DNA of 64,000 nt from Blepharisma stoltei ATCC 30299. Lineage: Eukaryota; Protista; Ciliophora. Every line of letters starts with the position of its first letter. Positions within the stretch are counted from its first letter, which is position 1. Below are positions 1-64,000 of the stretch, piece by piece. The DNA lies in the NCBI GenBank assembly GCA_965603825.1, contig CBFDEM010000005.1, positions 62,001 through 126,000 of the forward strand. The letters are read 5' to 3'. The position numbers were made by a program, and so were the translations under genes. Below the pieces are notes generated by a model. The model did not search any database and was not told where the DNA came from. It saw nothing but the letters and a program-made list of their open reading frames with translations.

Positions 1-2
1 AG

Positions 3-1139
3 GCTTTATATCCAGACTTTTTTATAGAAAATAATGACCTTGTAATGAATTTAGACTTGCTTCAAGAGCAAAATGTAATTCATATACTCCTTTACTCTGC
101 AGTCATGCTCCAATGGCTTTCTTTGAACCCGACAGTCTTATTTTCTGTAGATGATCTCAACAAAGGCACTGTTTTTGATAAATTTGCTATAAATAGAATG
201 AGGGTAAATCTTGTAATTCTCTCAAGTTGCGAAGGTATTAATTGTTTGACAAATCAAAACCTCAACGATAAAATTAAGACACTCGCAAGAACTTTAGCAC
301 TCTATTTCTATATTAGAGCACAAGGTGGCAGTATTACTCTCAATTTAAATTTGTTAAGAGATGAAAATTATGAATGAAAAATACGTCAAATTTTTCAAAA
401 GAATGGGAAATTAGAAGCATTTTTAAGAAATCTTTATCACACAAGCATTTGCAAGGAAGTTTATAGAAAAATTATACCTGCTGAAAATGAAAGTGATTTC
501 GAAGCCAAACTTGAAGAACTCTTTAATTATGTGATAGAGAATTCATATTATGCTCACCTTCCAACAGGTCTATATGGGCTCACAGCAATTGGCCGCAAAA
601 TATTCATATCATGCGAATACACTCCAGAAAAAGAAGAAGTAAAAGTAGTAGAGGAAGAAAAAAAGAAAGAAAAAGAGGTAAATAAAGAAGAAGCAAAAAA
701 TGTGCGTAATGTAGAAGTCCTAAATAATTACTCAGAATATAAATTTAGATTTGGACCTACATTAATTATACTTTTGCACGAAATAGCACATCTTTCTTCT
801 AGATTTTGGGAACAGCAAAATTCTTACTTTAGAATCACACCCAGAGACTACAAAAGCCCATCAGATCCTGAAAGATCATATGGAGAAATAGGAAACTATC
901 TAGAGACACTGCTCTTTGATGATAGGCTGCAAGCTCTTTATAGTGGAGGGGAAGAAGTTTTATTAAAAATTCGTAATTGAAACTTGCCGATTGAGAGGTT
1001 TAAGGCTAAATTCCTAAAACAGCAAGAAGATAGCAAAGCAATGGGTGGCAAAGCGTGTATCCTTTCAAGAGGGAATGGACTAGCCAACTGTGTTAAATTC
1101 GGGAGATGTGGGATGTCTTATTGAACTTCACGTTCTTAA
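3..1139 (+). CDS. HExxH putative zinc metallopeptidase, tandem copy 1 (5' end outside window)
   Basis: ORFs 45-377 and 531-980 share a frame and join via TGA=Trp. Frame runs to TAA 1137-1139. LLHEIAH motif, then GEIGNYLE. Highly similar to copies at 1434 and 3210. Confidence 0.8.
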
Positions 1140-1230
1140 TGTTATAATCGCTAATAATCTAGAATATTGATTAATAGAAATTATCTAAATCCAGTAAGCT
1201 TGAGAAGATAATTTTATATGAATACTTTTA

Positions 1231-1380
1231 ATTATAATAGACGCTCTTAACTTAATGTAATAGCTTCTTTGTAGAGCTTAAAGTCTGTAGTCTTATCATC
1301 ATTGTTGCAGCTCATATCTGGCATTGAAAAACTTTTAATTAGCGTTATAAACAACTTTCTAAGCTCAAAATACCTGAGCT
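1231..1380 (-). pseudogene. Decayed fragment of the 3' end of the DHTKD1-like gene (source ~4968-5125)
   Basis: attataatagacgctcttaac...gagcttaaagtc...actttctaagc...tacctga aligns with 4968-5125, with indels. Confidence 0.8.
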
Positions 1381-1433
1381 GCTAGCTTATCAACGTATTA
1401 AAAGCCCCATTATTATTAAATTATAAAAATAAA

Positions 1434-2785
1434 ATGATGGTTCCGAACGATAAAACATTAGAGCTTCTTTTTAGCTACAATAAAATAGTTAAAGATCTTG
1501 TTCAAAAATCAACTGTTGAGGATCCAATGTTTCAGAGGCATGCCATTAACAATGAATACGCTATCGATATCCAGAAATGGAGTGTTGAGTATTCGGATCT
1601 GACATCTCAAGTAGAGTCAATCAAGGCTTTATATCCAGACTTTTTTGTAGAAAATAATGACCTTGTAATGAATTTAGACTTGCTTCAAGAGCAAAATGTA
1701 GTTTATGTACTCCTTTACTCTGCAGTCATGCTTCAATGGCCTTCTTTGAACCCGACAGTCTTATTTTCTGTAGATGATATCAACAAAGGCACTGTTTTTG
1801 GATAAATTTGCTATAAATAGAATGAGATTAAATCTTGCATTTCTATCAAAAAATGAAGGTATTAATTTTTTGATAAATCAAAATACTCACAAGAACATTA
1901 GCACTTTATTTCTATATTAGGGCACGAGGTGGCAGTATTACTCTCAACTTAAATTTGTTTAGAGATAAAAATTACAAATGAAAAATGCGTAAGATTTTTC
2001 AAAAGAATGGGGGATTAGAAGCATTTTTTAGAAATATTTATCACACAAGCATTTGCAAGGAAGTTTATAGAGTTATTATACGTGCTGAAAATGAAAGTGA
2101 TTTTGAAGCTAAGCTTGCAGAACTATTTGAATATGCAATAGAGAATTCATATTATGTTCACCTTCCAACAGATCTGTATGGGTTCACAGCAATTGGCCAC
2201 AAAATATTCATATCATGCGAATACACTCCAGAAAAAGAAGAAATAAAAGTAGAAGAGGAAGAAGAAGAAGAAGAAGAGGATGAGGAAGAAGAAGAGGATG
2301 AGGATGAAGAAGAAGAGGAAGAGGAAATCGAAAATAAAGAAGAAGCAAAAAATGAATGAGAAGATCAATATAACAACTTAGAATATAAATTTGGATTTGG
2401 TCCTACACTGATAATACTTTTGCACGAAATAGCGAACCTTTCTTGTAGATTTTGGGAACAGCAAAATTCTTATTTTAGAATAACACCCAGAGACTACAAA
2501 AGCCCGTCAGATCCTGATAGATCATATCGAGAAATAGGAGACTATATCGAGTCGTTACTCTTTGGTGATAGGGTGCAAGGTCTTTATTATAAAGGGGAAG
2601 AGATTTTATTATATATTGATAACTGAAACTTGCCAATTAATGAGTTTCGATCTGAATTCCTAAAATGGCAAGAATATAGCAGAGCAAGAGGTTGCAAAGT
2701 ATACGATCTTTCAAGAGAAAATGGAATAGCCAACTGTGTTAAATTCGGCAGATGTGGAATGTCTAATTGAATTTCATGCTCATAA
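1434..2785 (+). pseudogene. HExxH metallopeptidase tandem copy 2, frameshifted
   Basis: Relative to copy 1: +1 G at ~1801 (giving TAA 1803-1805) and a 20-nt deletion at ~1885. HExxH has decayed to HEIAN. No GT..AG micro-intron rescues the frame. Downstream frame 1985-2785 stays open with TGA=Trp. Confidence 0.75.
2250..2345 (+). repeat. GAA/GAG/GAT trinucleotide tract (poly-Glu/Asp), expanded in copy 2
   Basis: Encodes EEEEEEEEDEEEEEDEDEEEEEEE; the equivalent linkers in copies 1 and 3 are different E/K-rich sequences. Confidence 0.85.
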
Positions 2786-2877
2786 TGCTTAAATTCCTAA
2801 TAATAAAGGACGTTGATTAATAGAAATTATCTAAATATATAAGTTTAGAGAAGATGAATTTATATGAATACTTTTAA

Positions 2878-3180
2878 TTATAATAGACGCTCCTAACTTC
2901 AGTTTAAATAGCTTATTGATGAAGCTTAAAACTTACACTATTATCGTCATTACTACAGCTTATACCTGACCTTGAAGCAAGCTCAATTGGCTCTATAAAC
3001 AACTTTCTAAGTTGAGGCTCAAATACCTAAGCAGTCTTACATTTTCTGACTCTTCTTGTGCCTAGATTGCTTATTTCTGGAATCTTCTTTTTAGCTCGTC
3101 ATTAAGCTGATCAAATGGAAATGAGCTTAATTTGTCAATTAATAAGTAGAAATTTTATCATTTTTGAATTGCTGATCCAA
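2878..3180 (-). pseudogene. Decayed fragment of the 3' end of the DHTKD1-like gene (source ~4968-5280)
   Basis: Clear alignment, e.g. tcttctttttagctcgtcattaagctgatcaaatggaaatg and tagaaattttatcatttttgaattgctga vs 5178-5270. Multiple frameshifts. Confidence 0.88.
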
Positions 3181-3209
3181 TCCCTCTTTTGCATAATTAT
3201 AAAAATAAA

Positions 3210-4568
3210 ATGATGGTTCCAAGCAACGAAGCATTAGAGCTTCTTTTCAGCTACAATAATATAGTTATGGATCTTATTGAAAAATCAACTGTTGAGGACC
3301 CCCTGCCAGAAAAAATAAAGCAGAGACATGCCTATTCCAAGCAATACACTATTGATATCCAGAAATGGAGTGTTGAGTATTCGGAGCTGACTTCTCAAGT
3401 AGATTCAATCAAGGCCTTATATCCAGACTTTTTTGTAGAAAATAATGACCCCGTAATGAATTTAGACTTGCTTCAAGAGCAAAATGTAGTTCATGTACTC
3501 CTTTACTCTGCAGTCATGTTTCAATGGCCTTCTTTGGACCCGGTAGTCTTTTTTTCTGCTGATGATATAAACAAGGGCACTGCTTTTAATAAAACTTCAA
3601 TAGATAGAATGAAGTTGAATCTTGAAATGCTTTCAAATTACGAATGTATTGATTTTTTGGTAAATCAAAATTTCGATGATGAAATCAAAACACTCCTAAG
3701 AACTTTGGCGCTCTATTTCTATATCAGAGCAAATGGTGGCAGCATTACACTCAATTTAAATTGCTTTATAGATAAAAAGTACAAATGAGAAATATGTAAG
3801 ATTTTTCAAAAGAATGGGAAATTAGAAACGTTTTTAAGAAATCTTTATCACACAAGTGTTTGCAAGGAGGCGTATAAAAGAATTATACTTGCTGAAGATG
3901 AAAGCGATTTTGAAGCTAAGCTTGAGCAGCTCTTTGATTATGCGATAGAGCATTCATATTATGCTAACCTTCCAAAAGGTCTTTATGGGCTCACAGCAAT
4001 TGGTCGCAAAATATTCATATCAAGCGAATACACTCAAAAAAAAGAAGAAGAAACAGAAGAAAAGAAAAAAAATGAGGAAGAGAAAGAGAAAGAGGAAAAA
4101 AAAGAAGAAGAAAAAATATTATCTGAATTAGAAGCAAAAGCAAGAGATGTAAATAAAGAGGAAGAATTTGAATTTGGATTTGGACCTACACTGATAATAC
4201 TTTTGCACGAAATAGCACACCTTGCTTCTAGATTTTGGGCCCAGCAAAATTCTTACTTTATAATAACGCCAAGGGATATCAAAAGCAAATCAGATCCTGA
4301 AAGATCATATGGAGAAAGAGGAGACTATCTTGAGACGTTACTTTTTGGCGACAGGCTGCAAGCTCTTTATAGAAGAGGGGAAGAAGTTTTATTAAATATT
4401 GAAAACTGAAACGTGCCAATAGATGATTTTCAGTCAGAATTCCTAAATATGCAAGAATTTAGCAAAGCAAATGGTGGCAAAGCATGCATCCTTTCAAGAG
4501 GAAATGAAATAACCAACTGTGTAAAATTCGGCAGATGTGGGATGTCTTATTGGACTTCACGTTCGTAA
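3210..4568 (+). CDS. HExxH putative zinc metallopeptidase, tandem copy 3 (intact, 452 aa)
   Basis: ATG 3210 to TAA 4566-4568 is open with two TGA=Trp. LLHEIAH...TP...GERGDYLETLLFG. C-terminal CVKFGRCGMSYWTSRS. Confidence 0.85.
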
Positions 4569-4639
4569 AGCTTAAATTGCTAATAATAAAAAATGTTGAT
4601 TAATAGAAATTATCTAAAACTAATAAGCTTAAAAATATT

Positions 4640-4900
4640 TCGAGTCGTTACTCTTTGGTGATAGTTTTTAAGTTCTTTGCAGAGGAGTGGCAAAGGTTAT
4701 ATTAAAAATTGATAACTGAAGCTTGCCAACAGATCTATTTCAATCTCTCTTAAAAAAGAGGCAATAATATAGCAAATCAAGAATTGACAAATTATCGATC
4801 CTCTGAATATAAGAAGTAAAAGCAAACTGTGTAAAAATTCGGCAGATGGGATGTCTTATTGAAATTCGCGTTTGCAATGCTTAAATTCTGCTAATAACAG
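4640..4900 (+). pseudogene. Degenerate C-terminal fragment of the HExxH gene (remnant fourth copy)
   Basis: tcgagtcgttactctttggtgatag is identical to copy 2 (~2547). Continues to aactgtgtaaaaattcggcagatgggatgtcttattga with indels and stops. Confidence 0.75.
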
Positions 4901-4967
4901 TAAATTTTGATTAATAAATCTATAAATTTTGAGATGATAATTTATATGAATACTTTTAATTAATTAG

Positions 4968-7385
4968 CTATAATAGACGCTCTTTAACTGCAGAGTAAAT
5001 AGCTTCTTGGTGGAGCTTAAAGTCCACACTATTTCCGTCACTGCTACAACTCATCCCTGGCCTTGAAACTAGTTCAATTGGCCCAATAAATAGCTTTCTA
5101 AGCTGAGGCTCAATATACCTGAACAGGCCTACATTTTCCGGCTCTTCTTGTACCCAAATTGCTTGTTTGGGGAACCCTCTTCTTTTTAGCTCATTATTAA
5201 GCTGATCAAATGGAAATGGGCTTAACTCTTCAATTAACAGGATAGAAATTTTATCATTTTGGAATTGCTGAAGTAAATCCAGGTAAATTTTACCATTGCA
5301 AATAAATAATTTCTCACTTCCTCCATTCAAATCATTAAAGAAAAATGGCTGAAACTTTGTTCCTGGGGCTAAGCTGTCTATTTCAGATATAGCAAATTTA
5401 TTTCTTAGGCCACTTTTAGGTGTCCCTAGTATACAAGGGATTCTAAATTTCCTATGTACTTGTTCTCTTAGCAAATGGAAGTAATTTGCTGGGATGACTG
5501 AATTTACAACTCTCATATTAAATTGTGTAGATTGGGTATTATTCACAAGCTCTAAAGCTCTTCCTATTCTCGCTGAAGAATGGTCAGGACCCATCCCTTC
5601 TTGTCCGTTTGGCAAAAGAACTACAATTCCATTCTGCCTTATTCATCTTGCCTCACCTCCAGCTATAAATAAATCAATCATTGGCTGTGCCATATTAGCA
5701 AAATCTCCAAACTGGGCTTCCCATAAAACTAAGTTATTTGGGTCATCCATAGAATATCCTACCTCAAATCCAAGCACTGCAAATTCAGATAATAAGCTGC
5801 TCACAGCTCTGAACTTTCCAGGTTTTATGTCTTGGAAAGGAATATGCAGCTTTTCTGTTTCTTGGCAGTAAAACCCTGCATGTCTCTGAGAGAAAGTTCC
5901 TCTTATAGTGTCTTCTCCACAGATCCTCACATTAAATCCTTCTTGAAGCAAACTTCCGATTGCCATTGCTTCAGCTGTAGCCCAATCGACTTTATTTTTA
6001 GCTAAATTTTCAAGTCTACCTGAGATGTGTCCTTTTGCGATTATTGGGTGAATTTTGAAGTCTTCAGGGACTTTTACGCTGAGTTCAGCAATTTCTTTGA
6101 GTTTTTGGGTGTCATAGCCACTTTCAATATGAGTTTTGTTGTGTAGAGGTGTCATGTTTTGCCATGAGCCTCTAAAAGAATCGATAACTCAATTGTTTTC
6201 GTATTTTATGACATTTCCTTGAAGACTTTCTTCATATTCTTTTTGCAAATGGTCATCAAGTTGTTTTCTTATCTTATTATAGACAGCTTCTGTAAAAGTT
6301 CCTTCATTTATGAGCTCTTCAGCGTACAAAGCTGCAGCTTGCTTTATATTTTTGATGCTTTTATACATAAGTGGGTTAGTAAACGAAGGATTATCGAGTT
6401 CATTATGCCCATATTTTCGATACCCAATCAAATCAACTACAAAGTCTTTTTTAAATTTATTTCTATATAAAATTCCCAGTTTACCCATTTTGCAAGCTTC
6501 CTCAGGGCTCAGTACATTTACATGAACTATAGGCGCCCCAATAACTTTATAAACATCTGTGCAGTGTTTAGTCGACCGTAAATTCTCTTCACCAGTAGTG
6601 AAGCCAATTTGGTTATTTAAAATCATATGCATAGTTCCATTGATACTAAAATCAGGCAGATTTGCCATTTGAGCTGCTTCATAAATGATTCCTTGTCCTG
6701 AAACAGCAGCATCCCCATGATATCATAAATGTAAAGCTTCTTTTCCCGAGTCAATTTTTGACCTAGTTTTACCTATGGCCAGAGTCCCTCCAATCTCCAA
6801 ATGTGCAGGCCTATGTATCATACTAATTTTCATCCCCTTGAATTCTTTTCTCTCAAAAGTTGTTGATATCATTTGTGATACGTCATCAGTAAAATAATAA
6901 CAAGAATCGTTTAATTCTGGAGGCATTAAAGAATTGCCTTGGATATTCCAAAATACATTCCTCAATGGATAATTCATAAAGCTTGTAAGGAGAGCTAGCT
7001 TCCCTCTATGATGAAATGACAAAATAGCTGAAGACTGAGGATGCAAGTTATATTGGGCTTCAATTATCGAAAAAGTCAACGGAATAAAAGATTCCATGCC
7101 TTCTCCTGAAAAACGCTTGTATGAGCTGAATTTTTTCTGCATAAACTCTTCAAATGAGTTGCACATCTGAAGCTGCCGAAAAATATTAATTTTTTGTGAC
7201 GGATTAAGAGGAGTTGTCATGAAGGATTCGTAGTTAGTATTAAGCCAGTCTTTTTCTGCTTGAGTGAATACATGGTCAAATTCTGCTTTTACTGGGCCAT
7301 TGTACAGATCTTTGCCTGGCCGCTGGTATTTTAGTGGGTTAATTTTTGAATCCTCAGAAAACTTCCTGCTCAAAAATCGCCACAT
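4968..7385 (-). CDS. DHTKD1: 2-oxoadipate/2-oxoglutarate dehydrogenase E1 (DHTKD1-like), divergent paralog, 805 aa
   Basis: Four same-frame ORFs joined by three TGAs (6723, 6189, 5643) at or beside Trp of the neighbouring paralog (HL-W-YHGDAA, NN-W-VIDSF, EAR-W-IRQ). ThDP motif HGDAA..GQG...NNQIGFTT, GTFSQRHA, WEAQFGDF. Confidence 0.88.
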
Positions 7386-7478
7386 TTATTACCGACAGAT
7401 TTTTATATTAAACAAAATTCTTTACTGGCTGGCTGACTGTATTTATAAATGAGACCATTTATTTTCTAAAGATTCTTA

Positions 7479-9911
7479 TTAACTTTCATAAAAGTGGTTT
7501 CTAATAGACTGGAAAATAGCTTCCTGGTGGGCTTTAAAGTCGCCAGAATTTCCTTCAGAAGAGCAGCTTAATCCTATCCTAGAAATTAAATCAATCCCCC
7601 CAAAAAGTTTCCTCAGCTGAGGTTCAATATATCTGAAAACACCAGTGTTTTCAGGCTCTTCTTGGACAAAAATGGCTTTTTCTGGGAACCCTCGTCTGCT
7701 GAGTTCTGCATATAATTCATCATATGGGAAAGGAGACAATTCTTCTATCAATAAAATCGAAATTTTGTCCTGCTGGAACTGCTGTAAAAGCTCTACATAA
7801 ATTTTCCCATTACAAATGAACAATTTGTCGCTTCTCCCACCGTTAATATCTTTAAAGAAAAATGGCTTAAAACTGGTCCCAGGGCCCATAGACTCTAAAT
7901 CGGAATAAAGAAGTTTGCTTCTTAAGGCACTTTTAGGGGTCCCAAGGACTAATGGTCTTCTGAAGTCTTTTTTGACTTGTTCTCTTAATAGGTGGAAATA
8001 ATTGGATGGGATAATACAGTTGGCGACTTGTAGGTTAAGCTGTGTGGCTTGAAGGTTGTTGACTAGTTCTAGAAATCGGCCGATTCTAGCTGAAGAGTGG
8101 TCAGGTCCTGCTCCTTCTTGGCCATTAGGAAGAAGAAGCACAAGTCCGCTTTGTCGGAGCCATTTGGCTTCACCTGAGGCTATATAAGTATCAATGATTG
8201 GCTGGGCCATATTAGCAAAATCTCCATATTGGGCTTCCCAGAGGACTAGATGTTTGGGATCATCTAAAGAGTATCCATACTCAAATCCTAAGACTGCCAG
8301 CTCTGATAAAAAGCTGTTTACGACTGTAAATTTGCCTGGCTTTAGCTGTTCAAAAGGAATGAATAGTTTTTCAGTTTCCTGGCAATAATACCCAGCATGT
8401 CTTTGAGAATAAGTGCCTCTTACCGTATCTTCTCCACAGATCCTCACATTATACCCTTCTTTTAGCAAGCTTCCAAACGCCATAGCTTCAGCTGTAGCCC
8501 AATCTACTTTTCCTTCTGCAAGATTTGCTTTTCTGTTCCCTATATGTCCCTTCACAATCAGTGGGTGTACTTTTATATTTTCTGGGACATTTACAGTCAT
8601 TTCTGCAATTTCCTTCAATTTTCCTACCTCAACGCCTGTTTCTATATGCCCTTTCTTATGAAATGGAGAAATCCCAGCCCATTGGTCTTTAAAAGAATCC
8701 ACCTTGATCCAACCTTTTTCGTCCTTTTCCAGCCCCTCAATATTGCTAGCTTCAAATTCTTTATTTAAATGCTCTTCCAGCTGCTTTTTCATTTTTTCAT
8801 ATACTTTTTCATTGATAACCCCTTCATTTATAAGCTGCTCTGCATAATTTGTGGCACAGCCTTTCATTTCTCCTCTGATTACTTTATACATCAGCGGATT
8901 TGTAAAGGCAGGCTCGTCTACTTCATTGTGCCCGTATTTACGATAGCCTATTAAGTCAATGGCAAAATCATTTTTAAATAGTTTTCGGTACTCGACAGCT
9001 AATTGGGAAGCTTTTACGACCTCTTCAGGACTGTAGGCATTGACACGAAGAATTGGGGCTCCTATGATTTTGAAAATGTCGGTACAGTGTGGGCTGGATC
9101 TTCCTAAAGCTTCAGGGGTGGTAAAGCCGACTTGGTTATTTGCGACTATATGGATGCAGCCGTTTACAGAAAATCCTGGCAAATGAGCCATTTGGGTAGT
9201 CTCGTAGACAACGCCTTGGCCAGCTAAGGCAGCGTCACCGTGGATCCATAGGTGAAGGGCTTCTTTTCCGGAATCAATTTTGGCTTTGGTTTTTCCGAGA
9301 CCGACAGCGCCTCCGATTTCTAAGTGTGAAGGGTTATGAAGCATGCTGATTCTTAGACCTTTGAGCTCTGGCCTTTCTGAAGTGACTGCAATGTGTGTGC
9401 TTATGTCATCAGTAAAGTAAAACTCTTTTTCATTTAATTGTAAAGGCAAAACTGAATTTCCTTTGATTTTCCAGAATAAATTCCTAATAGGATAATTCAT
9501 AATGCTAGTCAAGACAGCTAGCTTTCCTCTATGCGCAATTGACATTATTACGTTTGAGTTTGGCTCAGACCCATGCTGAGATTCAAGGACTGAATAAATA
9601 GATGGGACCAAGGCTTCTAGGCCTTCTCCAGAATACCGCTTATAAGTGCTGAATTTTTTGTGTACAAAGCGTTCAAAGCTCTCTGCCATCTGAAGAAGAC
9701 GTAAAGTCTGGATTTTTTGTGAAGCTTTAAAAGGAGACTCCATAAGGTTTTCATAATTAGAAATCAGCCATTCTTTTTCCTCAGAACTACGGACATGGTC
9801 AAACTCTACTTGTATAGGGCCACCATAGGCGCTGTGTCCTGGATTAGGGTATTGGAGTGGATTTGTTTTGGGATGTTCTGTGGAAAACCGTCTAATTACA
9901 TATCTCCACAT
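7479..9911 (-). CDS. DHTKD1: 2-oxoadipate/2-oxoglutarate dehydrogenase E1 (DHTKD1-like), 810 aa
   Basis: KRYSGEG, HRGKL, NPSHLE, HGDAALAGQG, NNQVGFTT, GHNEVDEP, DWATAEA, WEAQYGDF, GPDHSSARI. Motif context (PEALGRSS.HCTD, SPEEVV) resembles DHTKD1 more than OGDH. Confidence 0.92.
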   Translation of the reverse strand: MWRYVIRRFSTEHPKTNPLQYPNPGHSAYGGPIQVEFDHVRSSEEKEWLISNYENLMESPFKASQKIQTLRLLQMAESFERFVHKKFSTYKRYSGEGLEALVPSIYSVLESQHGSEPNSNVIMSIAHRGKLAVLTSIMNYPIRNLFWKIKGNSVLPLQLNEKEFYFTDDISTHIAVTSERPELKGLRISMLHNPSHLEIGGAVGLGKTKAKIDSGKEALHLWIHGDAALAGQGVVYETTQMAHLPGFSVNGCIHIVANNQVGFTTPEALGRSSPHCTDIFKIIGAPILRVNAYSPEEVVKASQLAVEYRKLFKNDFAIDLIGYRKYGHNEVDEPAFTNPLMYKVIRGEMKGCATNYAEQLINEGVINEKVYEKMKKQLEEHLNKEFEASNIEGLEKDEKGWIKVDSFKDQWAGISPFHKKGHIETGVEVGKLKEIAEMTVNVPENIKVHPLIVKGHIGNRKANLAEGKVDWATAEAMAFGSLLKEGYNVRICGEDTVRGTYSQRHAGYYCQETEKLFIPFEQLKPGKFTVVNSFLSELAVLGFEYGYSLDDPKHLVLWEAQYGDFANMAQPIIDTYIASGEAKWLRQSGLVLLLPNGQEGAGPDHSSARIGRFLELVNNLQATQLNLQVANCIIPSNYFHLLREQVKKDFRRPLVLGTPKSALRSKLLYSDLESMGPGTSFKPFFFKDINGGRSDKLFICNGKIYVELLQQFQQDKISILLIEELSPFPYDELYAELSRRGFPEKAIFVQEEPENTGVFRYIEPQLRKLFGGIDLISRIGLSCSSEGNSGDFKAHQEAIFQSIRNHFYES

Positions 9912-9964
9912 ATTTTATATGTAATTACCTAAGAAGAATTATATGAGATAATATTGTAATAAAA

Positions 9965-10402
9965 ATGCTAAAAGTAGCTTTACTGATACTTATGGCTTGT
10001 ATTTGCGAAGGGAAAGAGCCTAATGAGAATGGGAAATTGAAAAGAGAAGAATCTTGTATGACCCTTATTGAGCACATGCCTAAGATGGACAGGAAGAGAT
10101 TTGAAGAAACTGTAAGCCTTCGCCCAGATTTAAGAAAACGTGAGCTTCAAGAAAAACTCCTAGAAAAAGCTTTCAATTATTGTATGACACGAATTTCAGA
10201 CAGCCAAATCAAAGAAATTCTAGAATTTCGCCCTAAAAAGTTCAGAAATTTTTTCGAGCTCGTCCCACTTGAAGTTGAAAATATAAATAATCCTGAAGAT
10301 TTAGCATTGGATCCAGACTGGAATACAATGAAAAAAGAAATCAGAAGTAGATTAAAAAGGAATAGGGGAAAGCGCTTTACAAATCTCCCTAATGATCTTT
10401 AA
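9965..10402 (+). CDS. Hypothetical protein with N-terminal signal peptide (145 aa)
   Basis: Clean ATG-TAA ORF; hydrophobic N-terminus MLKVALLILMACICEG; ends PNDL (possible ER-retention-like signal). Confidence 0.7.
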   Translation: MLKVALLILMACICEGKEPNENGKLKREESCMTLIEHMPKMDRKRFEETVSLRPDLRKRELQEKLLEKAFNYCMTRISDSQIKEILEFRPKKFRNFFELVPLEVENINNPEDLALDPDWNTMKKEIRSRLKRNRGKRFTNLPNDL

Positions 10403-10541
10403 CTTAACATTCTATTATTTATCTTTAATTATACTTGAAGGTTTCCTTTTTTGCCATTTAAAATTCCTTTTATTATCTATATTTCAATAAATTTTATTAG
10501 GCTTACTTATCATTATATTTTTCTATTATTCTATATTTCAA

Positions 10542-12830
10542 TTAAGCCCTAGCAAAGTTAAACTCAGCAATGTTGTCTTCTTGCAATTCCTCTTCTTCTG
10601 CGTAGTCTTCATCTTCTACCAGTGTTTTTTGATGTGTCATCACATTGGCTTGTTCTTCTTCGTACTCGTCGAGCTGCACCCATTTGCTTCCTAGCCTTGG
10701 CGGTCTTACTTTTTTCTTTTCCAGCTCTTCCCAGTCAATTCCTTTAAAGAAAATATGACTTTTTGCCTGAGTCATTGTCGGTCTTTTTGTAGGGTCTTTG
10801 TTCATTAATTTTCTCATTAAGTCTTGAGCTTCAGGCTTCACTACTTTTGGGAACTGCAATAAGCCTCTTTTGATATTCCTGAAGAGTTCTTTTATATTAT
10901 CTGAATAAAAAGGTGGCATTCCTGTTAAAAATTCATATAAAATTGCCCCGATACCATAGACGTCAGCTGATTTTTCTGAGCCTGTTTTACTAAGCATTTC
11001 TGGGGCTAGATAAGCAGGTGAGCCACAAAAGGACATGGCAGGGTTAAGTGGGTTGACGTTTTCTTTAGCAAGTCCAAAATCAGCAAGCCTAATATGTCCA
11101 GCACGGTCAATTAGAATATTTTCTGGTTTTAAGTCTCTATATACAATATCTAGAGAATGCAAGTACTCTACCGCTAAAATAGTTTCCGCTATATAAAATC
11201 GTGCCACGCTTTCTGCAAATCTACTTCTTTCTGATAAATGAGTCATCAGATCTCCATTTGGACAATATTCCAAAACCATATACAAATGTTTTGGTGTCTG
11301 AAACGCATAGTCCATCGTGATAATAAAAGGGTGGCTTAAATATCTCAAAATTTTGCATTCCCCAACTGCATATTTCAGCTGCTTATGCTTCACTAAAAAC
11401 TGCTTATTAAGCTGCTTAAGTGCATACACATGCTTTGTATCATTTTTAATGACTTTATAGACTTTCCCAAAGCTTCCGCTTCCCAGCTCTTCTAGTGTAG
11501 TAAAACTTTTGAAGTTAATTATTTCATTTGTCGAGCTTGACGAAAAAAGCATATCTTCCCTGGGGCCTAATTCTTCAGTGGTTTGGCCATTTTGGTCTTC
11601 ATCTTTCATTCCGATTTTGTGCTGCTGGCAATAGTCAATCCCGTCCTGGATTCTTCTGATCCACATATTGGTTAAGTCTTCCATAAGAGTGTAAAACTTA
11701 AAATTGCCTGTTTTTGAATGGATAATAAAACAAACAGCGTCTTTATTCCCGTATTGGAGACCTTTGGACACCCTAATGTCCCAAATATCGAGCAGCCTCA
11801 TTCTATGAGAAGGCTCTTCATTTTTAATAAAATTGTCTTTGTCCATATACACACTAAGATACCCTTGATCTATATCTAGCGACAATAAAACCTGTCTATC
11901 ATGAATTTGTGTGCTTCCTGTATAGAAGACTTCTCCATTAAACGACGTCATTTCTCCTCTGTGCTCCCCCCTTACCTTTTGCAGCTCTCTTTCTCCCATA
12001 TATTTCGGTATTATTTCAAAAATTTCATGAGTCGACGCCACCATTAGTGGGATGGCCCTATTGTTGTCTTCAATAGTCATACTTGCATTATTTTCTAATA
12101 AAAGCTGCACAATGGGTGCATGGCCTTTTCTGCAAGCTTGGTGTAATGCTGTACCTTTTGTCGCGGTCATTTTATTTATCTGGATTCTTGGGTGTTTAAG
12201 TAAAGCTCTTACACATTCAGCATGGCCATGATAAGAAGCTAAAATTAGCGGGGTTCAGTTGTCTAAGGTTTCTCTATTACAATTAGCCCCTCTCGCTACA
12301 AAGAGCTGGGCTATGTTAGAATGCCCAAGCTGACATGCGAAATGTAAGCCAGTCCAGCCATCAGCGTTTGGGGTGCTTAATAAGTCTTCTTCTTCATCCA
12401 TGACATTTCCAGCTTCCTCACGGTCGTATTCTCCTATAAGCTGAAGTAAGCCTGATAAGCTGCCGTCCATGATTTTTGCAATGAGGAGTCCAAGCCAATC
12501 TTTGCTTGGAGCTGGCTCTTGTTGATCTTTGAGACCACGCTTGTTTTTGATTCGCTCCCTGGCTGCGAGTTCTTCTTCTCGTTCTGGTCGAATTATATCG
12601 ACTAATAGGCGGCTTGATTCGTTTATGTCGTAGGACAAAATAGTGTTATCGTCTGATAGCAAAATTTCGTGACCTTCTTTGAGTTGGATTAGGCGAAGTA
12701 AGTTTGGTGGCTGATTAAGCATAGGGGAAAGGATTGACTTGACGTGTTGGACACTGTGCTCTGATAGGCAGTCAATTTGGAGGGTGTTTTCTGCAGCTTC
12801 TAAGTCTAATACTTTGAAGGTTAGTTGCAT
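10542..12830 (-). CDS. AGC-family Ser/Thr kinase with ubiquitin-like, ankyrin-repeat and PH domains (762 aa)
   Basis: ORFs 12255-12830 and 10542-12170 join via TGA (DN-W-TPLILAS, an ankyrin consensus). Kinase motifs GSGSFG, YRDLKPEN, DFG, FCGSPAYLAPE. PH-like segment ending MWIRRI. Ubl-like N-terminus. Confidence 0.9.
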
Positions 12831-13468
12831 ATTTATATTAGAAACTATTTATGTTTTAAAGAGGTAATTATTGTCTAGATAAACTATAGATTAGGATGAT
12901 TTTGCAAACGGGAATGATACCATTATTTAGGAAGTTTAAAGCTTGATTATGTAATTAAGCTGTGAATAAGTTTGGTTAGGTGAAAATTTAAATACCAAGC
13001 ATTTTTGGCTCATTAAAAAGCTGAAGATTCAGGATTGATCTAGAGAGTAAAATAATTTAATTAAAAAAATTCAATCTACTATAATTTTTTTTATAAAATT
13101 TCTGTCGCTTATTTAAAAGACTATGCTTGCGCTGTATTGGTTTTAAGTATCATTACAAGAAATAGATAGATTTCTTGCAGCCATCGAATAACATATGTGA
13201 GGCTTGTCTTAGGTGTGTTTAAAAAAGTGTGCGAATTGAAAAACAAAGAATTTTCCTATAGTAAAAATTAAAAATGCTAGTGTTAGTTTGTAATGGTTAA
13301 ACATCAAGGACCAAAAAATTTATCTATTGCAATGAGTCTGTAATCAAGCATCCTTATAATAAATTTGGTCATTTAGGCTTATTCATAAACACAAAAAATA
13401 AACAATCATCTCTATTATTTAGCAATTTTTATATTTTAAAAGCTTTGCTTGGTATCACGAGGAAGACT

Positions 13469-13720
13469 TTATTTATTGCTGTTATTATATTTTGGCTGAT
13501 ACTCATAGTCATTTTTTTCGTCTTCAGAAGACGAGGAGCATGATGAGTCTTCTGGATTTGTACGCTTTTTTCTATATATGCAGCAAATATTGGATTTTTT
13601 CTTATTCATCTCTTCGTTGTCAATGGTGTCTTCAGTAAACATAACGTGCCTTGGAGGAGGTTGCAATCTTACGTTATAAGTATTTTCTGTCTCGACTAGC
13701 GATCTTTGTCTTGATTCCAT
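13469..13720 (-). CDS. PPP1R11: Protein phosphatase 1 inhibitor-3 (PPP1R11/Ypi1 family)
   Basis: RHVMFTEDTIDNEEMNKKKSNICCIYRK matches the RVxF + DNE..KK.S..CCIY signature. Confidence 0.88.
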   Translation of the reverse strand: MESRQRSLVETENTYNVRLQPPPRHVMFTEDTIDNEEMNKKKSNICCIYRKKRTNPEDSSCSSSSEDEKNDYEYQPKYNNSNK

Positions 13721-14005
13721 TATATTTTATTAAATTAGTCAAATATTTATCTAAATTATTTAAAATTAAATTTAGAATTACTATATTAATATTTAATTAG
13801 AATATTGAGAACCTATTATTATAATAATTATTATAATAATTATTCAAATAATAAAAAAATTATTTTTTCATAGAATTTGCAAGATAACTAAAGGAGATTC
13901 ATAAAATATTTTTTATATAATTTTTTAAGCTCCATGCTAAAAAATTATATCAATTTATTATTTATAATACACCCTAAGCTGCAGACTGGAGAAAAATGAT
14001 AATAA

Positions 14006-15025
14006 ATGGATAATAGCTACTCAGCACTTAAATTCCGCAGCTTGTCCCCAGCAGCTCCTATTTCAAAAACCAAGACCAGCAGATTCCCAAAACTCGGCCT
14101 ACAGAAAACAATGGAAAAAAATTTGACCAATCGCCTGTCTCTTTTCTCTAAAAAATCCTCCTCCAAAGCTCCTCTCAGTGCTCTGACAGCTTCTTCCATA
14201 GAGAAAATTCGAAATTCTGAAGAAATGGCTTATCAGCGAAATATTCATAAGCCACGTATAACTGCTCAATCATGAATAGTCCTTGACGGTAAAAAAGGGA
14301 AACTTCTTGATGGAAAAGACTTCGAAAACCAAAGAGAAATTGCAAGTTTGACGAAAATTATGACCTGCTATGTGGCTGTTGAAGAAATAAATAGTAGAGG
14401 GAAAAGCTTTGAGGAATATGCGACTATTTCAAAAGAAGCTGCTGCGATGACAGGGACTTCAGCATCCTTGCAGGTTGGTGATGAAATTAAATTGTGGGAC
14501 CTTTTGCATGGATTAATGCTTCCTTCAGGTAATGACGCAGCTATTGTGATTGCTGAGCATATAGGAAGAATTATTGACCCTTTAAGTATCAATCCAATAC
14601 AAAGTTTTACTAAAAAAATGAATGAAACTTGTAAAGCGCTGAAACTGAATTCTACATATTTTACGAATCCTCATGGATTATCAAATTCTTTAAATATTTC
14701 GACTGCAAAAAATATTGCAATACTATCATATAGTGTTATGAAAGTCAGAGAAATAAAAAAAATTGTACAAACAGAAAGCTATAGATGTATAGTGAAAAAT
14801 GGGGGAAATGATAGAGAAATTGTGTGGCTTAATACAAATAGGTTGCTGAAATTCGGGTTTTCAGGAATAAAAACTGGGTATACGCCTGGTGCTGGGCCTT
14901 GCTTGTGCTGCTATGTAGAAAAAAGAAAGACAAAAAGAATAATTGTGCTGTTGAACTCCGTTTCTATGGAAAGTAGATGGAGTGAAGGGTTGGGATTGTG
15001 GAGATGGAGCAGCAAGTATTTTTAA
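14006..15025 (+). CDS. D-alanyl-D-alanine carboxypeptidase-like protein (peptidase S11), 339 aa
   Basis: Joined via TGA (AQS-W-IVLDG). SxxK (ASLTKIMT), SxN (SGNDAA), NPHGL and KTG (IKTGYT) all intact. Confidence 0.9.
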
Positions 15026-15698
15026 CTTAAAAAGCATATAAATAATAATTAATTATTTGCTATTAATCAATATTCCAAAATGGCTCTTTATTTTTGCATG
15101 ACGTATAGCTATAGTGCTATTTGAGTAAAATAATTTGATAAAAGATTTCATATCTTAATATAGTCTTATTAATAAAATGCATAATAAAGCTGATTAATTT
15201 TGATCTTTAAAAAATAGTTCCTACAAGCTGTCTTCATTGCCAAGCCTCTTTCAAGATCTTATCTGTGCTTAAAAGCTTAATTAAGATTATCATTACAAGT
15301 TATTATAAAATAAAATCTTAAAGTTGTTGCGCTGTGCTTATCTAAAAATATATTTAAGGAATTTGTCCAAAGTATTAAAAATACTTTCTATGCTTAGGAT
15401 TGGTCTTCATGATTTGCACTGATGCAAAAAAGCATTATTTTTATTTATATTTGATAGGTTTTCAATCAGAAAAGAGCTATTGTCAAAATTTTATGAAATA
15501 GCAATATCTTAATAGAAATCAAGCTAGCATATTAAAAAGTGATCTAAATAATTATTTAAGATAAGGCACCACCTGCACTTTAAATTCAACAGATATTTAT
15601 ATTAAATATCTTTTGCATCTAAATCCAGTTTTTTCCTATTTCACTATTATTCTTGCCAACTTTTGATACACCAAACTTCAACTCCTATAATTTTAAAT

Positions 15699-16214
15699 AT
15701 GAGCTTAGTTGACGCAACTTATGTTGAGCAATTTTCAAACCCCTTTTACAGATTCCACCCGTCCACAATTGAAGAGACACCAAACGGTCTTGCAGTCCTC
15801 GGCCACAACTTTGTTGCATCCCTGATTGTAAAATACGACCATCTCGACAAAGCATTAGCAAATGCCCTTTCCTTAAAAATCGACCAAGAAATGAAAAGAG
15901 TTTCTGATTCTCTTCACCACAAAGTAATTATTCCTGAGCTCAGTGACAAGTTTGCAATCTCCACTGCTGATGCCCACCATAGACTAAATTTACGTGAAGG
16001 AAAAGAGCATTTAACTTTTCCTGAAAGGGCTAGTGTGATTGTACCGATTTCAGACTGCTCCTTAAGAGAAATTGCGAATTACTTTGGGAGGAGGATTTTG
16101 GAACAAGTGGGAGTGCAAGAGTTTGTGACGGCAGGGGTCAAGAAGATTAAAGTGGAAATCAATTATAATGAGTCGATGAAGAAAGCTTCTGCCACTTTTG
16201 ATCTCAGGTCGTAA
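15699..16214 (+). CDS. 6-pyruvoyl-tetrahydropterin synthase (PTPS/QueD T-fold)-like protein with degenerate active site, 171 aa
   Basis: LGHNF, SDSLHHKVIIP, FPERASVIVPI..SLREIANY and IKVEI follow the long-insert PTPS pattern. First ATG at 15699. Confidence 0.65.
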   Translation: MSLVDATYVEQFSNPFYRFHPSTIEETPNGLAVLGHNFVASLIVKYDHLDKALANALSLKIDQEMKRVSDSLHHKVIIPELSDKFAISTADAHHRLNLREGKEHLTFPERASVIVPISDCSLREIANYFGRRILEQVGVQEFVTAGVKKIKVEINYNESMKKASATFDLRS

Positions 16215-16559
16215 TTAAATTCTATGAATTTTAGAAATTTTTTTATTTGGTTTATGAATAATTGTAAAAACAGATAATAAAATTCAGTCAGAAATTTTAA
16301 TTGTTTTTTATTGATTGCTTTTTATTGGGAAGAAAATCATAATTCCAAATTTTAAGCTAAAATTAATAAAAGTTCTGTAAAATTTATTTATGATGGCTTA
16401 AAGTATCAATTTTTTATCGCATTAAATATTCAGATAAATAATTTTTAAATAGAAATGCATTTTAATTTTTTATTTTAATTGTATTATTGAATTTGTATAA
16501 AAATAAGCCAGTTATTTCAATATTTTCTGTTTTTAATAAGCTAACTAAAAATTATATTA

Positions 16560-18014
16560 ATGGATGAATTTATTAGCCAAAGTTTTCAAAATAGAGTCAA
16601 CGACTATATCCAACAAAAAAGTTTAATAAATGAACAACAAAAAGTAAAGTCTATATAGAACAAAGCTCGAATAATCCTAGAAACCTGTGGATTTGTAAGA
16701 GACCCCTCGCGGCCAGCTGTTGATATGTAATTACTATATAGTGGCCCAGTTAAAGTTCTAAGCCAACAAAAATCTTCAAATGTAGCATCCTCAAATGAAG
16801 AGCCGCAGGACATTTATTCCTCAATTTGCATAAGATGTCAATCTCAAGATAAATTATTTTACAAAGTTGGACGTTTCGACCATAGTGAAATACCCTGTGG
16901 AATATTTTCTTTTACAGTCCTTGAAAAAATTTTATCAAAATCTCCAAATTTTTACATCCCAGTCCCAGAAACAATGGTTTTTAACTGTAATTTTGACTTG
17001 CCAATGCTAATTAAAAATAATGGAAACACTTTAGATATAACTCCATATAAGCGTGGACTCAAAGGACTAAAAAAATCAACAGTTTCCATGATGAAACCAC
17101 ATGATATAGAACCCAACAAAGTTTCTTGCCCAAAAGTAATTATCAAATTTCCAGGAAAAATAAAAAGACTAGTAAATAAGCTAAAAGAGTTGCCTGAAAG
17201 CTGGCCTGAAACAAATCAAGACGCAGTTATCCAAAGATTTATCAGACCAAAAGGACTTCGAGCTACAAAATACAGAGTCGTTTTAAAAGAAAATTTTAAC
17301 CCAAAAGTCTATATTTTTACTAATAGAGACCGATTTGACAGCCAAAACGACCCAATTCCTCATCATATAGCAGCCAATTCTCAATTTAATGATACAGAAA
17401 TCCTGCATGAAATTAAAAGAACTGTAATAGACCACAAGCAAATTTTAAAACTTTTGCATTCAAGTGTGTATAACCCCTATCTAAGGTCTCAATCAGCAGC
17501 TAAATTTTTGGATTTAAGCCAAGCTTCCCCTGAGAAAATGAAGGTTTTTGAATTATTTAATAATGATTATGGAGCTGCCCATAAGAAAAAAATTCAAAAA
17601 TTCAAAAGCATCACAATGACTGCAAGATACACAACAAAAACTGAGCAGAATAAATGCGATATTTATGAAGGAAAAACCCAGAGTTATGTGAAAATCATTG
17701 AAATGGCGTTATATATACAAGATAAAATTAATAAATTTGTCCTAAAAGACCGTGCTTTGTGTGAATTTGTTTTGGATTTTCTGCAGGATTATAAAGGAAA
17801 TTGATATTTTTTGAGGATTGAGTATGGGAAAACTAAAGAAATATCAAGGATGAAATTAAAGCCAAGATTAGGGAGGATTGATTTTAAAAGGCATAGTGAT
17901 GATAAAGGCGAGATAAAACAGGAATTGTCATATATTGACGATAAAAGATGATTATTTCCAAGGAAAAAAAGCCTAGGAGGAAAGCTGAATTTAAGCCTGA
18001 TTAACTGAAAATAA
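16560..18014 (+). CDS. Hypothetical protein with ATP-grasp-like motifs (474 aa, 2 introns)
   Basis: 15-nt introns 16644-16658 (gtaaagtctatatag) and 16727-16741 (gtaattactatatag) join ATG 16560 to ORF 16974. TGA read-through to TAA 18012. Motifs IPVPET, VIQRFI..KYRV, LDFLQDYKGNWYFL. Confidence 0.72.
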
Positions 18015-18037
18015 TGTAAATTTATATAAAAATACAT

Positions 18038-19261
18038 TTAAATAAAAAGATTTGCTTTGGAAAAGCTTCTTTTGCAACGCTTGTGAGAGGAAAGGACTAC
18101 AACTCTGTTCATGCTATCTAGTGATTCACTTTCTCGTAATAGACTTTCAAAGCCTCCACAAAGAGAAGGAGTTCTTAGCTCAGATACTGATTGCAAAATA
18201 TTTGCTGAAAATGAACTTTTAATAGACCTTCTTCTTGATGTCGATATTGATCTTGATACATTTGAATTTACTCTTTGAAGCTTTTTGGATAAAGAAATTT
18301 CTTCAGAAACCTGATTTTTGCTTTTTAATTCAGTCACAATTTTACTTAAATCTTTAAGTAAAACAGCTTCTTCAGGTAAAAATTTTTTTAAAAAATTATA
18401 AGCCTTTACACATATATTATAGCCATCAAAAAATGATCGCACATAGCATAATTCTTTTCCAATGCAAAATAAAGACAATCCAATTAAAATCACTTTATAA
18501 AGCAAGTAATCTTTTGTAAATTCTGACTGGATTCCGAAACGCACTGAAAAAACTTCTAAAGGGCAAGCAGAAATATCAATGACTTCTGATAAGGAGTAGT
18601 CAATAATCCATTGTGGGTGTCCAAGCACCCCAACTGAAGACCTAATTTCTATAACTTCTTGCAAATCTCCTTTTTCTAAAAAATTACTAATTGCTGACAG
18701 CGCAGGGAACGCTCTTTGAATCATCGCAGTCTTGCTTTGAGGTAATTTTCCTTCAACGCTCTTCACAAGCTGCTTTTTAGCAGCTATTGCTGTATTATTA
18801 ATTAAAGTCACGGAATGCTTATAAGCAAGTTTTGCCTTAACTAAGGCTTCATTATGTCTATTCTCTTTTGATAAAAGATTTGAAAACTGTAAGCAAAGGG
18901 AACTGAGATATTTATCTTTAACCATCTGCTCTTCTAGCATAGAACATTTTTGATTGTTAAACATAAGAGAATTTGCACGAAAGTAGCAGGTTTCCAAGCA
19001 TGTGATGCATTTATCTATAATATTTAATCTACTTGGGCGTTACTTGTGGTAGCATAAGGATAGGTTGTGTAGGATGGCAATTATAAGATCATAATCGAGG
19101 ACTTGCCCCTGATTTTCTAATGTGTAAAACATTGATTCACAGATTTCAAGACAGTTGATGGAGAGCTTATAGTCTTTAGCTTTTATTCTTTTATAAGCTT
19201 CAGTAGTAAACAAATTTGAAACTGATTTAATATCGCAGATGCCCTTGATAACTTCTGCCAT
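18038..19261 (-). CDS. Hypothetical TPR-like helical protein (402 aa, 1 intron)
   Basis: Intron 19029-19043 (gtaacgcccaagtag) joins two same-frame ORFs; ILHNLSLCY and LSKENRHNEAL are TPR-like. Confidence 0.72.
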
Positions 19262-19438
19262 TAAGCTGATTATTTTTCTATTAAATTTTCAAATGAACAA
19301 TCAATTGAATAATGTAGGCTTCTTTATTTAAGAAAATTTGTCGAAATATTCAAATTCGATGGTTTTAATTGTAAAAATGACAGATTCCTTATGAGTTAAA
19401 ATTTATCTAAGTCCTTTCCATATTTTAAGTGGTATAAA

Positions 19439-19954
19439 ATGCCTCCTAAAGTTGAGACCACAGATGCTCCTAGATACGGTAATTCCTAAGCAGTCTTCTT
19501 AAAATCCGTTGGTGGTGAAGTCGGTGCTGCAGCTTCTTTAGCTCCAAAAGTAGGTCCATTAGGTCTATCTCCAAAAAAGATTGGTGATGACATCAAAGCA
19601 GCCACAGAAGCATGGAAAGGCATCAAAGTTATGGTTAAGCTCACCATTGTAAACAGACAAGCAACAGTTGAAGTTGTTCCTTCAGCCTCTGCACTTGTGA
19701 TTAAAGAACTCGCAGAGCCACCAAGAGACAGAAAAAAGACTAAAAATATAAAACACAATGGCAACCTTAGTTGGGATCAAATCAGGAACATCGCAAAAAT
19801 CATGAGACCAAGATCAGGCGCAAAAACCTTTGAAGGCACCTTAAAAGAAATCGTCGGCACTTGTGTGTCAGTTGGCTGCACCATTGAAAAGAAGACTCCA
19901 AAAGAAATCATTGCAATGGTTGAAGGTGGAGAGTTGAACGTTAGCGAACCTTAA
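19439..19954 (+). CDS. RPL12: 60S ribosomal protein L12 (uL11)
   Basis: MPPK...[24 protein letters not shown] after removing intron 19479-19493 (gtaattcctaagcag); [21 protein letters not shown]. Confidence 0.97.
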
Positions 19955-19968
19955 CTAAAAACTCTTTA

Positions 19969-20445
19969 TTAATCACATTTTTTGCCTGTTATCCCACTAA
20001 GGGATTCCAGTCTTACATGGTTAAAATTTTCTTTACGTCGAAAATGTTGGTTAAGTCTGATGCGGATGATCCCTTGTAGGTTGATATTGTTTGCTGGGAC
20101 TATTTTTGACCTATATAAGTCATCTATATATGATGATCTTGAATAATGGTGGCCTTTAGGTGGTGATTGATCGTGGTTAACTATATTTAGAACGTTTTTA
20201 ATAGGAGCTCTCAATTCTGAGCGTGTATAAGCGCCTCCTAACTCTTTGTGTTTTTTATAGCTCAAATTGTTCTCGTATCTATCGGTACTACTGCCGCTTT
20301 CAAATAGACCATTGAAATCTATGAGTCGGTCCACTGCTAATTGTCCATATAGTCTTCCGTTGTGTTTGCGTGTGGTCACAGCGCCAATTGACTTTGCTTG
20401 AGCTTTATAAGGCTTGATATTTTGTAAAAATTCAGTAGGCTGCAT
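19969..20445 (-). CDS. Hypothetical basic protein (158 aa)
   Basis: ATG-TAA ORF filling the space between neighbours; no recognisable family. Confidence 0.6.
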   Translation of the reverse strand: MQPTEFLQNIKPYKAQAKSIGAVTTRKHNGRLYGQLAVDRLIDFNGLFESGSSTDRYENNLSYKKHKELGGAYTRSELRAPIKNVLNIVNHDQSPPKGHHYSRSSYIDDLYRSKIVPANNINLQGIIRIRLNQHFRRKENFNHVRLESLSGITGKKCD

Positions 20446-20472
20446 AGTTTAAAAAGATTATCAAAATTATTG

Positions 20473-20934
20473 TTAAAATAATATAGTGAGAGGGCGTTTT
20501 ATAAGGAGGTCTTCAGTATCAGGGATTATTGAATTTATTGCTGTGCCTGGGACTCCTAAAACTTCTACACTAAGTAAATTTTACTCTTTTCGCTTAAGCC
20601 CAACCGTTTTTCCAATACATAATTTTAGATATTTGCAAGGCATGTTTCCAATATTTACCTTACGTGGAGATCCAGCTGCGATGCTTAAGTCTTCGAAAAC
20701 TGACTAGAAAATACCTTTAACGTAATTAATAGATTCTTCTAGGCTTATGAACACAGAAAGCTTGGCACGTGTTTTTAGATTTAAAAGTAAAGCATGGGCA
20801 AAAGCAACGTCTTGAAACTGGATTATTCAAACTCTTGATGAAGTTGTAGGTGCAAGTCAAGCGTCAGGCAAATTTGCCGTTTGATGAGGAGTTATATCAG
20901 TAGAATATAGGAGTTTATAGGGTAAAGGATCCAT
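20473..20934 (-). CDS. Small beta-sandwich-like protein (143 aa, 2 introns), missing from the ORF track
   Basis: ATG 20934, two TGA=Trp, introns 20700-20714 (gtattttctagtcag) and 20570-20584 (gtaaaatttacttag), TAA 20473. MDPLPYKLLYS...AWLAP...VWIIQF...PCKYLKL...VEVLG resembles a galactose-binding-like fold. Confidence 0.75.
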
Positions 20935-21501
20935 GAGTCAAAATTAATATGACAATTAAAATTTTTGAAAAAATCAAAATTTTGTGTTAAGTTGTAAATA
21001 AAAATAATAAGCAGAAATTTTTATAAATTATTTCGCAATTAAAAGATAATCTTTAATAATTATGACGTCAGAAAATTTTAGTATTATAATTGAGGCACCT
21101 AATGAGTATTCCAGAAAAATGAATTAATATTTCTCCAACGCAATATATACAATGAAAGAAGAGTTAATCATTACTATAATCTTCTTAAATTTTATCAGAA
21201 TATTATTAGCTTATGATTGCAATGTTCTTCATTAAAACCCCTAAAAATGGCAATTTTAAATAGATATGCAAAGATATGTGATAGGTTTCTCAATGAAATC
21301 TTTACGTTAATCTAATATACACGCTACATTCGCTTTGAAAGCATATATGCCTTCACTTGAAGCATTAAATGACAATTTATTCTAAAGATTTTTCATTGGC
21401 AACAAAATTTTTTATAAAAAAAGTTAATATTACATTATTCCTCTGTCAATGCTACTATATCCTTTTTAGTATAATTGTAATCAGTTGCAACCATTTAGTT
21501 T

Positions 21502-21687
21502 TTATGATGGCGCCTCTTCATCTGTTATAATTTTAATTCTGTATACAATTCCACCAATGACGTAGCTCTTTTCTTTTGAGAAATCAAAAGAATAAGTAAG
21601 TTTTCTGTAGCTTGTATTTAGATTAGCAGATGAGTTAGTCTCATCTGGCATCTTGTTTGATCGTTTTCGACTTATTCCACAACCCAT
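21502..21687 (-). CDS. MGC-acylated microprotein A (61 aa)
   Basis: MGCGIS N-terminus (myristoyl/palmitoyl pattern); C-terminal SYVIGGIVYRIKII motif shared with 22969 and 48689. Confidence 0.75.
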   Translation of the reverse strand: MGCGISRKRSNKMPDETNSSANLNTSYRKLTYSFDFSKEKSYVIGGIVYRIKIITDEEAPS

Positions 21688-22968
21688 TTATTAAAATATA
21701 ATCACATTTTCTATTACTCCATTTCTATGGATTTCTAGAATACTAACAAAAATTTCGAACCAAGGAAAGTAGTGGATAATTGGATTTACTGTCTTTTTGG
21801 AAGGCTTATCACGTTTTTAAAGCTATTATTGGTGTGATCGGCACTATGAAAGTTGAAAATATTGAAATTAGCATTATTAAAACACTTAAGAAAATATAGG
21901 GATATTTTATAAGAAGAACGAAAAGCAAGTAAATTATATCAAAATTGTTGTGAGAATTAATTTTTGAGATCTCTATGATATTGTTATGACTATTGTACTT
22001 TAAAAATACCATTATTCGGAAAATTGATTTTTTTATACAAACAGATATGAGAAAGCGAAAAATTTTTGAATTTTATTGAGTTTAATAAAAGTTGTATGAG
22101 CTGATAATTTCTTTTTTAAAGAATTTTATAGAGCTGTAATGCACTTGATCTATTTTAGACATTATTAAAGCTATTTATTATTTCTAATTTAATTTATTAT
22201 GATAATTCTTATTTCACTGGTTGCATTAATTCAAAAATAATATACTTTTCTCTATCTGGAATAGCTTATGCGTCCATAAAATGCTATCTAATATAGTTGT
22301 GGTTAAAATCTTTCTAGCAAATAAAATTTTTATTTAAATTAATTGTATTAATAGGAATTTATTTAATATAATACCTTCATATAGCCAGTAATCATTTTTA
22401 CCTAAATAATTAATTTAAATAAGAAAAAAGAAATTAAATTCAAAAAGAAAGTCTCTGAATTATTAAAAATTAAAAGTCGTCCTATAGTTTCCATCTCATC
22501 AGATTACTATAAAATTTAAATATTAAGCTTGAAATACTTAGCAAAACAGATTTTCTCATAACACAGGAAAATAGAAAAATTAATTTTCGTTATCCGAAAA
22601 ACTTATGAAATTTGCTCTTTTATATTAATTTCAATATAAAATAATTAAACAGTTACATTGAAAATTAAAAATCTAGAACAGTAGCTATCAGAAATAATTT
22701 AGTCTAAATTCTGGCATCACTTACAAAAAACCCTCCATTTTTTTATCGATAACGGTTGCACAAAAACTCAGTAAGACCGACTAAATGAATTAATTAACAC
22801 AGATTATTTAATTTCATTTAATTAAAGCTTTCCCATCCAAAACCCATAAAACCCAACATTAAGTTTAAAAAAAAATTAAAAATCTCTTAAAATTGTGTAT
22901 TTAATTAAATAATAAAAATTCTTGCATATAAACAAGCTACTTATATATTTATATGGACATCTGTAATC

Positions 22969-23163
22969 TTAATTTTCCACTGTTATCGACTCGGGTGGAA
23001 CAACTTGTATTTTGAAAACTTTGCTTTTCACTTTATAGTGTTTGCCTCCATAGTAGAGAGATTTAGTAAACTCTTTGTCATCTGTTTCAACGATACTTGG
23101 CGTCTCGTTTTTGTTGGTTTGCAAAGCCAATTTGTTTCCTTTGACTGGCAATCCGCAACCCAT
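22969..23163 (-). CDS. MGC-acylated microprotein B (64 aa)
   Basis: MGCGLP N-terminus; HYKVKSKVFKIQVV motif. Confidence 0.75.
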   Translation of the reverse strand: MGCGLPVKGNKLALQTNKNETPSIVETDDKEFTKSLYYGGKHYKVKSKVFKIQVVPPESITVEN

Positions 23164-23767
23164 ATTTTAATTTTTATAAATGGTCATAATTTTGGTATAG
23201 ATTTGCATAAAATGCAATTGCCCCACTAATTCTAGCTCAGATAAGGCTCAATAGTGAAATATGAATCAATGCTTCATTTCAGAGAAATATAATCTAACAC
23301 AATATCTATAGTTAATTTCTGTAAAGCATTTTTTTGTTCCAAACTTATGCGTTTTACTTTTTGTTTACTGAATGTGGCTGATTTTTGAATATAAATAATA
23401 AATTAGATAGGGCACAGCTATCATAAATTGTTTAACATATTTCCATAATAATTAACTATAAAGTTTTAAAAGAAAAATATCAATGCATAAAGAAAAGGCA
23501 TCCGATTTCTTAATGACTCGTCCAGGTATAAATTTATGAATTATCATAGATTCATATCTAAACCACATGATCAGCTTAAAAATATTTACCTTATAGATTG
23601 ACTAAAAAAAGACCACATGATACTTAATTCGACATTATTCTGGTTTGATCCTTGAAAAATTGGAAAATTCACCTTATAGTTCCCAAAAAACATTATTTTT
23701 TATCACAATTATTATAATTCCACAAAAACTTCATATCATACATATTTTAAGGTGTTATTAATCTAAT

Positions 23768-24613
23768 CTAGATATCTTCTTCTTTTATATTTGATGGAAT
23801 CCTGCTTAAATTCGGAAGCAAAAATGGGATATTATCCATCTCATTTCCCAAAGAAGGCTGAAAAAGATCATAATGACTGATTGCTTTTTCAGACAACTGG
23901 TCAGGCATCTCTGTAGCGTCTTTAAGAACGGAATTTAAATTAAGCAGTTCTGGGAGCTTTGGCTCATCTGGCTCCACATTTATTGATGCGACTTCGATTT
24001 TGACTTCTTTTTCATTTGCATTAGAAGGAGGAGCAATTTGTAAGATGTCGTCTACATAATAGTTGTAGTCAATTATTTCTGATTCTAATAAGGTCGGTGG
24101 AGTAGAAAGGGCAAGGTATTTAGAATTTAGTTTTTTTGGGCTAACTTTTATTAAATCTTGATGTGTCATCAACCAGTTTTGGTAGCTATGCATAAAGTTT
24201 TCGTACTTTTTTAGCACAAAATGTTCGAAAACCTGCATATCTTCATTTAAATATCGTTTAGCTGCATAAGCTGAATAAAGAAGCAGCCAATGTAATGGCA
24301 GTGAATGATTATTTCAGACAACCTTTTCAAGAAATATTGACCACATAGAGATTTCAAGCTCGTTGAATAAAAATTCTTTGCATGTGTCGCTGAGCATTCT
24401 GAGAAGAGGAATATGCCGTCATTCTGAAGGGACTTCTGGCGAGCTCGCTATTCTTCGTAAAAATAATTGAGTTTGTTGGCCTAGTCCATCCTTTGTATAG
24501 TGTTCATGCAGCATATCGTACTTTTGAGCCAAAATTTCAGATTCATCTGAAATTTTGCTTCTTTTGGTCGGAATTGGGATGTCAAAATCTTGGAGTTTTT
24601 CTTGAGAAGTCAT
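23768..24613 (-). CDS. Hypothetical protein, possible divergent cyclin-like fold (281 aa)
   Basis: Two ORFs joined by TGA=Trp; FNELEISMWSIFL...LLLYSAYAAKRYLNE weakly recalls the PHO80-type cyclin box. Confidence 0.7.
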
Positions 24614-24757
24614 TTAAAAATATAAAAGGTAATAAAATGATAGCTCATTTATTAGTTTTAATAGTTTAATCTCTTTGCTATCAGAATAAAACTAACGAAA
24701 TTCGGTTTGTAGTTATATTTTTATAAAGAAAGTTAGATAATTATTAATACAATTTTG

Positions 24758-26314
24758 TTATATTTTCGGCACTTTTGGGTGCGAATTTTTTGCCTTTATT
24801 TCTTCTTGTATTATTCTATAAGGAAATTTCAGCTTTTTTGGCTTTAAAACTATAAATGTGTTTTTCATAAACATACTCGGTATTTCTTTTCCATTTACTA
24901 AATAGTCTAAAAAGAATTTTTCTGTATTGCAAGTTTTATATTCTTCTAATAAGCATTCTTTTTTAATATCACTCGGACACTTACATATATTTTTATCTTT
25001 GAGTTTGTTTATCGAGCTAATTTTCTGCTTTTTATTAGTGCCTCCATTAAAACTTGTATGAATGTTATTATTTTTTGGGATTTTTTCGTTTAGATAATTG
25101 TTTACCTGCGTTGAGGTTGTGTTAAATCTTTTTAGACCTAAGGCATATTGAAAAAATGAGGTTTCAATTACTTCAAGTTTTATTTTTCCTTTGCTGTTTT
25201 GTGTATTTGTGATATTCAATCAAGATTGGATAGGCTCATTACTAAGAGAAGTCAATGATTTTGTTATTTGGTTAAATGAAATGCTCAAATATGAAGGGTT
25301 AGCTCTTGGATCGGGGACTATTAAAGTGATAGGCAAAGGAGAAGCTGATTTCGACTCAGTTGGAATACCTTTACATAAACACTGAAAATGCCGATTTTCT
25401 CCTTTTCTGAATAGCAAATCTGTTCCTGAAGAATATTTTAACTCTGCTGAATCTAAAGATGTGCTTGCAATTACAAGCATTTTTTCAGCGACTTGATTTT
25501 GGATTCCAAAATCAATAGAAATTTGTCTATAATTTTGTAATGTTTCTGGAGATTTTAACAAATTCTGACATATTGCGTTGCTTTTTTTTAATTTTTGGTC
25601 TTTTATATAGTCATAAATAGTTAAAGCTCTATAAACTCCATCAAATTTTATATTTTTCATTGAAAAATACTCTATCAGACTTGACACTTTTACTCTAGAC
25701 GAATTGACAAATAACACAACCTGATACTCCTTTATCAGTGCTTTGATACCTTTAATCGCTTGTCTCCTCATATATAACTTTGCTGGCTCAATGTCTCAAA
25801 TATTGTGCTTAAACACATCTCCTATAACTCCCTCAAAATTAATAACAATGACGCATTTGTTAGTTGCGTCTAATCTTCTGTGGATTTGGATTCTTTTAGT
25901 AGTTTTATGCACTGCTTTGGTTAGTGGGTTTAGCTTTTTTGGGTTCAAAAAGTATAAATCAGGCTCTATTATTAAGTTTTCTGCTGCTGGGCGGAGTTTT
26001 TTCCAGGTTATATGAAACTCTTGCCTTGGGCTTTTTACTTCATTTGATAGCAATTCTTCGACTTTTAATATATTTATATGTAAATCCACATTATTTGTAG
26101 GGGAAGAGTCGTTTTTTTCAATTATATTTCTGCCCTGGCTACTTTTGACTCTGCCATTTGGGGTTTTCGATCTATTTGATTTTTTGATTTTTGGTAATTT
26201 TACTTTCGGGATCCCACAAGCTGGATTTTCGATTAAAAGGGGCAGTAGCTTTTGTTCCCAGCCTAAAGTGCCTTCAAATGAGTCTATGTATGAATTGCAT
26301 CTTAAAGAATTCAT
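24758..26314 (-). CDS. HAD/FCP-like pseudophosphatase paralog 1 (518 aa)
   Basis: Three ORFs joined by TGAs at 25796 (aligns with TGG Trp of the paralog) and 25220. VIVINFEGVIGD..LYMR...YQVVLF. Paralog of 51143-52720. Confidence 0.8.
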
Positions 26315-26398
26315 TTATGATTAATCTTACATGATATTACTTATTACGTAATTCATATAAAATAAATTTCATATTTTAATTTATTTAAATAAATTCTT

Positions 26399-27373
26399 TT
26401 AATTTCTTTGCAATTTATTGATTATTTCCTTCAAGATTTCATTCTCTTCTTGTTGGCTATTAATTTTGCGCTCATATTCATCTTTAAAAGTTTCAATGTC
26501 GTTTTTCAGCTTATTTATATGCTGATTGAGCTCTTCTTGTATATTTTGATCGTAGTTTCATTGGTCTTGATATGATTTTACCATTTGATTTAGCACTTGA
26601 TTTTTCTTTTTATATACTTCTAAAGCCTCAAAATTTTCGTTATTTTTGACTTTCAGCTCATGCTCAAGCTCATTTATCCTTTCTTCCTTTTTTATGATCT
26701 CATTACTTAGTGCTTCATTTTTCATTTGAAAAATTTTAGCTTTATTTTCTTCTTCAAAAACTTCATTTTCAAGGGATTTTATTAGCTCAATATATTTTCC
26801 TTCATCAATTTCTTTCCCGCTCCCAGAATTTTCTCTTAATTGAAATATTTCTTCCTGCAGCTTCAGATTTTTTCTGTTTTCTTCTTCGAGCAGCTTCATT
26901 GTAAATTCTAATTTTCTGTTGTTTTCTTCTTGTTTATGATTTGTTTCGAATGCTAAAACCTGGAATTTTTCAATTAAATTGTCATTTTCTTCTTGTTGAG
27001 AGTGAATGGTACCTGAGAGTTCTTTTAAGCTGTCAATTATTATTTTCCATTTTTCTTCTTCACTTAGTGTTGCTAAATAATGATGATTTGCATCAATAAT
27101 TGGGATAATCGAGTTTTCCAGCTCTCTGATCAATTCATTTTTCTTCAAAAATTCTCTTTTAATAACTTCCTCAATTTCCACGAGCAATTCTAAATAATTT
27201 ATAATTTGTTCAGCATATACTTCTTCATTTTCACTGTCTTTTCTTTGCAAATACTCATATAACTCTTTTGCGCTTGCAAAGCACACATATAAGTGACTTT
27301 TTCCAAGAATTCTTTTGATTTCTTCCCTTACAGTTTCATCATACTCTATCTCATCCTTTTCATTATTTTCCAT
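26399..27373 (-). CDS. Coiled-coil protein (324 aa)
   Basis: E/K-rich heptads; reads through TGA 26558 to TAA 26399. Confidence 0.75.
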
Positions 27374-27409
27374 ATCTTTAATATTCCTTCTCTATAAACT
27401 TAATTAAGA

Positions 27410-27757
27410 TTAATGTTTTTTGTCTTTTTTTCCTTCTTTGACTAACAAACTTGTTGTAAGGCTTGCAGATTCAAATGCAGGGTTTGCAATCTGCTCAGAT
27501 TTTTTATTTTTCTTGCCTTTCTTATCTGAAACCTTTTTAGATGATTTTTCTTTCTTTTCTGAAGAATACTGCCAAATCCCAAGAACAATAGCAAGGATTG
27601 CGTAAACTAATGCGGTCCAATAACATAAATTTGCATGAGATGGCTTATCATCCATCTCAATATACTTGTAATCAGAACTAAGAGCAGCTCCAAGTCCGAG
27701 TAGAAAAATAGCACCAATTATAGCTGTAACAAGGCAATAAGACCTGCAAAAACCCAT
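27410..27757 (-). CDS. Small two-TM protein, RNase kappa / V-ATPase subunit f-like
   Basis: C..YC...AIIGAIFLLGLG...ANLCYWTALVY pattern, with a basic tail. Confidence 0.6.
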   Translation of the reverse strand: MGFCRSYCLVTAIIGAIFLLGLGAALSSDYKYIEMDDKPSHANLCYWTALVYAILAIVLGIWQYSSEKKEKSSKKVSDKKGKKNKKSEQIANPAFESASLTTSLLVKEGKKDKKH

Positions 27758-27804
27758 TTATTTTGAGCCAAATTAATTATGGATTTAGAAATTACTTATA
27801 AAAA

Positions 27805-28395
27805 CTATGCATCAACTCCTTCAACTTTTTTGACCTTAGGAACATAATGAGTGAGCATTTTTTCAATCCCGTTTTTTAATGTGACTGCACTTGAAGGACA
27901 TCCAGCACAGCTCCCCCTCATTTCTAATGTTACAACACCTGCTTCTTCGTCAAAGCTTAAAAATCGAACATCGCCTCCATCATCTCTTACAAAGGGTTTT
28001 ACGCGGTACTCTATAATTTCTTTTATCATTGCTAAGTCTTCAGAATCTGTATCATTAATTTTTGTGTCTTCGTCTTGCGGGACATCAGAAATTACAGATT
28101 TTCCTGATGAAAAATAATCCATAAGCACTTCAAAAATCAAGGGTTTTAAATTTTCCCAGTTTTTTTCTTGAGATTTACCAATTCCGACATAATCTTTGGA
28201 AAGAAATACTCGGCTGACACCTTCAATCTGGAAAAGTTGGACAGCAAGCGGGCAATTTGCTGCTAGGCGGAGAGATGGATAATCAATAGTACCTTCTTCT
28301 ATTACTGTGCTGCCAGGGTAGAATTGGAGAAAAGCAGGGTTTGGTGATTTTTGTGTTCTAATGAATATTGATCTCCATAATCTAATTCCAAGCAT
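27805..28395 (-). CDS. NFU1: Mitochondrial Fe-S cluster protein NFU1
   Basis: IRTQKSPNP..LQFYPG, RVKPFVRDDGGDV, GSCAGCPSSAVTLKNGIE. Confidence 0.96.
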   Translation of the reverse strand: MLGIRLWRSIFIRTQKSPNPAFLQFYPGSTVIEEGTIDYPSLRLAANCPLAVQLFQIEGVSRVFLSKDYVGIGKSQEKNWENLKPLIFEVLMDYFSSGKSVISDVPQDEDTKINDTDSEDLAMIKEIIEYRVKPFVRDDGGDVRFLSFDEEAGVVTLEMRGSCAGCPSSAVTLKNGIEKMLTHYVPKVKKVEGVDA

Positions 28396-28594
28396 TTTTA
28401 TATATATTCATTGAAATTTACTTAAGAATTTTCTAAGAAAATTAATTGAATCCTTTAAAACCCTAAAATCAACTGATTTATTATTTTCTATGGTAATTTG
28501 CCTTTTGAAAAGCATCTTAACAATTTATTTATTTTTTTTAAAAATCTTTTGTATTCTTATATTCTTATGGAGAAAGCAATTTATTTCTATTTCT

Positions 28595-29230
28595 TTAGCA
28601 GCAGCCTCCTTTTTTCACTTGGCCTTGAGACTCCCCATTTTGACTATTCGGATTATCTCTCACTATAGAAATCGTTCTCGGCTTTTCTACCTGCTGAGTG
28701 CTGCTGCTCGGCACACTCCCAACAGTAATTCTATACGCGATATCTTTAAAAAGTTGATCCACTCCGTATTTTGTTTTAGCGCTCGTTTTTCTAAAAATCG
28801 CTCCAATTGAATCTGCATATTCTTTTGCTTCAATTAAATCGACTTCTTCTTTGTCAACTAAATCTTCTTTATTCCCTGCAATGGCAATAACTAAATTCCT
28901 CGGGCCGAATTCTGCCAGTTCATCCCTTCAATGTTTCATAGCTTCATATGAAGCTCTATTTGTAATATCATAAACTAGAACGGCAGCCGCTGTATCTGCA
29001 TAATACATCCTTGCTAATGAATGATATCTTTCTTGCCCTGCAGTATCCCAAATGCTAAATTTAATGCTATGATTTTCTACTTCAATAGCCTTTGACAAAA
29101 ACGAAGCGCCAATTGTTGGGTCGAGGTTGTTATGAAAAGTATCAGCTACAAACCTTAATACAATGCTTGATTTCCCCACGCCTGAGTCTCCGAGAAGCAC
29201 CACTTTTACTTGACTGATTTCTTTTTGCAT
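28595..29230 (-). CDS. Rab GTPase, Rab5/Rab22 family (211 aa)
   Basis: GDSGVGKSS, PTIGASF, WDTAGQE; TGA at the conserved Trp (MKH-W-RDEL), then GNKED, TSAK and C-terminal GGCC. Confidence 0.93.
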
Positions 29231-29338
29231 AAAAATTATTTGAATTGTTAAGCATAATTTTATTCGAAGACGATGGTTTTATAAGCTTTTCTAAGTAAAA
29301 AACAGAGGGAAATTCCTTATATTATTTATTAGCAAGAA

Positions 29339-29899
29339 ATGGTATGGACTATATAGGGAGTTGACTTAGTGGCTGGTGGTAAAAAACCTAACCTTAACAG
29401 AAGAAAGGTGACAACTACTAACCTTTACTTGAGGCTTCTTTTAAAACTCTACAAGTTTCTTGCTCGCAGAACTGAATCAGGCTTCAACAAAGTGATCGCC
29501 AAAAGACTTGCAATGTCAAGACACAATAGACCACCACTTTCATTAAAACACATTGCCAAGTATATGAAAGGAAAGGAATCAAGGACCTGCGTTATTGTTG
29601 GCTCAGTTTTAGATGACCCAAGGCTCATTAATGCTCCAGAAAACCTACAGCTTGTCGCTTTAAGAGTCAGCGAAACAGCAAGAGCAAGAATTGAAGCTGC
29701 CGGAGGCAAGGTTTTGACCCTCGACCAATTTGCGGTACAGAACCCAACTGGAGCTAATACAGTCCTTTTGAGAGGAAAGAAAACTGCAAGAGAAAGCTAC
29801 AAGCACTTTGGAAAAGCCCCTGGATCCAAGAATTCTCATGCTAGACCTTATGTGAGAAGCCATGGCAGAAAATTCGAAAAGGCTAGAGGAAGAAGATAA
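29339..29899 (+). CDS. RPL18: 60S ribosomal protein L18 (eL18)
   Basis: ATG, intron 29342-29356 (gtatggactatatag), then GVDL...LYLRLLLKLYKFLARRT...RKFEKARGRR. Confidence 0.97.
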
Positions 29900-30018
29900 C
29901 TTAAAATATTTTCTTCGATTTTTAGTGAAATTTTAAATAAAATTAGTAGGGAAGATTTTTATTGGTAAATTTTTATTATTAGGAATATTGCAATGATTAT
30001 TTAATTAATTTAAAATTT

Positions 30019-32424
30019 TTATACAATGCTATCACTATCATCAAGCAGACTCTGAGATAAAAATCCTTTTTGGTGAAGCTTTGGATAGTAGCTTCTTTTT
30101 GAAATAATAAATCTATGGGCTATTTCTACTTCTGCTAATAGCCTTGGAACATAGCATATCAGTTCTGAGCCCACAGGATAACTTTCTTGCATATTTTGGA
30201 AAATCCCGGCTACTCCTTGACCCCAACCGTAGAGCTTTTTAGACTCTGATAAGCAGATGACGTTATATTCTCCACAAATAAAATCGATGATAAATTCATC
30301 TAAAATATCAACTGTGACTGGGAATTGGGATGATTTTATATTATTTCCAAGCCCTAGCTGGCCTTGCTCTCCATTCCCCCATGTGAAAAGCTGCCCATAC
30401 TCACTGAGAGCTGCTGAAAAAATTGATCCAGCCCCAATTTTTATAATTTTTTGATTTTTAAGGGCTAGTATTTTTTTGCATGTATTGGCCATGGAGCTAT
30501 TTTTGACTTCATTTAATGGTAAACCTAGCTGCCCAAACTCTGCCCATCCAAATGAATAAACAGCTCCTGATGAGTCAAGAACCAACGTATGGGCTTCTCC
30601 ACATGCAATTCCTTTAACCTTTATATCATTTTTAAAAAAATAATCATTCCTCAGTGGTCTTAAAGCAACATACCCAAGCTCATCTTTTGAAAGGGCTCTT
30701 GTGCCTATCCCAAGCTGATTAACATCACCTCGTCCCCATACAAAAAGCTCTCCTTCAGAAGAAATGGCTGCATTATGATATGCTCCTGATTCCATATAAA
30801 CAATAGTTTTATTTGCTAGGTCTGTAATAAGGGTAGGGAATATATAGGAATTTGTGTTCCCGTGGCCTAAACAGCCTGATGCTCCATATCCTCAGCTCAT
30901 AACAGAGCCTAAAGCAGTGACCAGGCAGCAATGTTCAAAACCGCATGTTATCCAGCTGACAGGGGTTGATATAAAGCTTCCTAATATTTCAGGAGCTAGC
31001 AAAGAAGTCAAAACTTGAGGCTTTTCAGACTGAAATGATATAAAAGCTTTGGATTTTCCTTCAATATTAGTGAATTCAAGCTGGGGGACTGATAAAAATC
31101 CTGCACAAGTGCATGAGCTAACAATTTCAAGCCTTTTGTACCGGTCGTCTTCGTCTAGCTCACAGATGACGATTTTTTTATAGAGAGGGGAAAAATTGTC
31201 AGGAAATTCGATATTTTCGGTTTCTTGGCCAAATGATATTTCTTGTCCAGATAAACGTAAATCGGAATTAGTTAAATTTTTTGGTGGTATTTTTGCAAAA
31301 ATTGTGGGTTGGAAGCACATACCTTTCATAACCTGCTTTGTCGCCCCACAGTCCTGCAGAAACACTCTATTCGTTATATGTATCGATCCTTCATCAGCAG
31401 AAATTGTCGACCCATTGCTTGACGAGCATGATGATCTCAGCGTTGCTGGATTTATTTTTAATCCAGAAAGTGCATATCTAGAATTAAACAAATTTTTCGA
31501 CATTTCTTCAGAATTTTCTGGTAGTAATTCTGCCATATGTGAAGGCAAATTATTGGACATGTCAGCTTCCTCGCTGCTTGAAATCTGATAACAGTCTTCT
31601 TCGCTTATAGAGCTAATCACGTTATTTTTTCGTTTTAAATCAAAATCGGATTCATTAAAATCTTTTTGAAACTCTTCTGATTGGTATAAATTTGATCCGC
31701 TGCTTATGCTAGAAATACTACTTCTCGGGTCAATTATTTTTTTTGGATTTTCAAAATCATTAGTCAAATCTATCGTATTTTCTATTGTTTGCACAATATT
31801 TGTGCCGGAATAAAACTCAATAGATGACGCAGGAGTTGTATGAGGGTTATATTGAATTATTTCTTGGTCGAAGTTATTAATTTTCCACATATCTTCTTTT
31901 TTCGGCAGCTTTATACCAATTTTTTTGGTTGGGGTCGCCGATTCGTTGGAAAATTGATCTGAAAATAATTCCTGGTTGACTTTTTTGGTTTCCTCTGCAA
32001 ATGTTTCGTCAATTGCAAACAATTGAATATCATTGATGATTTCGTCGTAATTTCCTCTTTTAAAAGGACTTATTGCCTGCAAGTTTTTTAACGTGCTCTT
32101 TATATCGACTTCGTCTATAAATGTGCAGTCTTCTTTTGAGATTAAAATTCAGGAGTCAGCCACTCTATAGATAGACCGAGGGTCATTTAAGATGGGGAAT
32201 CTATAGAGAGGGTCAGACTTAAATTGGGAGTGCCTAGGCTTGTCTGAGTTTCATATTTGCAATGAGACTGGGTGAGGCCCAGAGTAAGAACAAGATTTTT
32301 GCAAGATAAATGAAGACTGTGATACAGTTTCAACTGTAGTTGATCTATCTGAGATACGAGAAAGGCGGGTCTTGATAAATTTATCCTGGTCGCTTGAAAT
32401 CATTATAGATGCCACTTCTTTCAT
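30019..32424 (-). CDS. RCC1-repeat protein with long N-terminal low-complexity region (801 aa)
   Basis: Open from ATG 32424 with TGA=Trp; repeats CGFEHC..VMS-W-GYG..GCLG, CGEAHTL..FGWAEFGQLG, WGNGEQGQLG. Confidence 0.85.
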
Positions 32425-32660
32425 ATATTTTTAATTATATATAAAAACCATAGGAGTTAAAGCCAAAATTCAGATTAAGAATAGATTTGATTTAGCATAA
32501 AAACAATTATTTTTAATTATGTTTTATAAGGATTCTAAGCAAATCTTTAAGCAGTTTTGCTACGCTCTAGGCCACCTTAAAATAAAAATGGAAATCTATC
32601 TAATAAGATAAGCAAAAAATTTATTGTGAAAAATATTTACATTTAATTTATATCGTATCC

Positions 32661-32963
32661 TTAGGGAGACATTTCTTTATCAAATTCTTTGAAAAGCTCG
32701 TCTTCTATTATAGGGTTTGATGATCTTGGTGTTACTAATATTTTGGGCTTTCACTGTGTACTTGAAGTATCTAATTTATTTTGTGATCTTTTTCCATAAA
32801 TTATTTGGCTTATTTCTTCTAAAAGCTGGTTTTTCAAGCTCGCATCTGATTTTGAAGCGGTAGTACAGGCGCTGGGTGCTTTTGTATGCATGTGGTAGCG
32901 CTTTGGCTTTGGCAATAAGAGTTCTGATGGGAGACTAAAATACGAGCTACTGACTTCTGCCAT
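32661..32963 (-). CDS. Hypothetical protein (100 aa)
   Basis: Reads through TGA 32751 to TAA 32661; ends PRSSNPIIEDELFKEF. Confidence 0.62.
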
Positions 32964-33334
32964 TTATATATTACTTCCATTAGGTAGTAAAAAACAGGAA
33001 AAGAAAAAAAGGAAGAGTTTGTTAAGATTCCAGGCAGCTTTATCATTAAAAAAAATTAGCACATTTTTTATATGGTCGACTTTTATATCAGTTCAAATAA
33101 TAAAAAAATTTATTCTATGCTCAATATGAATGAGAATTTTTATTTAATTAATTGATTAATATTTAATTATTTATATCATAAATATCTTAATAAGCGATCT
33201 AAATACTTTAATTTTATAATAATAATCATTACCTATTATCTTGAGTGCTTTATTATGCTATTTAACACAAGCTAAATATATATAATTATCTTATTTGGAT
33301 ACAACCCCTATTATTTTTTTAATTTATTATTTAC

Positions 33335-34018
33335 TTACACCCTTCTTTTTTTAGAATTTTCATTCAAATCCGCCAATAGACTATCATTTAGCTCTTCTTC
33401 CTCCTTCACAACAATACTCCTTTCCCCCTCCTTACTTTTTAAATCATTTAAAATCCCTAAAAACTGTGCAGCGAGCTCTAACCCTGTTTCTTCTCTCATC
33501 CTTGCCACTTCTACCCTTGTCGTATCTATTTCTACTGAAAGTTCTGTCAAATCAGCAACCCTTTTATTTTGTCTATCAATAACCTCATTTTTAAACCTCA
33601 CTACCTCCATAGCCTGAACCAAAAAATCCTGCATCCCATCCCCTTTAAAGCTTTTTTCCAGCCTTGCCTTAAACATTGACACAAATAGTTTTGCTGCTTC
33701 GTCCATAGGCATATGGAGCTCAATTTCAGCTGAATTTTCTTCTTTATCCTCCCTAAAGAAAAATCGGCACTTATGGGAGGTTTCTTTAAAAGCGCTGCGT
33801 AAAATAGTAAAATAATCAGTGCTTATAAGCTGGGAATTACAAGAATTGGTAAAAATGTGGCTTGGGGTGTAAAAGAGAGCGCCATTTATTGAGATATAGA
33901 GCTTGCAGAGAGGGAGAGTAGGGTTGTATGTACAAGGGTGCGGGTACCAGTTGCTGATGATCCACATAGGGGTTCCGTCTAGTGTAGATGTATAGATAAA
34001 GAAAGAATCTGCGTTCAT
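33335..34018 (-). CDS. XRCC4: XRCC4-like NHEJ protein (227 aa)
   Basis: Head-domain pattern (WIISNW, LYISING, YFTILRSAF, RFFF), a coiled coil, then ELAAQFLGILNDLKSK resembling the ligase IV-binding DLYKRFILVLNEKKTK. C-terminal KKRRV. Confidence 0.65.
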   Translation of the reverse strand: MNADSFFIYTSTLDGTPMWIISNWYPHPCTYNPTLPLCKLYISINGALFYTPSHIFTNSCNSQLISTDYFTILRSAFKETSHKCRFFFREDKEENSAEIELHMPMDEAAKLFVSMFKARLEKSFKGDGMQDFLVQAMEVVRFKNEVIDRQNKRVADLTELSVEIDTTRVEVARMREETGLELAAQFLGILNDLKSKEGERSIVVKEEEELNDSLLADLNENSKKRRV

Positions 34019-34118
34019 AAATTGTCAGAAATAAATAATGGGAGTTAAAATATAGGACTTTATATGAAAATTGTGCAGATTTTTAATAAATATTAATTTA
34101 ACCCTAAATTTATTATTA

Positions 34119-36602
34119 TTATCTACGCTTAGGCTGCTGCTGTTGCTTTGAAATTTGTGGGACTTTGTCAGGATTCATTGATTCAGAAGGTATAGAATGG
34201 GCAGGATTTCTCATATATTCTTCATATTGTGTATGGATAAACTGGCATAGCTCAGCAGACGGTACCACAATCGGTGAGCCTACATGTCCATTGCTTAGAG
34301 GTAGCACTAAATTGACTTCTCCTAAAATTAATTTAATTGCATCAGTTTCATTAGCAAGCTTTACACACATAATTCTATGGTAGCTTTCTATATTATTTTC
34401 TGCAGAAATATCCATAAGAAGCATATTTGCAAGTAAACTATCTTTGTCTATAAGAATCATATCTTCAATATTGATCCTGCCTAATTTATTTCTGATTTCT
34501 TTGGCAACTAGCTCTTTTAGTCCTTTTTTATATGAGTCTAGCCCTGCTAAAAAGAAATGAAAAGAATTTCTGAGGTTATACCCAATATGTGTAGTATCAT
34601 CTATAAAATCTTGCCTAGTATAAGAATTTTCTTCATATTCAGCTTTATCATAATTATGGCTTATATCTGACTCCACTATTGGATGATACGCATACTCTAA
34701 AAATGTATTTCCTGCATGGTCCATTCCTTCTGTCAGCTGTTTACCTTCAAGATTCGATATAAGAGGCTGTGACGACAAAAAATTAAAAATTTTCCCTTCT
34801 TTTTTTAACGCAGAGTTTTGGCTTATAGTATTTCTTGGCAGTCCAGAGTCTAATACGACTTGCAGCTCTTGGTTTGCACCTTTCATTGTTTCAGCTCCTA
34901 AATAGAACCTAGGCCTGTACCACGTATAAATTCCTTCGTCCAGCATATGGCGAATCATCATATGGAATTTTCCAACTTTTTCAGGGATTTTTCGTATCAT
35001 CGTCCCTGGGTTCATATCAAGCAGCCTTCTATTCTGCAATGATACTGTCAAAATTGGTGGTGACGAATATGATGAATGCGCCGTACTGCAACAGTACAAA
35101 GGGTTTGAGGAAAACCGTGAACAGCAATCAGCACATAGATCATTATTACATTCTTTAGGCCGTGTACACTGTAAGCAGAGGCTCGGTGGCTTTAAAAATG
35201 GACACGGGATTAAGTGAGAAAGTTTATGAGAAATTAAGAATTGGAAGTAAGGTTGAGCGTTGAAAAAAGTTTGGCATGAGTCAGCTGATGGAAATTCCAA
35301 ATAAAATTCACGCACAGAGAAGTTATCACTTAAAGGGCTTTGAGATGCCTCTGCATGGATCATTGAAGCATGAAGCCCAGTTATTGAAGCCGCCAAGTGA
35401 ATAATTTCAGGTATAACTTGGTGCTTAGGAGGAATCAGAGGCTTTGTTTTTCGCAAGCAAGGGTCTATGATCACAAGGACCCGGTCAGGATTTATTCCAC
35501 GATTTCGATAGCGCTTCTGCAGCTCTTGAAGATTTTCAGGGAGATTTTCAATTCTAAAACGCAGGTCAGTTTTCTTAATAAGTTCTCTTCTAGAAAGATA
35601 GGTGGCTCTGGCGTCTTCCTGGGTTAAAAAAGTTAAATAAATGTATTGAATTCTATGGGTGGAAGGATTGTGCCATACTTGAATCCTATCCCATCTGACT
35701 GCATATCCTTCAAAAACTCGGTAAAGCTGGATTTTTCGTAAAGGATCTTTAATAAACAGACGAAGCGTAAGGGAGCGGTCCATATTTTCTTCGAATTCAT
35801 ATAAGCTTCGTAGCCGGTATCTGAAAAATTGAACTGGCCGATCATGTATGTGGCACGGAACTCGTTGTTGATGCAGCCCACAGCAGATCGAGCACATGAA
35901 GTTGGTGCATAAAGAAGATGCAGGATATCGGCATAAGGAAAAATGAGTTTGGCAAAATGTGACACCATGCAGAGCTTCACTGTCTAAAACAGTGTAGATC
36001 ATTTCTAACAATTTTTGCCTTTCGACTGCTTGTTGAAGCTCTTTGTGGTCCAGCTTACACGTGAGTCCTAAAGCGGCTGCCAGATGTCTGATAATGCTTT
36101 CAGGAGCTTGTGAGGCGAAATCGCAGGTGTATGGGAGAAAAATTAAAGCGACCAGCCGCTCAGCTAGCTTATTATCCACAATATGATTGTAAAAGCAAAA
36201 AGTGGGCCTCATCAAAGCGCCAATTGCTTTTAAGACGTCATCAGAAGCAATTTTTTTATTCATGTAGCTAATTTCTGGGACAACTTTTCAAGGTAATTTG
36301 GTGTTCATCTGTGGAGAGGCGTCATTGACAAGTTGAATTGCAGTTGTCAGCCAAGACGAGGAGGCGAAGCGTTCTAGTGGGGTGTCGCTTAATTTTTCTA
36401 ATTCTTCTGGGGATAACTTATTGACTACATTTTCTGAGTTGAATGAAAAAAGCTCAAATCTACGAATCAGCTCTTCTCTTGTACCTATGCAGGAAAGACC
36501 TAAAGATTGACACCTGGCGCGTGCCCGCCAATATGGTTCTGCTCTAATGCAGCGAGCATCTCTATATTCAAATTCTTCTTTCAATGACAAATTTTTTGCC
36601 AT
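34119..36602 (-). CDS. SAP domain + two Cys-rich zinc fingers + RRM-like domains (827 aa)
   Basis: Joined via TGA 36288. RARCQSLGLSCIGTREELIRRF (SAP); C-x7-C-x4-C-x2-CC-x8-C-x2-H and CxxC-x5-C-x4-CxxCC fingers; RNP1-like YIYLTF.TQEDA and FYLEFPSADS. Confidence 0.8.
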
Positions 36603-36801
36603 TTATTGGATTTGATTATAAACCTATTTACATAAAAGCTTGAGCAATTGTTAGCCCTTTTGAGATAAATAGATAAAAAACGAGGTTATTATGTATGGGC
36701 TGCTAGCAGATGACTCAGATGATTTATTATTTATTTTCTCATGTAAAGAAATGGCCCAAGGGCACAAATCTATATAATAGGATTTTAATATTTTTATTAA
36801 A

Positions 36802-37710
36802 TTATGGACGTGTAGACATCATGCAAGATATAGAGCCTCCTCCCACTCTTTCAATAGTAGGGATATCAACATATACGATCTCTCTATCAAGATTCAGCAA
36901 GTTTTTAGCTTGCTCTGACATGAAAATCACTTCAGTTTTCAATTTTGGGGAGTACAACGTTTTAAAATTTCCTGCATATTTCACCATATCTTCATATGAT
37001 AAATCCCAAATTCTATAGTGCCTAAGTGCGTCTTGGACTTTATTTTTATCTGAAATGTCAGTTATTGACTCTAAATTCACTACTGCCATTGTAGGTGTTA
37101 ATCCTATAAATAGGCCTGTATGGAAAATAGGGAAATTTGTTTTGTCAAATGCCCTGAAGGTTACAGGATTTCATGGAATTTCTCGGTAGTGGTTTAAGCG
37201 TGACACAAGCTCGTGTAAAACTCTTTCAGAGGCTCTTTCTGAGGTACACATCAGGATATTGCTACTTAAGTCATCAAAAGTTAAGCACCCTGGGCCTTCT
37301 AAAGCTAATTTTCCATGTTCTGGAGCTTCAAAATAAGTCAAATCAATAACGACAGGAAATTCCTGCCTAAATCTCTCAATAAATTCTGGTCTCCTTTCTC
37401 GTTGTCTTGAAGGATGCTTAACAGGGTAAAGGACCATTATTTTTTCTTTATATTCAGGAGGCCCTAAAAATGAAATCCAGTCACAAACAAAGCAAGCATC
37501 AGGGGCTTTTTCATCAGGATTATGCAATTGAGTTATTTCAATTCCATAGGATTCCACTGTTTGCTTGAAACTTGTGTATTCAGAATCAAAGTTGTTTGTA
37601 TTAGTATCTTTAAACATAAATTTGTTGTCTGTAGCTGCTTCTTCATTGTGATAGAATTTAGCAGGCTTGATCATAAGAATCTTGCTTGCAAATCTTGAGA
37701 CCGCTTTCAT
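36802..37710 (-). CDS. Amidinotransferase/arginine deiminase superfamily hydrolase (CtlX-like), 302 aa
   Basis: ILMIKP..F..N..A.DN.F, PDA.F..DW.SF, RQRERR, LEG.G, IFHT, TIERVGGGSISCM (catalytic Cys). Joined via TGA 37171. Confidence 0.85.
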
Positions 37711-37753
37711 TATTTTTATCAATAAGTAAATACTTATAATTAAAAAATTGCAA

Positions 37754-38146
37754 ATGCAAAGATCTAATAAAAATGTAGTCTCAACGAAGCAAATTGCTTA
37801 TCAAAGTCATATCTCAAAGTCTTTACCTATTCCTTTCATTACAAATCAGTTTGGCAAGCATCAAATCTGGTTTGAAAAAATTCTGGATCATAAAACCTAT
37901 ATAAATCAGTTTAGTCCTAAAAGCGTGAGCCATAGTAGATCTAATTCAAATATAGCTCTTACTAATCGCTCTATGTCGAGACTAACAAGTTGTAGCACCC
38001 CATGATATAACCATAATAGCTACACTCAAAGAGGAAATTATTCAGTTTTTAAACCTTTTCAAGGCTCTCAAATACCTCTGCATAGAAAAGCTAAAAGCAT
38101 GGGAGAAGATATGGTGCAACAATTATCAGTGTCTTTTAGAAGATAA
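37754..38146 (+). CDS. Hypothetical basic protein (130 aa)
   Basis: ATG 37754, TGA read-through, TAA 38144. Confidence 0.6.
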
Positions 38147-38434
38147 TAATTAATATTTCTTGACTTTTTTCCTATGCTTTATATGTAAGTTAATACTTAA
38201 AGTGGCTTAAGAATTTAGTAGAATATTTTATTCATTTTTCAACTCCATAATAATTTTAACGCATAATATGCAACAACATTCTATTTGCTATATCATCAAA
38301 CTCTCGATTATTTTTTATTTTTCAATTTCCTAATTTTTCAGATTTTTAATACTTCACAATTTATTTTTAAATAAAAACAATTTTTTGACATCACCAAAAT
38401 ATCATATATTACCATATTATTTTCGAGTAATAAA

Positions 38435-39338
38435 ATGGCCGATTTAAGAGATGAACTGGGAGATATAGATGAAGAAAATTACATTTATTTAGATAAAGAC
38501 GGAAAACCAATGAAACTAATAGAGTTAACTATCCATTGAAACCCAGTCCCAAAAAAATTAATATTAATCACATGTCAAAAAAAGTAATCCTTACAAAGTG
38601 CTTCATTATCTTACCTGCGTTTTCGGATAGGTGAAGCTATGGAAAGATATTCAACCTTTGCGGGTCTCACAAATCTTCAAGCAGTAAATCTTGAAATTGA
38701 TGATTCGCCACTGCCAAGAGTAAGCCGCTATTCAGATTGGCTTAGTTGGGGATTATTTAAAAGATGGAGATCAGCTTACTTGTGACATTTCGTCACTTGA
38801 TATATGGCTCAACGTCCAAATTGACTGTAAAGAAGCCAATTTGTTGATAAAATTCGATATAAAAGTCCCGCTGGTGACAACTTTTTCAGGGGTTCAAGTA
38901 TCAATTTTAGAGATTGCGAACAAAATTTTAAGTTTGAGGAATATTCCATTGAAATATGACCAGTCTGAAATAAAAATCCACAAAAGTCGTAATGTGTGTT
39001 CAAGTTTAATTATAAATGAAACAATGAGTAAAGACCATGTGCTGGATAACGAAGAGATATTTGGAAATCTCAAGGTAAAAGATTCAGTTGATTACTTACA
39101 TAGGCACATTATATGCTCTCTAAGAAAAAACTTAGAAGTCCATGTGAACTATGCCAGCCAAACTAACACGAAATCATCTATATCAGAAATAGATGAAGTT
39201 AAAGGAATTCTACCAATCAGGCTACTTACGATCGAGCAAAGAAAAGCTTCTTACATAAACGAGTCTTCTTCTCCACATAATAAAGTCGAAGAAGAGTATA
39301 AACAAAGTATAGCTTGCATTAGATGCTCTATATTTTAA
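38435..39338 (+). CDS. Hypothetical CaaX-terminated protein with ubiquitin-like (beta-grasp) segments (290 aa, 2 introns)
   Basis: Introns 38584-38598 (15 nt) and 38720-38735 (16 nt, gtaagccgctattcag) join ATG 38435 to ORF 38841. LVGDYLKDGDQL. Ends CIRCSIF. Confidence 0.72.
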
Positions 39339-39411
39339 TATTTTTACATATCGTATAACGATTTTGCAGTTTTGTCTTAGTCTTGTCTTTATGAGTAATA
39401 ATAAATTTATT

Positions 39412-39726
39412 ATGGCAGTGCCTGCACATAAACTTCCTGCCTTATTGCAGAATCCAGTGATTTTTCAGAAGTTCAGCAAAATTTCTTTTATCTATGCGCC
39501 TAAGAATTTCGCAAAAAACAATGTAAGGTGGTTTTACAAGAATAATGCTCCATTGCTCAAATATTACAATCCTCATATGAAATTGGAAATACAATTACAA
39601 GAAAAAGCAGAGCCTGTACTTCAGGTTTTTGGGATAAATGGGCAAAAAATTGGGGAAATTCCGAATACCAAGAAAAGTGAAGAATTTTTGGCAACTTTGA
39701 CGAAAATTCATGAAGGAATAAACTAA
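39412..39726 (+). CDS. Mitochondrial ribosomal L51/S25/CI-B8-domain protein (104 aa)
   Basis: VRWFYKNNAPLLKYYNPHMKL matches the family R.F....P.LKY.NP signature. Confidence 0.65.
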   Translation: MAVPAHKLPALLQNPVIFQKFSKISFIYAPKNFAKNNVRWFYKNNAPLLKYYNPHMKLEIQLQEKAEPVLQVFGINGQKIGEIPNTKKSEEFLATLTKIHEGIN

Positions 39727-39873
39727 TAGATTTCTTAAGATGGTTAATTTTAGGGTTAATTAAAAAATATGCAAATAAATCAAAATAAATTTAATAATAT
39801 GCACAAATAATCTTAGGAAAGGCTTTATTTAAACTATCAGCTTAAACTTTCCTGATAAATTTTTATTATTGAC

Positions 39874-41080
39874 TTATTTTCTGTACTCAGTATGTCTCCT
39901 CAATATAGTTTTCATCCTTTCATTGAGATCGTTTATTTGGTCTTCAATTTTTTCTGGACTTTCTTCATTTTCCTCTTTTTTGCGATTAAATTCTTCCTCA
40001 AGATTTTGCAAGCGGTGCAGTTCTTTTTCAAGGGCTTGACTATATGAAATTTACTTTTTTTCTTCGAGTGCATTATTATTTGTTGTTAGAGAATGGATTA
40101 TTTCTGCTTTAATCGCTGTTTTTCCTTTAAGTTTAGAAATCTCTTCTTCCAGGTCTAAAACTTTTGACTCTAAATGGCTTACTTTTTTGTTTCCCTTTGA
40201 TTTTTCTTCATTTATTTCTTTTAATTTCTCACTAAATACTCTTTACATTTCTTTTTTTTCCTTTATTATTAGCTCTTCTAGCTCTGCTTGCCCTCCTTTT
40301 AAATTCGTTATTTTTTTCTTAAGCTCTTTACCCTTTGATTTTGTCCTGTCAAGCTTTTCTTCTAACTCTTCATTATATTTCTCTTTCTTTTCTTTTTCTT
40401 TTAAATTTTCTCTTAGCTCTTGATTTTCATTGCTAATTTCTTCAATTTTCGCTAAATTTTTTTCTAGCTTTTCTTTATAAATTTGGATTTCCCCTATAGC
40501 ATTTCCAAATAAAGAAGAATCTGTTTCTCCTTTAGACTCCTCATGGTTTTCTTCTATTTTAGTTTCAAGATTTTCTGCCTGTTTTAATGCTTTTTCAGCA
40601 TTTTCCATTTCCATTTCTACTGCTTCTTTATGGGTTTCTATATGTTCAGCTTTTATAGAGAGACAAATTTCAGCATTTTTGTCTTTTGATTTTAGAATTT
40701 GGTAGCTTGATTCTCTAATAGGAGACTCTATGTAGTCAGCTAAATTTAATATAACTTTTCCTATATCAAAATGTTTTCCATTAGATTCGCCTTCAATTTT
40801 CAGCTCAGTTTCTTTTGGTCTATAAACTCCAGTCGCTTTTTTCTTATATAAAGTATTAATAGGCATGATCAATTGTTCATTGATCTCAACCTTTTTCTCT
40901 TCAGGGGTCATAGTTATTACACGAGTCTCCACTAAAAATTCCTCTATATAGAAAATTACTTTTCCTTCAAACAACCTTCAGTAAAGTTTCTTTTGGGACA
41001 GATAAAATAATGTAATGGACGTGGATTTCATAGCTAAAAGTCTCCCTTATAGTATTAATCCTTTGGAATACCTTAGACAT
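39874..41080 (-). CDS. NT-type C2 domain + coiled-coil protein (386 aa, 3 introns)
   Basis: Introns 40944-40959 (16 nt), 40232-40246 and 40040-40054. KVV-W-RK, TLYKKK..GVY.PK, IGKVILNLADY are typical of NT-C2 domains. Confidence 0.8.
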
Positions 41081-41164
41081 TTATGTTTATTGATCATTGC
41101 TATTTGATAACATATAGAAAACAGCTAATAATTTTAGTAAAGTAGAATTATTATATTAATTATT

Positions 41165-43096
41165 ATGGGATGCTGCGAAGGCAGAGGGGGTAATGAAGAT
41201 ATAGAGGACGCGAAAAAGCAGCCGACAATGGACAAGGCAAAGCTAGTGAAAAAAGTCCCTAAAGAGATTGATATTGAAGATATTAATTCTGAAGCATCAG
41301 ACAATGAAAACCCTCAAATAAACCCCCAAATTGTTAACCAAGATGAAAATACTGTTCAGAACGGCAGAGAAAGATATAAAAATAAAGCAAAGCAAGAGAA
41401 GCGGAAAGAAATTGAAGCCAATGGTATAGGTAATTCCGGAAAAAATGAAAATGGAGGTTCAAATAAACTAAAATCTGAGGAAATACAACTAATAAAAATT
41501 GAAGAAAATAAAGAATTGGAAAAAGAAAATCCTATCCAAAATGAAGTCGTTATAAAAATAGATACTTCGAAAATCATCCAAAGCGATTATAGCCCTCAAT
41601 TATCTTCAAATAATCATACTAGTCCTCTATCTAAAATTGAACTAATTGAAATTTTTCAAAATTTAGATAAAGGGTATTACAAAAACCCAGAAAATAAAAA
41701 ATTAATTACACCGGAATTAATTATAAGACTGATAGCTTCACTTAAGGATAGAGACTCAGAAATTATTGAACTTGCTCTTAAAGATTTGCTTGGCTTGCTA
41801 AAACTTCCAATTAGTTATGATAGCGGAGAAGTTTTATATGAAGATGATGCTTTATATCAAATAAATTGCCTTCTTCACGATATGGATGAAATGCTAAGAT
41901 TTTTAGCTTCAAAACTTGTCAGAGAAATGCTGAAACAAAAATCATTAGAAGTAGACATGATTAAAAGATACCAAAAAGGAGCGATAATTGCTGCGTTAGT
42001 TCAAGCAAACCCTAATTTTACTAGTCCGAAGTATTTGAAAAGTAATCTTCATACTTTATTTCACTTTGTGTATGATTCAGATCATGAAATTATAGTTAGC
42101 AATCAAGAAATATTGTTTTTCAATAATATGATACACCTTCTAAACCAAACTCAATTGGTAATTTTAACATAGAAAATCCCTAAATTATCCACTCACCCAG
42201 ACTGAAACTTATATGATCTAAAAATCATGAAATTAATTGAAGACCTCAAAAATGACGCAAAAATAGATTTAAATGAAAGAAAAAGCTTGATTTCCCCTAG
42301 ACAATCATATTCTTCATTTTCGTCAGAAACTGAGTAAGATTTACTTAGTACTATTTTCCCTTTGAATATCTATAAATATTCATTAGAAGACCTTATCGCA
42401 GAACTCAATACTCCACGTCGAATTAAATCTACATTATTAAACGAAACATGGGCAGAAGCCCCTACAACTGTAGGCTCCCTTTCAGCTGCCCGAATGGCTG
42501 AGCTTTTTGCTGATAAAATCCTGGATGACCCAAAAACAATATCCCTAATAATTCAGACAAATGCTATTGAAAAATTAAGAGAAAATTTAAAAAGCAGGCT
42601 CAGAGATAAAAGAGAGTCCGCAATGATTTGCCTTTTGCATATGGTTCAGCCTCAATATCCTGAATTATGCGACTTATTTATGAATGATGAAGGCTTAGCT
42701 CTAGCATTTACATTTTTACAGGATAATAAAGAAGGAATGAGGGCAGCTGCAGTTGATATACTAAGAGGGTACTATTTTAATCGTCCAGAAGCTATAGAAA
42801 GAATTAGAAAATGTGGGCTTGATTTTGTTGGAGAGATCATATCAGTTTTAACTGGATTAAATAGCCCAAGTAATGTTAGTGTGGTGCTGCTAAATATAAG
42901 AGATATGTTTGTTAATGAAGAAGGAGAGACTAATAGAGAAGTTCTTAATCTTTGGAAAAATAAAGGACTTAATGAAGCTTTGGAAAAAATTGATATAGAA
43001 AAATTGAAATTAGATGCGGAGTATCCTATGTATGGAAATCAAATAATTGATTCCATAAATACAATGAAAGAAGAACTTTTATCTGAAGACTCATAA
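41165..43096 (+). CDS. MGCC-acylated armadillo/HEAT-repeat protein (633 aa, 2 introns)
   Basis: Introns 42158-42172 and 42334-42348 join ORFs 41165 and 42362. Helical repeats (EMLRFLASKLV / EGMRAAAVDIL). Confidence 0.78.
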
Positions 43097-43117
43097 TCTA
43101 TATAATTTTTTAAATAT

Positions 43118-44737
43118 TTAAGCTTTACGTGTCATCTTCCACTGCAGCTGTGACAAAAATTGCTCATCAGTTCCGACCCTCTTCACTGATTGTCTCCACT
43201 GATTACTAGACCTCCCAGCGCTCCCAAACACCTCAGAGCTTTCAAGGTTTTTCATTTTCGCTACTAATGCACTAGTTTCTTGACTTTTAGGTTTCGCCTG
43301 CTTATTGCTGCATTTTTTTTCGTTTTCAGGGTTTTTAAACGCAATTCCTTTCTCCGCAAGGGTCATTTCGAGGCTTTTCAGTTCTTTTTCTCTCATTGAA
43401 TTTGTCCTTACTTTAATCCTTCCAGTCCCTTTACATTTTCCAGTAAAATTATCAATTTCAGCTCTGGCTGAAACAATGTGCACACTACTGCAAATTTTTT
43501 TTAAGTCTTGGTCAGTCATAGTAGAGGATAATCCTTTAAGGTCAAGCTCAATCAGATTAAGATCTTTTGAGAGAACAGGGGTATAATTAGAATAATCCTT
43601 GAAGTCTTGAAATGAAGAAACCAGCTCTTTTGCTTTCAAACGCTTTGCTGGTGAACAGTTTGGCATGTTGTGTATTTGTTTTTCCGGCTCAGAGTTTTCG
43701 GTTTGTATGGTGACTGGCTCTGAGGACTCGTGAGAAGCCCGCAAGTTCTTATAAAGCTGAGTTTTAGGGTCGTAGCCTTGGCTTTTGTTTAAAGGCGACA
43801 CACTTTCGGTCCACTTTTCTGTCGCTGAAATAAGCTTTTCGGTTATTTTTTTCTTGGGTGAATAATGTGAATTTCCAAATAAATCAGAATAATTTGCGTC
43901 TTTTCTCCTTAAAGAGTCATCAGGTTTTTCAATCTGATCTTTAGGGACCTCTACAACTTTTCTGTCATCAAAAATCGCGCTTGATCTCATTTCTGCTTTT
44001 CTTCGTTCAGGCGAAAACCCAATTTGTTCGTTATTTTCCTTCAGAATTTTTGGGTTGTCATAGCTTTTTCTGGTAGTTTCAAAGTGCGAGGAGGCTAGAT
44101 TTTCTTCTTTTAATTGTTTAACAGTTTTTATTGGGGAGTCATTTCTTTCAGATTTTTTATCGATTTCAATCGCAAGTCCTCCATGGAATTCTTTTGCTTT
44201 TCTTTCAGCTGCTGAATCTTCTTTATATCTTGGCTCAAAAAATTCATTTGTTTCTATATGTTCGTTTATTGATTTTTTATAAAAAACAAGAGGCTCACTG
44301 CCTAATAAGGATTCTTGGTCTCTTGGCTTGTGTGGGCTAATCCTTGGTGCAGGAATACTGCTTGGGGTAAAAACGCTGCTTTTCATGGTTTGACAAACTC
44401 TTGGTCTAGGGCTGACATCAATATCAGCAGGTTTTACTCCTGCTGGGCTCATGGTTCTTGTATCGATTTTTGCAGGTTTTACTTCTTCTTTACAGGTTTT
44501 AGCTTGTTCTACACATCCATCTAAGACTTCACTTCTTTGGTTGTATTTTTGATTCGCAAAAGTATTTCTAATAATGCGAGAATTTGGAGATTCTCTTGAG
44601 GTATTATTTAAAAAATTTGAGTCTGACTTCCTGAAATTTTGAGGAGTGCGAGTCCTTTGAGATGGAGCAGAAAGGTCATCATTTGTAAATATATGAGAAG
44701 AGTTGTAGGCTTGGAGTCGATTTCGAGCTTCAGACAT
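43118..44737 (-). CDS. Hypothetical protein with C-terminal RRM-like domain (539 aa)
   Basis: Long ORF; LDLKGLSSTMTDQDLKK...DNFTGKCKGTGRI is RRM-like; repeated SS.(I/V)F motifs. Confidence 0.75.
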   Translation of the reverse strand: MSEARNRLQAYNSSHIFTNDDLSAPSQRTRTPQNFRKSDSNFLNNTSRESPNSRIIRNTFANQKYNQRSEVLDGCVEQAKTCKEEVKPAKIDTRTMSPAGVKPADIDVSPRPRVCQTMKSSVFTPSSIPAPRISPHKPRDQESLLGSEPLVFYKKSINEHIETNEFFEPRYKEDSAAERKAKEFHGGLAIEIDKKSERNDSPIKTVKQLKEENLASSHFETTRKSYDNPKILKENNEQIGFSPERRKAEMRSSAIFDDRKVVEVPKDQIEKPDDSLRRKDANYSDLFGNSHYSPKKKITEKLISATEKWTESVSPLNKSQGYDPKTQLYKNLRASHESSEPVTIQTENSEPEKQIHNMPNCSPAKRLKAKELVSSFQDFKDYSNYTPVLSKDLNLIELDLKGLSSTMTDQDLKKICSSVHIVSARAEIDNFTGKCKGTGRIKVRTNSMREKELKSLEMTLAEKGIAFKNPENEKKCSNKQAKPKSQETSALVAKMKNLESSEVFGSAGRSSNQWRQSVKRVGTDEQFLSQLQWKMTRKA

Positions 44738-44986
44738 ATTTTCGTTAAATTTTAAAGATTCGGTTAAATGATAAATTATGCAAATCCTAATTAAAAAATT
44801 CTCAACTGTATTTAAATTGAAATCTTTTTTAATAGAAAATTTTCCTTGCCTTCCTAATTGTTAATGTCTTAAAAATAATATCATTGAGATTACAATGGGT
44901 ATCTCTGGAGCTTAACTTTTAGAAGAAATTCTCTTTTAAATTAGTATAGTGATCATATATATCGATAATAATATTTAAACTGAAAA

Positions 44987-45619
44987 ATGTTTTCCTATGA
45001 TGATATAGACGCCCTTCACAAAAAACCTCTTAATTTTTACCAATATAAAATAGACAACACAAATATCCAAGAAAAAATTGATATTTCTATTGAAACTCCT
45101 CGATTGCCCAATCCTCCGCCAAAAGAAATCGCAATCCAGCCACAGCTAAAATTCCCAGCATTCAAACCTACAGGGAAAATCAAGAGAAAAAACAATTCTC
45201 TCCCCAAAAAATCAAAAAAGCCTAAACTAGCTGCTCCATTAGCTGTAAAAACAGTTCCAGCCGCTTCTTATAATTTTTTAATATCCCAAACACAAATTAA
45301 CGCGCCATCTCGACAAAGTTCAGGAAAAAGGCTAAGCACAGAGAGCAGGCCAAGCACTTTTAAGTAATTTATATGAAGAGGCCCACTTGTGCAAGCATTT
45401 GAATACTTAATTGAAGATAAATCCAAAGAAAAAATTACGATAAATGTGATTGACGTAAAAAATCTTTATGGGAGCCATTTGGTGTCAGGTAAAGTTATAG
45501 AGACCGAAATAGAGAAAATAAAGCTAGGGTCTATAATAAGCTTAATACTTGGGCCTGATGTGAATATTGAAGCCAAAATTGTGGTATCAAATCCGATAAT
45601 TAAAAACTTGAAATATTAA
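44987..45619 (+). CDS. Hypothetical protein (205 aa, 1 intron)
   Basis: Intron 45364-45378 (gtaatttatatgaag) joins two same-frame ORFs. Confidence 0.65.
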
Positions 45620-45743
45620 GGTAAAATGCATTTTTCAGTGTTTTTAGTTGTTGAAGTTTCTAAAATAGCCAAAATAATTTTTTTAATTAAAATTTTAATT
45701 TTTTGTTATATTCAGCAATGATAAATTGAAATATTATGATTAA

Positions 45744-46925
45744 ATGGGAAATGCTTTAATTATATTGGATGTGACTTGGGGTCTTTTTTTCGTTGCAGCA
45801 ACTGTAATTTATCTGATCCTTGCTATATATATTTATAAGAAACGAAACATTGGTGAGCTATTTGCGAGGTCTCCTGGGATCCTTATTTTTTCGATAGCTT
45901 CAAATTACATTGACACAGTTTCATCAATTACTCTAGGAATTTATGAATTTTTAGGAGAGTCTGACTATGAAATAAACTCAATTCCTGCTTATATTATATA
46001 TAATATTTCTCATCAAGCTTTATTTGCTTCAAATATTCTGCGGATCTATCGATTAAATTTACTAGAAAAAATTAGAACAGGCGCTATTGTAACCCATACT
46101 AAATACTTAAACAGAAAAGCTAGGCTTACAAGTTGATGAAATATTAAAATGTCTACTCTTTATATAATCCCCGTTTCTAGTATTTTTATAGTTTTAAAAG
46201 TTCTTGAGCTTTCTTATAGCATGCAAAATACATTGACTCACAGCCTAAAATCGGAGATTGAGCTTGCTTATTACATTTTCTGATTTTTTACAGCAATAAC
46301 TGAACAGGTTTTATGTTTTATTTTTATTTATAAAATTCGTAATGTCCAGACAAGTTTTTATATCAAACTTGAGTTGTGTTTGTTTTCATTAATATGGTCA
46401 ATTGGGATCATTTCTCCATTATGTGATACCTATCCTTTTCATTTGTATACTGTTCCTATCCGCAATTTGATAATGATTTTGGTCACAATTTCGAGCCTAT
46501 TGCATCAGACTATAATAAATCGGGTGGTTCCTTTGCCTGAATTAATGGACTCAAGGCTTATTATAGAAAATGAGTCTGTGCATCGGCATTTTCGAAGATA
46601 CATAAATAGGATTAAATGCGAAAAATGAGTTATTTATTTAGACATACTGGTAAAAATAAGTATCTTTAAGCTAAAACCGACAATTCAAGAAGCAAAAATA
46701 ATTTCTAGGATGCTAATCACAAACCAAATGCTTTTTTCCGAAAACTTGTCAAAAGATATAATGGATGGGCTATCAGATACGACTGAGGTTGAGGAGTCTA
46801 TATTTGATGAAATCCAAATTTTTATTATAGACCAATTTGATACATACATTTACCCAAAATTCAAAAATTCAAGCTGCTATTCAAGCCTAGCCAGAGAAGC
46901 TGACGAGCTGCTAGAAATTCTTTAA
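45744..46925 (+). CDS. 7TM-RGS protein (seven hydrophobic segments + RGS-like domain), 393 aa
   Basis: Three ORFs joined by TGAs. ARSP, LRIYRL and FYIKLEL motifs; RGS-like FRRY...IFDEIQ..I...IYPKFKNS..Y. Confidence 0.78.
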
Positions 46926-46954
46926 TTTTTTATAATTAAAAATCAATGTAAAAT

Positions 46955-48328
46955 ATGGGACAAATTCTTATTGGCTTGAAGCTTTCTTGTGATATTAACA
47001 TCTTAAAACCAGTCGTACAACCCGCATTGATGCTAACTAAATGTAATTTCTATATAGGGACAAAGGACGAAATCATGAAAATTCTGAAGCGTTTTTGAAA
47101 ACTTCCTTTTAATCGTGGGTTTTTCTTATCAAAAGGAAGTGTCAAAGTGCTAGCATTAAATACTCCAATGGAAGGCTTGGAGTGCCAGATTTTTAAATGC
47201 TTTGCAAGAGGAAGCCCACCGAAACTAAACGCATTAGAGCTTATGAGCGGCATTCTTATATATGGCTCTATAAGTATAGAGCAAAAAGCAAAACTTACGA
47301 TCAGGCTTTTTGATTTTGATGGAAATGGATCGATAACTATTGATGAATGCGCAATGATGTGCACTGCATTTCTAAACGCAATCGGGTGCATGACTTCAGC
47401 TCGGATGCCTCCTGTAACAGAAATATATGACATAACTGAAGCAATTTTCGATACAATAGACCAAGACAGTTCTCATGAAATCAGCTATACCGAGCTCGTC
47501 GCAATGATCCAAAGCATAAGGGATTTATTTTTTCTGCTTAGAGCTCCTGAAATAAAATCATCGTCTTATCAATTTCAATTACCCCCAGTTGTGTCATTAA
47601 AATCTAGAATGGTCCGAAGCTCGACTCCTAATAAAAGAATCAGCATAAAACACAATGATCTTCATTTAAAATTAAACACGACTAATAAAAGCCCAAGAAT
47701 TAAAGTAAAATCTTTCACTGATAGAGAGCTGAATGGAAGCAAAGAAAGGTTTATGTTTGTCAATGGGAATTATATTACAAAGCTATGAGTGACAGAAATT
47801 AAAAAAGAATTCATAAGGGTCGAAAACAAAAAAACGAACCTGGTTAACGTTGAAATTTTTGCGCAGCAGCTGAAGCATAACGATTTAACGAAATTTTCGG
47901 CAGAAAAATTGAGCAGTTTTACGAATGAAATTGCGAATTTCCAAGAAGTTCTGGAAATATTATGTGAGGGAGCAACGAGAGACCAAATCCATAGGATGCT
48001 GAGTTGGGCAGACGAAATTGAGCCTGTAAAAAATGGTGAAATCGTCAGAAGGGACTCCAGAAGAAGACTAACAATCCATTCTGTTAAAAATCTAAAGCAG
48101 CTTTTTGATTTTTATGATAAGAAAAAGCTTGGAGAACTTGGTTTAAGAGAAATAAAAGACGCATTCAAGCATATTTTAAATGAAGAACTCATAGAAAGCA
48201 TTTTTAAAGCACATGACGAAAACGATAATAAGACGATGGATTTCGAAGAATTCGTTAAAATGATGATCCCTACTGATACATTGATTTCGGAAGATATTTA
48301 TTATAGAATACAAGCTAATTTAGCATAA
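46955..48328 (+). CDS. EF-hand calcium-binding protein, MG N-terminus (452 aa, 1 intron)
   Basis: Intron 47043-47057 and TGA=Trp. EF loops DFDGNGSITIDE, DQDSSHEISYTE, DKKKLGELGLRE, DENDNKTMDFEE. Confidence 0.85.
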
Positions 48329-48688
48329 AATTAACTTGGGGAAATATAGATATTTTTTAAATTTTTTACTAATAGTAAATGTTAAAGTCTGAAAAGTTAA
48401 TTACTTAAAGAATATTTGATTGAATAAAAGCCATTTTTCATAATGGTGTCTAAGCCTTTAAATAGGAATAATTAACAAACTCTGTATAATCATACATAGG
48501 AGTTTTAATTTGAAGTTAAGTAAGCCAGTTGAGATTTATTTATTAACAAAAAAATATGATTAGCTTATGATATTTCGTTAAACTTTGAATCAGCACTTTG
48601 TGGAGAAGAAATAAGTTCGCAAAATTATAAAGAAAACACAATAGTTTATAATTACTTTATAGTATATCTTGATATATATTTACATACT

Positions 48689-48883
48689 CTACTCAACCTC
48701 TATATTGCTGTGATCATGATTTTCATTAACCTTTATAACATAAGCAACACCTTGGACGATGAATTTCAGCTCAGGATTGACTATTACCATATTTTGCGAC
48801 TGCTGAAGTACTGTAGCTCGTCTTACAGGAGTAGTATCGCCTTCACTGAGAAATTTTTCCTTTTTCGAAATTGCACAGCCCAT
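48689..48883 (-). CDS. MGC-acylated microprotein C (64 aa)
   Basis: MGCAIS N-terminus; KFIVQGVAYVIKV motif. Confidence 0.75.
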   Translation of the reverse strand: MGCAISKKEKFLSEGDTTPVRRATVLQQSQNMVIVNPELKFIVQGVAYVIKVNENHDHSNIEVE

Positions 48884-49346
48884 ATATCTTATTGATTATA
48901 ATTACTCTTGTGTGGATAAATGGACATTTTTCTTTCTAAAGCAACTTAAGCAGCTTATTTCTGTAACTGTTTTAATGTATTTTTAAATATCCTCTCTTAT
49001 AAAAAGAAGTAAAAAAGTCTTTATAAATTTATTATACGGTCGCGATACTATAAATAATATATTTTTTATTTCTATTTGCACAAATAAATTCCATTCTTAA
49101 CCTCAAATAATTTTCTACTTCTCTTTATATTAAAAAATTACTTAGAGCAGCCACACAATTAGCAATAAAAAAACTCTGAAAAACTAAAAATTTCGGTCCC
49201 TTTTATCAGAAAAAATCCCAAACAACCAAATTTGAGTAAAAATAACGTTGCGAATATGTTTTGCCTTATAAATTATTGACAATAAAAATAATTCTTTCAT
49301 TTCTTTATTATCCTCATAAAACTGATAAATCACTACTTTAACTGTA

Positions 49347-51086
49347 ATGGCCGAACAAATCCGCCCCACCTCATCAAAAATCAGGCGTATAGAGCGTGAC
49401 AGTAAGCCTCGTCCAAGCAAAGAGCTAGCATTTTTATTCCAAAAGCGTAAAAGTAAATCTCGCATTACAAGTCCACTTGGCTCAAACAAGCAAACTCCAG
49501 ACTCAAGCCGATCTCCATTATTTAGAGTAAATAAAGAGCCTTCTTCACATCCGCCCCCTCGGCAGGATTCTCCTAACTATTCCAGTCTCCTTTCAAAATA
49601 CCTTGAAAATGCATTAAAAGAAGCATCATCTCGTAAGAATTCCCCACAAGTTGCAGAACGTAAAGACTCTGAGCGAAAAGATGCAAATTCCCCTATATCC
49701 TCACGAGTAGAAGCAAAGCCAAGCCACAAGCGTGTGAAGTCTGAAATAGCGAAAATTGAGATTGCGGCTGTTTCTCCACATGTCCCGAAACGTGATATGA
49801 TAACTCCTAGTAGCATAATTCAAGAGCAGCCGTCGTCAAGAAAACTTTCCCTTGATCAAATTTCTAAGGACTTATTAGATGACTCACAAGAAGAAACTAT
49901 GAAAAGGACACATAAAAGGAATAACAGTGAGGCAAACTCTGCTATAGTAAATATCCCATCCACAAATAGAAGCTTAGGAAACAGCTTTGAGAAGCAAGAA
50001 GCGTCTAAAAAAGAAGCAGAAGAGAAGGAGAGAGAAATGCTGATCCAGAACATTATTTTGAATTTTAGAAAAAAGGGACTCCCACCACCGACTAGTGTGG
50101 ATTTTTATAGGTTTGGAAAACAGCTGGGGAAAGGAGCGTTTGGGAAGGTGTATTTAGGGCTGCATAGGCTGACGGGGCTGAAAGTGGCTATAAAGACGAT
50201 TGATAAGTCGTTTATAAAAGATGAAAGGACAAGGAGGAAAGTCTTCCAAGAAGTTTTTGTAATGAAAAGAGTGCACCATCAAAATGTAATTAGACTAATG
50301 GAAGTGTTTGAATCAACAAGACATTTAATGATTGTATTAGAATACTCAGGTGGAGGAGACTTGCTGCAATTAGTCAAAAATAGAGGCAGACTTCCAGAAA
50401 GCGAGGCAAAAGCTATTTTCGGACAAGTTGTAGACGGGGTTGAAGCCTGCCATAACAAAAACGTTATTCACAGAGATATTAAGCTTGATAATATTCTACT
50501 AACCACAGATTTCAACTGTATCAAAATCTGTGACTTTGGAGTCAGCCGAGTCGTCAAACCTGGTGAAAAAATAAACGAGCAATGCGGCACACCTGCTTAT
50601 CTCGCTCCCGAAATAATCGCAGACAGAGGCTATGAGCCCTTTTACGTCGACATCTGAAGTATGGGTGTCTTGCTCTACGCCATGGTCTGCGGAACAGTCC
50701 CATTTAAAGCCAAAACCCTGCCTGATTTACACAAATTAATCCTTAGGTGTAAATATCATATGCCCTCAAATTTATCCCAAGAAATCCAAGACCTCATAAG
50801 AAGGATGCTAAATCCTATTCCCCACCAAAGAATCCAGCTCAGTGAAATAAAGCAGCACCCTTGGTTTTCAGCGCCTGACTATGAAAGCTGCTTTGAAGAC
50901 TCAGCATCACCTAGGTTTACTGGATCATTTGCAGCGAACCCATTACAGAAAACAAATAAAAAGACTATCCTGACCAAGCTGTTTCAGCTGGGATTTCCTA
51001 CAGATTTTGTAGAACAAAGCATGAAGTATGGAGACATCAATCATGCGACAGCCACCTATCAGCTTTTAGAGTTAAATCAATTGTAG
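49347..51086 (+). CDS. CAMK-group (AMPK/MARK-like) Ser/Thr kinase with UBA-like tail (579 aa)
   Basis: GKGAFG, HRDIKLDN, DFG, CGTPAYLAPE, and DI-W(TGA)-SMGV at the invariant Trp of subdomain IX. Confidence 0.93.
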
Positions 51087-51142
51087 GAATTTGTATAGAA
51101 TAATTAAACAATTTTATTATTAAAAAATGATATTATAAATAG

Positions 51143-52720
51143 TTACATTATAGTGATATTTACTAAATTACTTTTTGTGGTGCCTGTATGGTCATGAATG
51201 AACCGATATGGGAACACAGTTGATGAATTAAAGACAATAAATCTGTTTTTCAAAAAAGAACTAGGGATTTCTTTGCCGTTTATAGAGTAATTTCTGAGGG
51301 CACGCTCGCTGCTGCAGGATGTACTGTCTTTAATAATGCAGTCTTCTTTCATATCAGTCGGGCATCTGCATCTCTGTTTATTCTGTGGGCTTGAGCAAGG
51401 ACTTTCATAATTTTCTAATAAATTGCTCATGCTTTTGCTTCTCAGTTGAATATAGTCCATCACTTTTTCTTTATTTACTTCAAATTTCTCTCGTGCAAGG
51501 GAAAATTGATAAAAACTTGTTTCTGTGACCTGGAATCTTTGCTGAGGGTTCATTTTTAGCTGCATAAACCCGTCAAATCAGGAGCATTCGTTATCTTCTC
51601 CTCGGTTAGAATATGATGAGAGCAAGTCTAAAGAATTTACAATTTCCATAAAAGAACAGCCTGAGAAGCTATGGCTTGCTCTAGGATTAGGGACTAAAAA
51701 TGTTATTGGTAGAGGCACTGATGAATTTTTATGATTTGGCACCGCTTTAGGCAGAAAATCATACAGGTGGTTGGAATATTTTCTAAATAATAAGTCTTTT
51801 CCTGTTGTATTTTCAATTTCTTCATAATCCAAGCTTAAGCTTGACACAATTAATATTTTTTCTAAAGTTTCGTGCTGTAAGCCAAAATCAAGCGCAATTT
51901 GTGAGTAGTCTTGGATAGACTCTGAGTATTTTAAATGTCGACGCTGGACTTTTTGGGCTTGTTTAGGGTTTGGGTCTTTTTCAAAATCCTTACTATTTTT
52001 CGTCCTGTAGACGCCATCAAAATGAATATTTTTGCTATTGAAAAAATCAATTAGTTTGGAGGTACGGACTCTTGAGGATTGAATGAATAAAACGACTTGG
52101 AAATCTTCAAGCAACTTTTTAACGCCTTTTACAGCTTCTCTTCTCAGGTATAGCTTTAGTGGCCCTTTTTCCCAGATATTTTGTTTAAAAACGTCACCGA
52201 AAACCCCTTCGAAGCCTAAGATTACGAGGCATTTTTGGGCCATGTCGAGGCGTCGTTTGAATTGAACCCTCTTCGTCATTTTATAAAAAGGCTTTGTAGC
52301 TGGCTTAGCAATAATTTCGTTGTCTGAGCTGGAAGTAGACGGAGGCTCTATGTCCCGTGCCCCGTTTTCAGTGATTTTAATGCTTTTTTGCCTGTTAAGA
52401 CTTTCAATTGACTTTTTCATCCTTGTTAAACATTCAACATTAATGGCATTTCCATAAGTCTTTTTAACACAAGTTTGTAAATCCAGTATTTGGTCCACAA
52501 AGACGTCATACTTATTCTGTCTGTTTAATTCTTTTAAATTGCACTTTGGCTTCCCATTAGAAGTTTTTGACCTTTTTGGTGCTTTATGTAGCCTTGGGAG
52601 CCGAACTCGCTGAAAATTTGTGTTGGCGTTGGATACTGAAAGAGGGAAGCCTTGTTGCTCAGAAATGGGAATTGCAGCGCTCATGGACTCAATGCATGAG
52701 TTACTTTTAAGTGATTTCAT
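51143..52720 (-). CDS. HAD/FCP-like pseudophosphatase paralog 2 (525 aa)
   Basis: Joined via TGA 51578. LVILGFEGVFGD..LYLRR..FQVVLF, PLPITFLVP.PRA, CRCP.D.K..C are shared with 24758-26314. Confidence 0.8.
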
Positions 52721-52856
52721 TTTATTTGGAAGTAAATTAAGAATCGTTATGAAATTCTTTTTTCTGGATTATGATAATTGAAAAATTAGAAAATTTAGAA
52801 AAATTATTAAAATCTAAAGGATGTCTTAGGATATCGAGAAATTAAATAGTCTTAAA

Positions 52857-53699
52857 TTAAAATAAACTGCAGTTATCGCAAAACCGATTGCTTTTGTCTT
52901 TTTTCTTATATGTAGTTTTGAACATTCCGTCATCATAATCATACTCTACATAGAGAGCTTTCAAAAGCTCTTCATAAAACTCTTCAAATTCTTGCTGATT
53001 TTCTTTTAGCTGTTCTTCTACTTTTCTTAAATGGTCTTTTAGCAGTTTTTCTTTGTCCTGTTTTGATAAACGGATAGCAACTTGTAAATCCACGCTAAAT
53101 CCATTGCTTTTTTCAGAAACAGTTTCACTGAGAAGGTCTTTTTCTGCTGCTTTTAGATAGTGAGTGACATTTATTATGTCAATAAACTTGACTTGTTTTA
53201 CTATTGAGCGGTCCTGCCCTACAGTAAGTTTAAGGTCAATTGTCCCTTTAAAATCAAATTTTAAGCTACCTTCGTCGCCTTCTTCTAAAGTAATAGGAGG
53301 GCTCGCAGAGTTAACGTGAACTGTGACAGGGCCAAAATCACTTTGAGATTTCAGTACTTTTAGCGTGACTTGGGTCGATGAATCTTCGACTTTTTGCACT
53401 TTTTCTAATAAATTCAAAATATCGATGTTTTCACGTAAAATTGACGCTCGTTTGATTTGGTTGTTTTCTTTTTCGTCTTTTTTGGAAATAATGAATTTTG
53501 CTGCATTTTTTGAGAAAGTTTTGGTTTTCTTTTTGGAATCAGCTAGGAGCTTGAGAAGATTTTCTGTTACTTGTTGATTTAGAGATGATCGAGTAAACCA
53601 AGGAGAGTCAGGCAAAACGACCCCTGGGTGGATTAAATCGCAGTTTTCAAAAATAATCCTTTTCAGTTCTTCAAGGTCTTCACGCTTGGTCTCCACCAT
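52857..53699 (-). CDS. Hypothetical protein ending in CaaX (CSLF), 280 aa
   Basis: Clean ORF with a beta-rich core and coiled coil; C-terminal FCDNCSLF. Confidence 0.72.
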   Translation of the reverse strand: MVETKREDLEELKRIIFENCDLIHPGVVLPDSPWFTRSSLNQQVTENLLKLLADSKKKTKTFSKNAAKFIISKKDEKENNQIKRASILRENIDILNLLEKVQKVEDSSTQVTLKVLKSQSDFGPVTVHVNSASPPITLEEGDEGSLKFDFKGTIDLKLTVGQDRSIVKQVKFIDIINVTHYLKAAEKDLLSETVSEKSNGFSVDLQVAIRLSKQDKEKLLKDHLRKVEEQLKENQQEFEEFYEELLKALYVEYDYDDGMFKTTYKKKDKSNRFCDNCSLF

Positions 53700-53918
53700 T
53701 ATTATATATATTTACTTATGAAGAACTGCATTTATATAGCTTTAATTTCTATATTGAAAAAATATAATCATTATTCAGGACGCTGGCTATTATATATTTT
53801 TAATTTATATGTAAAATAACGCATTACCATTCTTTACTAAATAAATCTTTATTTCTCAATGATAATTACTTTCCTATTCATTTTTGAGGGATAATAAATT
53901 TCCATAAAAAATTTTAAC

Positions 53919-55484
53919 ATGCTGAAAACTCCTGAAAGAATTTCTGATAGAAATAAAGATTTCAAAAAAGAAATAGATCTTGCCACACACACAAAAAACC
54001 GAGACACTTTTTCTGTGGAGCTTAGAAAATCAAAAAGGCTTGAAAATGTATGAAAACGAAGGGCAAATTTTTTGCCGGAATCACAGATCTCTCCTTTATT
54101 GGTTTCTTTATACCCTGATTTAGCCAATCTTAATTTTGACTCAAAATTACGTTTACAAATTTTATTCCAAATAATAGCAGCCCAAAACTCATATGAAGTT
54201 ATATTAGCAGGATTTAAAGAAATAAGGAAATGCTTATCTATTGAGGACACTTCAGAGCTTTCTAGTATGGTAAATTCCAACTATATTCAATACTTAATCC
54301 AATATATTGACCCGAAAATTTTCCCTGAAATCCAATCTGAAGCTATGTGGTGCTTGGCAAACATTTCTTCTGGAGCTCATGAGCTTTGTGAGGAACTAAT
54401 GAATTTAGGAATAATTAATGCTTGCAAGTCGGTAATAAATCTTGAAAGGCAAGATATAGCTGAAAACGCTGTGTGGTGCTTAGCAAACCTTGCCGGAGAC
54501 TGCAAAGAAATTAGAGAGAAACTAATAGAGAATGAGATTGTACAATTTTTAGTGAATTTGATGGAATCTGACTTTGAGATCTCAATTTCTCTAGCAGAAA
54601 CTACAGCTTGGGCCCTGAACAACATTTTTAAAGGCGATAATCTGAAAATTAAAATGACAAATGATGCTTTACCAATTGTAAAAAAAATGCTAAAATATGG
54701 AAATGATAACACAAAGCTGCACTGCCTATATATAGCCCTTTATATTTCCGCCCAAAATGAGTTTCATGTCCAAACCTTAATTAATTCAAATATTTTAAAA
54801 AGAATTCTCCCATTTTTTCAGTCAAATATACAGAAAGAGCAGCTTATCGTTACAAAAATCATAGGAAATATAATTTTTGGGGATGACACACATACTCAAA
54901 CTCTGATAAATTTAGGAATTCTTGATTATTTTCAGAATTTAATGTTGTCAACATCTCCAGAAATTAGGAAAGAAGTGCTATGGGCTCTAAGCAATATTAC
55001 TGCAGGGACGAAGCTTCAGATTGCTTTAGCAGTTGAGCATCCAGTTATTTTGCTTGCAATGCAAGCTTTATATGATGCATCTGCGCCAGTTAAGTTAGAA
55101 GCTTCAATTGTGTTCAATAATATTATTCATGCTGGTGCTAAGCCGACTATATTAGGATTAGTCCATAAAAATATTTTACCTCATTTAAGAGATGGGCTTT
55201 GCAATGTAAAAAATCAAATTATATTAAAAAATCTGGTAGAATTTTGTGATGGGCTGCTAAATGTCGGAAAAAGTTTTCTTACTGATGAAGGAATAAATCC
55301 AATAGTCAAACCTTTTGATGAGTCTGGCTGCCTAACAGCTTTAGAAAAATCGCAAGTTATTGCAGGTCAGCAAACATATTCTATAATTGAACGCATTCTT
55401 GGTAATTATTTTGGCTTTGAAGAGGGCGAATATGATGAAAACGAGGATATGCAAAAAATCCCTGAAGATGGATTTATAATTTAA
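53919..55484 (+). CDS. Importin alpha (521 aa)
   Basis: IBB motif SVELRKSKRLENV-W(TGA)-KRR; ARM repeats EAMWCLANI, AVWCLANLAGD, KEVLWALSNITAG. Confidence 0.92.
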
Positions 55485-55506
55485 TTTGATGTATTAAAAG
55501 CCATTT

Positions 55507-55806
55507 TTATTTATTCATGATATTGTCTTTTAAACTTTCATCTGTCGAAAGCTCACGACCAAGTGTTCTTGGTGTTGAATCTGCCTTTAAAAAGGCTGGG
55601 ATGTTCTCTTTAGATGCATTTAAGGCTGGTTTTTCTGATTGGGAAGATTTAGTTTGGCCTTGCCCTTGAAAATCTGATGTTTTGGATATAGGAATATTTT
55701 TCTTTGAGTTCCAGTAGCTGCTCGGACGATAAAATTGATAGCCAATTAATAATGCTGCGAGTCCACCAATCGCCCAGAAATTATTATATCCTTTAGTTAG
55801 ACCCAT
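55507..55806 (-). CDS. Small single-TM protein (99 aa)
   Basis: ATG-TAA ORF with hydrophobic FWAIGGLAALLIGY. Confidence 0.65.
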   Translation of the reverse strand: MGLTKGYNNFWAIGGLAALLIGYQFYRPSSYWNSKKNIPISKTSDFQGQGQTKSSQSEKPALNASKENIPAFLKADSTPRTLGRELSTDESLKDNIMNK

Positions 55807-56261
55807 TTTTATTGATAAGTAAAATTTCTTGGCTTATATGAAATTAAGATTTATTCCAAAAAAACAGAAATCTTAGCTATAAGAATTTTATTGATGATCT
55901 GAGCCCTTTTTTTGATGAATAAATCAATTTTACTTGTAATCTATTTGTCTTTAATCTATTAAGTTACTATAAAATAATCTAAAAATTATACATAATTCAT
56001 AAAATAGCTCTTTATTCTTCCACAAAATTATTAAATTATTTATTCATTTTTATTCGCTATTTTCAGCCCTTCCCAAATTAATAGAAAAAGAGCATCAACA
56101 AATTGATAAAATAAAAACTCTTTGAATAACCCTAATAACTATTTATTCAGAAACCACATAAAAATACTGCGAAATTCAAAAGCTCCTGATAGCAGCAGAA
56201 TTATGCTTCGAAAAGACTTTTTCTTGTGATGATGGGCAAGGTAAAATAATGTTCATAAATT

Positions 56262-56807
56262 ATGGAAAAAGTGATATTAAGCCAAGTTGACGGTAGAGAT
56301 ATTGAAGACGTCGATGAGCTGATTTTAGATGCATGGCACGGCTCAGAAATTTCTTCTGAAGAGAAAAAACTGATTGAGGAATACTCCAACCTTGATTTTT
56401 TGAGTTTCACAGGCTGTGGTTTGGATTCTCTGGCCAATTTTCCTTATCTCCCAAGTCTCCTTAAGCTTGAACTTGCAGAGAATAATATCAAGAACGGCTT
56501 AGAAAACCTAACACAATTAACCGAATTGATCCAACTTTCCTTAGCAGGCAATCAAATTTTAAGCTTTGAAGATTTAAAGCCTCTTGCCAAGCTTCCTAAA
56601 CTTCTTTGTTTAGAACTCTTTGGCTGCCCCATTGCAGAGGTTGAAGATTACAGTAAAAGCATCTTTGAATTGATGCCAGGTCTCCAAGTTTTAGATGGCT
56701 GCGATATAAATGGCAATGAAGTCTCCTTGTGCAGCAATGAAGACGAAGATGAAGATATCGACGAGGACGAGCTTGCACAAATTTTAAATAATGAAAGCAG
56801 CGAACTT

Positions 56808-56839
<32 letters not shown>

Positions 56840-56951
56840 AGTAGAAAGTGAAGAAGAAAGCGAAGAAGAAGAGGAAGAGCTGCCGAAAAAAAGGCCTGGG
56901 AATAAAAACCATAGCGATGAAGATGTCAGGAATAATAAAAAACACAAGTAA
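56262..56951 (+). CDS. ANP32: ANP32-family acidic leucine-rich nuclear phosphoprotein
   Basis: LRRs (L.NFP.LP.L.KLEL.EN, LSLAGNQI..EDLKPL), LRR cap DY...IFELMP.LQVLDG, acidic tail with basic end. Confidence 0.9.
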
Positions 56952-56966
56952 AAAATATTTATAAAA

Positions 56967-58472
56967 TTACTTATCCCTGGATTTTTCTATACTTCTTAGT
57001 TTTTCCTTTTCGAAATCCATATCGAACTTGTCGTAAGTTTTTGGCTTATCTTGATTTTTGAACGCAAAATAGATAGCAGCTAGGCCAGTCCATATAACGA
57101 GCATATACTCAAAAACGTTATTGTCATAAAAATATTTGAAAAATTCAAGGTACCTTACCTGGATTCCAAACATATTGCCTATATCAGTGAGTCTTGTGTA
57201 CATAGAAAATGCGTTTGTGGCAAATAGGGTTACTGCTACTGAACAAATTAGTACCAGGGACACATTGAAGAACATTGCATTCATTGGGGTTTTGTCTTTT
57301 TTAATTGGGTATGCTCTGAAAAAGTATGGAATTCGTAATCCAAACTTCACATTTCCTTTTATGCAAGCCAAAAGTAAATACATTGAGAATAAGCAGTAAA
57401 TTGTAGTTCCTAAAAATGATACCCCAGGGGAGCTTAGTTTTATAAGGACCTCATTCAAAAAAGGTGTAGATGCTGCACCATTATTTTTTGCTAAAATATA
57501 AATTATGATCTGTAAAATCCACAAAATTGAGACAAATAGTGAGAGAACGCCCATACATAAGAAAAATGGGTATCATAAAGGACTTTGCTTGGCGATTCCT
57601 TTTTCTACTAAATAAATCTCATAGTCTTGTTCTAGCAGCAGCGTTTCTTTTTGCAGCTGATTTGTGTCTCTTCTTACTATTTCTTTCAATTTTCTTCTTG
57701 CAAGCCATGAGGTTTCAGCTGAAACCTGGGATTTCGCAATTTTTACTTGTCCACCCATTTCTAATAGATTTTTGGTTCTTGCCCTTAAGGACCTTTCTTT
57801 TGCAATAAGTTCAGTAGGAGACAGTCTTTGAGGTCTGAATCTAAATTTATTTATAAAGTCAAGAGGGATCGCAGCTAGCCCAATACCTCCGAACAGTACT
57901 AAAAACCACCAGCCAAACCAAGACATAAACGCCATTACATATATAGGAAACGACACGTTAAATTCCAAATTGGTATTCCCTTGATCACATTTTTGATTAA
58001 TATTATCTGCTTCTGTTCATAGACAAGTATAAGTTACAACTGGTATTTCTGTATAAGAAAGATAAAAATACATGAGTAGCAGCACAAGAAGTTCAATTAT
58101 TCATAGGAAAACTACAGTTTTTAATGTGTCACAAATTCTTTCACACATTTGTTTTTCATCATCTGTCTCAGAAAAGAACATTGCAAAAGGAAGAATTGCT
58201 AATAGGAATGCAAAGATTGCCATATAGATTATTTCCCACATAATGTCAATACGTAAGTCTCCGCCATCTCCTGAGCTATTTGAGACGTCTAGTGGTAATG
58301 CCAAAACTTGGGCTCATGCTAGCATTAAGCCTGATAATAAAATAAGCTTAGAGATCATGGAATCAGCAAACCCTTTTTCTGATGGGTCTAGATAGTAGAT
58401 CATAAAGTAGAAATTGCAAGCTAAAAGGATGATTGCGATGATGATAGTGAGAACTATTAAAAAGACGTCCAT
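56967..58472 (-). CDS. LMBR1-like multi-pass membrane protein (501 aa)
   Basis: Same-frame ORFs joined by TGAs from ATG 58472; LPLDVSN, PFAMFFSE.D, GGIGLAAIPLD, TPMNAMFFN. Confidence 0.88.
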
Positions 58473-58943
58473 TGAGATATTTATTAAATAAAAGATATAT
58501 TTTTAGATGATGTTGAATTTTTTATGAAGTTTTGGAGGGATGAGAAGAAATTTAAGCAATTTTGGGGAAATTTGAGAGCAGAGAGTGAGTAAGAGATTGG
58601 CGGGATTTTGAAAGAAATATGTAACGCAATAAATTTGCGACAATTATATATCATTTTTTATAGCAATAAATGATGCTTGTTTTATATAGAAATTTAGTTG
58701 AGATGAAAATTTTGAACTAATTTGAATTTTTATTTTATTTATATGGTTTTATACTATACTTGCCCAGAAGAAATGAATTTGGATATTCAATATTTAGCCC
58801 AACAAATCTGTTATTTCTATTCCCAAGAGATATGGATTTAATAATTATTCAATTATTTTTATAATTTTGAATAAATAGTAACCATAATAATTTGCCTGAA
58901 AATAAGGTCACTCAATATCTATATCTGATTAGAACGTTATAAA

Positions 58944-59594
58944 ATGGAAAGCACGTTTCTTAAGAGATTTCATGGCAGAATTATATCAATGTATACCCCA
59001 GATTTATTAGAATATTCAGTCCCAGTCGATAAAACACTGAAACCAAGCCAGCTTTATTCAAAAACTCCAATAATTAAAAATCCCAACTATAAAAACGCTT
59101 CACAACACCCCATAAAACCAAAATCCACAAAAAATCCACCAAATCTTGATATAGATATTTTACCAAAAATAAAAATCCGCAGCTTTTCTCCTTATCCTAC
59201 TTCAAATATAAGCGAAAACCCTTTCAAAAATAAAGCATTAAAGCCAAAATCTCCTGAGGTATTACAAGATCAAAAAAATAAATTTAGCAAAATTATTAAT
59301 CGCCCAAGCCTAGATTATAAAAAAAGGTATGAAAAATTAAATAAAACTTATGATATAAACCTTGATTTTTCACCATTAGAAAAATCAAAAATTCTTAAAA
59401 AAGAGTTTGAGCTGGCAACTTCTGAACCTCATCAAATACAATCGCCTTTATCAAAAAACCCTAGAAATAGATCTCCAACTTTTTCTGACTATAACAGCAA
59501 ATCAGAAAACGAAGGATCTCAGCCGTTCAAACTTGAAGCTTTAAATGGTTATAATAAAATAAAACCAAAGAAGCTAATAGGGCTTCCACTGTAA
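58944..59594 (+). CDS. Hypothetical K/P/S-rich protein (216 aa)
   Basis: Clean ATG-TAA ORF, low complexity. Confidence 0.65.
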   Translation: MESTFLKRFHGRIISMYTPDLLEYSVPVDKTLKPSQLYSKTPIIKNPNYKNASQHPIKPKSTKNPPNLDIDILPKIKIRSFSPYPTSNISENPFKNKALKPKSPEVLQDQKNKFSKIINRPSLDYKKRYEKLNKTYDINLDFSPLEKSKILKKEFELATSEPHQIQSPLSKNPRNRSPTFSDYNSKSENEGSQPFKLEALNGYNKIKPKKLIGLPL

Positions 59595-59646
59595 AAAACG
59601 GAAAATCATAAAAAATTAATAAAATTAAAATGCCTTAAATTTTCTT

Positions 59647-60696
59647 TTAATGCTTTATCAACGTCATCTTTAATTTGGATTGATTTTTTTGGCTCATTAA
59701 GGCTATCTTTTTCTGGGTATTTTCCTTGTTGCTTTTTGTGCCAGAATTTTTAAGAGAGGGAGAAAGTTTGGTCTGAACGGAACATTTTTGGTTTTGAATT
59801 ATTTTATTTCTGTCCTGCAGCTCTTGATTTTCGTTTTTAAGGACTTTTATTTGGTCCCGTAAATCAAATAAATCTGCGTCTTTTTTCTCCAAAATTTTCA
59901 GCAGAGAATTTTCAGACATTTTTGACTTCAAAATATTTTTTTGCAGATTTTCTTCAGCTGCATTTGTTTTTTCTTTTTCTTGTTCTAATTTGGCCCGAAG
60001 TTCTTCATTTTCTTCTTTAAATTCATCAATTAATTTCTGGAAATTTTTGGATTTTGCTTTATAAATTTCTAATTCTATAGAAATTTGGTCAATAGCTTTT
60101 TTATACTCTTGGCCTGACCTGATTAGCTCTTCGTTAAAATTGAATCGATCCCTTTGAATGGTTTGTTCCAATTCAATAATTCGTAAAGAATAGTAAGCTT
60201 GCTTCTCTTCCCTTTCTTTTTCATCAATACTTCCATTCGAAAACTTAAGCTCTGGCATTGTTTCTTCACGAAAAGTCATAGAGCTATTGATTTCACTTCC
60301 TTGCTCTGAATTTTCTGTAATTTCTTGTACAGGTGATAACGGACGCTTGGATTTAATATAAATTAGCAGCTTTATAGGGCCGATTTCTTTGGGAAAAGAA
60401 TAAATTAAGTCGTTAGAACACTGGAATAGAGGAACCCACTGATATCCTTCCTTTGGAAGAATCTGTGTTTGCAGAGTGACACTGCTGATGATTTGTTCTT
60501 GATGAGATACAATTTTAGTTACAAACTGTAAATAACAAAGTGAAGGAATCCTTATAGGATTCATTTCATTTGCTTGAGAAAGAGGGTAAACTTTTCCAAT
60601 ACACTTTGAGTCTGTTATCAGAGAAACGCTGAGATCTGCAGGATCATACTCAATTCCTTCAATTCGAATTACTTGCAAGTCGATAAAGTCTAACAT
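59647..60696 (-). CDS. Hypothetical protein, C2-like N-terminus + coiled coil (349 aa)
   Basis: Beta-rich N-terminus with YQWVPLF, followed by E/K heptads. Confidence 0.7.
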   Translation of the reverse strand: MLDFIDLQVIRIEGIEYDPADLSVSLITDSKCIGKVYPLSQANEMNPIRIPSLCYLQFVTKIVSHQEQIISSVTLQTQILPKEGYQWVPLFQCSNDLIYSFPKEIGPIKLLIYIKSKRPLSPVQEITENSEQGSEINSSMTFREETMPELKFSNGSIDEKEREEKQAYYSLRIIELEQTIQRDRFNFNEELIRSGQEYKKAIDQISIELEIYKAKSKNFQKLIDEFKEENEELRAKLEQEKEKTNAAEENLQKNILKSKMSENSLLKILEKKDADLFDLRDQIKVLKNENQELQDRNKIIQNQKCSVQTKLSPSLKNSGTKSNKENTQKKIALMSQKNQSKLKMTLIKH

Positions 60697-60982
60697 TTTT
60701 TATCGTTTAAATGGATTCCATTTTGAATTAACAGACTATGAAATGATATAGCCAAATATTGTTTTCTGAAAAAATTATCAAAAAATAAATTTATTGAGAA
60801 AAGTCGATTAAATAGACGATTGTAATTTCTATCATAAGGAAATCTATAATTTTTTTAATTAATTGTTTAATTAAATTTCTATAACTAGAATAAACAAGAT
60901 TTTATACCTATTTGAAAATAATTCAGAATATTTCCATTAATCAGCCTGTTTTTAACAGCAATCTTAATATTTTAACAGAATT

Positions 60983-63900
60983 ATGAAAGACTCTCCACCT
61001 CATAGAGCATTATCAAACTGGTTTAAAAAGAATTATTCAAAGCAGGTTGCCAAATCAGCTCATTTTAACCCCATTTCTGGCAGTCTAACCTATTCTAACA
61101 GTGCTATTATATTTCCATCCCATTCAAGATCTCGAGCTCGATCATCAAGTCCAAGTTACGTTTTTCCTACAAAAGCTGACTCATCTATGCTTAACGATGA
61201 ATTTGTAGTTGGCTGCAGTGTATGTGGGACTCAAGCTGTAGAAGAAGCTTACTATACTTATAATAACTCACCTCCACCAGTGCGTCCTTCTCATTATTCA
61301 TATTGTCCTGACTTAAATGACCCTAATTCAGGAGCGTATACCAGAATAATAGAAATCGTCGAAAAAGAGTCTGAGTGTGTGCCAAAAAACGAAATTTCGT
61401 CTATAAAAAGAATAGAAACTGGAGAAAGCCCTGAGAAATTTGATAGAAATTATTCAAGCCCTTTTAGGTATAGAAAAGAAGGCAGCTCTATAAGTCCACA
61501 TGAAAGGAAAATTGTATATAAAGAAATCTCCCCACCGCCTAGAGTAGGTTTGACGCCTCTAAATTATGAAGATAAACAAATAGTAAAAGAATGCGGGTTA
61601 ACCAATAACGCTGCTAAATATTATGTACAAGAAGAAGAAAGGACAAGGGTCGTCACACGACGAGCAGAATATGCAAGCAGACCTGTAGGGATAAGCAGGA
61701 CAATTATAAGGACTGAAAAAGATGGGCAAGGGATCAATGAAAATTTAGAAGAAAACAAAGAACTCCTGACAACTGAAAAAACCAAATTTTCATCAAAGCA
61801 GCTCCTGCTTAGCAAGCTACAAAGAAGAAGCGATTTGTCACCTAGTAAAACTAATGAAATAGAAAGAGGCCGACAAAGACTGAAAAGACATGAAGAAATG
61901 GAAGAAGAGCCAAGAGACCCTCGGGTTATTCCCCAAAGATATGAAACAAAGCCTACTAGAATTCATCTTGATGTAAATGAAATTGAAAACTCAAGCAATT
62001 ATGTGCAAAATTATGACTGTGGAAATTCTCCAGATACTGTTTATCAATCCCCCTACAGAAGAATTGTGATGACTGAGACTGTCTATCATTTCCAGATTGA
62101 CCCTATAAATTATAGATATAAAGAAAAACCAAGGCATTCCTTTGGGAATTTATCAAGCGAAATGTCAGACATCTCAGAGACTGGGTCATATAAAGAGGCC
62201 AATACTCATTTTAAAGACCCAGCAGGCGGACTTAATAGCATTTCTGATATTGACAATTTAATAGCAAAAGCATTAGAAGACCTCCCAGGGTATAATGAAA
62301 AAAATATCCCTAAAAAAATAATTGAAATGGACGAATACCCGTCCCAGCACCGACAAATCAGTATGGAGTCATATATAAGTGAAGATAGTAAAGAAATCGA
62401 AAAAAATAAAAAAAATAATGAGAATTCGCCTTATAAAAAAAATAAGTCAGAAACTAACATAAGTGAAGGGAAAAGACCTGAAACATTTTTAAGTGGGGAT
62501 TTTACGTATAGTAACAGTTTATTGTCAAAATCGCAGCAATTTAGCAGTGATTTAGATAAAAGTTTGCCTATAAAAGATAGCTTAAGATCATTCTATGAAA
62601 ATGAAGAAATGTGTCGAGAAGGTTTTAGTGAAGAAATGGGCAGAGGAGCACTAAATGAAGAAATCAGCAATAAAGAAGATTTTAATAGAGAGTTGTTAAA
62701 CGAAGACTCTGAGGGATCATTGAGCCAGCCAAAAACCGCTTACTTTTATTTTCATCAAGATAGATGGCCTATATATCAAGCTGAAAAGAGTAGTCTTACA
62801 AGTGCAGAGAGAACAAAACTAATTGAGAAGGAATGAAATGAATTATCTGAAGCTGAAAAGGATCATTATATTGAAAAAGCTGTACTTGAGAGAGATCTAC
62901 TTTTAAACCAAGAAGAAGCAAGAAGTGATTCTTCTAATAAATTGCCCTCTAGTCAGTTATTAAATAAAGAAGATGAACAAAGCGACATGGATTCTCCATC
63001 ATTTGGCCCAAAAACTCCTGAGACAGATTTTATGTATTTTTCTCAGAATAAAGAAGCTGAAAATGAAAATCTTAAAAGCAATGAGGAATTTTCAGCTAGC
63101 AAGAAATGGGATTCATCTGAAGCTGAAAAAGCTGTAGAAATGGCTGAAGAAAATCAATTTAAGGATGAAAAAGAATTAGAAGTTCCTGAAGAAAATAGTT
63201 CATATAGATCTCAGCAGCTATATAACTCTGACGCAATAACAAAAGCTGAAGGAGAAAGCTTTTCAGCATTTTTACCTTCAAAACCAAAAACAGCTTGCTT
63301 TTATTATTATCAAGATCGTAAGTTATCACTAGAAGCTGAAAGACCTGATCTCAATAATGCAGAACACATAAAAATTGCAGAAAAGGAATGACTTGGACTG
63401 TCTGGAGAAGAAAAAGCTCCATATATTGAAAAAGCTATAAAGGATAATGAAAAATACGAAAAAGACAAAAATTTATATTTTAGCTCAGGAGAGCCTGAAA
63501 ATTTGTCAGACCTAAAATTGTTTAAATATTCATCATTGGGCATAAAAGAAGAAAACAAAGAAGATCTCAGCGAAGAAGCCAAAATTGTGACTGGATCTTC
63601 AGGGAAAGGAAGTATTTTTACTTTCAGAGAAGAAAATGAAGCCCAAGTTCCTGAAATTATAGGGAATTCTGAAGAAGACGCAGAAATAGTTTATGAAGAA
63701 ATTGTCGAGAGTATGCCGGAGCCTATACAAGATATGAAACCGATAAAGAAAGGCAAAAAAGCTAAGGTAAGAAGTGGCAAAAAAAGCAGCCAACTAAAAG
63801 AAGTTAATCAAGATGAGCCAAAGGAAAGTGACGAGATCAAAGTCATTGAAAAATTCGAAGATATTGAGTATGAGATTCCTGAAGAAAAAGATGCAGGGTA

Positions 63901-64000
63901 TCAGAGAGAAGAAAATAGTCCAAATAAATCAAATCCTATAGATCTGGGGCTTATAAATTTAGAAGAAAATACTATTTTAGAAGAAAATGAAGAGGGAAAG
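60983..64000 (+). CDS. Large HMG-box protein (two HMG boxes, >1000 aa, 3' end outside window)
   Basis: PKTAYFYF...IEKE-W(TGA)-NELSEAEKDHY and PKTACFYY...AEKE-W(TGA)-LGLSGEEKAPY; frame stays open to the window end. Confidence 0.88.

Follow-up and report, generated by a model that had tools for sequence, protein, structure and literature searches.

The macronuclear genome of Blepharisma stoltei holds a family of at least 35 microproteins that begin with Met-Gly-Cys (MGC) and end in a predicted β-hairpin module. This heterotrich ciliate family is real, maintained by selection and uncharacterised. Three of its members, hereafter genes A, B and C, lie in the window, i.e., the whole stretch of 64,000 nucleotides analysed, which is contig 5, positions 62001–126000, of the B. 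stoltei ATCC 30299 macronuclear assembly (41.46 Mb, 64 contigs). That A, B and C are real genes of the MGC-hairpin family is very probable. The fuller explanation that we favour, in which A, B and C are functional, unannotated protein-coding genes within this family of at least 35 and the proteins have a putative lipid anchor and a hairpin that would act as a recruiter, is as a whole more likely than not. At present the gene family itself is solidly established, and its mechanism is inferred.

The preliminary description of this DNA had reported three MGC open reading frames at 21502–21687 (gene A), 22969–23163 (gene B) and 48689–48883 (gene C), and all three proved exact in position, intact and located on the minus strand. 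Gene A encodes 61 aa and ends in TAA; gene B encodes 64 aa, ends in TAA and has proline at position 6; gene C encodes 64 aa and ends in TAG. The published ATCC 30299 macronuclear genome consists of 64 telomere-to-telomere contigs with introns of 15–16 nt, and UGA is read as tryptophan (PMC9942806). Because none of the three ORFs contains an in-frame TGA, their translations are the same under the Blepharisma code. Pairwise identity among A, B and C is 22–29%, and the C-terminal motif that the preliminary description had proposed for them is real, though weak when only these three are compared.

A profile scan for homologs, suggested in that description as a check, was run on the B. stoltei genome in iterated rounds. 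The number of genome matches rose from 5 to 11, 22 and 28, and ORFs were then extracted from the fetched regions, yielding at least 35 intact members of 54–82 aa (median 74), with the MGC start in 35 of 35. The idea of a family was right, but the three members first credited to it were far too few. Most members are arrayed in tandem on one strand, repeating every 0.8–2.2 kb or so, mostly on contigs other than that of the window. The arrays comprise 10 members on contig 11 (300980–316119), 7 on contig 32 (500456–510683), 3 elsewhere on contig 11 (613908–616243) and 4 on contig 14 (613273–615781). Contig 57 carries two members, contigs 32, 33, 36, 37, 44 and 62 carry single members, and contig 5 carries the three in the window. 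Dual-specificity-phosphatase-like genes were observed beside and within the contig 11 array.

In a held-out test, a profile built from the 32 members outside the window was compared with the 1152 six-frame segments of the window. Genes A, B and C took ranks 1–3 (E = 5.8e-8, 3e-7 and 9.9e-6, respectively), and the next segment had an E of about 1. When the first 12 residues were removed from the profile, the three still ranked 1, 2 and 4 in the window (E = 0.004–0.046), in support of the shared C-terminal motif. In size and start they also have the form of the family (54–82 codons, exact Met-Gly-Cys). Genes A, B and C are very short and are not in the deposited annotation, as might be expected if they were chance open frames, or first exons or upstream ORFs of other genes. 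However, this explanation is rejected by the profile test, in which a profile blind to the three gave E-values of 6e-8 to 1e-5. Furthermore, only 4 of the 217 ATG-started ORFs of at least 40 aa in the window (Blepharisma code) begin with MGC, namely A, B, C and one 335-aa protein. The three frames end in TAA or TAG stops with no continuing frame, and the nearest same-strand genes are 0.36–1.3 kb away. We consider a chance origin extremely improbable.

Coding evidence was consistent across the family. The closest paralog pairs had a dS above 1, with a dN of 0.24–0.33 and a dN/dS of 0.17–0.28. The mean GC content of the ORFs was 36% versus 23–25% in the flanks, and the ORF exceeded both of its flanks in all 35 members. 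Between the collinear, paralogous arrays of contigs 11 and 32, the strongest DNA matches (E <1e-15) centre on the ORFs and some 100 nt more, and matches in the spacers are weak and scattered. The history of the family is one of tandem and segmental duplication, fast divergence and purifying selection.

The tree resolved two clades. One, of 9 rows, has the motif EKRKxYxIR[IV]FxP..GL and seems, from its sequences, to have retained the second hairpin strand alone; the other, of 28 rows, includes A, B and C. Both belong, as clades, to the single family of at least 35. Within the larger clade, the branches of A, B and C are long, and none of the three is the nearest relative of another. Gene B is sister to a member on contig 37, here called D (support 99/94). 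A 346-aa gene and RPL12 occur together in paralogous blocks at 16065–19983 of the window and at 140001–142731 of contig 37; B and D each adjoin one of these blocks, and both are intact, while their own DNA can no longer be aligned.

The position of A, B and C in the tree bears on whether they are functional. They might be decaying or non-functional copies that happen to retain an open frame, with function left to the longer members of the arrays on contigs 11, 32 and 14, which are annotated. In keeping with this, no members of their clade are shorter or more divergent than A, B and C, whose branches are long, and all three lack both the EEGDTSL stretch and the C-terminal S.VF tail found in long-array members. 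Nor was a counterpart of gene C seen next to the sister organism's version of the kinase that adjoins C. This ortholog (P0015, 83% identical) lies on a Logan contig of run SRR24908292, and the 607 nt upstream of it, up to the contig end, were unalignable and contained no MGC ORF. On the other hand, each of the three reads through without interruption from an exact MGC start and retains both the hairpin module and the upstream element described below. Their ORFs have a GC content of 0.34–0.38 versus 0.22–0.28 in the flanks (for A, 0.34 versus 0.28 and 0.26). An unselected frame of 60 codons in such AT-rich sequence would soon gain TAA or TAG stops, and B and D are both intact beside their RPL12 blocks after a duplication too old for DNA alignment. 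We therefore regard decay as improbable, well behind the reading of A, B and C as functional genes. A sequence search with the 308-aa ORF that neighbours A and B returned its own B. stoltei entry alone, with no ortholog from the sister organism. Two short MGC-started frames on the sister contig L035, at 3111 and 3589, hold no remnant of the hairpin motif and are not claimed as relics.

Long non-coding flanks had been noted around the three genes, and under the Blepharisma code the flanks are indeed free of ORFs over 360–1281 nt. The ORF-free DNA measures 1056 nt on the downstream side of A, 1281 nt from A to B, 604 nt on the upstream side of B, and 360 and 463 nt on the two sides of C. Long spacers are a trait of the whole family. 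An Rfam scan of the spacers around A, B and C gave no match, and no notable repeats were seen in them.

The spacers contain a short conserved element. The preliminary description had noticed it upstream of B and C, where it is present as ATAAATGGTCAT at 23176–23187 (core starting 20 nt before the ATG of B) and as ATAAATGGACAT at 48916–48927 (core starting 40 nt before the ATG of C), both read on the plus strand; the form common to the two is ATAAATGG[TA]CAT. Gene A proved to carry the core as well, at 21719–21724, 37 nt before its ATG (CCATTT on the plus strand, AAATGG on the gene strand). Across the family, an AAATGG/CCATTT core within 150 nt upstream, in either orientation, was found in 21 of 35 members. 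The background frequency was 17% in random windows, 15% in low-GC windows and 5 of 31 in the upstream regions of the long ORFs of the window. The enrichment corresponds to a binomial P of about 1e-8, a value to be read with the shared ancestry of paralogs in mind, as they are not independent samples. The extended consensus is WAAATGG[CT]. That the element has been kept though the surrounding DNA has diverged beyond alignment suggests a shared regulatory site. An AAATGG element in forward orientation would, if transcribed, create an upstream ATG.

The anatomy of the proteins was derived from two alignments (A4, with 24 sequences, and A5) and from position counts over the 35 members. Met1, Gly2 and Cys3 are invariant (35/35), Gly4 occurs in 27 of 35, and position 8 is lysine or arginine in 28 of 35 (usually lysine), ahead of a basic patch. 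In the two long arrays, most members next show an acidic EEGDTSL-like stretch; a variable linker follows, which is probably disordered according to the structural models. The conserved module, of about 15 residues, reads [FY]x[FY]x[VI]xGxx[YF]xIx[VI]. Its [FY]x[VI]xGxx[YF]xIx[VI] part is present C-terminally in A, B and C in both alignments, with serine replacing the turn glycine in B. An acidic tail, attributed earlier to these proteins, is not a feature of the family; in most members the hairpin is followed by proline (in at least 90% of the aligned rows of A4), usually within [ST]-P-[DEN]. The residues that follow the hairpin are T-D in A and P-P-E in B, and C has no proline there.

The β character proposed for the motif was supported by AlphaFold2, which predicted a hairpin in A. 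With the shallow alignment A4 (24 sequences), residues 39–52 (codons at 21532–21573, minus strand) were modelled as two strands, 39–44 and 47–52, with a mean pLDDT of 89 over residues 41–50 and low confidence elsewhere. A second AlphaFold2 model, of the array member P0003, had a pLDDT of 84 over the same block, with no strands assigned. The module is predicted to be amphipathic. A homodimer prediction for A, run without an alignment, scored 0.01, a value that speaks neither for nor against self-association. Known short motifs were also compared with the members by eye. The key residues of the calcineurin PxIxIT motif, the PP1 RVxF motif, the LC8 TQT-type motif, the SUMO-interacting motif and the LIR were not conserved across members, and neither was a CDK-type [ST]Px[KR] site, which was found in only some long-array members.

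An MGC start is that of dually acylated proteins such as G-alpha-i and the Src-family kinases, in which myristoyl and palmitoyl groups form the anchor. We consider it likely, from the sequences, that the family is lipid-anchored in the same manner, by N-myristoylated Gly2 and palmitoylated Cys3. Lipid acylation is the best explanation because Gly2 and Cys3 are invariant amid saturated divergence and residue 8 is a conserved basic residue. According to the PROSITE-type N-myristoylation pattern G-{EDRKHPFYW}-x(2)-[STAGCN]-{P}, applied after Met1, all 35 members have Gly2 and an allowed residue 3 (Cys3), and 16 of 35 fit the whole pattern. Position 6 is serine in A and C, which fits the pattern, and proline in B, which falls outside it, as in 14 of 35 members overall.

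These pattern counts leave some room for another reading, in which the genes are real and the MGC start is not a lipidation signal: Gly2 and Cys3 would represent a glycine degron, a redox or metal cysteine or a constraint on translation initiation, and the proteins would be soluble. The frequency of Pro6 and the fit of fewer than half of the members to the classical pattern speak for it. Against it, Gly2 and Cys3 are kept not only in all 35 members but also in both relatives outside B. stoltei, despite saturated divergence elsewhere in the protein; the basic residue 8 fits a myristoyl-plus-basic membrane switch; and the MGC start is shared with the acylated proteins named above. Moreover, Pro6 is tolerated in human SVIP (77 aa, start MGLCFPCPGE), which has been experimentally found to be myristoylated at G2 and palmitoylated at C4 and C7 (PMC11310202). 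The soluble reading is thus unlikely in our judgment, and we retain the lipid anchor.

With a lipid anchor, the proteins might work as follows. Met1 would be removed, N-myristoyltransferase would acylate Gly2 and a DHHC palmitoyltransferase would acylate Cys3. The acyl groups and the basic residues would attach the protein to a membrane on its cytosolic side. Presumably too small for solitary folding, the hairpin would bind a partner by strand addition, and the partner would be recruited or blocked at the membrane, as dually acylated SVIP does with VCP. Apart from its lipidated start, SVIP has a single short motif that recruits VCP to membranes (the VCP-interacting motif, residues 18–35; PMC11310202). 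The adaptor mechanism specifically, which is drawn by analogy, is a tentative proposal that we hold to be somewhat less likely than not. A bolder version, which we think quite doubtful, would see a diversifying set of membrane-tethered β-hairpin modules, each specialised for its own enzyme within an expanded signalling family, with the dual-specificity-phosphatase-like genes of contig 11 or the large heterotrich kinome as candidate partners and the AAATGG element co-switching the set. The proteins would then constitute a new class of lipid-anchored microprotein regulators under birth-and-death evolution.

The distribution of the family was narrow. When 1.84 billion representative proteins were searched exhaustively with HMMER, 12 matches were obtained: nine B. 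stoltei paralogs, the proteins P0006 and P0014, and one 775-aa repeat protein, which we regard as spurious, its match being confined to a short stretch. P0006 and P0014 were the only relatives outside B. stoltei in this collection. Between P0006, an MMETSP transcript, and the contig 11 member at 613908–614147, 9 of 79 residues differ; as P0006 is a transcript in a close relative, at least that branch of the family is transcribed there. P0014 (63 aa) comes from the Logan assembly of run SRR24908292, and its locus is syntenic with the contig 14 array. No B. stoltei member exceeds 36% identity to it, yet it keeps MGCG and the Y.IRI..P..IGL motif, whereas the genes flanking it are 42–78% identical to their B. 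stoltei counterparts. The sister locus holds one member versus four in B. stoltei; together with the low identity of P0014, this indicates fast birth-and-death evolution in which the start and the motif are kept. As seen so far, the family is restricted to Blepharisma and close relatives.

The view that the family was undescribed was upheld by each of the resources consulted. Of 24 members scanned against Pfam (A, B, C and 21 others), none matched a family above noise, and a profile search of PDB sequences gave no significant relative (one marginal match, E = 0.058). The ESM Atlas returned no usable match, its own model having a pLDDT of 0.25. No literature combining Blepharisma with myristoylation was found, and the family has no literature description. 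The family and its hairpin module have no described relatives.

The preliminary description had also expected gene callers to miss these genes, and this holds for the smallest members and not for the longer ones. The exact sequences of six members of 54–64 aa (A, B, C, D and two others) were absent from a collection of 15 billion proteins. Deposited entries for members of at least 71 aa (71–79 aa checked) are titled 'unnamed protein product' or 'Uncharacterized protein'; examples of 72–79 aa, all 'Uncharacterized protein' in UniRef, are CAG9313687, CAG9322660, CAG9313915 and CAG9315924. The published annotation was made with AUGUSTUS, run in intronless mode after the introns had been taken out of the genome (bioRxiv 10.1101/2021.12.14.471607). 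The absence of the smallest members would be consistent with a pipeline that in effect disfavours very short genes. Eukaryotic annotation routinely loses proteins under about 70 residues; in this case members of 71–82 aa were kept and the smallest dropped, leaving three real genes in what looks like unusually long intergenic DNA. The family joins the best-known membrane-anchor signal to a hairpin module that is new. Were lipidation and a partner to be shown, ciliate biology would gain a set of membrane recruiters akin to SVIP, and the family would offer a clean example of microproteins evolving by birth and death.

The nearest known counterparts of A, B and C are the four deposited proteins just named, which are true paralogs, alike in MGC start, hairpin module and tandem-array organisation; these were called by the AUGUSTUS-based pipeline, whereas A, B and C (61–64 aa) were not. 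Among proteins outside the family, the SH4-type N-termini of Src-family kinases and G-alpha-i/o have, like the Blepharisma proteins, Met-Gly-Cys followed by basic residues. The protein smAKAP, of about 100 aa, is a small dually acylated anchor that presents one short binding element. In contrast to Src-family kinases, G-alpha proteins and smAKAP, the Blepharisma proteins have no kinase domain, G-alpha domain or A-kinase-binding helix and carry instead a hairpin without known relatives. The geminivirus C4/AC4 proteins, which are N-acylated, target host signalling proteins at membranes. They are described as small and rapidly evolving (PMC13617785). Unlike the Blepharisma family they are viral, and they are unrelated to it in sequence, so that the likeness is an analogy of architecture alone.

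By analogy, SVIP may be the best model for how the Blepharisma proteins work. The two are similar in size, have one short binding element, start with Gly2 after Met1 and carry Pro6, the lipidation being experimental in SVIP and inferred for the ciliate family. They differ in that no sequence relationship is detectable (Pfam scans, 24 members), in that the cysteines of SVIP are at positions 4 and 7 rather than 3, and in that the binding element is the VCP-interacting motif at residues 18–35 in SVIP versus a C-terminal predicted β-hairpin in the Blepharisma proteins. To our knowledge, SVIP has undergone no tandem expansion comparable to that of the family. The architecture of a dual lipid anchor with one short binding element is thus already known from SVIP, whereas the family and its hairpin module lack described relatives; what this analysis adds is the three divergent unannotated members, the family-wide upstream element and the SVIP precedent for Pro6.

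Near the two microprotein genes A and B of the window, comparison at the DNA level showed that window positions 16065–19983 and positions 140001–142731 of B. stoltei contig 37 (stretch L040) form a segmental duplication. DNA identity between the two copies was approximately 70% for the gene encoding a 346-aa protein and 86% for an RPL12-like gene. In each copy, microprotein genes come next, namely A and B in the window and the family member D on contig 37. The database entry for a 308-aa ORF on the minus strand of the window (18038–18964) is a 402-aa "RTR1-type domain-containing protein", indicating that the annotated gene reaches further 5' than the ORF. A word-based search with this ORF gave no relative beyond B. 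stoltei. Elsewhere in the window, a 335-aa ORF on the plus strand (41165–42172) begins with MGCCEGRGG, a predicted acylation-type N-terminus. This ORF had no match in a Pfam scan and was not matched by the profile of the microprotein family.

Collinear paralogous arrays were found on contig 11 (298000–316500; stretches L036, L042 and L045) and contig 32 (497000–512000; L037 and L043), with 10 and 7 microprotein genes, respectively. A 175–196-aa protein starting with MGN..FGCCD adjoins both arrays. On contig 11, two ORFs that resemble dual-specificity phosphatases, by eye only, were located at 299655–300149 and 314635–315126, one at one end of the array and the other inside it. Two members of the contig 11 array (300980–301240 and 313203–313448) have an in-frame ATG upstream of MGC, which, if used as the start, would add 11 and 8 residues, respectively, and the N-terminal glycine would be lost. 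The extension at 300980–301240 passes through a TGA (Trp) codon. In the deposited protein P0011, the start is MGC.

The contig 14 array was compared with the corresponding region of the sister organism (contig 14 613121–616306 versus positions 1715–4406 of the sister contig L035, from the Logan assembly of run SRR24908292). B. stoltei has four family members between the flanking genes shared by both regions; the sister organism has one (P0014, 63 aa). Two very short MGC-started frames in L035, at 3111 and 3589, were inspected for a remnant of the motif, and none was seen. Directly after the contig 14 array lies the gene for a 277–278-aa protein with an MGCG start (616306–617139, plus strand), which is syntenic in the sister organism (L035 4406–5242, plus strand). 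Identity between B. stoltei and the sister organism was only 42% for this protein, compared with 72–78% for the other two flanking genes.
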